Source: Veillonella parvula
Lineage (GTDB): Bacteria > Bacillota > Negativicutes > Veillonellales > Veillonellaceae
DNA: 64,000 nucleotides
NCBI GenBank assembly: GCA_018382475.1
Contig: JAGZPX010000002.1
Location: 251,525-315,524, forward strand
Direction of reading: 5' to 3'
Shown: positions 1 to 64,000 of the stretch, piece after piece
Layout: each line of letters begins with the position of its first letter
Numbering within the stretch: position 1 is the first letter of the stretch
Notes under the pieces: generated by a model
Database searches by the model: none
The model's input: only the letters and a program-made list of their open reading frames with translations
What the model was told of the DNA's origin: nothing
Translations under genes and position numbers: made by a program

Positions 1-252
1 CTTAAAGATAAGTTAAAAATAACTATCATTTAGCATCAAAAAGATATAGTTAAACTAAACTTCTCTTAACTATTAATAAATATAAATTATAAGATAAGCT
101 CATATTCTCTCATCATAAGATATGAACCATAACATGTTATTATTTTTGTTAACCAATTCATGTATTAAGTTGACAATTTATACATGAACGTTTACAATCA
201 AATTGTCAATATTTTATGTTTTTATTAAGTTAACAATTTCCCGGAGGCTATT

Positions 253-1281
253 ATGGCTTTGCCTATAGATCAACAACCATCCCAAGTGGGTACATACGAA
301 AAAATTCTTACCATTGCAAACCGCATCATGAACGGCGGCGAAATTACAAAAGAAGAAGCAATCGAGCTGATTCATACTTCAGATGATGATACCATGATTC
401 TACTCGCTATGGCTGATAAAATTCGCCAACATTTCAATGATAATTCTGTGGATGTATGTGCCATTGTTAATGCTCGGTCCGGCAAATGTCCTGAAAACTG
501 TAAATTCTGTGCTCAATCCGCACACCACAACACAGGCGTTCAGGAGTATCCTTTCATGGATGAAGAAAGCATTCTCCAAGCAGCACGTAAAGCTAAAGAG
601 GCTGGTGCAATTCGTTTTTCCATCGTAACAAGTGGTCGTAATACTAATAACCCTGACGAATTTGATCAAATCATCCATGTATTAGGCCGTATCAAAAATG
701 AAATTGGTCTTGAAATCTGCTGTTCCCTTGGGTTGTTAACTTACGAACAAGCACTCAAATTAAAAGAAGTTGGCGTTACTCGATACCACTCCAATATCGA
801 AACGGCACCTAGTCACTTCCCAGATATTTGTACTACACATTCCTACGAAGACAAAATGTTTACCATAGATAATGCACAAAAAGCAGGCATCCGTGTTTGC
901 TCTGGCGGCATTCTTGGTCTTAACGAAACATTAGAACAACGCGTTGAAATGGCGTTCGAACTTAAACGTTTACATATTGACTCCGTGCCATTAAACATTT
1001 TGAATCCTGTTAAAGGGACTCCATTTGAAAGCAACGAAGCTTTACGTCCATTAGATATCTTACGTACCTTCGCCGTATTCCGTTTCATCTTGCCAAACGC
1101 ATTGATACGAACTGCAGGTGGCCGCGAAGTAAATCTACGAGACTTACAAGCTTATGCTCTAAAAGGTGGCCTAAACGGTATCATGGTTGGTGGCTACTTA
1201 ACTACTGGCGGTCGTTCACCTCAAGACGATCTCCAAATGATTCAAGACTTGGAGTTGACTCGCAATACAGCTCAAGTCTAA
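253..1281 (+). CDS. bioB: biotin synthase (radical SAM)
   Basis: CxxxCxxC radical-SAM motif (SGKCPENCKFCAQS). Collinear BioB blocks: YHSNIETAPSHF, RVCSGGILGLNET, DSVPLNILNPVKGTP, RTAGGRE. Length 342 aa. Confidence 0.85.
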   Translation: MALPIDQQPSQVGTYEKILTIANRIMNGGEITKEEAIELIHTSDDDTMILLAMADKIRQHFNDNSVDVCAIVNARSGKCPENCKFCAQSAHHNTGVQEYPFMDEESILQAARKAKEAGAIRFSIVTSGRNTNNPDEFDQIIHVLGRIKNEIGLEICCSLGLLTYEQALKLKEVGVTRYHSNIETAPSHFPDICTTHSYEDKMFTIDNAQKAGIRVCSGGILGLNETLEQRVEMAFELKRLHIDSVPLNILNPVKGTPFESNEALRPLDILRTFAVFRFILPNALIRTAGGREVNLRDLQAYALKGGLNGIMVGGYLTTGGRSPQDDLQMIQDLELTRNTAQV

Positions 1282-1365
1282 AAACCTCATATATACCATT
1301 CTCTACATCTAGAGGATGTAGTATATAAAATATTCCCTAATGCTTTATAAATATTTTACACATAA

Positions 1366-1407
1366 AAAGAACCATCTAGTTTGCTGTACTAGATGGTTCT
1401 TTTATTT
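1366..1407. terminator. bidirectional rho-independent terminator between bioB and the convergent small gene
   Basis: Perfect 13-bp stem agaaccatctagt / actagatggttct with a 7-nt loop, followed by a T-run. Confidence 0.6.
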
Positions 1408-1764
1408 CCATAATAAAATATAAATGGCTTGACCATTTGTGTTCCCTGCAATGGGCTCAGGATTCTCATTAAATTCTACATTCTCATACGGCGTCCCGTC
1501 TGACATGTACGCATCTACCTTCAATGTTTCCATGGTTCGATTATATCTACTGATATAAACTTTATATCGCAATTCGTCGCCACCCAGTTCATTAACTCGC
1601 AGCCACAAAAGCGCATCGTAATCACTCTTCTGTACACTGTCATTGTCAATAAATAATTGGTTTCCTGATGCATCTGGTCCAACATAGTACCAGTCCGTTG
1701 CGTTAGTAGTCCCCCCTATACTGAGTAGCCACAAAAGTGTTAATATGGTGAATATTTTACTCAT
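1402..1764 (-). CDS. hypothetical secreted protein (N-terminal signal peptide)
   Basis: ORF of 120 aa with a hydrophobic signal-like N-terminus (MSKIFTILTLLWLLSIGGTTNA). No recognisable family. Confidence 0.45.
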   Translation of the reverse strand: MSKIFTILTLLWLLSIGGTTNATDWYYVGPDASGNQLFIDNDSVQKSDYDALLWLRVNELGGDELRYKVYISRYNRTMETLKVDAYMSDGTPYENVEFNENPEPIAGNTNGQAIYILLWK

Positions 1765-2126
1765 ATGACTGCCCCTCTCATGCTATCGAGCTGTATATTT
1801 TATAAAAGCTTAATGTGGATAAACCTTTATAAAATATACAACTTCTCCTTTATATAATACCAAAATTGTCCCATATTTATCAACAATAATTAAAATTAAT
1901 TACCATGTTTTTTACAAATATAAGAATTTTAAAGAAATTTATTAAATTTCTTCATTTTTAACTCATTTACCATTCCTATAATGATAATGTCAAATGATAG
2001 ATAGAGGTAACAATTCCCTGGTTGCCGTACGTGTATTTATCTCCCGACAAGTAATACTAACCCCAAACCTACTACTTGTTTAAATACATGTTTCATTTGA
2101 TATTAATACTAACACTCCCCTTACAT

Positions 2127-2160
2127 GAAAAAAGGACTCCCAATGGAGTCCTTTTTTCGT
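2127..2160 (-). terminator. rho-independent terminator downstream of the TetR-family gene
   Basis: Hairpin aaaggactcc-caat-ggagtccttt followed by a T-run, just 3' of the minus-strand stop at 2206. Confidence 0.5.
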
Positions 2161-2205
2161 TGTCTAAATAAAATTATAAGATATAAAAATACATGAGTAT
2201 ACATA

Positions 2206-2835
2206 CTATTTACTTTGTAACCCACGATAAGCAAATTCGAAAATAATACGCTGAGCTTCTAACCACTGATCACTCTGAGACCACTTATATTGTTTATTAA
2301 CAGCATATAGTCCGTGTACTAAAAACAAAAAAATAGATACGCCCACATCAAATGAAACCCCAAGTGCTTCTGCCATAACGAGCCCTTGTCGATCCTTTTC
2401 ACACTGTATAATGCGTTGTAATACATATTCTGAAATTTGTTCATCCAAAAATAAAGGTAAATATTTTTTTCGTCGTATAATACGCTGACATAACGGTAGT
2501 CTATCAAAAATAGAATCGTATGCTTCTCTCAATGACACAGAATCAGAAGCAGCTGATAAGGTTCTAGCTATAGTTTGTAAATTGTTGTTATCTACCATTC
2601 CTGGCTTTGAATAAGCGATTGCATCATCCACTAAATCATCAACAATTTCCATGATATTACTATAGTGTAAATAAAAAGTAGAACGAGTTATACCTGACGT
2701 TTTACACAACAATGTTACTGTTATAGACTCAAAAGAATGGTTCTTTAAACAACTAAGCAACCCTTCTTTTAACAACATACGTGTCATTTCTTTTCGAGTT
2801 ATCATAAAACCTCCAATATAGACACTTTTATACAA
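2206..2835 (-). CDS. TetR/AcrR family transcriptional regulator
   Basis: N-terminal HTH typical of TetR (ITVTLLCKTSGITRSTFYLHYSN). About 200 aa. The true start is probably the internal Met near 2817. Confidence 0.65.
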   Translation of the reverse strand: MYKSVYIGGFMITRKEMTRMLLKEGLLSCLKNHSFESITVTLLCKTSGITRSTFYLHYSNIMEIVDDLVDDAIAYSKPGMVDNNNLQTIARTLSAASDSVSLREAYDSIFDRLPLCQRIIRRKKYLPLFLDEQISEYVLQRIIQCEKDRQGLVMAEALGVSFDVGVSIFLFLVHGLYAVNKQYKWSQSDQWLEAQRIIFEFAYRGLQSK

Positions 2836-2966
2836 TATGTCTATTAATAAACAGAGTGTTAATTATTGTTGAGACTAGTATAACAAAACAAGGTACACTA
2901 ATTCTAGAGATTACAAATAATAATCTATTCAATTAAATCAATAATAATTCAATTAAGGAGATAACT

Positions 2967-3752
2967 ATGACACAATATACTCACATTCGAAATGCAACGG
3001 GAAAATTAACAATAAAAAACACAACATTTCTTATTGATCCATTCTTAGCACCAAAAGATACTTATCCTGGCTTTGAAGGTACATTTAACTACCAGCAAAG
3101 AATGCCTATAATTGATTTGCCTGTATCAATGGATGAGCTATTAAACGATGTAACAGCAGTAGTAGTTACACATACACATCTTGATCATTGGGATGATACG
3201 GCAATTAAATCTATTCCAAAATCACTTCCAATTTTTGTACAAAATACAGCAGATAAAGAACTTATTACTACCCAAGGCTTTAATGATGTACGCATCATTT
3301 TTGAAAGTCTGGAGTTTAATGGTATCACATTAAGAAAAACAGGTGGCTCTCATGGTACTGTAGAAATGTATGCAAACCCAATTCTCGCACCATTAGCAGG
3401 TGATGCGATGGGTGTTATTTTTGAAGCACAAGATGAGCCAACAGTTTACCTTGTAGGTGATACAGTTTGGACAAGTGATGTAGAGAAGGCCCTCCTTCGT
3501 TTTGACCCTAAAGTTATTATTATGAACACGGGATATGCTCAAATTTTAGGCTTTGAAGATAGTATTATTATGGGCACAAAAGATATTGGTCGCATGGTAG
3601 CACGCAAACCAGAGGCTAAAATCATTGCGGTTCACATGGATACAGTTAATCATACTGCAACAAGTCGTAAGGATGTGCGCAAATTTATCAAAGGCACCAA
3701 CATTGAAAGCCATGTAGCAGTGCCTGAAGATGGTGAAACCATCACACTTTAA
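2967..3752 (+). CDS. MBL-fold metallo-hydrolase
   Basis: HxHxDH metal-binding motif (VVTHTHLDHWDD). 261 aa. Strong RBS aaggag upstream. Confidence 0.75.
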   Translation: MTQYTHIRNATGKLTIKNTTFLIDPFLAPKDTYPGFEGTFNYQQRMPIIDLPVSMDELLNDVTAVVVTHTHLDHWDDTAIKSIPKSLPIFVQNTADKELITTQGFNDVRIIFESLEFNGITLRKTGGSHGTVEMYANPILAPLAGDAMGVIFEAQDEPTVYLVGDTVWTSDVEKALLRFDPKVIIMNTGYAQILGFEDSIIMGTKDIGRMVARKPEAKIIAVHMDTVNHTATSRKDVRKFIKGTNIESHVAVPEDGETITL

Positions 3753-3825
3753 TAGGTCTAAAACAATTAGTACATTATACTACGGCTAATACAAGACTAG
3801 TAAAAAATCTATCCACAAACAATAA

Positions 3826-3888
3826 AAAACACCCTCTTAATTCTAATAGTCATAATAACTATAAGATCTATAGAGGGTGTTTTTATAC
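3826..3888. terminator. bidirectional terminator between the MBL hydrolase gene and cooS
   Basis: Inverted repeat aacaccctct ... agagggtgtt followed by a T-run. Confidence 0.5.
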
Positions 3889-3921
3889 TTAACTACAAAT
3901 TATAATCTATCAAAAGATAAA

Positions 3922-6093
3922 CTATTTTACTTCAGCCCAACCTAAAGCAGCACGTTTTTCATCGATATCTGCCAAGATTTTCTCAGCTACTTTAGCAGGG
4001 TCAGTATTTACATACATAACGGAACCTAAGAGATCTTTAGTGTCTTCTTTAAGCCATTTTGTAACAGCATCAGAGCCTTGTGTAGGTGGTTCAACGCAAT
4101 GGTAAGAGTTAATCCCCATCAATCGGAAACCGAGGGATGCACCAACACCTTTTTCGTTTGACCATTCAGGACTAGACATAGCAAATGGTAATTGAGGCAA
4201 GTTAACGCCTAATTCTGCTGCGATACCACCGAAGATACCAGAGGAACGCGCATTATCTACACATTCGCCAACATGCCATACTGGTGGTTGATCATCGCCC
4301 AAGAACTCCTGCAATGCAGGGCTACATTTCTTAATAGCATCTGTATTACAATAGCCAAGTTTCATCAATGGGAAGGATGCGCAACCATTAGTTAAGATAA
4401 GGCAGCCATTTTTAATAAGTGTATCAACAACATCTACAGTTGCTTTTTCATAGATAACACGAGGATTGGAACAACCTACTACGTTAACGATACCGCGAAT
4501 TTTACCAGATTTTAATGCCTCTGCCAATGGTTTGAAGGAACCATAATGTTTAACAGTAGATTCTGGAGAGAAACCAACTTCTGCAGTAATTTCATATGGC
4601 GGAATGAATACAGGCATACCCTTGCGCAATTCATGAGCTTCAAGAGCGCGATCCAAGATTTTGCGAGCCAATTCTTTTGTTTCAGCCAAGTTAGTGTGAT
4701 GGTGGTCGTAGCCGATATGTTCTGCACCTGGTAAACGAGCTGCATCAGATGTAGTGATAACTTTTGTGTTGAAGCAACGTGCTACGTCCATAATAGCAGG
4801 GTAAACGTCTTGAACGTCAGCTACCCAGCAATCGAGTGCACCAGTACCAAGTACAAGTTCCGCACCGATAGCATTACACAATGGAATAACGTTTTCGTAG
4901 CGGTACATGCTGGACAAACCAGAGCAACAAATACCATAGAATTGGATGCCTTTGGCACCGATAGCTTTTGCTTTTTCTAAATATTCTTCAGAGGCACCAA
5001 TTGTACAAATTTGAGATACCAATGTTGGCAAGTGACCATGAACAGCGATGTTAACATACCCTTTTTTCAAGGCACCAATGTTAACTTTGGAAGTACGACG
5101 ACCACCTTGCCCGAACAATGCGTCTGTTGCGATATCCGCTGCCACTACGCCAGTGAATGTGAAAGCAAGGCCACAACGTAAGAATTGCTTCATGTTGCTT
5201 TCCCAATCGCCATCTGTACCTACGCATGTACGATGATATGCATCGAAGGCTTCATTGTATGCAGAAATAGGTAAGATATCCAAGTTTTTCCAAACTTCGC
5301 GGCGTTCAGCAGGAGCCATCGCAGTAATTGTTTTATATTCGCCAGGTAATGCACGGCTCAAATCTTCTAATAGAACATCTGCCAAGTCATTTGCCACTTC
5401 TTTTAAGGAACGACCTTCTTCAGGGATATTGAAAGCTTTACATACAGTACGGATTTTTTCTTCCCCCAAAATTGGAATATCCAATTGGTCATTAGCAGCC
5501 GCTTTCAAAGAAATCAAGATTTCACGAGCATGCGCACCATGTTGAGTCAAACCACCTGCAGCAGCACGTGTCATATTACGAGCTACGATAAGATCAGCAT
5601 CGGCACCACAGACACCACGAGGGCTCTTAGGTGTAATTTTACATGGACCCATGAAGCAGATACGACAACATACACCGGCAATACCAAATGTACATTGTGG
5701 TTGTTGTTTATCAAAACGGTCAAATACTGTATCGCAACCGATTTGCTCCATGCGAAGAATCATTTCGCGTACCGCAGGATCTGGTGTTTGTTCAATAACA
5801 TCTTGTTTTGTAGGCCATGTTTTACGATACTCAGCAACGGCTTTCATATAGTCATTTACGCCATGTTCATGAGGTACCCCTGGTTCATGAGTGTGTGGCA
5901 CCCATTTATCCGTCGGAAGAACCTTTGCATGACTATGGTCGTGATTGTGGTCATGTTGATGATCGTGGTCGTGACCATGATGATCATGACCACCACAGTG
6001 GCAATGATGATCATGATTATGATTGTGACCATGATCATGTTGTTCACCATGATTATGGTCATGGATATTTTTGTTTTCCACATCTTTACTCAT
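3922..6093 (-). CDS. cooS: anaerobic carbon-monoxide dehydrogenase catalytic subunit (Ni,Fe-CODH) with a His-rich N-terminal extension
   Basis: Conserved CooS N-terminal cluster region FDRFDKQQPQCTFGIAGVCCRICFMGPCKI...RGVCGADADLIVARN. 723 aa. The first ~70 aa are HD/HN/HG repeats (HDHNHGEQHDHGHNHNHDHHCHCGGHDHHGHDHDHQHDHNHDHSH). Confidence 0.8.
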   Translation of the reverse strand: MSKDVENKNIHDHNHGEQHDHGHNHNHDHHCHCGGHDHHGHDHDHQHDHNHDHSHAKVLPTDKWVPHTHEPGVPHEHGVNDYMKAVAEYRKTWPTKQDVIEQTPDPAVREMILRMEQIGCDTVFDRFDKQQPQCTFGIAGVCCRICFMGPCKITPKSPRGVCGADADLIVARNMTRAAAGGLTQHGAHAREILISLKAAANDQLDIPILGEEKIRTVCKAFNIPEEGRSLKEVANDLADVLLEDLSRALPGEYKTITAMAPAERREVWKNLDILPISAYNEAFDAYHRTCVGTDGDWESNMKQFLRCGLAFTFTGVVAADIATDALFGQGGRRTSKVNIGALKKGYVNIAVHGHLPTLVSQICTIGASEEYLEKAKAIGAKGIQFYGICCSGLSSMYRYENVIPLCNAIGAELVLGTGALDCWVADVQDVYPAIMDVARCFNTKVITTSDAARLPGAEHIGYDHHHTNLAETKELARKILDRALEAHELRKGMPVFIPPYEITAEVGFSPESTVKHYGSFKPLAEALKSGKIRGIVNVVGCSNPRVIYEKATVDVVDTLIKNGCLILTNGCASFPLMKLGYCNTDAIKKCSPALQEFLGDDQPPVWHVGECVDNARSSGIFGGIAAELGVNLPQLPFAMSSPEWSNEKGVGASLGFRLMGINSYHCVEPPTQGSDAVTKWLKEDTKDLLGSVMYVNTDPAKVAEKILADIDEKRAALGWAEVK

Positions 6094-6506
6094 TTGAAAC
6101 CTCCTAGGGGCCTACATAGGCCAACCAATAATAACAAAAAACATATTCTACTTTTAATTCTTTTTAAATCCACTATAATGATGGGTTTTAAATCCTATCT
6201 CCTAAATATGTTTTAAACTACTATAAGTATATTTTCTGAAAGGACATTTGTCAATTAAAATTTGAGAAATTTTTTACGCATCTATATCTAATAATATGAT
6301 AATTACTATATTTATTTAATTCGATTTTTTCAGTTTCTTTTCATAAATAAAAAGAGACTAATTCCTAAATTTTACAGGAATTAGTCTCTTTATCTTATTG
6401 ATTAATTGATTGATTGATTTACGTATTAATTTATGTATTAATTATTAATTTATTAATATGATCCACCCCTCAGGATATGCCACCTAAATATCTTTATACC
6501 TATACA

Positions 6507-7412
6507 CTACAAAAATTGCTGCATGATATGTGCTACTTCAGATAAATGGAAACGTTTTGCCCTATCAGACCTCGCCACAAGAACTAATTGACGGAAACAA
6601 AGTTTCGATGCAAGAGGATAAAATTTAACCTTATCGTCATCCCCCTTGCTATTAAGAGTATTCGGTAAGAATGTAATACCATAATCATCTTCTACCAAGG
6701 ACCGGCATGAATCTAAAGTTTCAGCGCCAATTACGGCTTTTGGCACAAAGGATTCCGCTTGACATAGACGGTTTACCAACGTCCGCAATTTGAGTCCTTC
6801 TCTTAACAAAATAAACGGAAATGCTCCAAAGGGTGCAATTTCTCGAATTCCATCATTAGTCATGAGAGAATCTGCAATATCTATGGCCTTCTTGTTTTCC
6901 ACACTAATGGCCAATAAAATCTGCTCATCTAAAACGGGATAACTTTCAAGATCCTGAGAATAAATCGGCGTTGGGAATAATCCTACATCTACTAAGCCAT
7001 CACAAATTTGCTGTTCCAAAAAATGAGATTCTCCCTCTACAACATGGAACTCCCAAGTAGGTTCAATCTGTTGAAAGCTTTTCAATGTTTTCCCAAGCAT
7101 ATGATGTCCATAGAATTGAGACAAGCCGATACGCACATGATAGGCTACATCTGTGCCTTGATTAATGATAGATTGCGTTAAAGCCTCCACCTTTAAAACT
7201 AACGGCATGCCCTCTTTTGCAACTTGTAACGCCGCAGCAGTTGGCACGACTTTTGTGCGATCACGAACAAACAACGTAACTCCTAGCTCTGCTTCAATAC
7301 GACGAATCCCCTGACTCAACGCCGGCTGAGAAATATATAATTTTTTAGATGCCTTTGAAAATGATGCCATCTCAACGATGGTACTAATATATTTAATGTC
7401 TTTTATGTCCAT
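6507..7412 (-). CDS. LysR family transcriptional regulator
   Basis: N-terminal LysR HTH (ISQPALSQGIRRIEAELGVTLFVRDR) and a C-terminal substrate-binding domain. 301 aa. Confidence 0.8.
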   Translation of the reverse strand: MDIKDIKYISTIVEMASFSKASKKLYISQPALSQGIRRIEAELGVTLFVRDRTKVVPTAAALQVAKEGMPLVLKVEALTQSIINQGTDVAYHVRIGLSQFYGHHMLGKTLKSFQQIEPTWEFHVVEGESHFLEQQICDGLVDVGLFPTPIYSQDLESYPVLDEQILLAISVENKKAIDIADSLMTNDGIREIAPFGAFPFILLREGLKLRTLVNRLCQAESFVPKAVIGAETLDSCRSLVEDDYGITFLPNTLNSKGDDDKVKFYPLASKLCFRQLVLVARSDRAKRFHLSEVAHIMQQFL

Positions 7413-7526
7413 ATAGAAGTCCTTATAACTATGTCCGTATACAAGTCTTATAATAAAACATTATTTCTATTATAGCCATACATTACTAAAATATATGTTA
7501 CATATACATGGGGAAAAATAAAAATA

Positions 7527-7566
7527 CCAAGAAATTTAGTGTCTTACAAAGCTAAATTTCTTGGTA
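7527..7566 (-). terminator. rho-independent terminator downstream of pckA
   Basis: Palindrome accaagaaatttag ... ctaaatttcttggt, with a U-rich tract following on the minus strand. Confidence 0.5.
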
Positions 7567-7642
7567 TGTCTTATAAGGTAAACGAACTACATATTGGATG
7601 CGATAGAGCCGCATTCTATTACAGCCCTTTTTAATTTTTAGA

Positions 7643-9271
7643 TCACATTAAGGATTTAAGTACATCCAATACTTCTTGAGGTAATTCGTTTTTATGACCT
7701 TTAAGTTTTTCCACATAGTCATAACGGAATTCAAAAGCTTGGTGCAATTGGTGATGGTATTCACGTACTTCGAATGGAGGTTCAAAACCTGGTACCTCTA
7801 CATAGGAAAGATTTTCGTATTCACAGAATGGTTTGAATTCCAATGTACCTTCCACCAAACGTTCCAACAAATCAAGAGTAACTTCTTTAGGAATTTTATT
7901 TTCCAAGAAGAAGCCTGTATTCATGATGTAGCATTCAACGCCACATTCGCAGAACAGTTTTTTATAGCTTTCATAGTCACGAACCAATGGATATGTACGG
8001 AATGGATTTGCGTAAGGTTCGATAACAAGTGCATTTGGATCGACGTGAGCATCAAGTTTTTCCGCTGTAGAACGGCGTGTAGCGAGTGTAGCACCCATAG
8101 TAGATGCCAATACTGGATCATCAATTTTAAGAATAGGTGGCAAAGTTTTATCTTTCATAAGCCATACTATGGCATTAACCGGTTCACCAACGTAGTTTAC
8201 GCGATTGTCTGTCCAGAATTGAGATTTGATAGCACGACCATTGCTATTACGCACATCTTCTGCCAATACAACCTTGCGACCATCTTCATCCATTGTTACG
8301 CCTACGTTTTGTAGTGTTAACAAGAATTCATTAGCAGGATGTTCCACAGGATAATCTTGCATTTTATCGAAGTATGTAGGTTCAAGAGCAATAGAACTCA
8401 AATCGTTTGTATTGATAACATACGCGTCGTCATGCAAGATAGAAATATCATAACGACCATCATGTTTTTCATGAGTTAACGTAGATTTACCGGAGCCGGA
8501 CAAACCGAACACACCGATAGTATATGTTTTACCACCTTCAAGGTTGTAACGTTTCATACCGCCGTGGCATGCAACATAGTCGAAGCGGTTCGCCAAGGAC
8601 CACGCAAGTGTAAGCGTACCTTTTTTATGCTCGCCGAAGTAGCGCATACCAAGAATCATGGCACAGTTATGAGCAGGGTCAAAAATAGCAAGACCACCTG
8701 GATGACCTGGCACAACATAATCAGGATCAGAGTAAATATAGATATCGCCTTCCGGAATGTCCACACTATCGTTGTAGAACTCTTTTACAGCCGCATCAAA
8801 GAACTTAAAGTTCATAAGCCAAGAATACAAAATAGACGCGTGATCTTTTGGAATCATTAAATGAGCACGAGCTGTGAATTTTTTATCAAGACCAACGATA
8901 GATTCCGCAGAAATCCACTCTTTATTGCGGCTATCATATACTGCATCGCGTGCAATGTTAGCGAGTTCAACTTCATCTATGCCTTCATCGCCAATAATAC
9001 GGCGAGCTTTAGCATAACGGCCAGTAGTTTTACCATCATTTGTAACAAGAACCTTTGCATCAGCTGGCAAGCCTTGCTCTAATGGTTTAAATACTGGCAT
9101 ATCGAGGATGATAACACCTGGCTCTTCAGAGGCTAATTGATACGCTTGTGCCACAGATGTTACAGGAGTTACATTGTTCCCATAGAATGCAGTTTCAATT
9201 GTACTGCGCATCATAGAAAATAATGGGTTTGTTTTGATTTCACTTTGCTTCCAAACGCGTCTTGTAGACAT
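7643..9271 (-). CDS. pckA: phosphoenolpyruvate carboxykinase (ATP)
   Basis: PEPCK-ATP kinase-1a motif GLSGSGKSTLT and the conserved HDDAY, NTGF and RNSNGRA blocks. The ORF track extends to 9403, but the start at ~9271 (MSTRRVW) has the RBS GGTGAGGA and gives a typical ~540 aa protein. Confidence 0.85.
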   Translation of the reverse strand: MSTRRVWKQSEIKTNPLFSMMRSTIETAFYGNNVTPVTSVAQAYQLASEEPGVIILDMPVFKPLEQGLPADAKVLVTNDGKTTGRYAKARRIIGDEGIDEVELANIARDAVYDSRNKEWISAESIVGLDKKFTARAHLMIPKDHASILYSWLMNFKFFDAAVKEFYNDSVDIPEGDIYIYSDPDYVVPGHPGGLAIFDPAHNCAMILGMRYFGEHKKGTLTLAWSLANRFDYVACHGGMKRYNLEGGKTYTIGVFGLSGSGKSTLTHEKHDGRYDISILHDDAYVINTNDLSSIALEPTYFDKMQDYPVEHPANEFLLTLQNVGVTMDEDGRKVVLAEDVRNSNGRAIKSQFWTDNRVNYVGEPVNAIVWLMKDKTLPPILKIDDPVLASTMGATLATRRSTAEKLDAHVDPNALVIEPYANPFRTYPLVRDYESYKKLFCECGVECYIMNTGFFLENKIPKEVTLDLLERLVEGTLEFKPFCEYENLSYVEVPGFEPPFEVREYHHQLHQAFEFRYDYVEKLKGHKNELPQEVLDVLKSLM

Positions 9272-9584
9272 AGTATCTAGATCCTCACCTTTAAATATAT
9301 TAGTAATTTCTCTTGTAGAAGTAATTTTGTATATGAAAACACTGCTTAGGCAAATACTTTCATTATTTTCTATTTTACCCTTTTCAATCAAATTTGTATA
9401 CATAAAACAGATGATTTATAGAAAATTAATGTATGTTTATTTTGAATTAGTGCAACACATTTGTAATGTAATAAATTAATACCTAGCTGCATAAAACCAT
9501 TAGTATTCAATAGAACACCTTAAAAAAATAAACATAGTTACAAAGTAACTAGTTTTATTTACAAATCAACTAGTCAAATAGCAA

Positions 9585-9630
9585 AACGAAAAAGAGGCAA
9601 GGTCCTAAGCACTTGCCTCTTTCACGTTTA
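9585..9630. terminator. bidirectional terminator downstream of the DUF438-family gene
   Basis: Hairpin gaggcaag ... cttgcctc flanked by A-rich and T-rich runs. Confidence 0.5.
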
Positions 9631-9640
9631 AAAAATACAA

Positions 9641-11257
9641 TTATTTCTTATCTTTATTGATAAATGCATCGATTTTACTAATTAGATCATCTACCTCAAA
9701 ATCACCGCGCTCTGCAATCATCTTGATTGTTGCTACCTTAGCCATTACTTTTACCATAGGTGTTTTTAATTTCTCGAATTTAGGATTTAAAGAAATCAAA
9801 TGATCTACAATATCTGGGCATTGTTTAATTAGATTAGATAATGTTGTTTTTGCATCGATATGGAATCGACCATTTGCATCAGTTGTTAATGGTTCTTCTT
9901 CTACCTCTTCTGCTGCCTCTTGAGCCAAGGATTTTTCTTTACCACCATCGCCTACAAAATCAGTTTTATCCCAAGTCAACAATGTACGGGAACCCTCAAG
10001 TTCACGGATATGAGTACAATCTTGCATCATTTCCAATACGCCACGGAATTTACCATTTTCATCGCGTACTGCGGTGTAGATAACGTAGATGAACAAGCCT
10101 GGTTTATTAATCCAGAATTCCGCTTGGCTTTGTTCGCCAGAACGGAACTTCTCTACGATTTCCTCTACTATATGAACAGATTTTGCGGGGTGACAATTCT
10201 TCACCTCACGACCGATAACGTTCGCACTGCGAGGGAAAATACGATGTGCCGTATCGCTATAAAACTTAACTAGTTCATTTTCATCTACATAGGATAAATC
10301 TACCGGTAAATGACGGAACAACAAATTAATTTGCTCTAATGTCAATTTACCTGTGGCTACATCGAGAACTGCATCCTTACCAACGGGTGCGCCACCAACA
10401 GGGCCTACATATTTAGATAACAAGCCGGCTAAATCATTTAAGAATTCGTTAGATACAGCACCACCTTGAGCTGAATTATTACCATTCAATTGCGCCGCAG
10501 AATCATTAATACCTGGCACTACATATAAACCTGGCGCATTGATAATAGCATAACCAATTTCATGGTCATTTTTACTCATCCGAACAAACTCTTCGTCACT
10601 CAACAATTTATAAGACGTTGGCAATAAGACTTCTAGTTCTTTAGAATTCAAATCCCGTAATTTCGCCAAAGTTTCTGGCACAGACGCTAGGAATTCTTCA
10701 TACTTATCTTCCCGAAGCAATGCATAGGATGCAGAGATAGCATCGCGCACAGCATCATCAAAGGTCCACATAATGCGCGTTGGGCGGTCAAAACCGTGGT
10801 CCTCAAGCATTGGATACAGTTGATTTTGCTTACGAGACAGATGCGTTCTCCACTCTGCTAAGGAATCAAAAACGCCAAGCCACGGATTTTTTATAAACTT
10901 CTCTTGTTTTAACAATTTGTCTGCTTCAAGGGCTACCTTTTCAACAGCGTTGATTTCTTCCAAGTATGCCCACAACGGATGGTTTTCAGGGTATTCATTT
11001 TCGGCACGTACTAAAACGCCGTCAAATAAATCTAAAAGATCATCCATTTTCTCTAGGATTTCTTCGTCCTTGTAAACACCTTTCAAGCTTTGCTCTGCAT
11101 AAGCAAACTCATCAGGTGTACAAGTACCTAGTTTCTCTTTTAAAATGCGGTTGCCCTCTTCTAAGGACAATTTACCATCTAAATAATCTTCTTTAATGGA
11201 CACAATAATTCTGTAACGTTCATTGTTAATATCTAGTTTTTGTTTTAATGGATTCAT
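9641..11257 (-). CDS. DUF438/DUF1858-type protein (putative sensory or redox-associated, function unknown)
   Basis: 538 aa. The C-terminal ~70 aa resemble the small DUF1858 module, and the central region resembles DUF438 proteins of Firmicutes. This is a call from memory of family architecture, not a precise match. Confidence 0.45.
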   Translation of the reverse strand: MNPLKQKLDINNERYRIIVSIKEDYLDGKLSLEEGNRILKEKLGTCTPDEFAYAEQSLKGVYKDEEILEKMDDLLDLFDGVLVRAENEYPENHPLWAYLEEINAVEKVALEADKLLKQEKFIKNPWLGVFDSLAEWRTHLSRKQNQLYPMLEDHGFDRPTRIMWTFDDAVRDAISASYALLREDKYEEFLASVPETLAKLRDLNSKELEVLLPTSYKLLSDEEFVRMSKNDHEIGYAIINAPGLYVVPGINDSAAQLNGNNSAQGGAVSNEFLNDLAGLLSKYVGPVGGAPVGKDAVLDVATGKLTLEQINLLFRHLPVDLSYVDENELVKFYSDTAHRIFPRSANVIGREVKNCHPAKSVHIVEEIVEKFRSGEQSQAEFWINKPGLFIYVIYTAVRDENGKFRGVLEMMQDCTHIRELEGSRTLLTWDKTDFVGDGGKEKSLAQEAAEEVEEEPLTTDANGRFHIDAKTTLSNLIKQCPDIVDHLISLNPKFEKLKTPMVKVMAKVATIKMIAERGDFEVDDLISKIDAFINKDKK

Positions 11258-11424
11258 ATGCTTATACCTCCACGGGCTAATCTATAATTATATTTTCATT
11301 ATATCATTTTGAAAGTAATTTTCAGTTGCTACAGATACAATTTTGATTTATTTTTAAAATTTACGAATCAAATATTATGAAAATAAATAACTTTACTTTA
11401 TTTTTAAGAATATTTTAGCATACA

Positions 11425-11475
11425 AAAACTGCACCTCAAAAGTTGTGTCCAAGTTTTAGGGTGCAGTTCTCTATA
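11425..11475. repeat. palindromic terminator-like element (family copy 1 of 3 in this window)
   Basis: ctgcacctcaaaagttgtgtccaagttttagggtgcag. It closely resembles the elements at ~40216-40250 and 47129-47173. Confidence 0.5.
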
Positions 11476-11486
11476 AGTGTCTTTAA

Positions 11487-11834
11487 TTAGTTTTTAAAAT
11501 CAATATATTCAGTTTTAGAAGATGCTACAGGTTTACCATTAGAATCTGTGGCAGGGCTAAATCTCCATTTAGAAATAGTATCAACAATGGCTGCATCAAG
11601 AGCACTAGAGCCACTAGATGAGACAACTTCAACGTCCCCTACAGAACCATCTTCCTTGATGGTAAAACGTATATCTGCACCATGAGCAGCTTCACCATAG
11701 GCCGCGAGCAATGCTCGGTCAATAGGTGGTGTAGCTATAGCTACTGGTGGATCATATGGAGCTGCCAACACAGAAGCTACCATACTCATTACAAACAATG
11801 AGCTTAATATAATACAACGCAACACTTTATTCAT
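11487..11834 (-). CDS. TonB C-terminal-domain protein with signal peptide
   Basis: Signal-like N-terminus. The C-terminus matches the TonB_C pattern (IRFTIKEDGSVGDVEVVSSSGSSALDAAIVDTISKWRFSPA). Only 115 aa, with no Pro-rich spacer. Confidence 0.55.
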   Translation of the reverse strand: MNKVLRCIILSSLFVMSMVASVLAAPYDPPVAIATPPIDRALLAAYGEAAHGADIRFTIKEDGSVGDVEVVSSSGSSALDAAIVDTISKWRFSPATDSNGKPVASSKTEYIDFKN

Positions 11835-11844
11835 CGTTTTCTCC

Positions 11845-12264
11845 TTATTTAGCTTTCACAGCTTGCTTAGGCAGAGTAATTGTCATCCCAATAATGGATT
11901 CGTGTGCCTTTTGATCTGTGCCAATAGCAGGGGTAAACTTCCACTGCAAAATTGCTTTTTTTACTGCTTCATCAACGGGAGCATATCCAGAAGAGCGCTC
12001 TACGAAAACATTTTTAACATTACCTTTTTTATCAATCAAGAAGCGTACGCGCATATCAGGCGCTACCATAGCGGTTTGAGGAATCTCAGGCAACTCAGGT
12101 TTTACAATAGTAACCTCTCTTGGAGATTCTAAAAACTTCGCTGCATCAGCTGTATAATCACTTAACATGCCAAAAGATGCAACGAGTACTGCTGCAGCAG
12201 CGTATCGGAATAATTTATTCATAAGAAGCCTCCTTATTAACCTTTTACCTATGCATAATATCAT
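11845..12264 (-). CDS. TonB C-terminal-domain protein with signal peptide (paralog of the neighbour)
   Basis: TonB_C-like (VRFLIDKKGNVKNVFVERSSGYAPVDEAVKKAILQWKFTPA). The likely start is the Met near 12222, which has the RBS aaggagg. Confidence 0.55.
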   Translation of the reverse strand: MILCIGKRLIRRLLMNKLFRYAAAAVLVASFGMLSDYTADAAKFLESPREVTIVKPELPEIPQTAMVAPDMRVRFLIDKKGNVKNVFVERSSGYAPVDEAVKKAILQWKFTPAIGTDQKAHESIIGMTITLPKQAVKAK

Positions 12265-12401
12265 ACTAAATAAAGATGAATATTAAAAGAATAAATTATT
12301 ATTGATAAAATTTCTCATTTATGATATATTGAATTCAAGATAACTGTCCGGACTCACATATCTAGTTGATATGACAAAAAACTACACAAAGGAGGTTCAT
12401 C

Positions 12402-12497
12402 ATGAGACGTAGAAAGCGTATTCAAATGAAGGTCATGATGGTACTTGGTATCGTTGCCCTCGTTGGGCCTAGCCATCTACAAGCACTTATTCCCTAG
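12402..12497 (+). CDS. 31-codon small ORF (MRRRKRIQMKVMMVLGIVALVGPSHLQALIP), putative small membrane peptide
   Basis: Strong SD aaggaggttcatcATG, a single hydrophobic helix, and its own terminator hairpin 40 bp downstream. It lies immediately upstream of the Zn/Mn ABC transporter. Not in the ORF track because it is shorter than 60 aa. Confidence 0.35.
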   Translation: MRRRKRIQMKVMMVLGIVALVGPSHLQALIP

Positions 12498-12535
12498 ATT
12501 ATTTTGACCTTAGCAGAAGACTGTATAACTGCCAC

Positions 12536-12570
12536 TAGCCGCTACGTTAGTAGCGGCTATTTTTCCGTTT
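12536..12570 (+). terminator. rho-independent terminator after the small ORF
   Basis: gccgctacgttagtagcggc followed by tattttt. Confidence 0.45.
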
Positions 12571-12686
12571 AAATTCAGAGAGATATTCTCCTTCTTCAAA
12601 TTATTTCATTATTAGAACAAAATATTTCTCTCAAACAAAGTCATTAATGTTTTTAAATTTAGTATCTATAAAAAAGGAGGCTTATT

Positions 12687-13628
12687 ATGAAATTTAATCG
12701 AATTTTATTAGTCGTCGTATCATTAGCACTTATAGTATTTGCCCTTGCAGGCTGCGGAAAGGACACAGCCCAAGATAGTCAGAAAAAACTTAATGTCGTA
12801 GCTACAACGACGATGTTAACGGATTTAGTAAAAGAAATCGGCGGTGACCATGTAACCGTTCAAGGTCTCATGGGACCTGGTGTAGACCCTCACTTATATC
12901 AAGCTAGCGCAGGCGATGTAACAGCTATGTCTAAGGCGGATGTTGTAGTATACAACGGCATTCACTTGGAAGGTAAAATGGGCTCCATTTTTGATAATCT
13001 AACAAAGCAAAATAAAGCGACCATCCGCGTATCTGATGCCATTGATCCAGCTACATTGCTCGACTTTGACGAAGAAGATGGTGTAAAAACAAAAGACCCT
13101 CATATTTGGTTTGACGTTGCTAACTGGAAGCTGGCAGCAAAAGCAGTATACGAAGGTCTTGCTAAAGCCGATCCGGCTCATAAAGAAGATTACCAAAAAC
13201 GCTATGACGCATACCTTACTAAATTAGATGAAACTGATGCGTACGTTAAAGCTCAAGCAGAATCTATTCCAAAAGAATCTCGCGTACTTGTAACAGCTCA
13301 CGATGCATTCCAATACTTTGCTCGTGCGTACGGTTTTGAAGTAAAAGGTTTGCAAGGTGTAAGCACTGCCACAGAAGCAGGTACACAAGATATGAATAAC
13401 CTCGTTCAATTCATCGTAGACCACAAGATTAAAGCCATCTTCGTAGAGTCTTCTGTACCACACAAAACAATTGAAGCCGTTCAAGAGGCATCCAAAGCTA
13501 AAGGTTGGAACGTATCCATCGGCGGCGAATTATACTCTGACTCTCTCGGCTCCGAAGGTACTGAGGGTGGCACATATATCGGTATGGTGAAAGCTAATAT
13601 TGATACAATTACCAAAGCACTTAAATAA
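12687..13628 (+). CDS. troA: metal (Zn/Mn) ABC transporter substrate-binding lipoprotein, TroA/ZnuA/MntC cluster-9 family
   Basis: Lipobox LAGCGK and typical cluster A-I SBP blocks (VVATTTMLTDL, DPHLY, HDAFQYF). 313 aa. Confidence 0.85.
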   Translation: MKFNRILLVVVSLALIVFALAGCGKDTAQDSQKKLNVVATTTMLTDLVKEIGGDHVTVQGLMGPGVDPHLYQASAGDVTAMSKADVVVYNGIHLEGKMGSIFDNLTKQNKATIRVSDAIDPATLLDFDEEDGVKTKDPHIWFDVANWKLAAKAVYEGLAKADPAHKEDYQKRYDAYLTKLDETDAYVKAQAESIPKESRVLVTAHDAFQYFARAYGFEVKGLQGVSTATEAGTQDMNNLVQFIVDHKIKAIFVESSVPHKTIEAVQEASKAKGWNVSIGGELYSDSLGSEGTEGGTYIGMVKANIDTITKALK

Positions 13629-13774
13629 TCATTTATTAGAATTTCTTAATTGAATACAACAAAGTAAATTTACTTATACTAAATTAGATTGACTTAAGTT
13701 TACTTTATTATTGTAAGTACAAGTGCTACTAGCAACTTTCTGCTAGTGGCACTCATTAATACAAGGAGGTTTCC

Positions 13775-14506
13775 ATGGAATGGGCCGTTGAAGTTGAAGA
13801 TATGACCGTAGCATATACAACAAAACCCGTATTATGGGACGTAGATATGAAGGTACCCATCGGTTCCTTAGCGGCCATTGTCGGCCCTAATGGTGCCGGT
13901 AAGTCCACATTATTAAAGGCCATGCTCGGCCTACTAACAGTTATCTCAGGAAGTGTAAAATTTTATATCGATCACCACTTAGCAATGGACAAAAATGATT
14001 ACAAGAAAATCGCCTACGTTCCTCAAAGTGGTAGCGTAGACTGGGACTTTCCCACTACCGTACTAGATGTAGTACTCATGGGTCGTTATGGTCATCTAGG
14101 TTGGTTCAAGCGACCTAACAAAAAGGATAAGGAACTCGCCCTCTCTATGATTGAAAAAATGGGTATGAGCGACTATGTGAACAGACAAATTCGCCAGCTT
14201 TCAGGGGGACAACAACAACGCGTCTTCCTCGCAAGAGCCCTCGTCCAAGAGGCAGATATTTACCTCATGGACGAACCATTCAAGGGCGTCGATAAAACCA
14301 CAGAGCATGCTATTATTTCGCTTTTACAAGAAATGAAAGCTCGCGGCAAAACGGTTATCGTCGTCCACCACGATTTAAATACGGTGCCCCAATATTTCGA
14401 TTGGGTAACGATGGTAAACAAACAAACTGTCGCCTATGGCCCTGTAGCAGATACGTTTACAGACGAAGCTATTGAGCGCACCTATGGCAAGGGGAGGATT
14501 GTATGA
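13775..14506 (+). CDS. troB: metal ABC transporter ATP-binding protein
   Basis: Walker A GPNGAGKST, ABC signature LSGGQQQR, Walker B IYLMDEP. It overlaps the next gene by 4 nt. Confidence 0.85.
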   Translation: MEWAVEVEDMTVAYTTKPVLWDVDMKVPIGSLAAIVGPNGAGKSTLLKAMLGLLTVISGSVKFYIDHHLAMDKNDYKKIAYVPQSGSVDWDFPTTVLDVVLMGRYGHLGWFKRPNKKDKELALSMIEKMGMSDYVNRQIRQLSGGQQQRVFLARALVQEADIYLMDEPFKGVDKTTEHAIISLLQEMKARGKTVIVVHHDLNTVPQYFDWVTMVNKQTVAYGPVADTFTDEAIERTYGKGRIV

Positions 14507-15468
14507 CCATACTCCAATCCTATACGACGCAAATGGTACTGCTCGGCACGGCGTTATTAGGCCTCGCTAGCGGTATCGCTGGTACCTTTGCGGTACTTCG
14601 CAAGGAAAGCCTCATCGGTGACGGCCTATCTCATGCGGCACTACCCGGTGTGGTCATTGCCTTCTTGCTGACGGGCATCAAGGACATCGAAGTTCTCATC
14701 GCAGGTGCTGCCCTATCCTCTATCACTGCGGCTTGGCTCATTACCATCACCGTAGAAAACAGCAAAATCAAATTTGATGGCGCTTTAGCGACCATACTCT
14801 CCGCTTTCTTTGGGCTTGGTATGGTATTGCTCACCTATGTACAAAGCTTAAACAATGCTGGTCAAGCAGGGCTTTCAAAATTTATATTTGGACAGGCAGC
14901 CACCATATTAGCGCGCGATGTGTACATCACATCTGCAGCGGCGCTCATCATCATCGTATTAACCGCATTATTCTGGAAGGAGTTAAAGCTCATCTCCTTC
15001 GATGTGGAATACGCCAAAACACTACAAATTCCCGTCACTTTCACCCTTATTTTATATCGTTCATTATTGATCATGACCATCATCATCGGTATTCAATCGG
15101 TAGGGGCTATCTTGATTAGCTCTCTCCTCATTGCACCCGCCGTTGGGGCAAGACAGTGGACGAATAAACTGGGCACCATGTGTATATTAGCAGGATTTTT
15201 CGGCATGATATCTGCCATCGGCGGTACTATCTGGAGTACATCGATCCCAAAATTACCGACAGGTCCAGCTATCATCGTCATTTTATCGATTCTCGTATTA
15301 TTGAGTCTCATCTTTGCTCCTAACAGAGGTATGCTCTGGCAGTTCCGTAAAAATAGACAGTCAAAGCACGCATTATTGTTAGAAACCACAAGGGCTCCCA
15401 AATCCAATGCACAGCAAAGTATTTACGTAGCAGAGGACGCACAACCTCACATAGGAGGTGCCCCATGA
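14503..15468 (+). CDS. troC: metal ABC transporter permease
   Basis: Polytopic ABC-3 family permease with start/stop overlap on both sides. 321 aa. Confidence 0.85.
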   Translation: MTILQSYTTQMVLLGTALLGLASGIAGTFAVLRKESLIGDGLSHAALPGVVIAFLLTGIKDIEVLIAGAALSSITAAWLITITVENSKIKFDGALATILSAFFGLGMVLLTYVQSLNNAGQAGLSKFIFGQAATILARDVYITSAAALIIIVLTALFWKELKLISFDVEYAKTLQIPVTFTLILYRSLLIMTIIIGIQSVGAILISSLLIAPAVGARQWTNKLGTMCILAGFFGMISAIGGTIWSTSIPKLPTGPAIIVILSILVLLSLIFAPNRGMLWQFRKNRQSKHALLLETTRAPKSNAQQSIYVAEDAQPHIGGAP

Positions 15469-16565
15469 CAGTTCATACAGAGATATTGCTCATTGCCATT
15501 GCGGTATCCATCGCATGTGCCATCCCTGGGGTCTTCCTCGTATTGCGCCGCATGTCCATGATGGCCGATGCCATTACGCATACCGTATTTCTCGGCATCG
15601 TGCTCGCTTTCTTTATGACGGAAGATTTAAACTCTCCATTTCTACTCGTCGGGGCTACCTTAGTTGGTGTAGGCACCGTATGGCTTACAGAAATGATACA
15701 CAATACGGGACTTGTCAACGAAGATGCGTCTATCGGCATCATCTTCCCTCTTCTATTCTCTATCGCCATCATTCTAGTCAGCCTATACAGCGGTAACGCT
15801 CATCTCGATGTAGATACCGCATTGCTCGGCGAAATAGCCTTTGCACCCTTTGATCGATGGATTGTGAACGGCACCGACCTGGGGCCTGTATCACTATGGA
15901 TTTCTCTAGGCGTGGCGCTCATCAATTTAATTTTAGTCATGCTATTCTACAAGGAATTGCAATTATCTACTTTTGATCCGCTACTAGCAGGGCTCTTCGG
16001 CTTTATGCCTGCCCTCATCCACTACGTGCTGATGACCATGGTATCCCTCACCGTTGTAGCCTCATTCCAAGCGGTAGGTGCCATTCTCGTCATCGGCCTC
16101 ATGATTGGGCCTGCGGTCATCGCTTATTTATGGACGGACTCTGTGAAAGCCATGCTTACTAGCAGTATCATCATCGGTATTATCTGTGCTGTCGTCGGTA
16201 CGGAAGTATCTTTCACCATGGACGTATCCATCGCGGGTTCTATTGCAACCACCATCGGTATCGCACTGATTATCGCTGTTATTGCAACACCAAAGACAGG
16301 CTATATCGCCACATACCGCCGTCAACGTCATTTGCGTCGTCACTATCGAGAAACGATGATGCTGTGCCACATTTATACGCATATGGATACACCTATTGCG
16401 CACATTGAAAACGGCATCGGTACCATTCACGAGCATTTGAACTGGAGACCTGACTATACGCATCAAGCTGCTTCACAGCTAAAGAAACAAGGTCTATTAT
16501 ATGTGACAAATGGACACTACGTGCTTACTGATAAGGGTATAGCACAGGTTAAAGAGATTATTTAA
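15465..16565 (+). CDS. troD: metal ABC transporter permease with a ~90-aa C-terminal winged-helix-like extension
   Basis: ABC-3 permease core of ~275 aa followed by a basic, soluble C-terminal tail (TYRRQRHLRRHYRE...LKKQGLLYVTNGHYVLTDKGIAQV). 366 aa. Confidence 0.8.
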   Translation: MTVHTEILLIAIAVSIACAIPGVFLVLRRMSMMADAITHTVFLGIVLAFFMTEDLNSPFLLVGATLVGVGTVWLTEMIHNTGLVNEDASIGIIFPLLFSIAIILVSLYSGNAHLDVDTALLGEIAFAPFDRWIVNGTDLGPVSLWISLGVALINLILVMLFYKELQLSTFDPLLAGLFGFMPALIHYVLMTMVSLTVVASFQAVGAILVIGLMIGPAVIAYLWTDSVKAMLTSSIIIGIICAVVGTEVSFTMDVSIAGSIATTIGIALIIAVIATPKTGYIATYRRQRHLRRHYRETMMLCHIYTHMDTPIAHIENGIGTIHEHLNWRPDYTHQAASQLKKQGLLYVTNGHYVLTDKGIAQVKEII

Positions 16566-16597
16566 ATACAATACCAATACTTTTCCCAACAAAAAGA

Positions 16598-16650
16598 AGC
16601 TGAAATCAATGCTGCTCTGCAAAGATTTCAGCCTCTTTTATTTTTAACTA
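16598..16650 (+). terminator. rho-independent terminator after the tro operon
   Basis: gaagctgaaatc ... gatttcagcctc followed by ttttatttttaac. Confidence 0.5.
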
Positions 16651-16751
16651 ATAGTCTTACATCCTATTAATAACTGGATTCACGTCAATGACTATCTATA
16701 ACAGATAGTACCAACACTATAATAAGCTCAACGCAATCACAAAGAATCCTA

Positions 16752-17531
16752 TTAATTAATAATAGCTTCTAATGGAATAACATGAGGTAGCCCATTGTCA
16801 TCGATATAAATTTTTGTTTTAACACGATATACATCTTCCATCATGGCTTCTGTAAAGATGTCTTTCGGTGCGCCCTGAGCGTATACTCTACCCTCTTTGA
16901 GCACGATGATTTCATCTGCGAACATAGCCGCCAGATCAAGATGATGCAATGTTACGAGTGTTGTAAAATCATTTTCTTGAGTCAGATTTTTTAGCAATGT
17001 TAACAAATCAAATTGCTTGTGCAAATCTAAAGCACTTGTCGGTTCATCAAGAATTAAGATTTTAGGTTCTTTTACAAGGGCTTGTGCCATGAACACAAGT
17101 TGGCGTTAACCACCGCTGAGCTCCATGATGCTGCGCGATGCAAAGCGCTGTAAGTTCAACCGTTCCAATACCTCTTGTGTGGCTGCAATATCCTCATCAC
17201 TTACGCGGAAGGACATGGATCCCATGCGCCCTAGCATAACGACTTCAAAAACAGATAGATTGACTTTACAGTCATTATCTTGAGACAAATAGCTCACTGT
17301 ACTACTAAAATCCTTTGTAGAATATTGAGATACAGGTTTACCATTAACGGAAATCTCGCCCTTGCCTTTCAAGATACCCATAATTGTTTTTAAAAGTGTA
17401 GATTTACCAGCACCGTTAGTACCAATGAGCGCAGTCAATTTACCTGTTTTAGCAGCAAAATCAACGCCCTTTAAGATTTGTCCGTCTTCCGTAGCGGAAT
17501 AACCAAAGGTTAGATTATGAACTTCAATCAT
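16752..17531 (-). pseudogene. iron-chelate/cobalamin-type ABC transporter ATP-binding gene (BtuD/FecE-like) interrupted by one in-frame TAA
   Basis: Two same-frame ORFs. The N-terminal half has Walker A GTNGAGKSTLL and ends ...IMELSGG. A TAA at 17106-17108 sits exactly where the Q of the LSGGQ signature is expected (GGT GGT TAA CGC CAA), and the frame then continues RQLVFMAQAL...LILDEPTSALD. Confidence 0.7.
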
Positions 17532-18577
17532 TTGAAATAGCTCCTTTTCCTAGTCAATACCAACGAGAAGAAGAAAGGTACACCGATGATTGCCGTCACA
17601 ATACCGATTGGGAACATCGCCCCAGGAACGAGCATCTTACTCGCAATAGATGCGAGAGACAAAATCGCCATACCACACACTGCAGAGAGAGGTAAGAAAT
17701 ACCGTTGATCCTCACCCACAAGCATACGTGCAATATGTGGTCCTACAATACCGATAAAACCAATGGTTCCAACGAAAGAAACAGCAACGGCTGTAATGAT
17801 GGAGATGAAAACAAACACTTTTACTCGTAAGCTTTCAACATTAACACCAAGACCGGAAGCCTTTTCATCGCCTAATTTTAATGCTGTTAAACGCCAAGAT
17901 TCACGCATCATAAGCGGAAGCATGATTGCTAGCACGATAAGAACAATAGAGATGTTCACCCAATTTGCCTTAGCTAAACTCCCCATCGTCCAGAATACGA
18001 TGTTTTGAAGGGCCTCAGGAGATGCCATATATTGCATCAAGGATTGAAGCGCTTGGAACAAGAACATCATGCCGATACCAGCGAGAATCATCGTTTCAGA
18101 GGAGAAATTCTTAATCTTATTGATGGAATAGATAAAGAAGCTCGTCAAACTAGCAAATACGAAGGCGCCGAATGGAACCATAAAGACGCCTAAAAACTCT
18201 AATGCACTAGCGCCTACAACGACCATGAGAGATGCACCGAAACCAGCCCCTGCGGATATACCAAGTGTATACGGGCTAGATAACGGGTTATCAAGGATAG
18301 TCTGCATGCCAGCACCAGCAATGCCCAAAGAAGCACCTACGAGCAACGCCATAATGGCCGTCGGAATACGAATCGACCAAATGATAACATATGCGTTTTT
18401 GGAAACCTCTACTGGGTCTGTTAATGCGAGCCATACATCACTTAACGTAAGTGATGCAGGACCTACAATAATATCGGTAACAAAACTTACCGCACAAATG
18501 ATCAATCCGATAATAATGAACAATAGTTTTTTATAACTCTGTTTCTTATAATCGTACTGGTTGTTAGTTTCTGTCAC
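17528..18577 (-). CDS. FecCD-family ABC permease (BtuC-like)
   Basis: Polytopic FecCD/BtuC-type permease of 349 aa. It overlaps the ATPase gene by 4 nt. Confidence 0.85.
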   Translation of the reverse strand: MTETNNQYDYKKQSYKKLLFIIIGLIICAVSFVTDIIVGPASLTLSDVWLALTDPVEVSKNAYVIIWSIRIPTAIMALLVGASLGIAGAGMQTILDNPLSSPYTLGISAGAGFGASLMVVVGASALEFLGVFMVPFGAFVFASLTSFFIYSINKIKNFSSETMILAGIGMMFLFQALQSLMQYMASPEALQNIVFWTMGSLAKANWVNISIVLIVLAIMLPLMMRESWRLTALKLGDEKASGLGVNVESLRVKVFVFISIITAVAVSFVGTIGFIGIVGPHIARMLVGEDQRYFLPLSAVCGMAILSLASIASKMLVPGAMFPIGIVTAIIGVPFFFSLVLTRKRSYFK

Positions 18578-18593
18578 TATACAAAACCCCTTT

Positions 18594-19784
18594 TTAGTTC
18601 AAATGCATAAACCAAACGCCACCGTAAGAGAATGGAAGGAATTTATCATAGAATTCCTTAAGTGTGCCTTCAGGATCTACATCCTTGAATTCCTCAGGAT
18701 AGAATGTTTTAGCTAAGTATTCGAATACTGCAACGTCATATACTTCACGAGGTAAACCATGGTGAGTAGAGAATACGTTTTTAGATTGAACGGCTTTCAA
18801 TTCAGGCCAGCCTTGACGTTCTGTGGTGAAAGCTTTCAACAATTCTTGAGATTTAGCTTCAGTTGTATCAAAACCTAAACGCATAGAAGTCGGTTTCTTA
18901 GGCCAGTAGGAACCGATGATCATGATGATATCTGGGTTTCTTTCTAAAATAAATTCTGGGTTAACAGGGCCTGCTTTTTGAACTACATCTTTGGTAATAA
19001 GATCGCCACCAACTTGCGTTGCTAATGCGCCCCAGGCTACGTTTGCACTATATGCAAAACCTAAACCTTCTGGACCTTCGTTACCTGTTTCAATGTAAAC
19101 AGTTGGTTTTGGTTTATTGATTTTGCTAATGCGATCCATAACTCTTGTTAAACGGTCAGTATAGAACTTGTTGATTTCTGCTGCACGCTCTTCTTTACCC
19201 AATGCTTTACCGATAGCTTCGATAGATTTTTGATGATTTTCAAGCTTTTCCGCATGGTAATCGATATAGATAGTAGGAATGCCAGCTGCATCGATTTTAG
19301 GTTTGTAATCAGCTTCATATTGATCTTTGAAATATAAAGGCATGAAAATAACATCTGGGTTTAAGGAAATTACTTTTTCCACATCAAATGTTTTGTCATT
19401 TACGTTACCAATGAGAGGAATTTTTTCCAACTCTGGCACTTCAGATTTGTAGCGATCCCACATATCTGTACGCAATTTACTCAAATAAGGGTCAATACCA
19501 ACAATAGTCTTAGCCACATCTTTGCCTTGCAACGCAGCCATAGTCAAGAACGCACCACCAGAAGCACTCAATTGAACTACTACGCGTTCTGCTGGCTTTT
19601 TCAACGTAACCTTTTGACCTGTTACGTCTGTAATCTCAATAGATTTACCAGTCTGAGCTGCATCCTTTTTTGCATCCCCAGGGCCACCACATGCAGTCAG
19701 GAGCATGCTAACAATCAGTAGAAAAACTGTGGCTAAATAAGCCATAAATTTCTTTTTCTTAACCATAGAATACCTCGATTCCAA
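18594..19784 (-). CDS. periplasmic substrate-binding lipoprotein of the iron-siderophore/cobalamin (BtuF-like) ABC family, paralog A
   Basis: Lipobox LTACGG. About 75% identical to the next gene. The probable start is the Met at ~19766 (RBS GAGG). Confidence 0.8.
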   Translation of the reverse strand: MESRYSMVKKKKFMAYLATVFLLIVSMLLTACGGPGDAKKDAAQTGKSIEITDVTGQKVTLKKPAERVVVQLSASGGAFLTMAALQGKDVAKTIVGIDPYLSKLRTDMWDRYKSEVPELEKIPLIGNVNDKTFDVEKVISLNPDVIFMPLYFKDQYEADYKPKIDAAGIPTIYIDYHAEKLENHQKSIEAIGKALGKEERAAEINKFYTDRLTRVMDRISKINKPKPTVYIETGNEGPEGLGFAYSANVAWGALATQVGGDLITKDVVQKAGPVNPEFILERNPDIIMIIGSYWPKKPTSMRLGFDTTEAKSQELLKAFTTERQGWPELKAVQSKNVFSTHHGLPREVYDVAVFEYLAKTFYPEEFKDVDPEGTLKEFYDKFLPFSYGGVWFMHLN

Positions 19785-19867
19785 ACTTAATAAGTTCTAA
19801 TAAACACAATATATAACAGCATTTATTTGGGTTTTACATCATCAGCTCCTTCACACACAACACAACC

Positions 19868-21091
19868 CTAATTCATATGCATAAACCAGATGCCACTATA
19901 AGAGAATGGCAAGAATTTGTCATAGAACTCTTTAAGCGTAGCTTCAGGATCTACATCCGCAAACTCTTCAGGATAGAAGGTTTTTGCTAAATATTCGAAT
20001 ACGGCTGCATCAAAGACTTCACGTGGAAGACCGTGGTGCGCAGAGTAAACTTGTTTATTTTCAACAGCTTTTAATTCGCTCCAACCTTGACGTTCTATGG
20101 TGAAAGCTTTCAACAACTCTTGAGACGATGCTTCGGTTGCTTCAAAACCTAAACGCATAGAGGTTGGTTTCTTAGGCCAGTAAGAACCCATGATCATTAT
20201 GATATCTGGATTTTTCTCAAGTATAAACTCTGGATTAATAGGAGACGTTTTCTTAATAACATCCTTGGTGATGACATCAGCACCAGCCATAGTAGCTAAT
20301 GCCCCCCAAGAGTAATTACTACTAAAGGAATTACCAAATTCTTCCGGACCATTCATACCAACTTCAAGATAAACTGTTGGTTTTGGTTTGTTAATTTTAC
20401 TAACACGATCGAGAACTCTTGTCACACGCTCTGTATAGAACTTGTTAATCTCTGCAGCACGTTCTTCTTTACCTAAAGCTTTACCAATAGCTTCAATGGA
20501 TTTTTGATGACTTTCCAGTTTTTCTGCATGGTAATCTATGTAAATAGTCTGAATACCAGCAGCATCCATTTTTGCTTTTGCATCAGACTCGTACTGATCT
20601 TTCAAATCAACAGGGATAAAAATAACATCTGGATTTAATGCCACAACTTGCTCAGCATTAAATGTTTTATCACCGACTGTACCCACTACTGGAATCTTAG
20701 CTAGCTCAGGCATTTCCGTAGTGAAGTGTTTCCACATATCCGCCCTGTAATCCTGCAAAGATGTATCCATACCGGCGATAACCTTTGGCGTATCCTTGCC
20801 CATAAGTGCGGAAATCGTAAAGAATGGACCACCAGCACCACTCCACTGTAAGACAACTCTCTCTGCTGGCTTTTTAAGCGTTACCGTACGTCCTGTTACG
20901 TCTGTGATTTCGATTGGCTTGTTATTTTGCGCCGTATCTTTCTTTGTCTCACTAGGACCTCCACATGCAGCGATGAGCATACTAACAATTAGGAGGAAAA
21001 CCGTGGCTATGTAAGCCATACATTTTCTTTTCTGTTTAACCATGAAATACCTCTCTTCTCTCAAACTAAAACTATCACTATAAGTGCACAT
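19868..21091 (-). CDS. periplasmic substrate-binding lipoprotein (BtuF-like), paralog B
   Basis: Lipobox IAACGG. Tandem paralog of 18594..19784. The probable start is ~21043. Confidence 0.8.
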   Translation of the reverse strand: MCTYSDSFSLREERYFMVKQKRKCMAYIATVFLLIVSMLIAACGGPSETKKDTAQNNKPIEITDVTGRTVTLKKPAERVVLQWSGAGGPFFTISALMGKDTPKVIAGMDTSLQDYRADMWKHFTTEMPELAKIPVVGTVGDKTFNAEQVVALNPDVIFIPVDLKDQYESDAKAKMDAAGIQTIYIDYHAEKLESHQKSIEAIGKALGKEERAAEINKFYTERVTRVLDRVSKINKPKPTVYLEVGMNGPEEFGNSFSSNYSWGALATMAGADVITKDVIKKTSPINPEFILEKNPDIIMIMGSYWPKKPTSMRLGFEATEASSQELLKAFTIERQGWSELKAVENKQVYSAHHGLPREVFDAAVFEYLAKTFYPEEFADVDPEATLKEFYDKFLPFSYSGIWFMHMN

Positions 21092-21094
21092 AAA

Positions 21095-21425
21095 AAGCCC
21101 GTTTCCCCACGAAGAGGAAACGGGCTGTCATCTCAGTTAGACTAACTACCACGCCTAATAAGCTAGCATATAGTATGAGCTTTCAACTATGCATAGCTAG
21201 TATAAATCCATCTATATTAATCCCCATCCCTGTCTCTCGCAGGTCAATTGGCAATTGTTAATTAGGCAGTTCTCCTGGCTCCAGTTCAACGTTACTTTGC
21301 GCCTTCCCAAAAACTTCAGTGACCGAGAGCATTTCACCCTCTATGCAAAGTACCTCGCTGTTACAGTGGCGTGACCGCTTTGGCTTGTACCAAATTCTCT
21401 ATTAAGTCAATAGACACCTAACCCA
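21095..21425 (-). ncRNA. cobalamin (AdoCbl) riboswitch with terminator-type expression platform
   Basis: On the minus strand: AAUAGAGAAUUUGGUACAAGCCAAAGCGGUCACGCCACUGUAACAGCGAGG, then GGUCACUG...GGGAAGGCG, then GGAGCCAGGAGAACUGCC. These match the RF00174 core, B12 box and 3' consensus in the right order. A terminator hairpin (CCCGUUUCCUCUUCGUGGGGAAACGGG plus U-run) lies just upstream of the SBP gene. Confidence 0.75.
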
Positions 21426-21643
21426 ATCATATGTGATTTTTCTCATCGTAGCATGCGGGATATACAGTGTCAATAAACATATAGGGGTACGGCTATAATC
21501 AATATTGGTTATATCACTATTAATGAAAAAAGAAAGCCCGCTATTATGCAAGGCTTTCAGCTTATTTCATTAAAATCCAATCCGAATTGAATATGCTTTA
21601 ATTTCTTTTTATCAATTAATTTATTTAATATTACTAATAGTTA

Positions 21644-22420
21644 TTACTCAGCACCATTGTACTCAAGAACCGGATTTCTATTATAAGATGTTACATCAGT
21701 CCCCAACAACTCATATAATTCTTGTACTGTCATCTTCTTATCTTTTACAGCAAGTAATTCTTCGTTAGTCACACCGATGAACTCTACAAATTCTAATTTG
21801 CCATTAGGAGTATCAAGAGTTTGCAATTTAGCATCAGGAATAGTAATAAAGCCAACAATATTGGAACTATTATTTGAGTCTATGCCCTCTGTTTGCCCAC
21901 TATAAAGATATTCATAAGGTTTAAAAATTTCTCCAGCAGTAAAAGTAAATTTTGCAATTTGTTGTAATACACCACAAACACTTCTGATCTCATCATCGTT
22001 GGCACTTGCTTTATCTAAACGATAAGTAAACTCCATGCCGTAACCACTGATTGTAGGATCTTCGCTATCCTTTTCATACAGCTCGGACAAACCATATGTT
22101 ACAAAGTGCCAATTATCTCCATCATCATACACACTGATACCATCAAGAGGACTATCGCCACCAAGCCGCCAGCTAATCAATGTTCCAAAATGCATAGGAT
22201 CTGTTTGACCAGGATATACACGTTCACATTCTGCAGTAATTGCATCCCACCCAATAGTACAAGGATCCAGTTCATCATCCAATAAATCAGAATTTTGCTC
22301 GACAGACTTTGTAGTATCTACTCTCGTATGAGAATCAAGAGATTCTTTATTAGAAGAAAAAAGATTTTTTAACCAGGAAAACATACTTATAATACCTCCC
22401 ACTCTATACAATAGACACAC
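21644..22420 (-). CDS. SUFU-domain (suppressor-of-fused-like) protein, an immunity-protein-type family
   Basis: WHFVTYGLSELYEKDSEDPTISGYGMEFTYRL matches the SUFU signature block (human SUFU WHYISFGLSDLYG...GFGFELTFRL). The likely start is the Met at ~22384 (RBS GGGAGG). Confidence 0.6.
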   Translation of the reverse strand: MCLLYRVGGIISMFSWLKNLFSSNKESLDSHTRVDTTKSVEQNSDLLDDELDPCTIGWDAITAECERVYPGQTDPMHFGTLISWRLGGDSPLDGISVYDDGDNWHFVTYGLSELYEKDSEDPTISGYGMEFTYRLDKASANDDEIRSVCGVLQQIAKFTFTAGEIFKPYEYLYSGQTEGIDSNNSSNIVGFITIPDAKLQTLDTPNGKLEFVEFIGVTNEELLAVKDKKMTVQELYELLGTDVTSYNRNPVLEYNGAE

Positions 22421-22555
22421 GATGTATTAATTTACTCATTTAAGTATATAATGTTTAAACAACAAAGGCTACACATTGATTAGTAATGTCCCCATTTAAT
22501 TTATAAACTATATCATTAAATCAGCACCTTGATCTTGTGTAGCCTTTGTCTCTAT

Positions 22556-22999
22556 TTACTTTTTCATATATTTAGGTACATTACGATATTGCATTGGCAA
22601 TGAATTGTCTTTGATCTTAAAACCATGTTTCTCATAGAATGGAGCATTCTTGCTTTCACCAATCATAACATTGATGTACAAATACGATTTGTAAGCGTCT
22701 TTCACCATTTCTAGCAAGTGCCCTGCAATACCTCGGCCCCGATAATCAGGATGAACCAGTACATAATTGATGAAACACACGAGTTCGCTATCATCCATGA
22801 CGCGAATAAGACCTATTAAGCGATCTCCATCCCAAGTAGATATCACGCGCGATGAATTCATCAAAGCCTTGTATAATCGGTCAGGATATTTACCTACCAC
22901 CCAACGAACAGATAAAAACAGTTCTGCTACCTGCTGAGGGGTAAAGTTTTTTTCTTCGGTATAGGTAATCGCCCTATCGCCCTTAACGATATTAATCAT
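22556..22999 (-). CDS. GNAT family N-acetyltransferase
   Basis: Acetyl-CoA binding motif RGRGIAGHLL. 147 aa. Confidence 0.8.
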   Translation of the reverse strand: MINIVKGDRAITYTEEKNFTPQQVAELFLSVRWVVGKYPDRLYKALMNSSRVISTWDGDRLIGLIRVMDDSELVCFINYVLVHPDYRGRGIAGHLLEMVKDAYKSYLYINVMIGESKNAPFYEKHGFKIKDNSLPMQYRNVPKYMKK

Positions 23000-23035
23000 G
23001 CTACTGCCTTTTCTAATCCATTTATCAACTATATC

Positions 23036-23866
23036 TTAGGTGTGTGACACAACTTCCTTAGGATTCCACCAAATTATAGCAGACCGCGAGGAAATCAAGC
23101 ATTTATTGTCCTTAGATTTGGCTATGATTTCTTTTTTGATTTGTTCCTCTGCTGCTGGCGTTAAGTCTCCATAGTACTGTTCGTATATGATCTTTCGGCA
23201 CTCGATTTCATCTTTTACAGTACGTTCACATCTATAATCAATGATGCTTACATTGGGTGAGCGCCCTTGTGAAAGTAACATATTATACAGAATTTGAAAC
23301 TCTTGTACATCAGATTTGCTAGCTTCCCGAGGATTCTTCCAATCAGGAATGCCAGCTACGATTGCACAATAGCCTTTAGAATATTGTTCCATTTGTAAAA
23401 GCCGAGGCCACACATCAGGGAACATCCAAAGCACAAGAGATATGGTTACCAGATCAAATCGAAAATCTGGAGAGCCGTCTTGAGGTAAGTCCTGCACCAA
23501 TTCTTCAATGATATTAATGTTCTCAACGTTTAATTCTTTGGCATTTTCTTTAAGGACTGCCACCATGCCCTTTGACGGCTCAATAGCAGTAACAGACTGT
23601 ATGTGCTGTGCAAATGGAATAGTAAAAGACCCAGGGCCTGCACCTATATCTAGCATGGTAGAATCAGGATTTAACACACTACTCAAAGCAGCGTACACCT
23701 TACGACCAAAGTCGTAGTCATTGCTTTTACGCATGAGAGAAAAGTCATTGGCTCGCTTGTCCCAATACTCTAATAATGGATTCGCCCGAATCCCTTTCTC
23801 ACGATCATAATAACTTTGTTTCCACATTTCATTCCAGAACGAAAAATCTGTAACTTGCGGTGCCAT
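23036..23866 (-). CDS. class I SAM-dependent methyltransferase (small-molecule type)
   Basis: Motif I LDIGAGPGSFT. No DNA-MTase DPPY/NPPF motifs. 276 aa. Confidence 0.75.
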   Translation of the reverse strand: MAPQVTDFSFWNEMWKQSYYDREKGIRANPLLEYWDKRANDFSLMRKSNDYDFGRKVYAALSSVLNPDSTMLDIGAGPGSFTIPFAQHIQSVTAIEPSKGMVAVLKENAKELNVENINIIEELVQDLPQDGSPDFRFDLVTISLVLWMFPDVWPRLLQMEQYSKGYCAIVAGIPDWKNPREASKSDVQEFQILYNMLLSQGRSPNVSIIDYRCERTVKDEIECRKIIYEQYYGDLTPAAEEQIKKEIIAKSKDNKCLISSRSAIIWWNPKEVVSHT

Positions 23867-23881
23867 ACGAAACCTCCTGAC

Positions 23882-24184
23882 TTAATCTAAATTCCTCATT
23901 TCTCGGATAAACTCTTCTGCCTCTTGCAGATTCTTAGGGAACTCAAAATAAATACATTGCTCATGTCCACAATAAGGATTACGGAAGTCATAGCCGCTCA
24001 ATAACAAATACTCGATGATTTTCCATTCTTTGTCATTAGATTTTTTAGGAGCCTTGAACTTCTCGTTCACAAAGTACATCTTGCTTTTGCATGTAGGACA
24101 AATTTTGTTTTTATTGAACAGCTCGTAGTTTGTGCCCTCCGACAAGGAGATCCGACAATTTACACATACATTTTTATAGCCCAT
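23882..24184 (-). CDS. small zinc-ribbon protein (CxxC...CxxC), unknown function
   Basis: CVNCRIS...CPTCKS in a 100-aa ORF, 3 bp downstream of the previous gene. AT-rich. Confidence 0.4.
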   Translation of the reverse strand: MGYKNVCVNCRISLSEGTNYELFNKNKICPTCKSKMYFVNEKFKAPKKSNDKEWKIIEYLLLSGYDFRNPYCGHEQCIYFEFPKNLQEAEEFIREMRNLD

Positions 24185-24186
24185 AA

Positions 24187-24522
24187 CTATTTACTCCCAT
24201 ATGGTTTATGTTGAAAGATTTCTTTTACAATCCCTTCACCAACAATATTTCCGCCTTCCATTATAAAGAACTCAGTACCTGCTTGTAGAGCTGAATAATC
24301 TATGGTTTCATATACTGGTAAAGCGTTAGCTTGAATAGGTTTATCAAAGATAACATCTTCACCATCAATAAAATTGATACCAAGATATTCCTCAGTACCT
24401 TTTATAACAAAATGAGGATAGTATATTCCATTATTTAAATTCGGTGGAGTTCTCCTCTTCTTGCTGAAGAAAGTAACAGTACAGCCAATAGTAAAATCTA
24501 AATTACTCATTTCGGGCCTCAT
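24187..24522 (-). CDS. hypothetical protein (has a partial duplicate at 25200-25451)
   Basis: ORF of 111 aa. Its 5' end and ~50 bp of upstream sequence are repeated almost exactly at 25400-25490. Confidence 0.45.
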   Translation of the reverse strand: MRPEMSNLDFTIGCTVTFFSKKRRTPPNLNNGIYYPHFVIKGTEEYLGINFIDGEDVIFDKPIQANALPVYETIDYSALQAGTEFFIMEGGNIVGEGIVKEIFQHKPYGSK

Positions 24523-24652
24523 TCAACTACATATACCATATCACCTTTATAGTATATCCGAGGAAAAACTAAATTGCTCTATGTTAAGATTATCTAATCA
24601 ATCTAGAACCTTTTTAAAAATTTTCTTATCTTCTAAAACTATATTATATATT

Positions 24653-25162
24653 TTAACCAAAAAGACTTTTATAAAGCCCTTTAATTTCTCGTGCGTATTT
24701 CACTGCACCAGGAAGATGCATTCGTTTATAGTAATCTCCTAATATTTCTGTATGATTTTTCAAAATATCAAATTCAATCATATACATAGCAATACTCGTT
24801 ATAGAATATTTTCCTATCTCAAGTATAGTTGATTTATCTTCTATATCTAATTCCTCGCCTTTTGGAAATTCACCATCAGAATATTCTTCCCAAGTTTCAT
24901 CACTGTATTGCCAAAAGGCTTTACTCCAAAGAATCAGTTCTTTACGATTATATTCTATTAATTGCTCGAAAAACTGCACTAACTCTTTCTCAGAATATAA
25001 CTTGCAATTAAACCCTTCTAATAAGAATTGCCTTTGATTCAATCGATTTCTTAGTTCTTGAATTTCTATACTTTGTAGTTCTTTATTAAAGTTATCAGGT
25101 CCTAATTCCTCTATAATATCTAAATATATATGGCTATCTAAAAATTCTTTTAAAGTTTCCAT
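24653..25162 (-). CDS. hypothetical protein
   Basis: ORF of 169 aa, acidic, no recognisable motifs. Confidence 0.4.
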   Translation of the reverse strand: METLKEFLDSHIYLDIIEELGPDNFNKELQSIEIQELRNRLNQRQFLLEGFNCKLYSEKELVQFFEQLIEYNRKELILWSKAFWQYSDETWEEYSDGEFPKGEELDIEDKSTILEIGKYSITSIAMYMIEFDILKNHTEILGDYYKRMHLPGAVKYAREIKGLYKSLFG

Positions 25163-25199
25163 ATTCTTACGTCCTTACAGAATTAACACCTTCCATAAT

Positions 25200-25451
25200 A
25201 AAGAACTCCGTACCTGCTTTTAGAACAAAATAATTTACAATTTCAAAAACTAACAACATATTACCTCATATTTGTTTATCAAAGATGACATCTTTACTAC
25301 CATAAGGTTTATACCAAGACTCAGTACCTTTTATAATGATATGAGGATAGTACATTCCATAATTTAAATTCGGTAGACTTGTTCTCTTCTTGCTGAAGAA
25401 TGTAACTATGCAGCTAATAGTAAAATCTAAATTGCTCATCTCAGGCCTCAT
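25200..25451 (-). pseudogene. truncated, rearranged duplicate of the 24187..24522 gene
   Basis: The first ~45 codons are near-identical (MRPEMSNLDFTI(G/S)C(T/I)VTFFSKKR...). It then jumps to the paralog's C-terminal KPYGSK and an internal DVIFDK, and stops. Flanking DNA 25200-25260 retains homology to 24253-24310. Confidence 0.5.
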
Positions 25452-25858
25452 TCAACTACATATACCATATCGCCTTTAAAGTATATGTTCATTATACAGT
25501 GTACTGGATTCCCTTCGGTCCATAGCCAGCCCTGGAATACAGCGTTTCCCCAATTATAGGTCTCCGTAATGACCTCGAATTCACTTTCACTATAATCCTG
25601 TTGATACTGAGGCAACTCAATTCTTTTACCTGTGAAAGTATCTAGTATTGTATTATTAAATACTAAGATTTCAAAAAAATCTATATCGCACGTCTCAAAT
25701 ACAACTTGAGCCTTATGAGTTTGTTCAACACCATTCTCATAAGAGAAAATGTAATCAAAAGTAAAGATCAAATTATCATCTGCGTATTCTATTTTCTGTA
25801 CCCTTGCATCATGGAGAGAATATTTGGAATACTCGCCAAAAGATTTTATTGTTTTCAT
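25448..25858 (-). CDS. hypothetical protein
   Basis: ORF of 136 aa, no recognised motifs. It overlaps the truncated duplicate by 4 nt. Confidence 0.4.
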   Translation of the reverse strand: MKTIKSFGEYSKYSLHDARVQKIEYADDNLIFTFDYIFSYENGVEQTHKAQVVFETCDIDFFEILVFNNTILDTFTGKRIELPQYQQDYSESEFEVITETYNWGNAVFQGWLWTEGNPVHCIMNIYFKGDMVYVVE

Positions 25859-26097
25859 AGAACCTCGTTACATAATTAACAATACTATAATCTAAAATTC
25901 AATTAATTTGAGCCTATTTTATTAATTCTTTTCATCTAATATTGTATCATGTAATGCATAACACTTAATCTTATATAATAATTGGGATGGTGTATATAAC
26001 ACTATCCCAATACATGCACTTTAATTGTTTAATAAAGTTATATTTTAAGATTATTCTCAATATCAGATAAATTCCCCGAGTTATGTAAGCATATAAT

Positions 26098-27666
26098 TTA
26101 ATTAGAACGATTTTTATTCCATCCAGTTTTTATCTGTGAATCAATGAAGCTTACATCTGCCATCTTCATTTTTTTCCAGTCTCCAGCTAAATTACCATAA
26201 GTCAAAACTTCATAACAAAATAACCAATAACGATCCATATCAGTCTTTTTCAACTTTCTTGCAAGCTCGTTAAATGGTTTTACTTGAGTTGCATCTCGTT
26301 TTCCTCTATTAATTTTCATAAAGTAAATCCAACTCATAACTAATAGCAAACAATCTTTACTATTAAAAACATAATCTTTCACACTAGACCAATCATTATC
26401 AAATGCGTCTAGTTCAAAATCAAATTTTATTGCAAAATAAATAGCATAACACAAGCTTTCATAATCATTTATTTTCACTGCATCCTGATATATAGCATCT
26501 GAAAATCTTTTAATTTCTTCTTTATCTACCTTATATGGTTCAAATACAAATTCTTCCATTAAAGGAAGTAAATATGGATAAAGGATCGCTAAATGCATAA
26601 ATCTTTTTGTAGCTAATAGCTTTCCATTTTTTGATTTATTTAACCCCCTTAATGTTTTAATAGCATAATTTATAATCGCACAATCACCACTTTCCACTGC
26701 AAGTTTTAAAGCTGTATCTATAAATGTATTAACCTGAGTATATTTTAATATTCCTGAATTACTGCCTCCGATTAGCCCTTTAAGAGTATGCTTCCAAGTC
26801 TTATCTACACCAATTGGTAGCTCAACTACTTTTGTTTTCTTATGATTGAGGTGTAAGTCAAATTCATATAATGCTTCCTCAAGATCAACAATAAAACGTT
26901 GTGCATCCTTGTGACTTTTAACATAGCAATCATAATCATCTATAGCCCTAACATAACGATAACCTTTCTCATATAGTTTCCTATCAACAACCGTTAAAAT
27001 AATTTCTGAAAGTATATTGGAAGAATGAGGCCCGATAAGAATTCCATGTGTTTCACCATGATGCATATCGGAACATGCACTATCAATTTCGTTATACCAG
27101 GCACTGCTATCCTTATGATTTTTTTTAGCCGTTTCTTTTCCCACTAATGCCCAAGGTATTGAGTGACTATAAATACTTGGAAAGCATGTAGATATATCTG
27201 CTTTAACTAAATACCTACTAGCACCATCTTCATGAAATAGTAAGTCCAACTCTGGATTACCATCAGTACGCCAGTCTTTATAATTCATTTCAAAGATTCG
27301 ACGCTTTCCAGATTCTTTTCGAATATGAATACGACTAATACGATGTTTCTGATTAGCAGTTTGAGTATGAAAGTGTTGTTTTATCTTAGCCCAGTTTGAC
27401 TTTAGCTCTAAGCATAACAATTGATACTTGAATGGGTTAGGGATTCCCATAATACGTGGTGTACCTATATTTCGCATTACTCGAAAGCTTATATACTCAT
27501 TCCATCCTGAGGAAAATGAGGTTTCTAAACCTTTACAATACTCAAAAAATGGAACAGCAGTAAATACAGGAGGTAGTTTTTCTGCAAAAAAACCATATGC
27601 AAGAAGCCCTTCATATAATTCATCTTCAGATATTTCATCCATAAAATCTGTATATTTTTTAGACAT
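26098..27666 (-). CDS. defence-associated reverse transcriptase (Abi/UG class; family unresolved)
   Basis: RT motif A YLVKADISTCFPSIY, motif B HGILIGPHSSNILSEIIL, motif C YVRAIDDYD, motif D/E FDLHLNHKKTKVV. Followed by a ~200-aa helical C-terminal domain. 522 aa. Confidence 0.75.
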   Translation of the reverse strand: MSKKYTDFMDEISEDELYEGLLAYGFFAEKLPPVFTAVPFFEYCKGLETSFSSGWNEYISFRVMRNIGTPRIMGIPNPFKYQLLCLELKSNWAKIKQHFHTQTANQKHRISRIHIRKESGKRRIFEMNYKDWRTDGNPELDLLFHEDGASRYLVKADISTCFPSIYSHSIPWALVGKETAKKNHKDSSAWYNEIDSACSDMHHGETHGILIGPHSSNILSEIILTVVDRKLYEKGYRYVRAIDDYDCYVKSHKDAQRFIVDLEEALYEFDLHLNHKKTKVVELPIGVDKTWKHTLKGLIGGSNSGILKYTQVNTFIDTALKLAVESGDCAIINYAIKTLRGLNKSKNGKLLATKRFMHLAILYPYLLPLMEEFVFEPYKVDKEEIKRFSDAIYQDAVKINDYESLCYAIYFAIKFDFELDAFDNDWSSVKDYVFNSKDCLLLVMSWIYFMKINRGKRDATQVKPFNELARKLKKTDMDRYWLFCYEVLTYGNLAGDWKKMKMADVSFIDSQIKTGWNKNRSN

Positions 27667-27754
27667 TTTAGTTTTACTCCCTAATTCTTATAATTCACCC
27701 CATAAAAACAAAAATATTATATGAAATTATATAATGAATTTTATCTTTATCAAT

Positions 27755-29662
27755 TCAACTAATTGAAGAAACAGGTAAAACATTTTCTTCACCAAAAAAT
27801 TCTTTCGCTTTACCTAATATTTCAGAATCTTGAGTAGGTAAATATATTATTAAATTCCTTTTTGCTCTCGTTATGCATACATAAAATAATTTTTTCGTTC
27901 TTTTCTGAACAGTAGGGTTTGGAGATCCTTTTCCAAATAATGTATTAAAATCGTATTTATTCCAATTAGACTCTAATATAAGAAGTACATTGTCATATTC
28001 ACTCCCCTTTACACTATGTTGAGTACAAATTGGTGAAAATTCTTTTAAGTATAATATACTTTTTCTATATTGCTTAAATGTTATCCGTTTTATTCTCTCC
28101 CATAAATAAAATCCTGCATTTAAAATATAGTCACTAAATAAATCATCTTCGTCGAGTAATCCCTTTTCTTCTGCAAACGATAAAACTTCTTCTATCGTTT
28201 TATCATCTTCTTTTACAAGATAATCAATTGCTTGCTTAAGACAAATCTTATCCTCTCTATTACGAATAGAAAATTTTGTTATTCGTAAAAACTCATTAAA
28301 TTTATCATCCTCATATAATTCGATAATCTCCTCTAATATATCTAATCTACGTAAGATCCTATCTCTATAAGAATTAGCTTCATATTTACCACTCATTCCG
28401 TTTAATTTATATGACATAAGGGATTCCTTGGTGACTCTACATTTTGCGTAAGCTTCTACCCATGACATATCTGCTAAAATCCTATATACTGACTGATAAG
28501 TATCATCTCTATTAATTTGATCCAGCAAATCTTCTCTATTAAATATTGGTTTCTCCTCTAACGCCAACTCTCCCAAAGTCTTATCATTATCTAAACCACC
28601 CTTATCAATCTTTCCTTTTATCTTGCTTATAAGCGTAGTTATCAAATCAGCATTATATAGATCATATAAATCTTTAAAGCCAGCCATTTCAGCATTATAT
28701 TTATGTGTTAACCTTAACTCTTTGGTTTGTTTTCCATTAGAAAAATCCCAAAAATCAAAAATCGCTTTTTTCTTTATACTAATAAAATCATCTGGTTCAT
28801 TTCCATATAAAAATTTAATACTACCCGCTCTAATAGTACCATTCTCCATATTAGGTGCATTTATATCTTCTGAAGGTATTTGCTCGATACCATCATCTCT
28901 AAATTTATTAGCTACTTCTATTACAACTCTTGGATTTCTTCGATTTTGTTTCTTTACTATTTTAGTTAATCTATATTGAGTTAAATCACCAACTCCATTG
29001 TCATATATAGCCTGCATTGAATCCCCAAAAAAACCGATTACATTTTTTTTACTGCTTTGCTTTAAATGTTTTAATAAAATATCAGCTACTAAGGGACTCG
29101 TATCTTGATATTCATCAACAAAAATACAATCTGCACTATCCTTCAAAATATCTGCCATTTTTTTGTATTTCTCAAACATTTTTTCTGCAATAGTTATAAT
29201 ATGATCATGGCTAATTTTAACTACATTTTTATCATTTGGTGTTACAGAGTAATACTCGTCATAATCTACATAAAATTCTTTAAAATAATCTTTATAAATT
29301 AACTCCTCACCATAATCTTTTGGTTTTTTAAAGCTTTTTTCGCCTTCATCATTAATAAGTTCAGTTAAAATATTCTTAATTTCATCTTGATATTTTCCAA
29401 TAAGACTCCATATAAACTCATGAATTGTTGATACCCTAAGATTCTCATTTTCTATTCTTGACAAAATTTCTGCAACTGCATTATTTGTATATGTAATGCA
29501 AACTATCCTAATATTCGGTAATTCCTCTGTAAGAGTATTTATCAAAGAAATCAACGAATATGTTTTTCCACTTCCAGCTCCGCCTTCTATAATAAAATTT
29601 TCACCATTTTTTATACATTGAAGAGCTTTCAAAACTTCTTTTTCTAATTGTTTCGTAGCCAT
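27755..29662 (-). CDS. gajB: UvrD/PcrA-like SF1 helicase, Gabija GajB homolog
   Basis: Walker A GGAGSGKT, motif Ia ITYTNNAVAEI, motif II VDEYQDTSP, HSVKGSEYDNV, motif VI YVCITRAKRNL. All collinear with GajB/UvrD. It overlaps the upstream gene by 19 nt. Confidence 0.8.
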   Translation of the reverse strand: MATKQLEKEVLKALQCIKNGENFIIEGGAGSGKTYSLISLINTLTEELPNIRIVCITYTNNAVAEILSRIENENLRVSTIHEFIWSLIGKYQDEIKNILTELINDEGEKSFKKPKDYGEELIYKDYFKEFYVDYDEYYSVTPNDKNVVKISHDHIITIAEKMFEKYKKMADILKDSADCIFVDEYQDTSPLVADILLKHLKQSSKKNVIGFFGDSMQAIYDNGVGDLTQYRLTKIVKKQNRRNPRVVIEVANKFRDDGIEQIPSEDINAPNMENGTIRAGSIKFLYGNEPDDFISIKKKAIFDFWDFSNGKQTKELRLTHKYNAEMAGFKDLYDLYNADLITTLISKIKGKIDKGGLDNDKTLGELALEEKPIFNREDLLDQINRDDTYQSVYRILADMSWVEAYAKCRVTKESLMSYKLNGMSGKYEANSYRDRILRRLDILEEIIELYEDDKFNEFLRITKFSIRNREDKICLKQAIDYLVKEDDKTIEEVLSFAEEKGLLDEDDLFSDYILNAGFYLWERIKRITFKQYRKSILYLKEFSPICTQHSVKGSEYDNVLLILESNWNKYDFNTLFGKGSPNPTVQKRTKKLFYVCITRAKRNLIIYLPTQDSEILGKAKEFFGEENVLPVSSIS

Positions 29663-31701
29663 AATAAGCCCTCCTCAATATATTGCGGAACGTTCCACTT
29701 TTCATTCTCTTGTCCATTTTCATCATCAAAATACAATAAACTTGATGCAAATGCAGATTTCTTTGCTACTTTATTCAAAGCAAAATTATAATAATCACTT
29801 GAAATATCGGATTCATTAAAATTCTTTAAAGCTCCATATTCATATAGTCCTTCTTTATTCTTTAATATAAATTCTTTATTTAAGGCTATAAAGGCATCTT
29901 CAAAACTACTTGCCTGATATCCACCATCAGTTTCTGGTACTTGGTATGCTATTCGAATGTTATCTTGAATTTTATCCTCTGATCTTTTTTCTACAAGTTC
30001 CCTAAATTGATTCTCCGATGTATCAAGGCCAGCATATTTAAAAAAAATTTTAATAGAAGCATTGCTTGTATACTTTGCATCTTTAGGATGTGACTTCACA
30101 TATTTTCCATCATCATTTTTATTCGCAGCATCTATATCTGTAATTATCAAAACCTTAATTCCTAAAAAATCAAACAATGGAACAAAAACATGTGAATGTG
30201 CTCCAGCTTCTATTACAGAAATATTTTGTGATAATAACGGTACAATATCTCCTGATGAAGTTTCTTTATTATCAATCTTATGCATCATCATCGGCATTAA
30301 GATTCTTTCAGTATCCCCCTCTATACAAATAGCTTTATCGGCAAAAAAAAGCTCACTTCTATTTATTGTCAAATATTGCTTTACAAACTTAAATCCTTGC
30401 TGTTCATCTCCACCATACTTATCTTTTAAAGAATTAAAACTTTTTGCTATAACCTCATTCCCTTCTCTCTTTAAATATATGATGTCATCAAAATTACATT
30501 CAGAAACTATATGTGATGAATGCGAAGTAATTAAAATCTGTAACTGTTTATTCTTTTCACGCAGAAACTTATTTCTATGTGTTGCAATATGTGATTTTAT
30601 ATTTCTTATAAATACATACTGTAACTGAGGATGTGTATGTGCTTCAGGTTCTTCAATATATAAGAGATTTATATCTGCTGGCTGTTCAAACAATTCCTGT
30701 ATTTTAGTTTCAATTTCAAACAAAATGCCTATTAAATTTAAATACCCCAATCCATTATAAGTTTCAGGAAGTGAACAATCTTCACCTTGTCTATAACTTA
30801 AATTTGTATTATCTGACAATAAATTTTTCTCTGAAATAGATGACTCTATTGCTATATCAATTCCACTTTCTGTACCACCATAATTTTTTATGACACCTAT
30901 AACATCGCTAAAAATACCATCAATAGATTCTCCACTTTCACTTTGTTCCCCATTATAAATCTTATATAATTCTTTGTCGGCTTCCTCCAGTGTTTCTTCA
31001 AGTTTTGTAAATATTAATCCACTTTCATCTTTGGCGGCTTTATAAGAACTAAAATATTTACTTGTTAAGCCTGATAGAACATGGTTACGATCATCATTAG
31101 AAACTGCTCTATCAGCTCTTATTCCTAAGACTTTAATTACTTTTTGAATATCCTTATTATCAATTTCCTCTGATCTAGCTGATGTAATTTGATCAGATTC
31201 AATATCAAAGCCCCTTGAGTATTTTTTAGTTTCAAAATAATTGGAAAAATTCTTACTAATAAATTTAGAAAAAGATACAAAATTCTCAATTTTCTTCTCT
31301 TTTATTATATCTTTTAGTTTTATAATTTTATTTATAGGCATTATCGAAATAAATTCTAAAACTATAATATTATTATCCGGATTTAAATCCATCATAAATT
31401 TTTGTATATTTCTATATGAATCATTTTCATTATACTCAATAAATAATTTCAAATTAACAGCTTCTAATGATGCAACCGAATCCTGCTCAGATATAATATT
31501 CTTATATATATCTTTCTGACACTCTAAATTTATATCTTCCCACATTATTTTGGATGAATTTAGCATCTTATCCATAATAATCAACGCAGAAGTCTTTCCA
31601 CAATTATTTTTACCTATGACTAACGATAACTCTTCTTTAAACTCTAATTCGAAATTTTTTAGTAGTCTAAAGTTTTTAACCAACATCTTTTTTAAATACA
31701 T
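29644..31701 (-). CDS. gajA: OLD-family ATPase-TOPRIM nuclease, Gabija GajA homolog (class 2 OLD)
   Basis: N-terminus KNFRLLKNFELEF...IGKNNCGKTS (Walker A), Walker B LLYIEEPEAHTHPQLQ, TOPRIM CIEGDTERIL and LIITDIDAANKND. Partnered with a UvrD-like helicase. Confidence 0.8.
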   Translation of the reverse strand: MYLKKMLVKNFRLLKNFELEFKEELSLVIGKNNCGKTSALIIMDKMLNSSKIMWEDINLECQKDIYKNIISEQDSVASLEAVNLKLFIEYNENDSYRNIQKFMMDLNPDNNIIVLEFISIMPINKIIKLKDIIKEKKIENFVSFSKFISKNFSNYFETKKYSRGFDIESDQITSARSEEIDNKDIQKVIKVLGIRADRAVSNDDRNHVLSGLTSKYFSSYKAAKDESGLIFTKLEETLEEADKELYKIYNGEQSESGESIDGIFSDVIGVIKNYGGTESGIDIAIESSISEKNLLSDNTNLSYRQGEDCSLPETYNGLGYLNLIGILFEIETKIQELFEQPADINLLYIEEPEAHTHPQLQYVFIRNIKSHIATHRNKFLREKNKQLQILITSHSSHIVSECNFDDIIYLKREGNEVIAKSFNSLKDKYGGDEQQGFKFVKQYLTINRSELFFADKAICIEGDTERILMPMMMHKIDNKETSSGDIVPLLSQNISVIEAGAHSHVFVPLFDFLGIKVLIITDIDAANKNDDGKYVKSHPKDAKYTSNASIKIFFKYAGLDTSENQFRELVEKRSEDKIQDNIRIAYQVPETDGGYQASSFEDAFIALNKEFILKNKEGLYEYGALKNFNESDISSDYYNFALNKVAKKSAFASSLLYFDDENGQENEKWNVPQYIEEGLLWLRNN

Positions 31702-31892
31702 TTAAAACACTCCCCTTTTTATAAATAATCATATCACTTGATTATTCCACAATTATTTCAGCATAATAATCTAAAATGTGGTATTGGTTATAATATTTTA
31801 TTGATTTTTAATATACTTTGATACTTAAATAGGCTGTACAAATCGCCCTGCCTAATTACATGTCAACTCCTTTATATATTCAATCAAAATAG

Positions 31893-31932
31893 TAAAAAAG
31901 CCTCCCATCAAAATGATAGGAGGCTTTTATGC
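31893..31932. terminator. bidirectional terminator 3' of guaA, at the island boundary
   Basis: aaaaagcctcccatcaaaatgataggaggctttt. Confidence 0.5.
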
Positions 31933-32039
31933 ACTCTTCAAATCCAAAACTCTCCCTTTCAAACTTATTCTTTTACCTTTCAGTTGAATTCAGAATTACT
32001 CAAAAAGTACAGTTAATGAATTTAAATCAATATTTCTTA

Positions 32040-33593
32040 TTATTCCCACTCAATTGTAGCAGGTGGTTTAGATGTAATATCGTACACGATACGGTTAATG
32101 TGTTGTACTTCGTTTACGATACGACGGGAGATTGTGTCCAATATGTCGTAAGGGATGCGTGCCCAGTCAGCAGTCATGAAGTCTGTTGTTGTTACGCCAC
32201 GCAATGCCAATGTGTAGTCATATGTACGGAAGTCACCCATAACGCCTACGGTACGTGTAGATGTTAATACTGCAAAGTATTGGTTGATACTGCGATCAAG
32301 GCCAGCTTTTGCAATTTCATCACGGAAGATGTAGTCCGCATCACGCAAGATGTCGAGTTTGTCTTTAGTGATTTCACCCATTACGCGGATAGCAAGACCA
32401 GGTCCTGGGAATGGTTGACGCCATACGAGATAATCAGCCAAACCTAATTCGGAACCAAGTTCACGCACTTCATCTTTGAATAGGTTGCGCAATGGTTCGA
32501 TAAGGCCTTTGAAGTCTACAACTGCAGGCAAGCCACCTACGTTGTGATGAGATTTAATAACTTCTGCTTCGCCGGTACCAGACTCGATAACGTCAGGGTA
32601 GATTGTACCTTGCGCTAAGTAGTCAACGGAACCGATTTTACGACCTTCGTCTTCGAATACGCGGATGAATTCTTCACCGATAGCTTTACGTTTAGCTTCT
32701 GGATCTTCAAGACCAGCCAATTTATCTAAGAAACGTTTTTCTGCATCGACGCGAATGAAATGCATGCCGGAATCTTTGAAAGCTGCTTCTACTTCGTCGC
32801 CTTCGTTTTTACGCATTAAACCGTGGTCAACGAAGATACAAGTCAATTGGTCACCTACAGCTTTAGAAATAAGAGCTGCTGCAACGGAGCTGTCTACACC
32901 GCCGGACAAAGCCAATAATACTTTGCCGTCACCAACGGTTTTGCGGATATCTTCAATAGCAGATTTCGCATAGTTTGCCATTGTCCATGTGCCTGTGAAG
33001 CCACATACTTCGTACAAGAAGTTGTGAAGCATTTCTTTACCATGTTCAGTGTGCAACACTTCTGCATGGTATTGCATAGCATATAATTTACGTTCTTTAT
33101 TTTGCATGGATGCAACAGGACAATCCTTCGTATGTGCTACGATTTCAAAGCCTTCAGGAACTTTTGCTACATAGTCAACATGAGACATCCAAACAACTTG
33201 GTCTTCTTCCAAACCTTTGAACAATGGAGATGTAGTATCCACTTTAGTAGGTGTTTTACCGAATTCACGGTTGTCCGCAGATTTAACTTCGCCACCCAAT
33301 GTATGCGCCATAAATTGCATACCATAGCACATGCCAAGAATAGGAATACCAAGTTCAAAAATCTCTTTCTCAATTTTTGGAGAGTTTTCTTCATACACGC
33401 TGTTAGGACCGCCTGTGAAGATGATACCTTGCGGTTTTAATTCCTTAATTTTTTCCAGCGCTTTGTTGTATGGATATACTTCGCAGTATACGTGATTTTC
33501 ACGAACACGGCGCGCGATCAATTGGTTATATTGACCACCAAAGTCAACAACAATTACAAATTCCTTGTTTTCCATGCCTTCCTCCATATGCAT
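32040..33593 (-). CDS. guaA: GMP synthase (glutamine-hydrolysing)
   Basis: N-terminal GATase ([17 protein letters not shown]), ATP-PPase SGGVDSSV, and the C-terminal dimerisation domain ending ...PPATIEWE. The likely start is ~33575 (MENKEF), immediately after GGAGGAAGG. Confidence 0.9.
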
Positions 33594-33836
33594 CTATTTG
33601 TGAAAGTATATTCACTATTTATTATGCCCATACATATCTGTACTGGGGGCGCGTTTTTCCGAGCTAAACGCTAATTTTTCATTACATTTTATTATACCAT
33701 AGGAAGTATAACGACTCCATATATTCCGTATGGAAATTATAAATAAGAATTCAATGTTCGGATTTCTAACTATCACTCTTTAGGAGCTTTCCGTATGTAA
33801 GTCAATTTGCTAACAATGCTGAAAGATATCTAGCTA

Positions 33837-34034
33837 TCACTTTTTAGGGGTCTCTCGTTTATACATTTTTACGGCCCCCACGGGACAAATGGAATAGCAG
33901 TCGCCGCAACCGATACAGCCTTTCCCGATGATAAATCGAGTCTTACCTTCGGTGATGCATTGAACAGGACAATCCTCAGCACAAGCGCCACATTTAACGC
34001 AAGTATCGTCAATATTAAACTTTAGATTTCCCAT
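33837..34034 (-). CDS. 2x[4Fe-4S] ferredoxin
   Basis: Two CxxCxxCxxxCP motifs in 65 aa. Confidence 0.75.
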   Translation of the reverse strand: MGNLKFNIDDTCVKCGACAEDCPVQCITEGKTRFIIGKGCIGCGDCYSICPVGAVKMYKRETPKK

Positions 34035-34189
34035 TATACATCACCTCCTATGTACTGTTTATCTGTGCCAAACTTAATATTATCTATTTTTAAGTAGTAG
34101 GATTCATATTTTAAATATATAAGATCACAAACATCACGCTAGCTCAAAAATATATTCATAATATTTCAATACAACAACAGCTATTATAA

Positions 34190-35341
34190 TTATTTTTTCT
34201 TATTTACTTCACTATTATACGCAATAGCCGAGTAAATAGCCTTTGCCACGCCTTGGTGGTTATTGTCTGTCGTTTCGTATCGTGCCGCTTCTTTAATGTT
34301 CGGCTTGCTATTGCCCATGGCTACGCCAGCACCCGCAAAGCGTAGCATAGATAGGTCATTTTCGCTATCCCCTAGTGTCATCACCTCATCGGGACTTAAG
34401 CCCCAATGTTTTGCCAACGCTTCTACGGCTGTGCCTTTTGTAGTGTGAGGCAAGACGAATTCTAAATTGCCTTCACTAGAGAGCAGCACATCATAGAAAC
34501 GTTCACGACCTGTACCATCGTGGGATAGACCTTGGTATTCATCGCGCAAGTCTTGCAAGATACGTTGACGCATCGGTTCATCACCGTAAAAAATTTGAAT
34601 CTTCTCAGGTCCTTCGTCTAAGGATTCCATATGAGCTAACAAATCGCAGACCATTGTCCGCGTCGCTAAAATAAATGGACGAATATTAGGTCTAAAGAAG
34701 AAATTAGATTGCTCTATTTCACATTCAGACATCTTTACCTTTGCGGCTTCGTTGCCTTCCGCCAATGCATAGTGATCGTATGTTGCCCCTGGCAGATGAG
34801 TGTCCCCTATACCAGAAATCTGATTTTTAGTATTAGGCAGATGATTATCCAGTATGCCATGTACAGTCTTTTTATCTTCCTCAGCACGCTCGCTAGCGCA
34901 TACGCCTAAGCGTTCAGGTGTAATACATCTAGATGGCGGATACATGCCAAAGATTTGGTCTTTCACATAGGCCTCTACATAAACGCCATAGGTTAATAGT
35001 TTGCGCAGCAAATGTAGTGCTTGTTCTTTATCAAAACTTACGTGGAATAGACTGCGGTTTTCGTCCTTATCCATTACATAAGCGCCATTGGTGCACATGA
35101 AATAGCGCAAGCACGGCAGTTTTTCGATAACATCATTCATCTCATTCCAAGCACGGCCAGAAGCAATGGCTACGCGGATGCCACTTTCACGAGCGGCACG
35201 AATCGCCTCAATAGCATCCTCAGGAATCGCCTTTGCATCATTTACCAAGGTACCATCTACATCAGATGCGATGAATCGAATGGGCTTATCCCCTGTGAGG
35301 CCTATATAATTTTTTATTTGTAATGTCTCAGTCGAGGCCAT
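34190..35341 (-). CDS. HAD-superfamily (Cof-type, IIB) hydrolase with a large cap insertion
   Basis: Motif I IASDVDGTL and the C-terminal GDSENDLSM...GVAMGN. 383 aa. Confidence 0.7.
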   Translation of the reverse strand: MASTETLQIKNYIGLTGDKPIRFIASDVDGTLVNDAKAIPEDAIEAIRAARESGIRVAIASGRAWNEMNDVIEKLPCLRYFMCTNGAYVMDKDENRSLFHVSFDKEQALHLLRKLLTYGVYVEAYVKDQIFGMYPPSRCITPERLGVCASERAEEDKKTVHGILDNHLPNTKNQISGIGDTHLPGATYDHYALAEGNEAAKVKMSECEIEQSNFFFRPNIRPFILATRTMVCDLLAHMESLDEGPEKIQIFYGDEPMRQRILQDLRDEYQGLSHDGTGRERFYDVLLSSEGNLEFVLPHTTKGTAVEALAKHWGLSPDEVMTLGDSENDLSMLRFAGAGVAMGNSKPNIKEAARYETTDNNHQGVAKAIYSAIAYNSEVNKKK

Positions 35342-35345
35342 ACAT

Positions 35346-35386
35346 CCTCCTTCTATTCCTTCTATTCCTTCTATTCCTTCTATTTA
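35346..35386. repeat. 9-bp tandem repeat x4 (ttctattcc) filling the M20D-HAD intergenic spacer
   Basis: Read directly from the sequence: cctcc ttctattcc ttctattcc ttctattcc ttctattta. On the coding (minus) strand each unit is AAUAGAAGG, that is a UAG plus a GAAGG SD-like core. Confidence 0.8.
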
Positions 35387-36561
35387 GAATTATTAAATTC
35401 GGCTACAATCTCTTCTAAGATTGCTGGTTTTTCTACCAATCGCAATACTGTGCCACCAATGATATTTGCACCGTCGATGATAGTTTGTTCAATGGTAGGC
35501 TCTAACATAGCAGCAGCAAATTCTTTAGAATGGCACACCTTCGGCTCGCCAACGAGGCGCAATTTAGGATGGAATGCCGCACATTGATAACTTACATTGC
35601 CAATATCTGAGCTACCTCCAAGGGCTGCTGGGCCGGACTCAAAATCAAGGTCCATATCGGCCATTACCTCTTCGATAAGTGCTGTGCCACGATTGTTTTG
35701 GTTCATATCATCATAAGGATTGCCATAAAACTCTACATCCACAGTTGTACCTGTACAAAGGGCCGCCCCTTCAAAGATTTTTTTGATTTGCTTGGATAAA
35801 CCATTCAAGTACTCACGCTCTGTGTGACGCACGGTAACCTCTAATTCACCGAAAGCAGGAATCACATTAGATGCAGTACCTCCCGCAATGATCCATGTGC
35901 CAATACGCGTTTCAGGGCGCACTTGTTGGCGCATCATATCCATAGCATGGATAGCGAGTTGCACACCATTTACCGCATTGACGCCATTCCAAGGCTCGCC
36001 AGCTGCATGGGCTGGCTTACCGTGATACTTAGCACGGAAGCAATCGAGTGCCAAGAATTGTGAGTTAGGACGCGTTTCTTCGCCGTCGAGGTGGACCATG
36101 ATGGCAAAATCGTATTCTTTGAATACCCCTGCATTGCACATATCTACCTTGCAACCCATCGCTTCTTCGTCTGGTGTGCCGATAATATCGATGTCCATGT
36201 TGGAAGCTACACCCTCTTCTTGCATTTTGTGTAGTGTCAATGCAGCTAGCACGCTCATAGAACCACTGGCGGAGTGACCGCACGCATGGCCTACCTCTGG
36301 CAGTGCATCGTATTCACAAAGTATGGCTAAACGCCCTTTTGGGTTGTTTACTTTTACGGCAGACGCCTTGAAGGCGGTCGGCAAATTGCAGAATTCATAG
36401 GTTACGTCCATGCCATATTTTTCGAGAACAGCGCCTATGGTTTTGACAGACTCAAACTCCTGACTGGAAATCTCAGGATTCTTAGCTAATGTGTAATTAA
36501 TAGCAAACGCATCAGGTGCGAAGCTTTTACAAAGATCAGCAAAAGTAGTTGTAAGGGACAT
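35380..36561 (-). CDS. M20D family amidohydrolase (aminoacylase/hippurate-hydrolase type)
   Basis: HACGHSASG metal-binding motif. 393 aa. Confidence 0.75.
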   Translation of the reverse strand: MSLTTTFADLCKSFAPDAFAINYTLAKNPEISSQEFESVKTIGAVLEKYGMDVTYEFCNLPTAFKASAVKVNNPKGRLAILCEYDALPEVGHACGHSASGSMSVLAALTLHKMQEEGVASNMDIDIIGTPDEEAMGCKVDMCNAGVFKEYDFAIMVHLDGEETRPNSQFLALDCFRAKYHGKPAHAAGEPWNGVNAVNGVQLAIHAMDMMRQQVRPETRIGTWIIAGGTASNVIPAFGELEVTVRHTEREYLNGLSKQIKKIFEGAALCTGTTVDVEFYGNPYDDMNQNNRGTALIEEVMADMDLDFESGPAALGGSSDIGNVSYQCAAFHPKLRLVGEPKVCHSKEFAAAMLEPTIEQTIIDGANIIGGTVLRLVEKPAILEEIVAEFNNSK

Positions 36562-36695
36562 ATTGCCTCCATGTATATAACCACATTATTATAAAGGATT
36601 ATGATACTCTACAATAAAGAATAAAAAACTCGTTTACTCTTAATTATACAATGTTATTGCCTATTGGTGTAAAATTCCGTACAATATAAACAGAA

Positions 36696-37517
36696 ATGTA
36701 TAAACCATGTATATGGATGTTTGAGGAGGATACTATGTTTAAGTTCAAAAAATTGACAGCCATCGCCCTCGTAGCGGTAGCAGCAATAGGTTTATTGGCT
36801 GGTTGTGGCAATGACAAACCAAAAATGACACAACAAGAAGGTGTATTGCGTGTAGGTTCTGAAACTACATTCCCACCATTCGAATTTACTGAAGGCGACA
36901 AATACGTTGGTTTCGATGTTGATTTATCCGAAGCAATTTCCAAAAAAATCGGCCTAAAAATGGAATTCAAATCCATGGGCTTCGACGCTTTGATTCCAGC
37001 TGTCCAATCTGGCGATATCGACATGATTGCTGCAGGTATCAACGCTACTCCAGAACGCGAAAAAGTATTGGACTTCTCCGATGTATACTTTGATCAAGGC
37101 GGTTTCATCACAGTTGTTCGTAAAGACAACACAACCATCCACAATATGGATGAATTAGCAGGTAAAACTGTAGGCGCTCAAATCGGTACAATCCCGGTTG
37201 AAATGGCTCAAAAAATTCCTGGTACAACAGTAAAACAAATCGATTCTAATGCTAATATCTTCATGGAATTGAAAGCTGGTACAATCGACGGCGCTATCAT
37301 CGATAATGCAGTTGCTATGTACTACCTCAAACAAGGTGCTGATCAAGACCTTAAACTCGTAGGCGAACCTACACAATCCCCTGGCACAGTGCTTGGCGTG
37401 AAAAAAGGCAACAAAGCTTTACAAGAAGCTGTTAACAAAGCTCTTAAAGAACTTAAAGAAGACGGCACTTACCAAAAAATTTACAACAAATGGTTCGGCG
37501 ATTACAACAAAAAATAA
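36696..37517 (+). CDS. polar amino-acid ABC transporter substrate-binding lipoprotein
   Basis: Lipobox LAGCGN and family-3 SBP blocks (GSETTFPPFEF, DMIAAGINATPER). The likely start is ~36735, after GAGGAGG. Confidence 0.8.
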   Translation: MYKPCIWMFEEDTMFKFKKLTAIALVAVAAIGLLAGCGNDKPKMTQQEGVLRVGSETTFPPFEFTEGDKYVGFDVDLSEAISKKIGLKMEFKSMGFDALIPAVQSGDIDMIAAGINATPEREKVLDFSDVYFDQGGFITVVRKDNTTIHNMDELAGKTVGAQIGTIPVEMAQKIPGTTVKQIDSNANIFMELKAGTIDGAIIDNAVAMYYLKQGADQDLKLVGEPTQSPGTVLGVKKGNKALQEAVNKALKELKEDGTYQKIYNKWFGDYNKK

Positions 37518-37548
37518 TATGTATTCCTAAGAACTAGAATACATAATA

Positions 37549-37620
37549 ACCCCTCTGAAAGATTGCAGACATCACATAAAATTTGTGACAGCAGATTTTC
37601 TTCAGAGGGGATTTTTTTAT
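37549..37620 (+). terminator. rho-independent terminator
   Basis: cccctctgaaag ... cttcagagggg followed by atttttttat. Confidence 0.55.
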
Positions 37621-37792
37621 CATTTGAATCCAATACATGCTGAAGACTCTGTATTATGCATAGATATAAATTAGAAATAGGCTAGTATATTGTGAGAACA
37701 GGTAACTGATAGCAGTATGATATCAATGGAGAACATACAGATATACTAGTATTTTCTCTTTTACGGTACCTCGCGTTCGTTATATAATAAAT

Positions 37793-40201
37793 ATGTATTT
37801 ACTGTATACATGTATAAAAGGAGGCCTAATGGCACAGTACTTTACGGAACGCCTGCAAAAGGTCTTCCACATGATTTTTACATCCTATAATCAAAAACTG
37901 GCTCAAGAAGGCTTACGTCAATTGGAGCTCATCGTCAATAATCAGCAAAATCCCAGTCAACTAAAAGATAGCGCCTTACGAAATGACAAGACAAGCCGTC
38001 TTGAAAGTGATATAGACAATAAAGAGGATGCTCTCAAGATAGCCAATGATCCAGAGGCTCGAGAGCTAGGTGACGCCTATGCACTCTTGGCACGCGTCTA
38101 TGCAGGCCCTCGCTTTACCTGGGAAGAGTCTAACTTCCCAGAGGATAATATGCGCACCTATCAATGCTTGCATGATAGCATTCGCCGCTGTAGCCCTATC
38201 GGCACATTACAAGCTTTGCGCATCAAAGGCTCCATCACCCCTACCCTGGAGAAGGATATGCAAATTTCCTTCGACGAAGCATTTCGCATTGTCTATGATT
38301 ACGCAAACCAAGGCGATGCATATTGCCAATATGTTATAGGCAATGTCTTTTTCTGGCGTGATGACAATCGCATCGACTCAGCAGAGGCTATGCTAACACC
38401 ACCGCCTATGAGTTGGACTAAACGCATTCAAAGAAGCCTTACAGCAAACTCTGTGCAGGATCGTATCGCCGCCTTACAAGGCACTGTGCCAGACGAAACA
38501 TTGCAAGAAAATGCTTCTAATCTGGCTAAGAAATGGTTTAATAAGGCCCTCGACAACGGTCTTGCTATGTTCCAAGGGAACTTGCGCAATATCTATATCG
38601 ACGAAGCCGATTTCAGCAATGCGCGCCGTGTTGCTAGGACCGCGGCCGACCTTGGCAACCCTGCTATGATGTTATATACAGGCCTCGACTGCCACGAAAA
38701 TGGTAAATTTGAGGATGCTTTCACGTGGTTCACTAAAGGTGCCGCCTTAGGTCAATCTGAAAGCATCGCAGAATTAGCGGATTATTACTATCATTTCTAT
38801 GATGCTAAAGCGTTACGTTCTACGATTCCCTACGATCCGGTAAAGGCTATCGGTCTCTACCGCCGTGCAGCAACAAAAGAGTTTAGTGATGCAGGGTACA
38901 CCGCCTTACAGGCAGCCTTTGGCTACATCTTTCACATAGGCCACCTCCCTCTTGACTGGGGTCTCATTGCAGACTTAACGCATATGGCGGCCACAAAAGA
39001 TCGCTTCATATTCGCTTTGCCCTATATCGGATACATGCGAATCCACGGTTTAGGGGTAACGAAAAATATACGCTTTGGTGTGCAATCGTTACTACGTGTC
39101 TTAGACGAGGAACAACGAGCCTTTGAAGAGGAGAATCGCGTTCTTTTCTACGATATTACGCGCGCTTTAACACGCGTTGCCTTAGGTTATGCCTATGAAA
39201 AAGGCTATGTAACAGGCAAACCAGATTTAGATCAAGCCGTATCATATTACGAGCAATCCCATCAATATATCTTGTCTCATAAAGCCAATTTAGATCCGGA
39301 GCTAAAAGATATTCCTATCGATGATGAAGCAGAAGAACGCTTAGCCGCCTTTGAGGAGGTCGATGGTCACTGGCAATACAAAGAAGGTATTACCGAATCC
39401 ACTACTACGGTACGTCCTGCACCTACCAACTGGCCTCAAAATGCGGCCCGCTTATCTGTAACTATGGATGACTTCCTATGGGATACGACCTTGTACGACT
39501 GGCAAACCATTGAAACGGCCTTAGAGTCACAGGAAGAAATGAAGCTCAGCTTTTACAATCATTTCCTATCCGTTCCAGATACGTTGCGTAATATCTTTAA
39601 GGTCGATGTAAAACGGATGCTACGAGATCACTATCAAATAAGGCTACATGGTTATGATCCATCAGAAGGACACGAAATTATCTACAAGTCCATTTACGAC
39701 AAAGAAAATACCATAAACCTATTGAAAGAGCTTTACGATAATCATCAATTGCCTAATCTTAAAGATAATTGGACTATCGAAAAAAACGAAGAAAAACCAA
39801 CCTGGCACTACGTGCTCGATGTGGATCAACAACCGTTCTTGCTAGAGGAATACGACGATGCAAACGCTATGATTCAGGCTGCCTTACAAGGATTAAAAGA
39901 GAAAAAGTACGAACAAATTAATATTCGCACCCATGACTTTGTGGGTCCATCCTATTTCATTTTCAAAGGCAATCAGTCGGCCCCATTTAGGGTGCAGCTC
40001 TATCTGAAAGAGTCCGCCCGTCATACCATTGATGACGATGGAAACCAACAAGACACGCCTGGTAAGACCTACTTATTTGAACAATATGTGGGAAACGAAG
40101 TGTCCTTAAACTATTGGATTCAAAAAACGATAAATACCTTGGAAATCCCTGAACTAGATAATTGGAAACAGTTAACAGTACCAAAGGATTTACAAACATA
40201 A
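37793..40201 (+). CDS. large Sel1/TPR-like repeat protein, function unknown
   Basis: Several Sel1-like units (AKKWFNKALDNGLAMFQGNLRNIY; FTWFTKGAALGQSESIAELADYYY). About 790 aa from the likely start at ~37829 (RBS aaggagg). Confidence 0.45.
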   Translation: MYLLYTCIKGGLMAQYFTERLQKVFHMIFTSYNQKLAQEGLRQLELIVNNQQNPSQLKDSALRNDKTSRLESDIDNKEDALKIANDPEARELGDAYALLARVYAGPRFTWEESNFPEDNMRTYQCLHDSIRRCSPIGTLQALRIKGSITPTLEKDMQISFDEAFRIVYDYANQGDAYCQYVIGNVFFWRDDNRIDSAEAMLTPPPMSWTKRIQRSLTANSVQDRIAALQGTVPDETLQENASNLAKKWFNKALDNGLAMFQGNLRNIYIDEADFSNARRVARTAADLGNPAMMLYTGLDCHENGKFEDAFTWFTKGAALGQSESIAELADYYYHFYDAKALRSTIPYDPVKAIGLYRRAATKEFSDAGYTALQAAFGYIFHIGHLPLDWGLIADLTHMAATKDRFIFALPYIGYMRIHGLGVTKNIRFGVQSLLRVLDEEQRAFEEENRVLFYDITRALTRVALGYAYEKGYVTGKPDLDQAVSYYEQSHQYILSHKANLDPELKDIPIDDEAEERLAAFEEVDGHWQYKEGITESTTTVRPAPTNWPQNAARLSVTMDDFLWDTTLYDWQTIETALESQEEMKLSFYNHFLSVPDTLRNIFKVDVKRMLRDHYQIRLHGYDPSEGHEIIYKSIYDKENTINLLKELYDNHQLPNLKDNWTIEKNEEKPTWHYVLDVDQQPFLLEEYDDANAMIQAALQGLKEKKYEQINIRTHDFVGPSYFIFKGNQSAPFRVQLYLKESARHTIDDDGNQQDTPGKTYLFEQYVGNEVSLNYWIQKTINTLEIPELDNWKQLTVPKDLQT

Positions 40202-40283
40202 AAAAGACCATCCCCAGTGAACTGTACCCCAAAAATTGGACACAATTTTTGGAAGCGAAGTTCAACAGGATGGTCTTTTTTTA
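40201..40283. terminator. bidirectional terminator between the Sel1-like gene and ileS; contains copy 2 of the palindromic element
   Basis: Outer stem aaaaagaccatcc ... ggatggtcttttttt. Inner palindrome ccccaaaaattggacacaatttttgg. Confidence 0.55.
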
Positions 40284-43118
40284 TTATAATGTTTTTACAA
40301 CGCTAGCACAGCGTGCACAAAGTGTAGGATGTGCGCTATCTTGACCTACTGTATCGCGGTGGATCCAGCAGCGTTCACATTTTTCGAGACCAGAGACAAC
40401 AACAACTGTGGCAACGCCAGTTTCTTCGTCTTTTACAGCCTCTGCCGGTGCAGCGCCGTTCACAATGTGAGCTTCGGATACAATAACGAGTTTAGCCAAG
40501 CCTTCTTCACCAAGGGCGTTCAATGCATCAAATGCAGCACCTTTAGCGTATACTGTAACGGATGCATCTAATGGATGACCGATTGTTTTGTCTTGACGAG
40601 CAAGTTCCAATGCTTTTTGTACAGATGTACGCAAGTCTAACAATTGGTTCCATTTGTCAGCCAATTCTTGGTTGAAATGTTCTGGATGACCTTGTGGCCA
40701 ATCTTGAAGCATAACGGATTCGCGCATGCCCTCTTCTTTAGGCATGTATTTCCAAACTTCTTCCGCTGTGAAAGAAAGTACTGGAGATACCATGGCTACC
40801 AATGTTTTCAAGATTTCATACATCGCTGTTTGAGCAGAACGACGAGCTACGTCGTTTTTGCTTTCAGCATACATTGTATCTTTCATTACATCAAGATAGA
40901 TGGAGCTCAAGTCTACGGTGCAGAAGTTATGAATTGCATGGTACAACATATGGAATTCATAGTTTTCGTACGCATCAGTAACCTTTTGACGTACTTCTTC
41001 TAAGCGCAACAAAGCCCATTTATCGAATTCGGACATATCTGCGTAAGCCACTTTATCGGTATTCGGATTGAAGTCATCCAAGTTGCCGAGCAAGAAACGG
41101 AATGTATTACGTATCTTACGATATACTTCGGATAATTGTTTTACGATGTCTTTGGACAAGCGTACGTCTGCTTGGTAATCTGCGGAAGATACCCACAAAC
41201 GCATTACATCGGCGCCATATACGTCGATGATGTCGCTTGGAGCTACTGTATTACCTACAGATTTAGACATTTTGCGACCTTCGCCGTCCACAACGAAACC
41301 GTGAGTCAATACGGAGTTATATGGTGCTTTACCAGTTGTGGCTACTGCAGTCAACAAGGAAGAGTTAAACCAACCGCGATGTTGGTCAGAACCTTCAAGG
41401 TACATAGCACATGGTACGTCAAGATCATTAACTTCGAGCACGCCAGCCCAAGAGGAACCAGAGTCGAACCATACGTCCATGATGTCTGTTTCTTTTTTGA
41501 ACTCATCATGACCGCAATGAGGACATTTGAAACCTTCTGGTAATAATTCCTTAGCGCTGTGAGCCCACCAAGCATCGGAGCCTTCTACGGCTACTTTTTC
41601 TTGTAATGCTTTGATAGTATCATCGTTGATGATGTGCTCGCCACAGCTTTCACAATAGTAAATAGGAATTGGCACGCCCCAAATACGTTGACGAGAAATT
41701 ACCCAGTCACCACGGTCGCGCACCATGTTGAAGATGCGGTCATGGCCCCATTTAGGAATCCATTGCACTTGGTTGTCGATTGCATCAAGCGCTTGTTGAC
41801 GGTACCCATCTACAGAGGAGAACCATTGTTCTGTAGCGCGATAGATGACAGGATTTTTACAACGCCAGCAGTGAGCGTATTGGTGACGCAAGCTAGATTT
41901 GTGAAGCAATGCATTATTGTGCGCCAAGATTTTAATAACAGGCACCTCTGCATCGTGAATTTCCACGCCAGCCAATGGGAATTCAGTATCGCCATAACGG
42001 TTGTCGTCTACTTGTTTTGTGTAGTTACCAGTTTCATTAACAAGAGATACGATAGGAAGTTCAGTTTTGCCTTCCTTGTTATAACGCATAACGATGTTAA
42101 AGTCATCTTCACCGTGTGCAGGTGCTGTATGTACGCAACCAGTACCTGCTTCAAGTGTTACATGGTCACCACACAATACTGTAGCATTACGTTCAACAAA
42201 TGGATGTTTGAATTCAGCCAATTCTAAATCTGCACCAGAGAAGCGATTTATGATTTCATAGTCTTCGATACCGATATCTTTCATCGCCGCATCAACTAGC
42301 TCAGTAGCCATCAAGTAATATTCTTCGCCTACTTTTACCCAGCCATATTCAAGCTCAGGGTTAACGGAGATTGCTACGTTGGCAGGCATTGTCCAAGGAG
42401 TAGTTGTCCAGATAACAGCATATGCTTGTTTAGGATCTACGCCAGCTGGCAATGTCACCTTTTTCTCGGATACGTAAGGGAATTTTACGTAGATGGAGAA
42501 AGATTTTTTCTCAGCGTATTCGATTTCTGCTTCTGCCAATGCAGTTTCACAGTGAGTACACCAGTATACAGTTTTAAGACCTTTATAGATGTGGCCGCGT
42601 TTTGCCATTTCGCCGAAGATACCAAGTTGTTTTACTTCGAACTCAGGGCGCAATGTCAAATACGGACGATCCCATTCGCCTAATACACCAAAACGAATGA
42701 AGTCTTGTTTTTGTGTTTCTACACACTCCAATGCATATTCCTTACATTTATTGCGCAAGTCCAATGGAGCCATTTCATGACGGTTAAGACCTGTGTTTTT
42801 GATAACCGCATGCTCGATTGGCAAACCATGCGTATCCCAACCAGGAATGTAGCGAGTATAATGACCAGTCATCGTTTTGTATTTCATGATGATGTCCTTC
42901 AACGTTTTGTTGAGGGCATGACCGATGTGCAATTTACCGTTAGCATATGGAGGACCATCATGCAAAATAAATGGCTTTGCGTCTTTACGCAATTCCAAAC
43001 GTTTTTGATAAATTTTGTTGTCTTCCCAGAATTTTAAGATTTCTGGTTCGCGCTTAGGCAAATTGCCGCGCATTGGGAATTCTGTTTCAGGCAAATGTAA
43101 CGTCTTACCGTAATCCAT
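40284..43118 (-). CDS. ileS: isoleucine--tRNA ligase
   Basis: HIGH (PYANGKLHIGHALN) and KMSKS motifs, a C-terminal zinc-finger CxxC pair, 944 aa. Confidence 0.95.
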   Translation of the reverse strand: MDYGKTLHLPETEFPMRGNLPKREPEILKFWEDNKIYQKRLELRKDAKPFILHDGPPYANGKLHIGHALNKTLKDIIMKYKTMTGHYTRYIPGWDTHGLPIEHAVIKNTGLNRHEMAPLDLRNKCKEYALECVETQKQDFIRFGVLGEWDRPYLTLRPEFEVKQLGIFGEMAKRGHIYKGLKTVYWCTHCETALAEAEIEYAEKKSFSIYVKFPYVSEKKVTLPAGVDPKQAYAVIWTTTPWTMPANVAISVNPELEYGWVKVGEEYYLMATELVDAAMKDIGIEDYEIINRFSGADLELAEFKHPFVERNATVLCGDHVTLEAGTGCVHTAPAHGEDDFNIVMRYNKEGKTELPIVSLVNETGNYTKQVDDNRYGDTEFPLAGVEIHDAEVPVIKILAHNNALLHKSSLRHQYAHCWRCKNPVIYRATEQWFSSVDGYRQQALDAIDNQVQWIPKWGHDRIFNMVRDRGDWVISRQRIWGVPIPIYYCESCGEHIINDDTIKALQEKVAVEGSDAWWAHSAKELLPEGFKCPHCGHDEFKKETDIMDVWFDSGSSWAGVLEVNDLDVPCAMYLEGSDQHRGWFNSSLLTAVATTGKAPYNSVLTHGFVVDGEGRKMSKSVGNTVAPSDIIDVYGADVMRLWVSSADYQADVRLSKDIVKQLSEVYRKIRNTFRFLLGNLDDFNPNTDKVAYADMSEFDKWALLRLEEVRQKVTDAYENYEFHMLYHAIHNFCTVDLSSIYLDVMKDTMYAESKNDVARRSAQTAMYEILKTLVAMVSPVLSFTAEEVWKYMPKEEGMRESVMLQDWPQGHPEHFNQELADKWNQLLDLRTSVQKALELARQDKTIGHPLDASVTVYAKGAAFDALNALGEEGLAKLVIVSEAHIVNGAAPAEAVKDEETGVATVVVVSGLEKCERCWIHRDTVGQDSAHPTLCARCASVVKTL

Positions 43119-43420
43119 GATGTGCTCCTTTTACATAAAAAAATCGCCCGCCCCCGAAGGGACGGACGTAATATCCGTGGTACCACCCTACTGACTCTCG
43201 TTACTAGTGAAAGCTAACGCCACCGCAACTGCGTTTGTCACCCCATGCTAACACATGATTGTAACACATAAGACGCAACTCATCACGTAAACTGTGAAAG
43301 CCACTTAGACATATAACGGTGTTCACCGGCGGCATTGCCGCTTGCTCCAAAGTGATCCGCACATCTCTAGATTTCCAAACCTTTCAGCCCATGAGTTTGG
43401 TCTCTACAAAATCCGCCTGA
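43119..43420 (-). ncRNA. T-box riboswitch leader of ileS
   Basis: Minus-strand T-box sequence AGUAGGGUGGUACCACGG followed by a terminator (CGUCCGUCCCUUCGGGGGCGGGCG plus U7) directly upstream of the ileS ATG. A stem I-like AGAGA element lies upstream. Confidence 0.7.
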
Positions 43421-43580
43421 GACATGCCGTCTTTTTCAACGCAATATTCATATAATAGATAATTATAGGACTCACCAGGGGGAATTGTCAAATACTTCAT
43501 TTCTAAGTTTAACAAAACTTTTTTTCTCATTAAGCAAAAGAAAAAGCCTACTTATGTAGGCTTTATTGTATATACAATTA

Positions 43581-44105
43581 TTAGATTGCACTCATGAGAA
43601 TTAATTCAAGAATAATAATTGCAATGCACACGTACATGAATTTACGATCCATGTCGTCAGTTGGAGTTTCTTTAAGACCAGTGCGAGCAGCTTCTTCAGC
43701 AGTAATTACTTCATAGCTCATTGGAGATCCATATTGGTTATCACCTTCATCACCCTTTTGAGCGAGTAGATAAATAACATAGATAATACCAAATGGAATC
43801 AAGCTAATCAAAAGCATCCAACCACTTTTACCAATGTCATGTAAACGACGAGCAGCAAGACCAATGGAAGGCAATAGAATTGCAAGATTATATACTATAG
43901 AAATAAGACCTACAACACTTGCTAGCGCAGTATCCATTACAAGGGCACTCAATACATTGAAGATACCAGCAATAACAATTGTGATACCATAGAAACGCCA
44001 ATATTCACTGCGGCTTGCACGACCTTTGAAATTAGCATAATTACCCATAATCGTATGTTTAAAATTATCTACATACGAAAGATTTTTGATAGACAAATCA
44101 GTCAT
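43581..44105 (-). CDS. DUF805 family inner-membrane protein
   Basis: Hallmark NYANFKGRASRSEYWRF and RRLHDIGKSGWM motifs. 174 aa. Confidence 0.75.
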   Translation of the reverse strand: MTDLSIKNLSYVDNFKHTIMGNYANFKGRASRSEYWRFYGITIVIAGIFNVLSALVMDTALASVVGLISIVYNLAILLPSIGLAARRLHDIGKSGWMLLISLIPFGIIYVIYLLAQKGDEGDNQYGSPMSYEVITAEEAARTGLKETPTDDMDRKFMYVCIAIIILELILMSAI

Positions 44106-44244
44106 AATCTTCTCTCCTCTAGAAATAACAAATAAATTCTTCTTGAAAATATTATATCATTACTGTTGACGATTTTGAAAATCAATGTCTATATGTTTTG
44201 GGAATAACCTATGCTTTATATTTCATTATAGGATACATCATAAA

Positions 44245-44880
44245 CTACATCGCACTAGTCATAAGTAGTTTATCTACCAAGAACCAGAGTACAAAGATAG
44301 CGCAGAATAGTCCTGCAGTTAATCCCATAGATGGCGTAGTATCAATAAGACCTAATTCACGGGCCATTTGTTTTGTTACAACCACTTGACCTGTAGGGGT
44401 CCCAAAGCGATTTGGTTGACTTTCACCAGGCAGAGCCATAAGGATCAACAGGATAATAGTCCCTATCACAGGGATGAATCCAATAAATACGAGTCCCCCT
44501 GAGCGGCCTTGATCGTGTAGACGTCGTACTGAAACGGCCACGCCCGGGATTACCATAATCACGGATAAAAGGACAAGAATGACCAAGCCAAAACCTACGC
44601 CTACTACGCTAGATAGTGGGCTAATATAGCTCAAAAAAGCACAAGTAAATAGAATGGCCACAAACAACAATTGATAGACTAACAAGAAATGCCAATATTC
44701 ACTACGACTTGCACGACCATCAAAATCAGCATATTTATAAACCAAACATTGTTTAAAGTTTTCAATCAAGCCTAGATTGTATTTATCTAACGAGATTTGT
44801 GGTCTACTAACATGCCCACACTCTGGGCAGTAACAATCTGTTTTCAACACTGCATGTCCACAATAGGGACAAGATTTCAT
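44245..44880 (-). CDS. DUF805 family membrane protein with an N-terminal double zinc ribbon
   Basis: CPYCGH...CPECGH followed by DFDGRASRSEYWHF and RRLHDQGRSG. Confidence 0.75.
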   Translation of the reverse strand: MKSCPYCGHAVLKTDCYCPECGHVSRPQISLDKYNLGLIENFKQCLVYKYADFDGRASRSEYWHFLLVYQLLFVAILFTCAFLSYISPLSSVVGVGFGLVILVLLSVIMVIPGVAVSVRRLHDQGRSGGLVFIGFIPVIGTIILLILMALPGESQPNRFGTPTGQVVVTKQMARELGLIDTTPSMGLTAGLFCAIFVLWFLVDKLLMTSAM

Positions 44881-45098
44881 AATAAACTCCTTCTAGCTAC
44901 AAACAGAAATCAGCAAAGATTACGATGTCCTGCTGTACTTAACACATATAACAACTAAGATATTCTTTATTTATTAATATCTAAGTTTTTAAATTCATCT
45001 GAAATTCATTTTACTATAAAGTGTTATATTGTCTATAAAGGAGATGTTAAACTTTTATAAAATAAAATAATGAGATTGTTAATAAATACAGGTATCTA

Positions 45099-45668
45099 TT
45101 ACATGTATCCATTCCCATTAATTCCATACCATAATATCTCTCTAATGATATCGGCAATAATAATAGATTGGATAATAAAGATGGCAATCCCCATCGCCCA
45201 ATCTTGACGACGGGATGGAGTTTCTTCTAGTCCTGTAGCCTTGCTAACCTCAGGAGTAATAGGTGTATAGCCGGTTCTTTCACCATATGAATTCTCTCTT
45301 TGATCGCCACGACGCAATTCGTAAATGAGAAATATAAAGAATCCTATAACAGGAATAAATGAGATTAGCTGCGTCCAACCACTCCGGCCAATATCATGCA
45401 TACGCCTCACTGTGATAGCTATATTGGGAACTATAAAGAAAAGGGATACCCCTACAGCAATATTATCGATAAGCGTTTCATAATTAGGGAAGCCCAAGAT
45501 ACTACAAAGTAAAGCTAAAATGCCAAGTAATCCTTGTATCAATGTAACGCCTGCCACGAATCGCCAATATTCACTACGACTAGCACGACCATTAAAATTA
45601 GCATAGTTTCTAATGCCTAATTTGAAGGCATCGGTATAATTCAAATCATATATATTTATGGTTGACAT
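45099..45668 (-). CDS. DUF805 family membrane protein
   Basis: NYANFNGRASRSEYWRF and RRMHDIGRSGW motifs. 189 aa. Confidence 0.75.
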   Translation of the reverse strand: MSTINIYDLNYTDAFKLGIRNYANFNGRASRSEYWRFVAGVTLIQGLLGILALLCSILGFPNYETLIDNIAVGVSLFFIVPNIAITVRRMHDIGRSGWTQLISFIPVIGFFIFLIYELRRGDQRENSYGERTGYTPITPEVSKATGLEETPSRRQDWAMGIAIFIIQSIIIADIIREILWYGINGNGYM

Positions 45669-45671
45669 AAC

Positions 45672-46559
45672 CTAATCCTCCTCCGCGGCTTCAATAGCAA
45701 CAATGCCCCAGCCTTTGCCTTCATTATGCAAACGAACTAATACGGGCTCTAGATTATCTTCAAAGGTAATGGTAAAGCCCATATAGTTTACAACAATATC
45801 ATCATCTTGGTCTTGGGAAACATAGTCAAGCTGTATCGCTTTCACCTTAGGAACCTCTTCCTTAGTCATGGCTTGTTCCCATAGTTCAAAGGTACCATAT
45901 CGTTCCATAGCACGAGTGCTCAAATAACGATATGCACCATGATAATCCTTTTTATTGAGAGCTTCATAATAATTACTTACCACAGTACGCCCCTCTGTTG
46001 TAGCCGTTTCACTTTGTAAAAGACGATTTGCTTGTTTCGTTAACGAACTAGGTTCTAAATTGCCATAAGCAGTCTCCTCTACTATAAAATTATGATTAAT
46101 CATTGTACTACCTGCACTAATGGCTAGGCAGCCTAATACTAATATAGCCACGATAAAAAGGCCTGATACGGAACGTTTTTCCTCTAATCCATTAGATACA
46201 GGCGATGTGCGCTTACAGAATAGATACAATAATGCAAGCCAGCCTAAAATAGGAACCAAAAGCAAAATCATCAACGTTGGATCATTATTAGAGTCTCGTA
46301 ACCGTCTTGCCATTAGCATAATCTTCGGCAAGCATAACAGGATGGACAATACAAATAATACACCGCCACCAATAGATACAGCATAAAGAAATCCGTACGG
46401 TATGTAGGTTGCAAGCCCTGTAATACATATAATTAAGCCATATACAAGGGATATAGCACTTATGGTGAGCCAAAAATCGGCTGTATTGGTACGTCCCTTA
46501 CTGTTCGCATAGTTTTCCACTAGCTCACGATAGAGGATTTCGTATACTTTCTGTTTCAT
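45672..46559 (-). CDS. DUF805-like membrane protein fused to a C-terminal soluble (NTF2/SnoaL-like?) domain
   Basis: A divergent N-terminal DUF805 (GRTNTADFW ... ARRLRDSNNDPT) followed by a ~150-aa soluble domain. Confidence 0.6.
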   Translation of the reverse strand: MKQKVYEILYRELVENYANSKGRTNTADFWLTISAISLVYGLIICITGLATYIPYGFLYAVSIGGGVLFVLSILLCLPKIMLMARRLRDSNNDPTLMILLLVPILGWLALLYLFCKRTSPVSNGLEEKRSVSGLFIVAILVLGCLAISAGSTMINHNFIVEETAYGNLEPSSLTKQANRLLQSETATTEGRTVVSNYYEALNKKDYHGAYRYLSTRAMERYGTFELWEQAMTKEEVPKVKAIQLDYVSQDQDDDIVVNYMGFTITFEDNLEPVLVRLHNEGKGWGIVAIEAAEED

Positions 46560-46732
46560 AAAGCTCCTACTATAATCTTAGATAATATTAGATAATAAAC
46601 ATATATAGATATTCCTATTATACTATGATTTATCAACTTAGTTGATTCATTTTTTGTTCATGAAATCTACCTATACTACAGATATGTTTCTTACAACTAA
46701 AATTCGTGCAATTAATTATGCAGGAGATAATT

Positions 46733-47029
46733 ATGAAAGCTAAATTAATTAAAGCAGTAGCCTTGGCCAGTTTAGGTGCCTTCTTAACAGTTGGTATTGG
46801 TGCCAATGTAGCCCAAGCCAAAGATTATCACTTCAAAATCGGTGAAAACCATCGCATGGTAAAAAATGATGATGGCACAGTAGATAGCAGCGATCATCCA
46901 TGGTACAAAGTAAATGATAAAAAGAAAAAGCATAGAAAGCATAGAATATCTGAACGTGAAAAGCATGATAAAAATGCAACAGCAAAACGCAGCGAACGAC
47001 ACCAACGTTCTGAATCCTCTAATGACTAA
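46733..47029 (+). CDS. small secreted protein with a highly basic Lys/His/Arg-rich C-terminal tail
   Basis: Signal peptide MKAKLIKAVALASLGAFLTVGIGANVAQA, and the tail KKKKHRKHRISEREKHDKNATAKRSERHQRSE. RBS aggag. Confidence 0.4.
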   Translation: MKAKLIKAVALASLGAFLTVGIGANVAQAKDYHFKIGENHRMVKNDDGTVDSSDHPWYKVNDKKKKHRKHRISEREKHDKNATAKRSERHQRSESSND

Positions 47030-47127
47030 GTCTCGCTCCTGTGCCAAAACCACAAAAAGAGAACACATATAAAAAAGTGCATGCTCATCATAATCAACAT
47101 GCACATGAACAACATTAAATACCAAAT

Positions 47128-47175
47128 GAACTGCACCCCAAAAATTGAATTCAATTTTTGGGGTGCAGTTTTTCT
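47128..47175. terminator. bidirectional terminator; copy 3 of the palindromic element
   Basis: aactgcaccccaaaaattgaattcaatttttggggtgcagttttt. Confidence 0.6.
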
Positions 47176-47239
47176 ATGTCAAAATATTCTAAAAAATCTA
47201 AATGACTTACTAAAACCGGTATTTAAATGAAACCATTTA

Positions 47240-48031
47240 TTATACACTAGCCTTTAGAACAGCTTGTTTCATGGATTGTACGTAATCAAACAACGCTTGA
47301 TCCGCATGTTCACCGTGTTCTGCCACGATTTTAACGATGGCAGAGCCTACGATAGCACCGTCGGATACGCGCGCCATAGCTTCCGCTTGTTCTGGCTTAG
47401 AGATACCAAAACCAACAGCTACCGGGATATCCGTATATTTGCGAATCATTTCAACAATGGATTTAATATCCGTCTTAATTTCACTGCGCATGCCTGTAAC
47501 GCCAAGTGAGGATACACAGTATACAAAGCCTTCTGCGTCTTTGGCGATCATTTCGATGCGGTTTTCAGATGTTGGCGCAATTAAGGATACAACTTCAACA
47601 CCATGCTTATGAGCCACACTAGCGAGCTCGCCTTTTTCTTCAAATGGCATATCTGGTACGATAACACCAGAGATTCCCACCTCTTCACAGAGGGTAAAGA
47701 ATTTTTCACGACCAAATACATAAATAGGATTCAAATAGGTCATGAATACGAGCGGTATAGTCACCGCATCATCACCTGTACGCAGACGACGCACCATATC
47801 GAAGATATCATTGATTTTTACGCCTGTAGATAATGCGCGTGTACTTGCTTCTTGGATAACAGGGCCTTCTGCCGTAGGATCGGAGAAAGGAATACCGATT
47901 TCTACCATGTCGGCGCCGGCTTTCACCATAACGCGAATATAACGTTCTGTCGTCTCGATGCCGTGGTCACCAGCGCTGATGAACGGGATGAATGCCTTAC
48001 CCTTTGTGAAAGCGTCTTTAATTTTACTCAT
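47240..48031 (-). CDS. trpA: tryptophan synthase alpha chain
   Basis: TrpA blocks ([22 protein letters not shown]). 263 aa. It overlaps trpB by 8 nt. Confidence 0.9.
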
Positions 48032-49253
48032 GAAGATCCACCCCTCTATATTTCGCCATAGCCGCTACGTCTTTGTCACCGCGACCAGATAAACAAATAA
48101 TAATGATGTCGTCCTTGCTCATAGTAGGAGCAATTTTACGTGCATGTGCCACCGCATGAGCACTTTCAATCGCAGGAATAATACCTTCCAAGCGAGATAA
48201 ATATTCAAAGGCATCTACTGCTTCGTCATCTGTAACCGGCACGTATTCAGCACGACCGCTATCGTGCAAGTACGCATGTTCAGGGCCGATACCAGGATAA
48301 TCAAGGCCTGCAGAGATAGAATATACTGGAGCGATTTGGCCGTCTTCGTCTTGGCAGAAGTACGATTTCATGCCGTGGAAGATACCAACAGAGCCTTTCG
48401 CGATTGTCGCCGCATGTTCTTCTGTATCGATACCGCGACCTGCCGCTTCACAACCGATGAGACGAACACCTTCATCTGGAATGAAGTGATAGAACATGCC
48501 CATCGCATTGGAGCCGCCGCCTACGCAAGCCATAACAGCTGTTGGCAATTTACCTTCTGCTTCAAGGATTTGCTCACGCGCTTCACGGCTGATGATGGAT
48601 TGGAAGTCACGAACGATCATAGGGAATGGATGAGCCCCCATAACAGAGCCCAATACATAGTGCGTATCGGACATGCGATTTGTCCATTCGCGCAATGCTT
48701 CAGAAACCGCATCTTTTAAGGTACTAGTCCCCGTTGTTACAGGATGTACCTTAGCGCCCAATAATTCCATGCGATATACGTTAAGTGCTTGACGTTCACA
48801 GTCTTCAGCACCCATATATACTTCACATTCCATGCCCATCAACGCAGCAATAGTAGCCGTTGCCACGCCGTGTTGACCTGCGCCGGTTTCAGCAATAACA
48901 CGAGTTTTACCCATCCGTTTTGCCAATAACATTTGGCCGATTACGTTATTCAACTTGTGAGAACCAGTATGATTTAAGTCCTCACGTTTTAAATAGATTT
49001 TGGCACCTCCAAGGTCCTTTGTCATGCGATCTGCATAGTATAAAAGGGATGGACGACCTGTATATTTTTTATGTAAATCCTCAAGTTCGTGTACGAAATC
49101 AGGATCATCTTTGTACTTGTTGTACGCCTCTTCCAATTCGATGACTGCATTCATCAATGTCTCTGGCATAAATTGGCCACCAAAGGAGCCAAAATAGCCA
49201 TGTCTTTGTTCACTCATATAACTTACCTTTCTATATACCATTCCTGCTAGCAC
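48024..49253 (-). CDS. trpB: tryptophan synthase beta chain
   Basis: PLP-site blocks ([17 protein letters not shown]). The likely start is ~49217 ([16 protein letters not shown]). Confidence 0.9.
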
Positions 49254-49259
49254 GCCATA

Positions 49260-50858
49260 TTATGGCATTGCTATTGTTCTCACAATATTGGTGAAAGCTT
49301 TTATCTTCTCATTGTCCTTCACGCCTTCTGTTTCAATCCCGCTACTGATATCGATGCCGTACGGTCGAACCGTACGAATGGCACGCGCCACATTGGTGCT
49401 ATCGATACCACCAGCGAGCATAAACGGTCGTTCAAACTCATCTAAGCAAGACCAGTCGAATACTTCACCCGTACCGCCTCGCTCGTCTTTGTGATATGCA
49501 TCAAACAAGAGCATATCAGCACTGCTATCAATCCACGCCTCTGCATCTGCAGCACTGCGAATTTGAACAGCCTTCCAAACCTCTACATTAGTACGTTCTT
49601 TTAAGGATTGGATGAAAGCTTCATCTTCATCACCGTGCAATTGCACCGCATCAAGATTTACTTCTGTGGCAATCGTAACGAGATTTTCTAGCGTTTCATT
49701 GACAAAAATGCCTACCGTTTTAATAAATTCTTGATGTATAAGTGTCGGACTTATATTTTCTGTACTAGTCAGTGTACCTTCATGCGCATCACCAGTTGCT
49801 GTTTCTTCTTGCAATGCGTTAATTATTGTTCCATCTTGTACTACATCAGTTATGGTTCCAGCTTGTACTACATTATTACTGTATTGTTCTGCGTTTCTGT
49901 TATATCGATTTGCGTACTGTTTATGTAGTTCTTCAACTAAGGTTTTTGCTTGGTCAACAGTGACTTGTCGTTTACTTGGTGCAAATACAAGGCCCATATA
50001 ATCAGGCTTTGCATCGACTATAGCAAGGATAGTTTCCACTTTAGAAATACCGCAAATCTTAATCTTAGGCGTATAATATGTGGGTCCATAAAGATAGGCT
50101 AACTTTTCAACCTTATTGGGAGAGCGCATGAAGGTTTCCCCCATCAAGGCTACGCCGATATTGTTATCCCGCAATACTTGGATATCCTCTGGCGTTTCTA
50201 GCCCGCTTTCAGATACGAAGATCACATCGTCTTGCACGAGATTGCGCAAGCGCACACTGTTTTGTACATCCACGGTGAAGTCTTTCAAATTGCGGTTATT
50301 AACGCCAATAATACGGGCCCCGCAATCAATGGCCATTTGTACTTCGTGCTCGTCGTGAGCCTCTACTAAGGAAGATAAACCAAGAGAATCAGCTAGCTCA
50401 CGGAACTTTGTTAACGTAGGCACATCTAAGCACGCGCAAATCAAGAGGATGGCACTAGCCCCCCACACCTTCGCTTGGTAGATTTGGTATTCATCGATGA
50501 TAAAGTCCTTGCGAAGCACGGGGATTTTTACGGCACTTGCAATTTCTTGCAAATATTTTTTATCGCCTTTAAAGAAGTCTGGCTCCGTCAAAACAGAAAT
50601 AGCCGCTGCACCTGCTATCTCATATTCTTTGGCGATGTCTAAATACGGGAAGTGCTCAGCAATGATCCCCTTAGATGGAGAGGCCTTCTTTACTTCGCAA
50701 ATAAAGTTGAAGTCTTGCTGACGAAGGGCCGCTTCAAAAGGAAATCCTGTATCTGCAGGCAATGCCAAAGCCGCTGCTTTCACAGACTCTGTAGTTTCCA
50801 CCTGTTTTTCTTGGGCTACCCGAATTTTGGTAGCCTCTATAATCTTATCTAAAATCAA
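49260..50858 (-). CDS. trpCF: bifunctional indole-3-glycerol-phosphate synthase / phosphoribosylanthranilate isomerase (TrpC-TrpF fusion) with a ~55-aa insertion in the TrpF half
   Basis: N-terminal IGPS (FICEVKKASPSKG), C-terminal PRAI (KICGIS ... VQLHGDE). 532 aa. Confidence 0.85.
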   Translation of the reverse strand: MILDKIIEATKIRVAQEKQVETTESVKAAALALPADTGFPFEAALRQQDFNFICEVKKASPSKGIIAEHFPYLDIAKEYEIAGAAAISVLTEPDFFKGDKKYLQEIASAVKIPVLRKDFIIDEYQIYQAKVWGASAILLICACLDVPTLTKFRELADSLGLSSLVEAHDEHEVQMAIDCGARIIGVNNRNLKDFTVDVQNSVRLRNLVQDDVIFVSESGLETPEDIQVLRDNNIGVALMGETFMRSPNKVEKLAYLYGPTYYTPKIKICGISKVETILAIVDAKPDYMGLVFAPSKRQVTVDQAKTLVEELHKQYANRYNRNAEQYSNNVVQAGTITDVVQDGTIINALQEETATGDAHEGTLTSTENISPTLIHQEFIKTVGIFVNETLENLVTIATEVNLDAVQLHGDEDEAFIQSLKERTNVEVWKAVQIRSAADAEAWIDSSADMLLFDAYHKDERGGTGEVFDWSCLDEFERPFMLAGGIDSTNVARAIRTVRPYGIDISSGIETEGVKDNEKIKAFTNIVRTIAMP

Positions 50859-50861
50859 TGG

Positions 50862-51872
50862 TTACACCTCTTGGGTTGCTTTCACAAACTGTTCCATTGT
50901 CGCAAGCGCCTTGCCAGAGTCGATCATGTGTTTCGCCTCTTCAATGCCCTCTGCTAATGTAATGCTGTCTTTCGCAAGATAAATCGCCATGCCTGCGTTA
51001 AGAACAACCGCAGTGCGTTTACCGCCTTTCTCACCACCGAGAACGCGGCGAGTAATCTCAGCATTCACTGTAGCATCGCCACCTTCAAGCTCGGTTTTAT
51101 CAGCATATTCGAAACCATATTCTTTAGGATCTAATTCGTAGCTTATGAAAGTACCATTATTAATTTCGCATACATAGGTTTTATTGGTAGCCGTAATCTC
51201 ATCAAGGCCGTCAAAGCCGTGTACCACAGCACCGCGTTTAACGCCAAGGTTAGCCAATACGCGAGCCAATGGCTCTACTAAGGATTTATCGTAAACGCCC
51301 ATCAACTCAACCGTAGCACCCGCTGGATTTGCCAAGGGTCCAAGGATGTTAAATACTGTACGAACGCCCAACGCTTTACGTACAGGACCTGCATACTTCA
51401 TAGCTTGGTGGTATACAGGAGCGAACATGAAGCACATATTCGCTTTGTTAAGCACTGCCTCGTTTTGTTCACCATTAAGCTCTAATTTAGCCCCCAACGC
51501 TTCGATTAAGTCAGCAGCACCACATTTACTAGATACACTGCGGTTACCATGCTTTGCTACAGGAATACCTGCGGCGGAAATAATGAACCCAGACGTAGTA
51601 GAAATGTTGAACGTATTCGCTTCATCACCGCCAGTACCTACGATTTCCACAACAGTGCCCTCGTGAGGAACAGAACCAGCCTTCTCGCGCATAACCTCAG
51701 CAAACGCCGTAACCTCATCTACAGTTGGGCCTTTCGCTGCAAGGGCGCATAAGAAACCAGCCATAGGAACCTCGGCTACATCGCCGCTCATAATTTTGTT
51801 CATTGTATCTTTAGCAAGGTCGTAAGATAAATCCTGACCATGCGTTACTGCATATAATGCGTCTTTAATCAT
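50862..51872 (-). CDS. trpD: anthranilate phosphoribosyltransferase
   Basis: TrpD blocks (VGTGGD, NTFNIST). 336 aa. Confidence 0.9.
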   Translation of the reverse strand: MIKDALYAVTHGQDLSYDLAKDTMNKIMSGDVAEVPMAGFLCALAAKGPTVDEVTAFAEVMREKAGSVPHEGTVVEIVGTGGDEANTFNISTTSGFIISAAGIPVAKHGNRSVSSKCGAADLIEALGAKLELNGEQNEAVLNKANMCFMFAPVYHQAMKYAGPVRKALGVRTVFNILGPLANPAGATVELMGVYDKSLVEPLARVLANLGVKRGAVVHGFDGLDEITATNKTYVCEINNGTFISYELDPKEYGFEYADKTELEGGDATVNAEITRRVLGGEKGGKRTAVVLNAGMAIYLAKDSITLAEGIEEAKHMIDSGKALATMEQFVKATQEV

Positions 51873-51929
51873 TTTATATCTCCTTTTGAGGATATCTATT
51901 AAATTGATGCCAAATCTACCTAGTCGGTA

Positions 51930-52345
51930 ACGATTGGGTCATGACCTCAGCCTCCAAGTGGCCACCCCCCCGCTATGCGGGGCGCCAAGTCGACTTCGCA
52001 CATAACCCAATCGTATTTATTCAGCTAAAAACCATACCAATTTAATAGATACCCCTCAAACAAACTATTATCAAATGATCCTGCACATTATATGGAGTAA
52101 CGTACAGGTCATTTCTTTATAGGGTGGTGGGAATGGTGGTGCTTTGCACCACCTCTTTCTATATTAGAGGTTCTGATTCGCATATTTCTTTAGAAAAATA
52201 TAGTTACTGTTCGATATATATATATATTGTAGAGGGGCTATTAAGTAGGTAATGCCAAGGTTGAGTTGGCAGGAAATAAGGTCTTAAGGAGCGACTTGGC
52301 GGCCCCACGTAGTGGGGTGGGTGGCCATCGGAGTTCCGAGAGACC
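51930..52345. repeat. inverted-repeat-bounded non-coding element inside the trp operon (MITE-like or structured RNA)
   Basis: A ~50-bp imperfect terminal inverted repeat (ctccaagtggccaccccccgctatgcggggcgccaagtcgac versus the reverse complement of gacttggcggccccacgtagtggggtgggtggccatcggag) brackets ~280 bp of non-coding DNA. The 530-bp trpD-trpG gap is otherwise unexplained. Confidence 0.45.
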
Positions 52346-52403
52346 TTATTTCTGCCTTACCGTACTAGTAACTAATAATAGCTCCTCGAATACAAAACAG
52401 TGG

Positions 52404-52970
52404 TTATTTTTCTAAGAAATTGCGAATCATTTGTTCCCCGTTCGGTGTCATGATGGATTCCGGATGGAATTGCACTCCATATATCGGGTAGTCTTTGTGT
52501 TCCACGCTCATTACTTCGCCGTCATCGGTAATGGATGTGACAATGAGTTCACTTGGCATGGTTTCGTCGATAATCGCCAAGGAGTGGTATCTAGCGACTT
52601 CAAATTGTTCTGGCAAGCCCTTAAGGATTTTGGATGGGTTTACTTGTTTGGCTACGCTTTGTTTGCCGTGCATAACTTGTTTTGCGTAGGAAACGGTACC
52701 GCCGAATACTTCGCCAATGGCTTGGTGTCCCAGGCATACGCCGAGGATTGGGAATTCACCTTTGCATTCGCGCAATAGGTCTTCGTATACGCCCGCATCA
52801 GCTGGTCTGCCAGGTCCTGGTGAAAGTATCACATAGTCTGGTTTTAAAGCGCGGATTTCTTCAACTGTTAATTCATCACTGCGGATGACTTTAATGTCTG
52901 GATCGATAGAGCCTACTAATTGATATAGATTAAAGGAAAAGCTATCGTAATTATCTATAAGGAGTACCAT
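52404..52970 (-). CDS. trpG: anthranilate synthase component II (glutamine amidotransferase)
   Basis: Class I GATase triad region (LGVCLGHQAIG, QFHPES). 188 aa. Its stop overlaps the trpE end. Confidence 0.85.
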   Translation of the reverse strand: MVLLIDNYDSFSFNLYQLVGSIDPDIKVIRSDELTVEEIRALKPDYVILSPGPGRPADAGVYEDLLRECKGEFPILGVCLGHQAIGEVFGGTVSYAKQVMHGKQSVAKQVNPSKILKGLPEQFEVARYHSLAIIDETMPSELIVTSITDDGEVMSVEHKDYPIYGVQFHPESIMTPNGEQMIRNFLEK

Positions 52971-54487
52971 TATTCTACCTCCTGTGCATCTGTAATTGCG
53001 GAAATCATGGATTGGCCTTTGATTAAGGTTTCATTAAACTCGCTTTCAGGAACACTATCTCGAACGATGCCTGCGCCAGCGCGAACATAGACCTTACCGC
53101 CTTTATTCATAGCCATGCGAATACCGATACATACATCCATGTTACCAGAGAAGTCGATGTAACCTACGGCGCCGCCGTATACGCCGCGCGGGCTTTTTTC
53201 AAGTTCGTGTAAAATTTCGATAGCACAAATCTTAGGCGCCCCAGACAAGGTGCCTGCTGGCAGTGTAGCACCGATAGCATCCAGTGCATCTTTGCCGTCT
53301 TGCATGTCGCCGCTTACAGTAGATGTAATATGGATGACATGGGAGAAACGTTGCAACATATGTAACGCCTCTACTTTTACGGAACCGAATTTAGAAATTT
53401 TACCTAAATCGTTGCGACCAAGATCAACGAGCATATTATGTTCAGCCAATTCTTTTTCGTCATTGATAAGTTTTTCTTCAATAGCAAGGTCCTCTGCTTC
53501 ATTTTTGCCACGGCGCATCGTACCTGCAATTGGGAAGGTGTACATTTTACCGTCTGTCAGTTTCACCAAGGTTTCTGGAGAAGCCCCTGTGAGCTCTACA
53601 TCGCCACCAGATAGGTAGAACATGTACGGAGATGGGTTCAAGGTACGCAGTACGCGATACGCGTTTAACAAGCTTCCCTCAAACTCCGCTTCGCGGCGGT
53701 TAGATACAACACATTGGAAGATATCCCCTTCCTTGATGTAATGCTGCGTCTTTTTGACAACAGCTTCGAACTCGTCCTTTGTGAATTCAGAAGTAAACTC
53801 TGTTTTAAGAACGCCTTTGGGCACATCCGCCTCTTTGCCGTTTACAACGAGATCAGCTAGGGCTTTCAATTCGAGCTCAGCCTTGTTGTAGTTGCGTTCT
53901 AGATCATTTGTGCTGATGTTAGCAATCAAGTAAATTTTATTTTTGTAGTGGTCAAAAGCGATAACCTTATCAAAGAGCATAAGGTCTACATCGTTCACCA
54001 TCGCAGGGTCATCATCTGGCGTTGGAAAATCCAATGTTGGCTCGATGTAGCGAATATATTCACATGCGAAATACCCTACAAAGCCACCTGTGAAGGTTGG
54101 TAACTCTTCTAAACGAGGACTTTTATATTGGCTCAAAATATTGCGAATCTCTACTGCAGGATTAGAACACTCAAAGGTACGTGTCGTACCGTCTTTGATG
54201 GTCATTTTATGATTTTTGCAGAATAGCTCAATCTTAGGATCGTAGCCCAAGAAGGAGTAACGGCCCCAATGATTACTATTATCCGCACTTTCAAGTAAGT
54301 ACGTATGACTGCTCACTTGTTTTAACGCTTTCAACACGCTAATCGGTGTGCGTACGTCGGATAAAATTTCCATATATACAGGCACGATATCGTAGCCCGG
54401 TGCGATAGCTTTCACACGGTCAAGACTAAGGAAAATCATGAGAACCTCCATCTGGCATTTGCCAATAAAAAAACTCGCCCATGACAA
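52970..54487 (-). CDS. trpE: anthranilate synthase component I
   Basis: Chorismate-binding blocks (GAVGYIDFSGNMD, IRDSVPESE). The likely start is ~54438 (MIFLSLDRV, RBS GGAGG). Confidence 0.85.
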   Translation of the reverse strand: MSWASFFIGKCQMEVLMIFLSLDRVKAIAPGYDIVPVYMEILSDVRTPISVLKALKQVSSHTYLLESADNSNHWGRYSFLGYDPKIELFCKNHKMTIKDGTTRTFECSNPAVEIRNILSQYKSPRLEELPTFTGGFVGYFACEYIRYIEPTLDFPTPDDDPAMVNDVDLMLFDKVIAFDHYKNKIYLIANISTNDLERNYNKAELELKALADLVVNGKEADVPKGVLKTEFTSEFTKDEFEAVVKKTQHYIKEGDIFQCVVSNRREAEFEGSLLNAYRVLRTLNPSPYMFYLSGGDVELTGASPETLVKLTDGKMYTFPIAGTMRRGKNEAEDLAIEEKLINDEKELAEHNMLVDLGRNDLGKISKFGSVKVEALHMLQRFSHVIHITSTVSGDMQDGKDALDAIGATLPAGTLSGAPKICAIEILHELEKSPRGVYGGAVGYIDFSGNMDVCIGIRMAMNKGGKVYVRAGAGIVRDSVPESEFNETLIKGQSMISAITDAQEVE

Positions 54488-54494
54488 TATAACG

Positions 54495-54800
54495 TCAAGG
54501 ACGAGTTTATAGTTCTATTATTACAATATGATTGTATGTGCTATAAATCGCGGTACCACCTTGTTTGAATGCAGCGCATTCCCCTTTCGCAGGATACTAA
54601 CATATCCCTCACGACTAACGCTCGTGTGACGTCGCACCATACTAGGAATGACTGTGAAAGTTCATTCTGTTCCATGCGCCCTCGGTGGTCCATTTAATAA
54701 GCTGCGTACTACGGGTTCTCAGCTAATCCCGCTCTCTGTGAGTGCATTTCCTATTTTTATCTCCACCTCATCGGTTTCTTTCAGGCGAGTATAAAATTAT
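54495..54800 (-). ncRNA. T-box riboswitch leader of the trp operon
   Basis: Minus-strand AACAAGGUGGUACCGCG T-box sequence, a stem I AGAGAGCGGGAUUAGCUGAGA element, and a terminator AACUCGUCC...GGGCGAGUU plus U7 just before trpE. Confidence 0.7.
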
Positions 54801-54913
54801 AATCTGATTATAATGTTTCTATAGAATGAAAGTCAAGGAGTTTTAATTTCTGATTATTGTTCAGCCATAGAAAGATCTTTAACATACAATCTCATATCTC
54901 CATATTTTATGTA

Positions 54914-55894
54914 TCATAATGCATAATAAAAAATACTGTTACTTTCTTTATCATATAACGCAGAGGTTTTATTATACAGCAAATACAATACATATATATT
55001 GATAATAGGGACAAATAAGCCAATAATCCAAAATATACTACTATTGTTATCTCTCAAACGTCTAAAGATCATGATGATAATAGTATATATAAGATAAACG
55101 TATAAAGCATATCGCAGAGCACAGTTTTCGATATTATAATTTAATATCATATTGTATATTATAAACGCTAAATATACATTAAACAGATTCCATTGACGAA
55201 CTGTGCTTCGTCCATTAGGCCAAAGACTGTCAATTAATATGCTTTTATAAAGATCTGTTAAAAGAGACCTTTTATCTTGGCGACTATAAAAAGAGTTTAT
55301 AGCTTTAATTTGAGAGGTAGTTAAATCATTACGCTCACCCCAGAGTACATCTATAACCTTATTACCAAAAATGATTCCCTTAAGTTCAACAGTATTATCT
55401 CGTAACCAAAGTTTCCTAGGTACTACAGAAAACAACAACATTGAACACAAAAGACATGGATAGAATATATCTGGCACATCAACGCCCCATAATATAATAT
55501 TGTTGGACTCAAAAATAGCTTTTCCGTAAGAAAGGTCAAAATGCTTTCCACCCAATAATATCAATAATAAAAATACAGTAATTATGATATTTAACCAATT
55601 AAATCGCTCTTTTTTATAATATTTCAAGCTAGCATAATTTGTAAAAGCTACAAAAAGAATATAAATAACTGTGCCCACATAATATATAATGTCATAAATT
55701 CCTTGAGTATATACTATCTCCGGAAGAGTGGATAAAATAAAGATATTTATTCCTATACCAATAAACACCAATAAGTTTATAGAAAGGTATGTCTGTATAT
55801 TGATTGTAAATAATTTGATCGTCTTTAACCGTTGAATTATTGCTAATAATTCAAACTTAAATTTTATTAATTCAGAATATAAAAGCTGTCTCAT
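54914..55894 (-). CDS. polytopic membrane protein with a C-terminal DUF805-like motif
   Basis: About 9 predicted TM helices. The C-terminal FRRLRDNNSSIFWIIGLFVPIINIYVLYLLY resembles the DUF805 signature. Very AT-rich. Confidence 0.45.
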   Translation of the reverse strand: MRQLLYSELIKFKFELLAIIQRLKTIKLFTINIQTYLSINLLVFIGIGINIFILSTLPEIVYTQGIYDIIYYVGTVIYILFVAFTNYASLKYYKKERFNWLNIIITVFLLLILLGGKHFDLSYGKAIFESNNIILWGVDVPDIFYPCLLCSMLLFSVVPRKLWLRDNTVELKGIIFGNKVIDVLWGERNDLTTSQIKAINSFYSRQDKRSLLTDLYKSILIDSLWPNGRSTVRQWNLFNVYLAFIIYNMILNYNIENCALRYALYVYLIYTIIIMIFRRLRDNNSSIFWIIGLFVPIINIYVLYLLYNKTSALYDKESNSIFYYAL

Positions 55895-56009
55895 TGCTCT
55901 TTATCATATAGCAAGCAGTATAATATTTACATTATTTGAAAATATTATACTTCTCCAATATAAAACTCCTGTTCCTTCATTAACAACCAACACCGCTAAG
56001 ACATTCCAT

Positions 56010-56939
56010 TTAATTATCTATATGCCAAGATTTCTTAAACAAAAGATGATAGCTAACAAAAATATTGATATACGGAATAAAAAGGCCAATCATCCACAAG
56101 CCGCTTAATAGAGAATCGTGAAGTCTACGTATACCTAATGTAATCATTGCGATGGCTGGCCATATTAGGATAATCATAAAGCCCCAATGAGGTATATAAA
56201 GAGAGATGCCAAGATGAACAATTAACGAAACTACAGCAATAGCCATATACATAATGATATCCATAAAAATGCAAGATCCTGTAAGACCAACCCAAAAGGC
56301 TGATACGGAAGATCTGCCATTAACATCAACGAGTTTAACAAATAAAGCATCCCATACACAACTACACATATAGTCAAATCTACTAGCATCCTTACCTTCA
56401 CTAATAGTGGAACTTCGAGCGTAATTAATAATGTAGTTATTATATCTATCTCGACCTTCATCTAAGCCATATTCATTTGAGTCTGGCACGCTAAGAGGCA
56501 AGGCAAAGCAAACTAAGATGAAATACTGCCAAAAGAACCCATCCCAATAAAAGCTTGCATTTACAATAGTCTCAGATATAGACGCCCAACTAAAACTCAT
56601 CCCCCAATACACCCATAAGCTTAGATATGCTATGGGAACCAAGATCATATACCACAAGGATGAACCACAATCATTTAGTCTACGCTTAAGTATAAAAATA
56701 GTTGCAATTATATGTATAATCTGTAGACTTCCAAAATAAATATAAGACAAATACTGACTACCTTGAAGTGGAGTCCCTTGAATAATCCCTATCAACAAAA
56801 CGAATATAAGGTAAGCTAAAAATTTACTAACCATTAATCCACACACAGCCCACAAATATGCTAATCTGCCTATGCGTTGATTCACTCGCAACATTTCTAT
56901 ATTTTGTTTAAATAGTGAAAGTTCATTATCTAACCACAT
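56010..56939 (-). CDS. polytopic membrane protein with two DUF805-like motifs
   Basis: An internal KRRLNDCGSSLWYMILVPI and a C-terminal RRLHDSLLSGLWMIGLFIPYINIF. AT-rich. Confidence 0.45.
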   Translation of the reverse strand: MWLDNELSLFKQNIEMLRVNQRIGRLAYLWAVCGLMVSKFLAYLIFVLLIGIIQGTPLQGSQYLSYIYFGSLQIIHIIATIFILKRRLNDCGSSLWYMILVPIAYLSLWVYWGMSFSWASISETIVNASFYWDGFFWQYFILVCFALPLSVPDSNEYGLDEGRDRYNNYIINYARSSTISEGKDASRFDYMCSCVWDALFVKLVDVNGRSSVSAFWVGLTGSCIFMDIIMYMAIAVVSLIVHLGISLYIPHWGFMIILIWPAIAMITLGIRRLHDSLLSGLWMIGLFIPYINIFVSYHLLFKKSWHIDN

Positions 56940-57004
56940 TAAAATAAAGTGCTCTTCTCTCTCATACCAAAGGATATCTACAAATTAAAACTATGTAAAC
57001 ATAA

Positions 57005-57388
57005 TCAATACAAAAACATATAGATAAAGAATAGTAACAGGAAGCTCAAAAATACTATCAAAATAAGACTATTCTTGTAATCTTTAGATACTTTCTTTTG
57101 AGCAATCTGTATTATTCGACTTACAAGAAAAGAAATGCCAGCAATTATCATAAATCTAAAAGAATTTGTTGTTAGACCTTCAATACAATAATAAGTAAAT
57201 GCAACAATAATCAATAAAGAACTACATATACAGACCCATTTATATAAATTGGGAAATAGCATAAATTCTCTCCTAGCTGCTTCACGCCCAGAGAGTTGCT
57301 TGCCCATAGCATACTTATAATACCCTCTACAATTAAGTATTATCATGGCAAATGCGGCAATTATCAAATCAAAACTAAGTTCTACCAT
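57005..57388 (-). CDS. small hypothetical membrane protein
   Basis: ORF of 127 aa with 3-4 hydrophobic helices. AT-rich, so the gene call itself is uncertain. Confidence 0.3.
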   Translation of the reverse strand: MVELSFDLIIAAFAMIILNCRGYYKYAMGKQLSGREAARREFMLFPNLYKWVCICSSLLIIVAFTYYCIEGLTTNSFRFMIIAGISFLVSRIIQIAQKKVSKDYKNSLILIVFLSFLLLFFIYMFLY

Positions 57389-57737
57389 TATCTTCCCTTC
57401 ACTATTTATATTTTATTAACTCTTATATTAATTTATTCTAATACAAATAGCTAAAATTGAATATATTATCCCTCAAGCAATCGACAAATTCAGAATATTT
57501 ATATTGTTTACGCTAAACACTAATAGTATACTGAGATTACATATGTTATCAGTTCCTACTGATTATTTTGTGGAAAAGAGAGCCTAAGTTTTTATTTTAT
57601 CCATCAACTACTGGATTCAAGACACCATTGCAAATGACACGCTTCCTGACTTAATATTGGGAATGAAGTCAAAAAATATAGAATTACTAATTTTCTGGTA
57701 CTATAAATTGTACTAAGACTAGTGAAGGAGAGATACT

Positions 57738-58916
57738 TTGGAAACGTGGAAACGTACGGTGTATATAAGTTTAATATGTGTATTCTGTACATCCTTTGGG
57801 GTGAGCCAATTAGCACCTATTCTCCCTCTATATTTTCATGATTTAGGAGTTCAAACGCCATCGGCTATGTCTCTCTGGTCAGGTTTAGCAACCGGTGCAA
57901 CCTATTTAATCGTATGTTTAGTGGCACCATTTTGGGGCCGTATAGCAGATAAAAAAGGTAGAAAAATCACATTAATACGATCTAGCTTTGGAATGGCTTT
58001 ATGTAATATATTGCTCGCCTTTCAAACAACGCCTGAAGGGGTTGTAATAATTCGTCTCATACAAGGTTTAGTGAATGGTTTTTATTCTGCAACCATTACA
58101 TTAATTGCCTCAGAGTCCCCCATCGAACGAACTGGCTGGGCACTTGGCCTATTAGCTTCGGCCAATCTAGCGGGCTCTCTAATTGGACCTTTATTAGGTG
58201 GTTATATTGCGGATACCATAGGTATTCGCAATGACTTCATCTTGGTTGGTATACTCATGGGTTTAGCTGGATTATTAGCCACTATATTTATCCATGAAAA
58301 TTATGTACCAAAGCCTAATGTTGAGAAACTGTCTATTAGCAAGCTAAAAGAACAAATTCCTGAATTTAATAGTATTGTAGCATTGTGTGTAGCATCATTT
58401 ATTTATGCTATATGCATCATGTCCTTACAACCTGTTATCTCCGTATATATTAAAGGCATTGTTCCGAGTAATACTGAAAATCTAGCATTTATTGCAGGCG
58501 CTGTCTTCTCAGCTATGGGTATTGCGCAATTAATAAGTAGTTCTCCTCTCGGTAAATTAGTTGATAAAATTGGGCCTCGCAAGGTATTAGTCGTATCTCT
58601 TATCTATGTAGGCTTATTTAACATCCCTCAAGCCTATGTGACTGATGTTTACCAGCTAGCACTCATTCGATTTTTACAAGGCTTCGGCCTAGGTGGTATG
58701 TTACCGGCATTAAATACCTATCTTTCTTCAAAAACGCCTCGTGAGTTTACGGGACAGGTATTCTCCTATAACCAATCAAGTTTATTTCTTGGTTATTTCT
58801 TAGGTGCTGTCGGTGGTGCAAGCTTAATGGCTTGGCTAGGTTTTACTACCTTATTCTGGGTAAGTGGTGGTCTCTTTATAATCTCTGCCCTCTGGATTGG
58901 TTTTAAACTCAAATAA
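57738..58916 (+). CDS. MFS transporter
   Basis: 12-TM MFS pattern with the G-x-x-x-D-(R/K)-x-G-R-(R/K) loop (GRIADKKGRK). 392 aa. Confidence 0.8.
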   Translation: METWKRTVYISLICVFCTSFGVSQLAPILPLYFHDLGVQTPSAMSLWSGLATGATYLIVCLVAPFWGRIADKKGRKITLIRSSFGMALCNILLAFQTTPEGVVIIRLIQGLVNGFYSATITLIASESPIERTGWALGLLASANLAGSLIGPLLGGYIADTIGIRNDFILVGILMGLAGLLATIFIHENYVPKPNVEKLSISKLKEQIPEFNSIVALCVASFIYAICIMSLQPVISVYIKGIVPSNTENLAFIAGAVFSAMGIAQLISSSPLGKLVDKIGPRKVLVVSLIYVGLFNIPQAYVTDVYQLALIRFLQGFGLGGMLPALNTYLSSKTPREFTGQVFSYNQSSLFLGYFLGAVGGASLMAWLGFTTLFWVSGGLFIISALWIGFKLK

Positions 58917-59039
58917 CACGTATACAAAGCAAAAGAAAACCCTTCTATATATCTGATTGGTAAAAGTTATATGCTCACGCATATGACTCAATCTAATCAG
59001 TATTAGAAGGGTTTTCTTTTACAATATAGTTTTATTAGA

Positions 59040-60323
59040 CTAGAGTAACAATAGCATGATGACTACTGTCGCAATAATACAAGGCACGGCATTGCGTTTT
59101 GCCATTTCCATAGGGTTGATACCTGCCAGTCCTGCGATGATGATACCTGCACCAGCTACTGGACTCATACTACGACCGATACCAGCACCCAATTGAGCCA
59201 TGGAACCGAGTTGCATAATGCCATAACCAAAGTCTGCTGCATGAGGTGTGACAGCACCATTAAACGCAAGAGCTGCCGCATTGCCAGAACCAGAGATAAC
59301 CGCCAATAAGAACGGACCAAAGGCTGCCCCGATTTGGGCGATTTGTTGAGAGTTCTTCATGCCATCAATAAGGGCACTTGTAAGCCCGATGAGTTGCATC
59401 CCTGCTGTGAAGCAAGCTGCTGCAGCCATAAGGCCAACGACATCACACATACCATCGCCAGTACCACGGAAGAACTTCTTAACAGCTTCTGTCACATTAG
59501 GACGCACGGCAATGATACCAATAGCAGTACCGATGAGCATAGATACAGGAACAGAGATTTCTGGGATAACCGCCACTTGTTTACTACCTAATACAAGTAA
59601 TACAAGAGGAATAATGGGAATGATTGCATAGAAATAATTTACTTTGAATTCTTTACCTTCCGCTGCAGTATCGTTTTTCATTACATACCCGGTATGCTCC
59701 TTCTTAACGATAGCTACGATGTTAAGCAAAATAGCGGCTACTACGATACCGATAATTGCTTGCATGGAGAAGCTGGCAATAACTGTCATTACGTCTACCC
59801 CCGCTAGTTGTGCCACTTGAGGGTTGAACATAAGGCCTGGACTCAAGGAACTACCCCATGTACCTAAGAAGATAGCAGAACCAGCCATCGCTGGATGTAC
59901 TCCAGAACGAATGAGGGCAGGAATCAATAATGCACCTACGGCCGCAGCACAACCTGCCGCTGTAGGCAATGCAATATTAATTAAAAATGTAATAATAACA
60001 GCGCCAGGAATGATGATTTTCGTCATCTTTTTGAGGCCTGCAGAAATGAAATACACCATGTGCTCTGTACATTTTGTATATTCCATAACATAGCTAAAAC
60101 CTAACACCGTACAGATTGTTGGTACAAGACCTGGATTCGTAAGTTCTTTCACAAAGGCCGTCGTACCAGCACCAAGCTGCCCACCAATAAAGCACATCAG
60201 TAAGCCCGATAATAGTAAAACGAGCCGCGTTTCAAACTGTTTAATAATAGCGATAAACGTCGCTACTACGATAACAATACCTGTAATAACCATAACCCTC
60301 CTATCCGTGTACATAGGATGCAA
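59040..60323 (-). CDS. DcuC-family anaerobic C4-dicarboxylate-type transporter
   Basis: C-terminal blocks ISGSGNAAALAF and IGRSMSPVAGAGIIIAGLAGINPMEMAKRNAVP parallel E. coli DcuC (TTGSGNAPFYAF; LGRTLSPVSGVVVAVAGMAKISPFEVVKRTSVP). Confidence 0.65.
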   Translation of the reverse strand: MHPMYTDRRVMVITGIVIVVATFIAIIKQFETRLVLLLSGLLMCFIGGQLGAGTTAFVKELTNPGLVPTICTVLGFSYVMEYTKCTEHMVYFISAGLKKMTKIIIPGAVIITFLINIALPTAAGCAAAVGALLIPALIRSGVHPAMAGSAIFLGTWGSSLSPGLMFNPQVAQLAGVDVMTVIASFSMQAIIGIVVAAILLNIVAIVKKEHTGYVMKNDTAAEGKEFKVNYFYAIIPIIPLVLLVLGSKQVAVIPEISVPVSMLIGTAIGIIAVRPNVTEAVKKFFRGTGDGMCDVVGLMAAAACFTAGMQLIGLTSALIDGMKNSQQIAQIGAAFGPFLLAVISGSGNAAALAFNGAVTPHAADFGYGIMQLGSMAQLGAGIGRSMSPVAGAGIIIAGLAGINPMEMAKRNAVPCIIATVVIMLLLL

Positions 60324-60525
60324 GATAGCTATATCCCCTCTATAAACGCTTTACACCCAATACACAAACTAACAACACTAAATACAATAGTCCTATCTAT
60401 GTCTTACACCTAATAGGCCTAACTATAGTAAAAGTAATCACTTAATTATATACAGTATAACTATATAACTATATAACTATATAACTACTTATCTATATAA
60501 CTACATAAATACATAAAGAAGTATA

Positions 60526-61782
60526 TTAAACAAGCTTTGTTTCTTCCAAGCTAAGTTTTCTAAGTACCTTGTCAAGCACCGCTGCACCCGTTACAATATC
60601 ATCCATTTCAGCAAATTCTGCAGGATTATGACTGATGCCATCACGGCATGGAATAAAGATCATTCCCGTCGGAACTACCTCCGCCCAATGCATCGCATCA
60701 TGACCGGCACCACTCGGTATTGTCATGTACTCCACACCGACAGACTTAACAGCTTCTTCGATTTCTCGAATCATCGCCGGGTGCATCTCTACTGGATGGT
60801 CCTGTGCAATTGTTTCAATTGTATACGATAATCCACGTTTCTCGGCAGTAATGTCAATAAATTCTTTAACAAGAGTAACTACAGAATTACGAGCTACCTT
60901 AGAAATACTGCGAATATCTACCCCTAGCTTCACAGCACCAGGAATGACATTCATCGCCCCTGGTGTAACCTCCACAACGCCAACAGTTCCCACCACGGGT
61001 GGTTCCTCTTGCATAGATGCAATCTCCTCGATGCCGAGGATGATTTTTGAGGCTCCACATAGAGCATCATGACGCAAGTTCATCGGCGTAGCTCCACTAT
61101 GATCGGCATTGCCTTGAATGGTCACATAGAATCGCTCTGGCGCGGCAATACCAGTCACAATACCAATCGTTTTCTGCTCGTGCTCCAGTACCTTGCCTTG
61201 TTCTATATGGATTTCTGTGAAAGACTTTACAGGTCGTTTATATTCCATTTCTTCAATCCCATCGGGATTTAAGTTGCGACCTTTCAATGCTTCGTACAAG
61301 GAATTTCCTTGTTTATCTACCAATCGGTGTAAGTCTTGTAATGTCAATTCGCCGCGCATGGCCTTACTACCTAATGTTGCATCCCCAAAGCGACCGGACT
61401 CTTCGCACATGAAGTCCACCACAGCGATGGTATGATCATGTTCATAACCATCATCGGTCATGCTACGAATTACTTCAATGGCAGACAATACGCCAACCAC
61501 ACCATCGTAATTGCCTCCATTAGGCACGCTATCCGTATGAGACCCCACCATAACAACGGGCAAATCTAGTTTCTTACCAATCTTATAGCCAATGACATTA
61601 CCAAAATCGTCTATTTCAACGGATAAACCCGCATCAGTCATGCGGTCTATAATGTATTGACGCCCCTCCCAGTCTGCATCTGTGAAAGCAAGGCGATCAA
61701 TGCCTTCACCAGGTGCCGTCAATTGGGCCATAGCCTCAAAATCTTTAACCAATCGCTCTCGTTGAATCATGTAACACCTCAC
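60526..61782 (-). CDS. M20 AllC-type amidase (allantoate amidohydrolase / N-carbamoyl-L-amino-acid hydrolase family)
   Basis: N-terminal VMVGSHTDSVPNGGNYDGVVG block typical of the family. The likely ATG is at ~61770 (MIQRERL, RBS GAGGTG). Confidence 0.7.
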   Translation of the reverse strand: MRCYMIQRERLVKDFEAMAQLTAPGEGIDRLAFTDADWEGRQYIIDRMTDAGLSVEIDDFGNVIGYKIGKKLDLPVVMVGSHTDSVPNGGNYDGVVGVLSAIEVIRSMTDDGYEHDHTIAVVDFMCEESGRFGDATLGSKAMRGELTLQDLHRLVDKQGNSLYEALKGRNLNPDGIEEMEYKRPVKSFTEIHIEQGKVLEHEQKTIGIVTGIAAPERFYVTIQGNADHSGATPMNLRHDALCGASKIILGIEEIASMQEEPPVVGTVGVVEVTPGAMNVIPGAVKLGVDIRSISKVARNSVVTLVKEFIDITAEKRGLSYTIETIAQDHPVEMHPAMIREIEEAVKSVGVEYMTIPSGAGHDAMHWAEVVPTGMIFIPCRDGISHNPAEFAEMDDIVTGAAVLDKVLRKLSLEETKLV

Positions 61783-61832
61783 AATCTATTACATCAATTA
61801 CAGATAAACCATATGGTGCTAGTCCATAAAGC

Positions 61833-63128
61833 TTATTTTAAATAGTGAGCTGCAATGGTACCTAACGCTACAATACCGTTTAACATATCTTCTTCATCGA
61901 TATCAAAGAGCGGATTGTGATGTGGCGCTTTAATAGCAGACCCCACAACCATATAGGTCGCTCTACCACCGCGATCGATGACACGATTCAAGAAGTACGC
62001 ACAGTCTTCACTACCGCCACCGCTGTAATCGAAGGGAACCTCTTTAAAGATCCCAAGTGGTTCCACGATAGCTTGTACTTCACGAGCTAAATCATCACTG
62101 ATGCGACCTGCCGGAGTTTCTCCTTGTTTTGTGATTTCAAAGGTACAATCATGCATTTCTGCAGCACCTTTAATAATAGTCTTCGACCGTTCAATCATGT
62201 AATCATTGATTTCTGTCGTAGCACCACGAGTTTCTAGTTTAAGAACCGCCACATCAGGCGTCACATTGCGGCCTGTACCGCTTTCAAAAACACCTACATT
62301 CATGCGAGAAGCCCCTTGACTATGGCGAGCGATGGCTTGTAAGTTAAGAACCGCTGTACAACCGGCGAGCATTGCATTTTGTGCCTTTTCAGGGGAGCCC
62401 CCAGCATGAGCAGAATAACCGTGGAACACCGCATCAAGTTTTGTTGTCGCTAAGAAGCCATGATCGCTACAAGCAAAGCAATTGGATAGATTTTCGTTAA
62501 ACCCAATATGCATGCCGAACATCAAATCTACATCATCCACAACACCCGCTTCCGCCATCGCTTTAGCACCGCGCACGCCTTCCTCTGCTGGTTGGAAGAT
62601 GAGTTTGATAGTGCCTTTGAATTCATCCTTGTGCGCAGACAAATATTCAGCTAGGCCTAGCCCCATCGTCATATGTGCATCATGACCACAGGCGTGCATC
62701 GCCTTATCATGACAAGAACGGAACCCGCCCTTTGCGGGTACATGGTTATCATCTTTAGCTTCGATGACATCATTGGAATCCATATCTACACGAAACGCTA
62801 CTACGGGACCTTCGCCACCGAACTTCATAGTTGCGACGATGGCCGTTTTACCATAGCCCATCTTTTCTACAAGTTCAGGATTGGCACCTTCTTCGATGGC
62901 GCGATCCATAGCAACTTTCATAACCTCATCACTAGGCAATCCCATACGAGAATCTAAATCGAGTACATCTGCGCCTAACGCCACATCATAGCCCAAAGAA
63001 ATAAGCGTATCCGCCACCTTCGCAGCAGAGCGATACTCAAGCCAAGCAGGCTCAGGGTACATATGAAAGTCGCGACGCATAGCGATTAACGCATCGCGCC
63101 GTTGTTGCACGAAATCTTTTACAGACAT
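61833..63128 (-). CDS. M20D family amidohydrolase
   Basis: HACGHDAHM motif. 431 aa. Confidence 0.75.
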   Translation of the reverse strand: MSVKDFVQQRRDALIAMRRDFHMYPEPAWLEYRSAAKVADTLISLGYDVALGADVLDLDSRMGLPSDEVMKVAMDRAIEEGANPELVEKMGYGKTAIVATMKFGGEGPVVAFRVDMDSNDVIEAKDDNHVPAKGGFRSCHDKAMHACGHDAHMTMGLGLAEYLSAHKDEFKGTIKLIFQPAEEGVRGAKAMAEAGVVDDVDLMFGMHIGFNENLSNCFACSDHGFLATTKLDAVFHGYSAHAGGSPEKAQNAMLAGCTAVLNLQAIARHSQGASRMNVGVFESGTGRNVTPDVAVLKLETRGATTEINDYMIERSKTIIKGAAEMHDCTFEITKQGETPAGRISDDLAREVQAIVEPLGIFKEVPFDYSGGGSEDCAYFLNRVIDRGGRATYMVVGSAIKAPHHNPLFDIDEEDMLNGIVALGTIAAHYLK

Positions 63129-63351
63129 AAATACCTCCGTAACAAACTAATAATCACGTATACATTTACTATATGAATAGATAGATAAATAGTCAACTAA
63201 ATGGCGCATGTATACAGTATCTAAAATATACTTTATGATATAACAAAAACACATATACCACGAAACGACTTCTGTGATATATGTGTTCTTCTTGATGTTT
63301 TCCTGTCGACATATTTTATTGATATATTTATATTGATGTGCTCTTATCGAT

Positions 63352-64000
63352 TCATTCTAATATTGTTTTATTCAGTTTTGCCAGTACTTCTCGCTTAATA
63401 GTTCGTTGTCTATCCCAAGCAATGATAACAACGGTGGCAATAATCATAGCCATACCAATTAGCCCTAGTAGACTAAATTCATTTCCTAAAAAAGCCCACC
63501 CAAAGAAAGCCGCCGAAATAGGCTCAATAGATGACAAAATAGATCCCGGTACGGCCCCAATTCGTTTAACCCCTTCTAAATAGGCATTGAAAGATACTAT
63601 CGTCCCGAGAAATATGACATTAAAACAACCAATAACAGTCCATGCGTCCCACACTGCATATGAGTTCGGTTGATGAAATAATATAGCGGCTACAATACCG
63701 CTAATAAGCATCCCGAAGCCTACAATAGGTAATGTACCATATTTATAGAGTAAATCAACAGGAGAAATACTATATACAGCTACACCAATAGCAGATAAAA
63801 GGCCCCATACGAGAACCATTAGAGGGAAGCTTTCAATAGAAAGGCCATCATCATTGCCCATCAAACAAATGGTCCCCACTAAAGCAAGTATAACAGAAAC
63901 CGTCTCCCCCTTGGATGGTCGTTTACCATAGCGAACCAGCAGGTAAATAATAATCATAGACGGCGCCAGATATTGTAAAACCGTTGCAATGCCAGCTCCC
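63352..64000 (-). CDS. EamA/DMT-family transporter (partial, with the 5' end beyond the window)
   Basis: A run of TM helices typical of EamA, in an open frame to the window edge. Confidence 0.55.
   Translation of the reverse strand, partial: GAGIATVLQYLAPSMIIIYLLVRYGKRPSKGETVSVILALVGTICLMGNDDGLSIESFPLMVLVWGLLSAIGVAVYSISPVDLLYKYGTLPIVGFGMLISGIVAAILFHQPNSYAVWDAWTVIGCFNVIFLGTIVSFNAYLEGVKRIGAVPGSILSSIEPISAAFFGWAFLGNEFSLLGLIGMAMIIATVVIIAWDRQRTIKREVLAKLNKTILE

Follow-up and report, generated by a model that had tools for sequence, protein, structure and literature searches.

The 64-kb window analysed here (the whole stretch of DNA, 64,000 nucleotides) holds a reverse transcriptase (RT) gene directly behind the two genes of a Gabija defence system, which raises the questions of whether the three genes form one functional unit, whether the RT depends on a noncoding RNA (ncRNA) encoded in one of its flanks, and to which RT family it belongs. 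Open reading frame calls and PADLOC confirmed the arrangement proposed by the first-pass annotation: an RT of 522 amino acids, with an ATG start, lies 88 nt (27667..27754) downstream of gajB and is co-oriented with an intact gajAB pair. The genes of the locus and the upstream edge of the island are the following:

32040..33593, minus strand: guaA (GMP synthase; Pfam GATase and GMP_synt_C), a core gene whose 3' flank is an insertion hotspot

31896..31928, minus strand: intrinsic-terminator-like hairpin after guaA, a fifteen-pair stem followed by a T-run, at the upstream edge of the island

29644..31701, minus strand: gajA, an ATPase with an OLD-like TOPRIM nuclease (PADLOC GajA, E 5.7e-230, full length; Pfam AAA_15 and OLD-like_TOPRIM)

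27755..29662, minus strand: gajB, a UvrD-like helicase (PADLOC GajB, E 2.6e-236, full length; Pfam UvrD-helicase and AAA_19)

26098..27666, minus strand: RT gene, with fingers/palm at residues ~1–285 and a C-terminal alphaRep helical domain at ~290–505

25448..25858, minus strand: o136, an ORF of 136 amino acids downstream of the RT

The guaA product is 98–99% identical in amino acid sequence to those of Veillonella-labelled contigs, and the GC content drops from ~0.44 to 0.26–0.31 between positions 32000 and 24000. GajA, with its ATPase and TOPRIM domains, and the UvrD-like helicase GajB are adjacent and full-length; their genes, both on the strand of the RT, show the usual overlapping arrangement of Gabija, here with an overlap of 19 nt. 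Canonical Gabija consists of two genes and works as GajA and GajB alone; an RT is not a known component of it. The o136 product has no match in Pfam, PADLOC, NCBIfam or PHROGs, and these four collections returned nothing usable for the small downstream ORFs in general. Among the loci compared (designated by L numbers), o136 follows the RT in almost all variants of the island and in none of the RT loci outside the guaA island; it is 81–96% identical in L012, L056, L062, L063, L069, L082, L089, L094 and L104; the L001 copy is cut down to 24 aa.

The RT belongs to DRT4 (UG15), a known family of single-gene anti-phage RTs in class 1 of the UG/Abi RTs, and is an unremarkable, intact example of it. 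When classified against RT HMM sets, it matches the PADLOC Drt4 profile PDLC02178 end to end (E 4.7e-202, 670.5 bits), with protein residues 1–512 aligned to positions 1–504 of the 506 in the profile. PDLC03752 scores 548 bits, and weaker PADLOC families follow, led by Drt6 (302 bits, E 1.8e-90), then AbiK (136 bits) and AbiP2 (114 bits). The NCBIfam Drt4 model (NF041749) gives 381.3 bits (E 8e-114), three times the score of the next model, Drt3b (120 bits), and below its equivalog cut-off of 450; this score places the RT in a divergent DRT4 subclade with its own PADLOC model. Pfam RVT_1 is matched at 37.6 bits for a cut-off of 29.6. The top sequence matches in the PDB are the solved chains of E. 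coli DRT4/UG15 (E 2e-46). Foldseek, run with the AlphaFold model of the RT, likewise places DRT4 (9vdo and 9l9s, TM 0.74–0.81) ahead of DRT6, AbiK and Abi-P2, with a TM of 0.77 (query-normalised) and 0.81 (target-normalised) to 9vdo_A. In this model (pLDDT 79, pTM 0.81), residues ~290–502 are helical; the alphaRep domain reaches a pLDDT of ~90 and its helices align to the alphaRep of the solved DRT4, the sequence alignment running through residue 486. Pfam, PADLOC, the PDB and the AlphaFold/Foldseek comparison together bear out the earlier description of a UG/Abi-class RT with a helical C-terminal domain.

Three other class 1 enzymes, DRT6/UG12, AbiK and Abi-P2, have the RT and alphaRep fold in common with the window RT (TM 0.5–0.78), but are matched much more weakly than Drt4 in PADLOC. 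Protein-primed untemplated synthesis and hexameric assemblies have been described for them. AbiK and Abi-P2 are class 1 RTs, whereas DRT2 is an ncRNA-templated RT of class 2. The first-pass annotation, which had found the size of the protein to fit Abi-P2/DRT2-like RTs, was therefore right about the class with Abi-P2 and wrong about the family, and its comparison with DRT2 does not stand.

A group II intron or a retron as the source of the RT is extremely improbable. NCBIfam does return matches to both, yet these are weak and confined to the RT domain: 53.9 bits for the group II RT/maturase (TIGR04416) and 26.4 bits for the retron St85 RT, far below the respective cut-offs of 300 and 235 bits. 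The C-terminal domain is an alphaRep and not a maturase or thumb domain. Across the 64-kb window, Rfam found neither msr/msd nor group II intron RNA, its sole match being a cobalamin riboswitch (21248..21436).

Only 27–28% of the residues are identical to those of the characterised DRT4 of E. coli 12-c8-a (PDB 9vdo, 9ltm and 9l9s; PMC12783706). The two proteins share the fingers/palm RT with an alphaRep that replaces the thumb, and are of similar length (540 aa in E. coli). The functional residues described for DRT4 (PMC12783706) map onto the window RT as follows: R75 to R71, N124 to N128, Y125 to Y129, F140 to F144, D149 of motif A to D157, E202/H204 to E205/H207, D240/D241 of motif C to D243/D244, N271 to N274, K274 to K277 and Y337 to Y334. 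The priming Tyr, the three catalytic Asp, the dNTP-binding Arg, Asn and Lys, and the interface residues E205/H207 are thus common to both. In 36 relatives of the RT, R71, Y129, D157, E205, H207, D243, D244, N274, K277 and Y334 are invariant, N128 is nearly so and F144 is variable. Y129 aligns to E. coli Tyr125 inside a conserved MNY motif; Tyr125 is the priming residue and is absolutely conserved in 174 DRT4 systems (PMC12783706).

Apart from the low identity and the missed NCBIfam cut-off, the RT differs from E. coli DRT4 in its host, a Veillonella-like Negativicute, in a loop shorter by six residues, which lacks the stretch with K24 and S26, and in motif C. The latter reads AIDD (A241) in the window RT and NIDD in the consensus of its clade, instead of YIDD, and the equivalent of Tyr238, which in DRT4 stacks on the 3' end of the product (PMC12783706), is absent. 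Hence, the claim of intact catalytic motifs holds for the catalytic Asp (D157 and D243/D244), all conserved, and not for motif C as a YxDD box.

Comparison with two island relatives divides the gene in two:

26098..26476, minus strand: 3' third of the RT gene, covering the final ~125 codons in the C-terminal alphaRep; its allele differs from that of the 5' part, with the breakpoint near 26477

Relative to L063, the window is 62–81% identical over 27676..26477 and 97–98% identical from 26476 onwards; relative to L001, it is 93–98% identical over 27644..26445 and 69% identical from 26444 onwards. Judged from these identities, the window RT is itself a recombinant. A chimeric gene that carries AIDD in place of YIDD, misses the NCBIfam cut-off and has an island relative (L104) with truncated matches for gajB and the RT could be read as a decaying or inactive DRT4 copy, its motif C degenerate and its polymerisation lost. 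We consider such decay decidedly unlikely, as the 522-codon frame is intact, all metal-binding, dNTP-binding and priming residues are conserved, the recombination amounts to an in-frame join of two full-length alleles and the fold is confidently predicted. In addition, a residue other than Tyr is the rule in the clade, including the 120 homologues listed (63–100% identical) of 1925 found at E<=1e-10.

The DRT4 that has been characterised works without an ncRNA (PMC12783706). DRT2, DRT9 and the retrons, likewise defence-associated RTs, need an adjacent structured ncRNA, and the first-pass annotation had raised the prospect of such an RNA in the 240-bp gap downstream. Four features of the two flanks bear on this point:

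27667..27754, minus strand: gajB–RT intergenic region of 88 nt, with a promoter-like site and the ribosome-binding site AGGGAG

27726..27753, minus strand: sigma-70-like promoter candidate for the RT, TTGATA-16 nt-TATAAT, within the gajB–RT gap

25859..26097, minus strand: gap of 239 nt between the RT and o136, present at full length only in L063 (95.8%)

25981..26011, minus strand: hairpin inside the downstream gap (-14.7 kcal/mol, z-score -3.0) with a weak U-tail

The upstream gap is conserved among the island relatives, and among the loci compared its homologues occur only at RT-bearing Gabija loci. Its promoter candidate is, as a consensus match only, the best promoter-like site in the 8.3 kb of 23800..32100 (11 of 12 positions), and both hexamers are retained in the guaA-island relatives; from these sequence features, the RT is probably transcribed from a promoter of its own within the gap. 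The terminator scan found no terminator-like site between gajB and the RT, so co-transcription of the two genes is also possible. The gap folds no better than expected for an unstructured sequence (z-score -0.87 versus shuffles), and RNAalifold on nine relatives arrived at -2.72 kcal/mol (covariation term -0.34). An RNA structure in this gap was rejected, the compensatory changes being few and all in closely related sequences.

The downstream gap folds somewhat better than its shuffles (z-score -2.57) and contains the stable hairpin, which the terminator scan did not call and which is possibly the transcription terminator of the RT. Most island relatives lack about 150 nt of this gap (26097..~25947), as seen in the alignments with L001 and L012, even where the RT is 63–88% identical. 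BLASTN found no second copy of this segment in the window or in the loci, and it is therefore not a repeat or MITE. The gap travels with the downstream cassette and not with the RT: in L063, which shares it in full, nucleotide identity is 93–99% for the downstream cassette and falls to the values given above for the 5' part of the RT. Rfam returned no family in either flank of the RT, neither at its gathering thresholds nor when the search of 25000..28000 was relaxed to E<=1, and among the RT loci compared the flanks have no similarity beyond the guaA-island lineage.

These results leave a cognate ncRNA encoded in a flank very improbable, despite the conservation of the upstream gap and the folding of the downstream one. 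The scan of both flanks ended with no Rfam family and no supported structure; the RNA proposed for the downstream gap is not supported, and the observation that no msr/msd or other known ncRNA lies between gajAB and the RT was upheld by Rfam. Class 1 UG/Abi RTs, DRT4 among them, are untemplated and protein-primed (PMC12783706, PMC13174585), and the window RT is of class 1, not class 2.

Like DRT4, the relatives of the RT occur as a single gene in many contexts, and UG15 is listed as stand-alone (PMC9226505). Neighbour clusters are common to at most 11 of 55 RT loci, the largest being type I restriction-modification (R-M) genes. One relative with 69% identity stands alone between housekeeping genes, and others share an operon with type I R-M genes, lie within a mobilisable element or have type II R-M or TIR genes as neighbours; no conserved partner gene or conserved flank goes with them. 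RT relatives adjoin guaA also in L003, L005, L008, L010, L024 and L123. A subset of the relatives at 66–71% identity has an overlapping Hypoth_Ymh gene, which is HEPN-like, a caveat to single-gene status. The possibility that o136 is a diverged Hypoth_Ymh partner was rejected for zero similarity.

The remaining question is what the adjacency to Gabija means. The order guaA-gajA-gajB-RT recurs in the Veillonella-type contigs L012, L056-L062, L069, L082, L089, L094, L095 and L104, and spans two deeply diverged classes of RT allele, 63–64% and 82–88% identical to the window RT. Together with the co-orientation, the conserved 88-nt junction and the lack of a terminator-like site in it, this order is what would be seen if the three genes worked as one unit, or if the two systems were a synergistic pair under co-selection; for example, the ssDNA made or the dNTPs consumed by DRT4 could be an input to sensing by GajB and to the activation of GajA. 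However, the guaA-island loci are not independent observations, because they represent one lineage at one hotspot. GajAB is lacking at 38 of the 40 RT loci in other genomes with enough upstream sequence and present at 2, and the RT is lacking at 31 of the 37 loci with a close GajB (47–84% identical, many at 78–84%) and room downstream; the 6 that carry it are all of the same guaA island type. In L063 and L126 the RT is kept and GajAB is replaced by an unrelated SEC-C protein gene on the opposite strand; L063 has its RT without GajAB at the same guaA locus, followed by the same downstream ORFs, and PADLOC gives only a weak C-terminal motif match for its SEC-C protein. Furthermore, the overlap joins gajA to gajB, while the RT stands apart with its own promoter-like site, and DRT4 alone is experimentally sufficient (PMC12783706).

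The adjacency thus recurs only within one Veillonella-type, highly mosaic guaA island lineage: the expectation that it would be found in related genomes came true there and failed at nearly all other RT loci, and the idea of a functional GajAB-RT unit, an unlikely one on these counts, is not sustained. The 'Solobacterium' label of L001 was set aside as a sign that the trio had been transferred to another genus. L001 is a 16.8-kb contig of a metagenome bin; upstream of gajA it matches L082, a contig with a guaA 99% identical to that of the window, at 99.4% identity, and its downstream side matches the window island in patches.

The PADLOC 'RT-associated helicase' model (RTasHel) weakly matches GajB (E 3.8e-30), which might be taken as a further link between helicase and RT, but GajB scores 784 bits against GajB models and 103 bits against RTasHel. 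This model possibly represents the helicase associated with UG35. UG35 RTs are associated with a UvrD-like helicase (PMC9226505) and resemble the present locus in that an RT lies beside a UvrD-family helicase; they have an N-terminal methyltransferase domain and form a different UG group, and the helicase at the present locus is a genuine GajB that has GajA as its partner.

Synteny between RT alleles that share only 63% identity could also have been produced by co-selection. That Gabija and DRT4 are retained together in Veillonella-type guaA islands through cooperation, the synteny reflecting selection and not linkage, nevertheless appears quite unlikely. If it were true, the protein-linked ssDNA of DRT4 or its dNTP consumption might act as GajB input and lower the threshold of GajA activation, or each system might cover the phage-encoded inhibitor of the other. 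The available passages of the literature on UG15 and Gabija, and on Gabija-DRT co-occurrence or synergy, report no specific Gabija-DRT4 link. Probably, then, the RT is a stand-alone DRT4 beside a separate, independent Gabija, and their adjacency results from island clustering and linked inheritance.

For such a stand-alone DRT4, we infer the mechanism by homology to the E. coli enzyme, which acts without ncRNA or partner by protein-primed, template-independent ssDNA synthesis (PMC12783706). The RT, probably expressed from its own promoter behind gajB, most likely assembles as a hexamer, in which its own Tyr129 would prime the synthesis of random-sequence ssDNA with neither template nor ncRNA. 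Host exonucleases would remove this ssDNA under normal conditions; upon infection, a phage DNA-binding protein would shield its 3' end, and the accumulating ssDNA would be toxic, leading to the death of the infected cell (abortive infection). In this view, the gene is one of the cassettes that make up a highly mosaic defence island of low GC content, inserted behind guaA in the genome of a Veillonella-like organism, and the GajAB pair directly upstream is a second, independent defence system.

The main value of this analysis is negative, in that neither the candidate 'Gabija-RT system' nor the candidate 'new RT ncRNA' needs to be considered further. DRT4/UG15 is a suitable annotation for the gene, which the NCBI equivalog model would miss. 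The recombination of DRT4 alleles within the alphaRep domain may interest specialists of defence systems, as may the existence of a large DRT4 subclade that has no Tyr in the YIDD position but retains the priming Tyr. Finally, defence genes recur at a hotspot in the 3' flank of guaA, where DRT4 is accompanied by Gabija, by R-M, by TIR or by HEPN-like genes, depending on the lineage of Bacillota (Firmicutes).

The reverse transcriptase (RT), for which the first-pass annotation had given correct coordinates, sizes and orientation, lies at the end of a Gabija pair whose two genes overlap by 19 nt and are both just upstream of the RT in gene orientation. GC content is 0.26-0.31 across ~24000-32000, including gajA, gajB and the RT, versus about 0.40 elsewhere.

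Features of the guaA defence island and its surroundings
32040..33593: guaA (GMP synthase)
31928..31896: strong terminator-like hairpin 3' of guaA; the low-GC stretch begins directly after it
29644..31701, minus strand: gajA, full-length GajA (PADLOC E 5.7e-230; Pfam AAA_15 and OLD-like TOPRIM)
27755..29662, minus strand: gajB, full-length GajB (PADLOC E 2.6e-236; UvrD-helicase)
27667..27754: gajB-RT gap, 88 nt
27753..27726: sigma-70-like candidate promoter, TTGATA-16-TATAAT, inside the 88-nt gap; best such site in 8.3 kb
26098..27666, minus strand: RT ORF, 522 codons
25859..26097: gap from the RT to the next downstream ORF, 239 nt
26011..25981: hairpin in the downstream gap (-14.7 kcal/mol, z -3.0)
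25448-25858: o136 (small ORFs are named by length in residues), the ORF after the RT in almost every island variant
23036-23866, minus strand: class I SAM methyltransferase, 276 aa, at the border of the low-GC island
21248-21436, minus strand: cobalamin riboswitch RF00174 (83.7 bits), upstream of a 407-aa ORF (19868..21091) and bearing no relation to the RT

The PADLOC Drt4 model PDLC02178 matches the RT end to end (670 bits, E 4.7e-202) and a second Drt4 model scores 548 bits; the runners-up are Drt6 (302 bits), then UG30, UG14, AbiK (136) and AbiP2 (114). Among solved structures, the top sequence matches are the chains of E. coli DRT4/UG15 (E 2e-46, query residues 15-486), and a Foldseek search with an AlphaFold model computed from an alignment of 36 relatives (pLDDT 79, pTM 0.81) places UG15/DRT4 first, with TM 0.74-0.81, followed by DRT6, AbiK and Abi-P2. 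These three kinds of match place the RT in the DRT4/UG15 group of class 1 UG/Abi RTs and show its family membership and fold; the UG/Abi class proposed at first sight is borne out, and the suggested DRT2-like or Abi-P2 identity gives way to DRT4/UG15. The models for group II intron and retron RTs score 54 and 26 bits versus cut-offs of 300 and 235 bits, respectively, and no RNA family of introns or retrons is found in the window.

The catalytic and priming residues of the characterized E. coli enzyme are all conserved. Motif C reads AIDD in the RT and NIDD in the clade consensus, versus YIDD in E. coli DRT4, and the six-residue loop that carries K24 and S26 is absent from the clade. Together with a score below the NCBIfam Drt4 equivalog cut-off (381 versus 450 bits), these differences place the RT in a divergent DRT4 subclade. 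The subclade is also large, with 1925 homologues at E<=1e-10, the best 120 of which share 63-100% identity, and is already covered by its own PADLOC model.

Functional residues of E. coli DRT4 (PMC12783706) and their RT counterparts, read from the HMMER alignment; conservation refers to a 36-sequence alignment of relatives
D149, catalytic: D157, invariant
D240 / D241, catalytic: D243 / D244, invariant
Tyr125, priming: Y129, invariant
R75, dNTP/DNA contact: R71, invariant
N124, dNTP/DNA contact: N128, nearly invariant
N271, dNTP/DNA contact: N274, invariant
K274, dNTP/DNA contact: K277, invariant
Y337, dNTP/DNA contact: Y334, invariant
K24, S26 and Y238: further dNTP/DNA contacts in E. coli DRT4
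F140, oligomer contact: F144, not conserved
E202 / H204, oligomer contacts: E205 / H207, invariant

DRT4 works without a noncoding RNA (PMC12783706), and the flanks of the RT lend no support to the RNA partner initially envisaged there: no conserved RNA accompanies the gene. Rfam gave no match in 25000..28000 down to E<=1. The 88-nt gap folds no better than shuffled sequences (z -0.87), and nine island copies together reach a consensus energy of just -2.72 kcal/mol; the gap holds a ribosome-binding site besides the promoter-like site, both retained in relatives, and its junction sequence is found in RT-bearing loci only. Folding of the 239-nt downstream gap is moderate (z -2.57), and the hairpin in this gap may be the terminator of the RT. 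About 150 nt of this gap are missing in island relatives with RTs 63-88% identical. The only other full copy, in locus L063, accompanies a downstream cassette 93-99% identical to that of the window, next to an RT whose 5' two-thirds are just 62-81% identical. Since identity in L063 tracks the downstream cassette, the gap segment belongs to the downstream module and not to the RT.

The linkage with Gabija was sampled from both sides. An RT-alignment scan of species-representative genomes yielded 55 loci. For 40 of them the upstream sequence is 4.1 kb or longer, so that GajAB would fit; by TBLASTN, GajA and GajB of the window match only in L001 and L012. Conversely, a metagenome scan with GajB yielded 51 loci (47-91% identity), and six of these carry the RT (L069, L082, L089, L094, L095 and L104), all of one island type, with a guaA 97-100% identical in amino acids to that of the window visible in four. 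The RT is missing from the fetched flanks of 31 GajB loci whose sequence runs on for 1 kb or more past gajB, and many RT-less loci carry a GajB 78-84% identical, as near to the window's as that of RT-bearing loci. In L104 (6001-9554), the gajB and RT matches are partial (query 1-526 and 173-517, respectively), which suggests that both genes are decaying in that contig.

Among contigs of Veillonella type, whose guaA shares 97-99% identity with that of the window, the order guaA-gajA-gajB-RT-o136 is common. The RTs found in this order fall into two deeply diverged allele classes (82-88% and 63-64% identity to the RT of the window), across which GajA and GajB remain 73-89% identical. Such a pattern is consistent with cassette exchange by homologous recombination in a defence hotspot and does not require functional coupling; co-selection of GajAB and the RT appears improbable. 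The functional GajAB-RT unit proposed earlier is not supported by the co-occurrence scan, with GajAB in two of the 40 RT loci that have room for it and the RT retained elsewhere without Gabija. No partner gene is conserved with the RT, and the neighbouring Gabija is an independent system in the guaA defence island.

The island also occurs with other contents. In L063, the guaA 3' end (43 aa, 97.7% identical) is followed by the window's downstream ORFs (o136 96%, o61 98%, o169 95% and o100 94% identical) and an RT allele 75% identical, beside which a SEC-C-domain protein of 788 aa, encoded on the opposite strand (256-2622, minus strand), replaces gajAB; the RT is thus retained at the guaA hotspot without Gabija. 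PADLOC gives this protein only a weak C-terminal motif match (PDC-S12, E 3.7e-6), and its gene may be a defence gene that is as yet uncharacterised. The same pair of SEC-C protein and RT, with yet another RT allele (71% identical), occurs in L126 and L127, contigs too short to show guaA. In some variants, such as L001 (4310-6000) and L082 (2306-3996), the interval between guaA and gajA is longer by ~1.7 kb and includes additional low-GC genes (ORFs of 182 and 278 aa). L001, labelled Solobacterium, is 99.4% identical over that stretch to L082; since the guaA of L082 shares 99% identity with that of the window, the label of L001 is doubtful. As RT relatives also adjoin guaA in L003, L005, L008, L010, L024 and L123, the guaA 3' flank is a recurrent hotspot that houses DRT4 in varying company.

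The island is strongly mosaic. Compared with L012, gajAB shows mostly 84-94% nucleotide identity (76-94% in 200-nt windows, bar one variable stretch near the gajA end) versus about 69% throughout the RT. The window's RT is itself recombinant, two DRT4 alleles being joined in frame at a breakpoint near 26477: its 5' ~1190 nt (27666..~26477) are 93-98% identical to the L001/L094 allele, and its last ~380 nt (~26476..26098), encoding the helical C-terminal alphaRep domain, are 97-98% identical to L063, as are the downstream gap and o136/o61/o169 at 93-99%. This suggests that DRT4 alleles shuffle within the alphaRep domain. o136 is present with all three RT allele classes, including L063 without Gabija, keeps only 24 aa in L001 and is missing from RT loci outside the island. 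o61 (25266-25451) duplicates the N-terminal part of o111 (24187-24522) in truncated form. Between the RT and the methyltransferase, o136, o61, o169, o111 and o100 have no Pfam or PADLOC match, with marginal matches only for o111 (NCBIfam) and o100 (PHROGs), and relatives hold them in differing combinations. For the methyltransferase, PADLOC reports a partial match to 'mad2' (E 2.2e-18) and NCBIfam a CpaM-like match that stays below cut-off; in L056 and similar relatives, a GNAT acetyltransferase is the first gene past o100 in its stead.

The settings in other genomes are diverse. One 69% identical relative stands alone amid housekeeping genes, the RT also lies in an integrase/relaxase element, and other relatives adjoin TIR or type II restriction-modification genes. 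Some lie within type I restriction-modification operons, between hsdS and hsdR: L021 (6174-14688), L027 (6252-14689) and about nine other loci carry ~45% identical RTs in the order hsdM-hsdS-[AbiJ_NTD4/PDC-S32 gene]-RT-hsdR. Many 66-71% identical relatives from other taxa are followed by an overlapping (by at most 35 nt) or abutting gene of ~270 aa, Hypoth_Ymh (PF09509, HEPN-like, PADLOC PD-Lambda-3_B), which is not in the window. The two may form a DRT4+HEPN variant, a pair without mention under UG15 in the portion of the UG/Abi survey consulted (PMC9226505).

Hypoth_Ymh genes following RT relatives
L005: 11535-12347
L008: 4640-5452
L010: 9459-10283
L064: 7538-8350
L066: 7538-8350
L120: 7538-8356
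L123: 5732-6553

The RT thus adds one more protein to a DRT4/UG15 subclade already known to PADLOC, set in the guaA island. As its mechanism rests on homology to DRT4 (PMC12783706), we infer that it would assemble as a hexamer and begin DNA synthesis on its own Tyr129, making random single-stranded DNA without a template. A phage DNA-binding protein would then shield this DNA from host exonucleases, and the resulting toxicity would lead to abortive infection.
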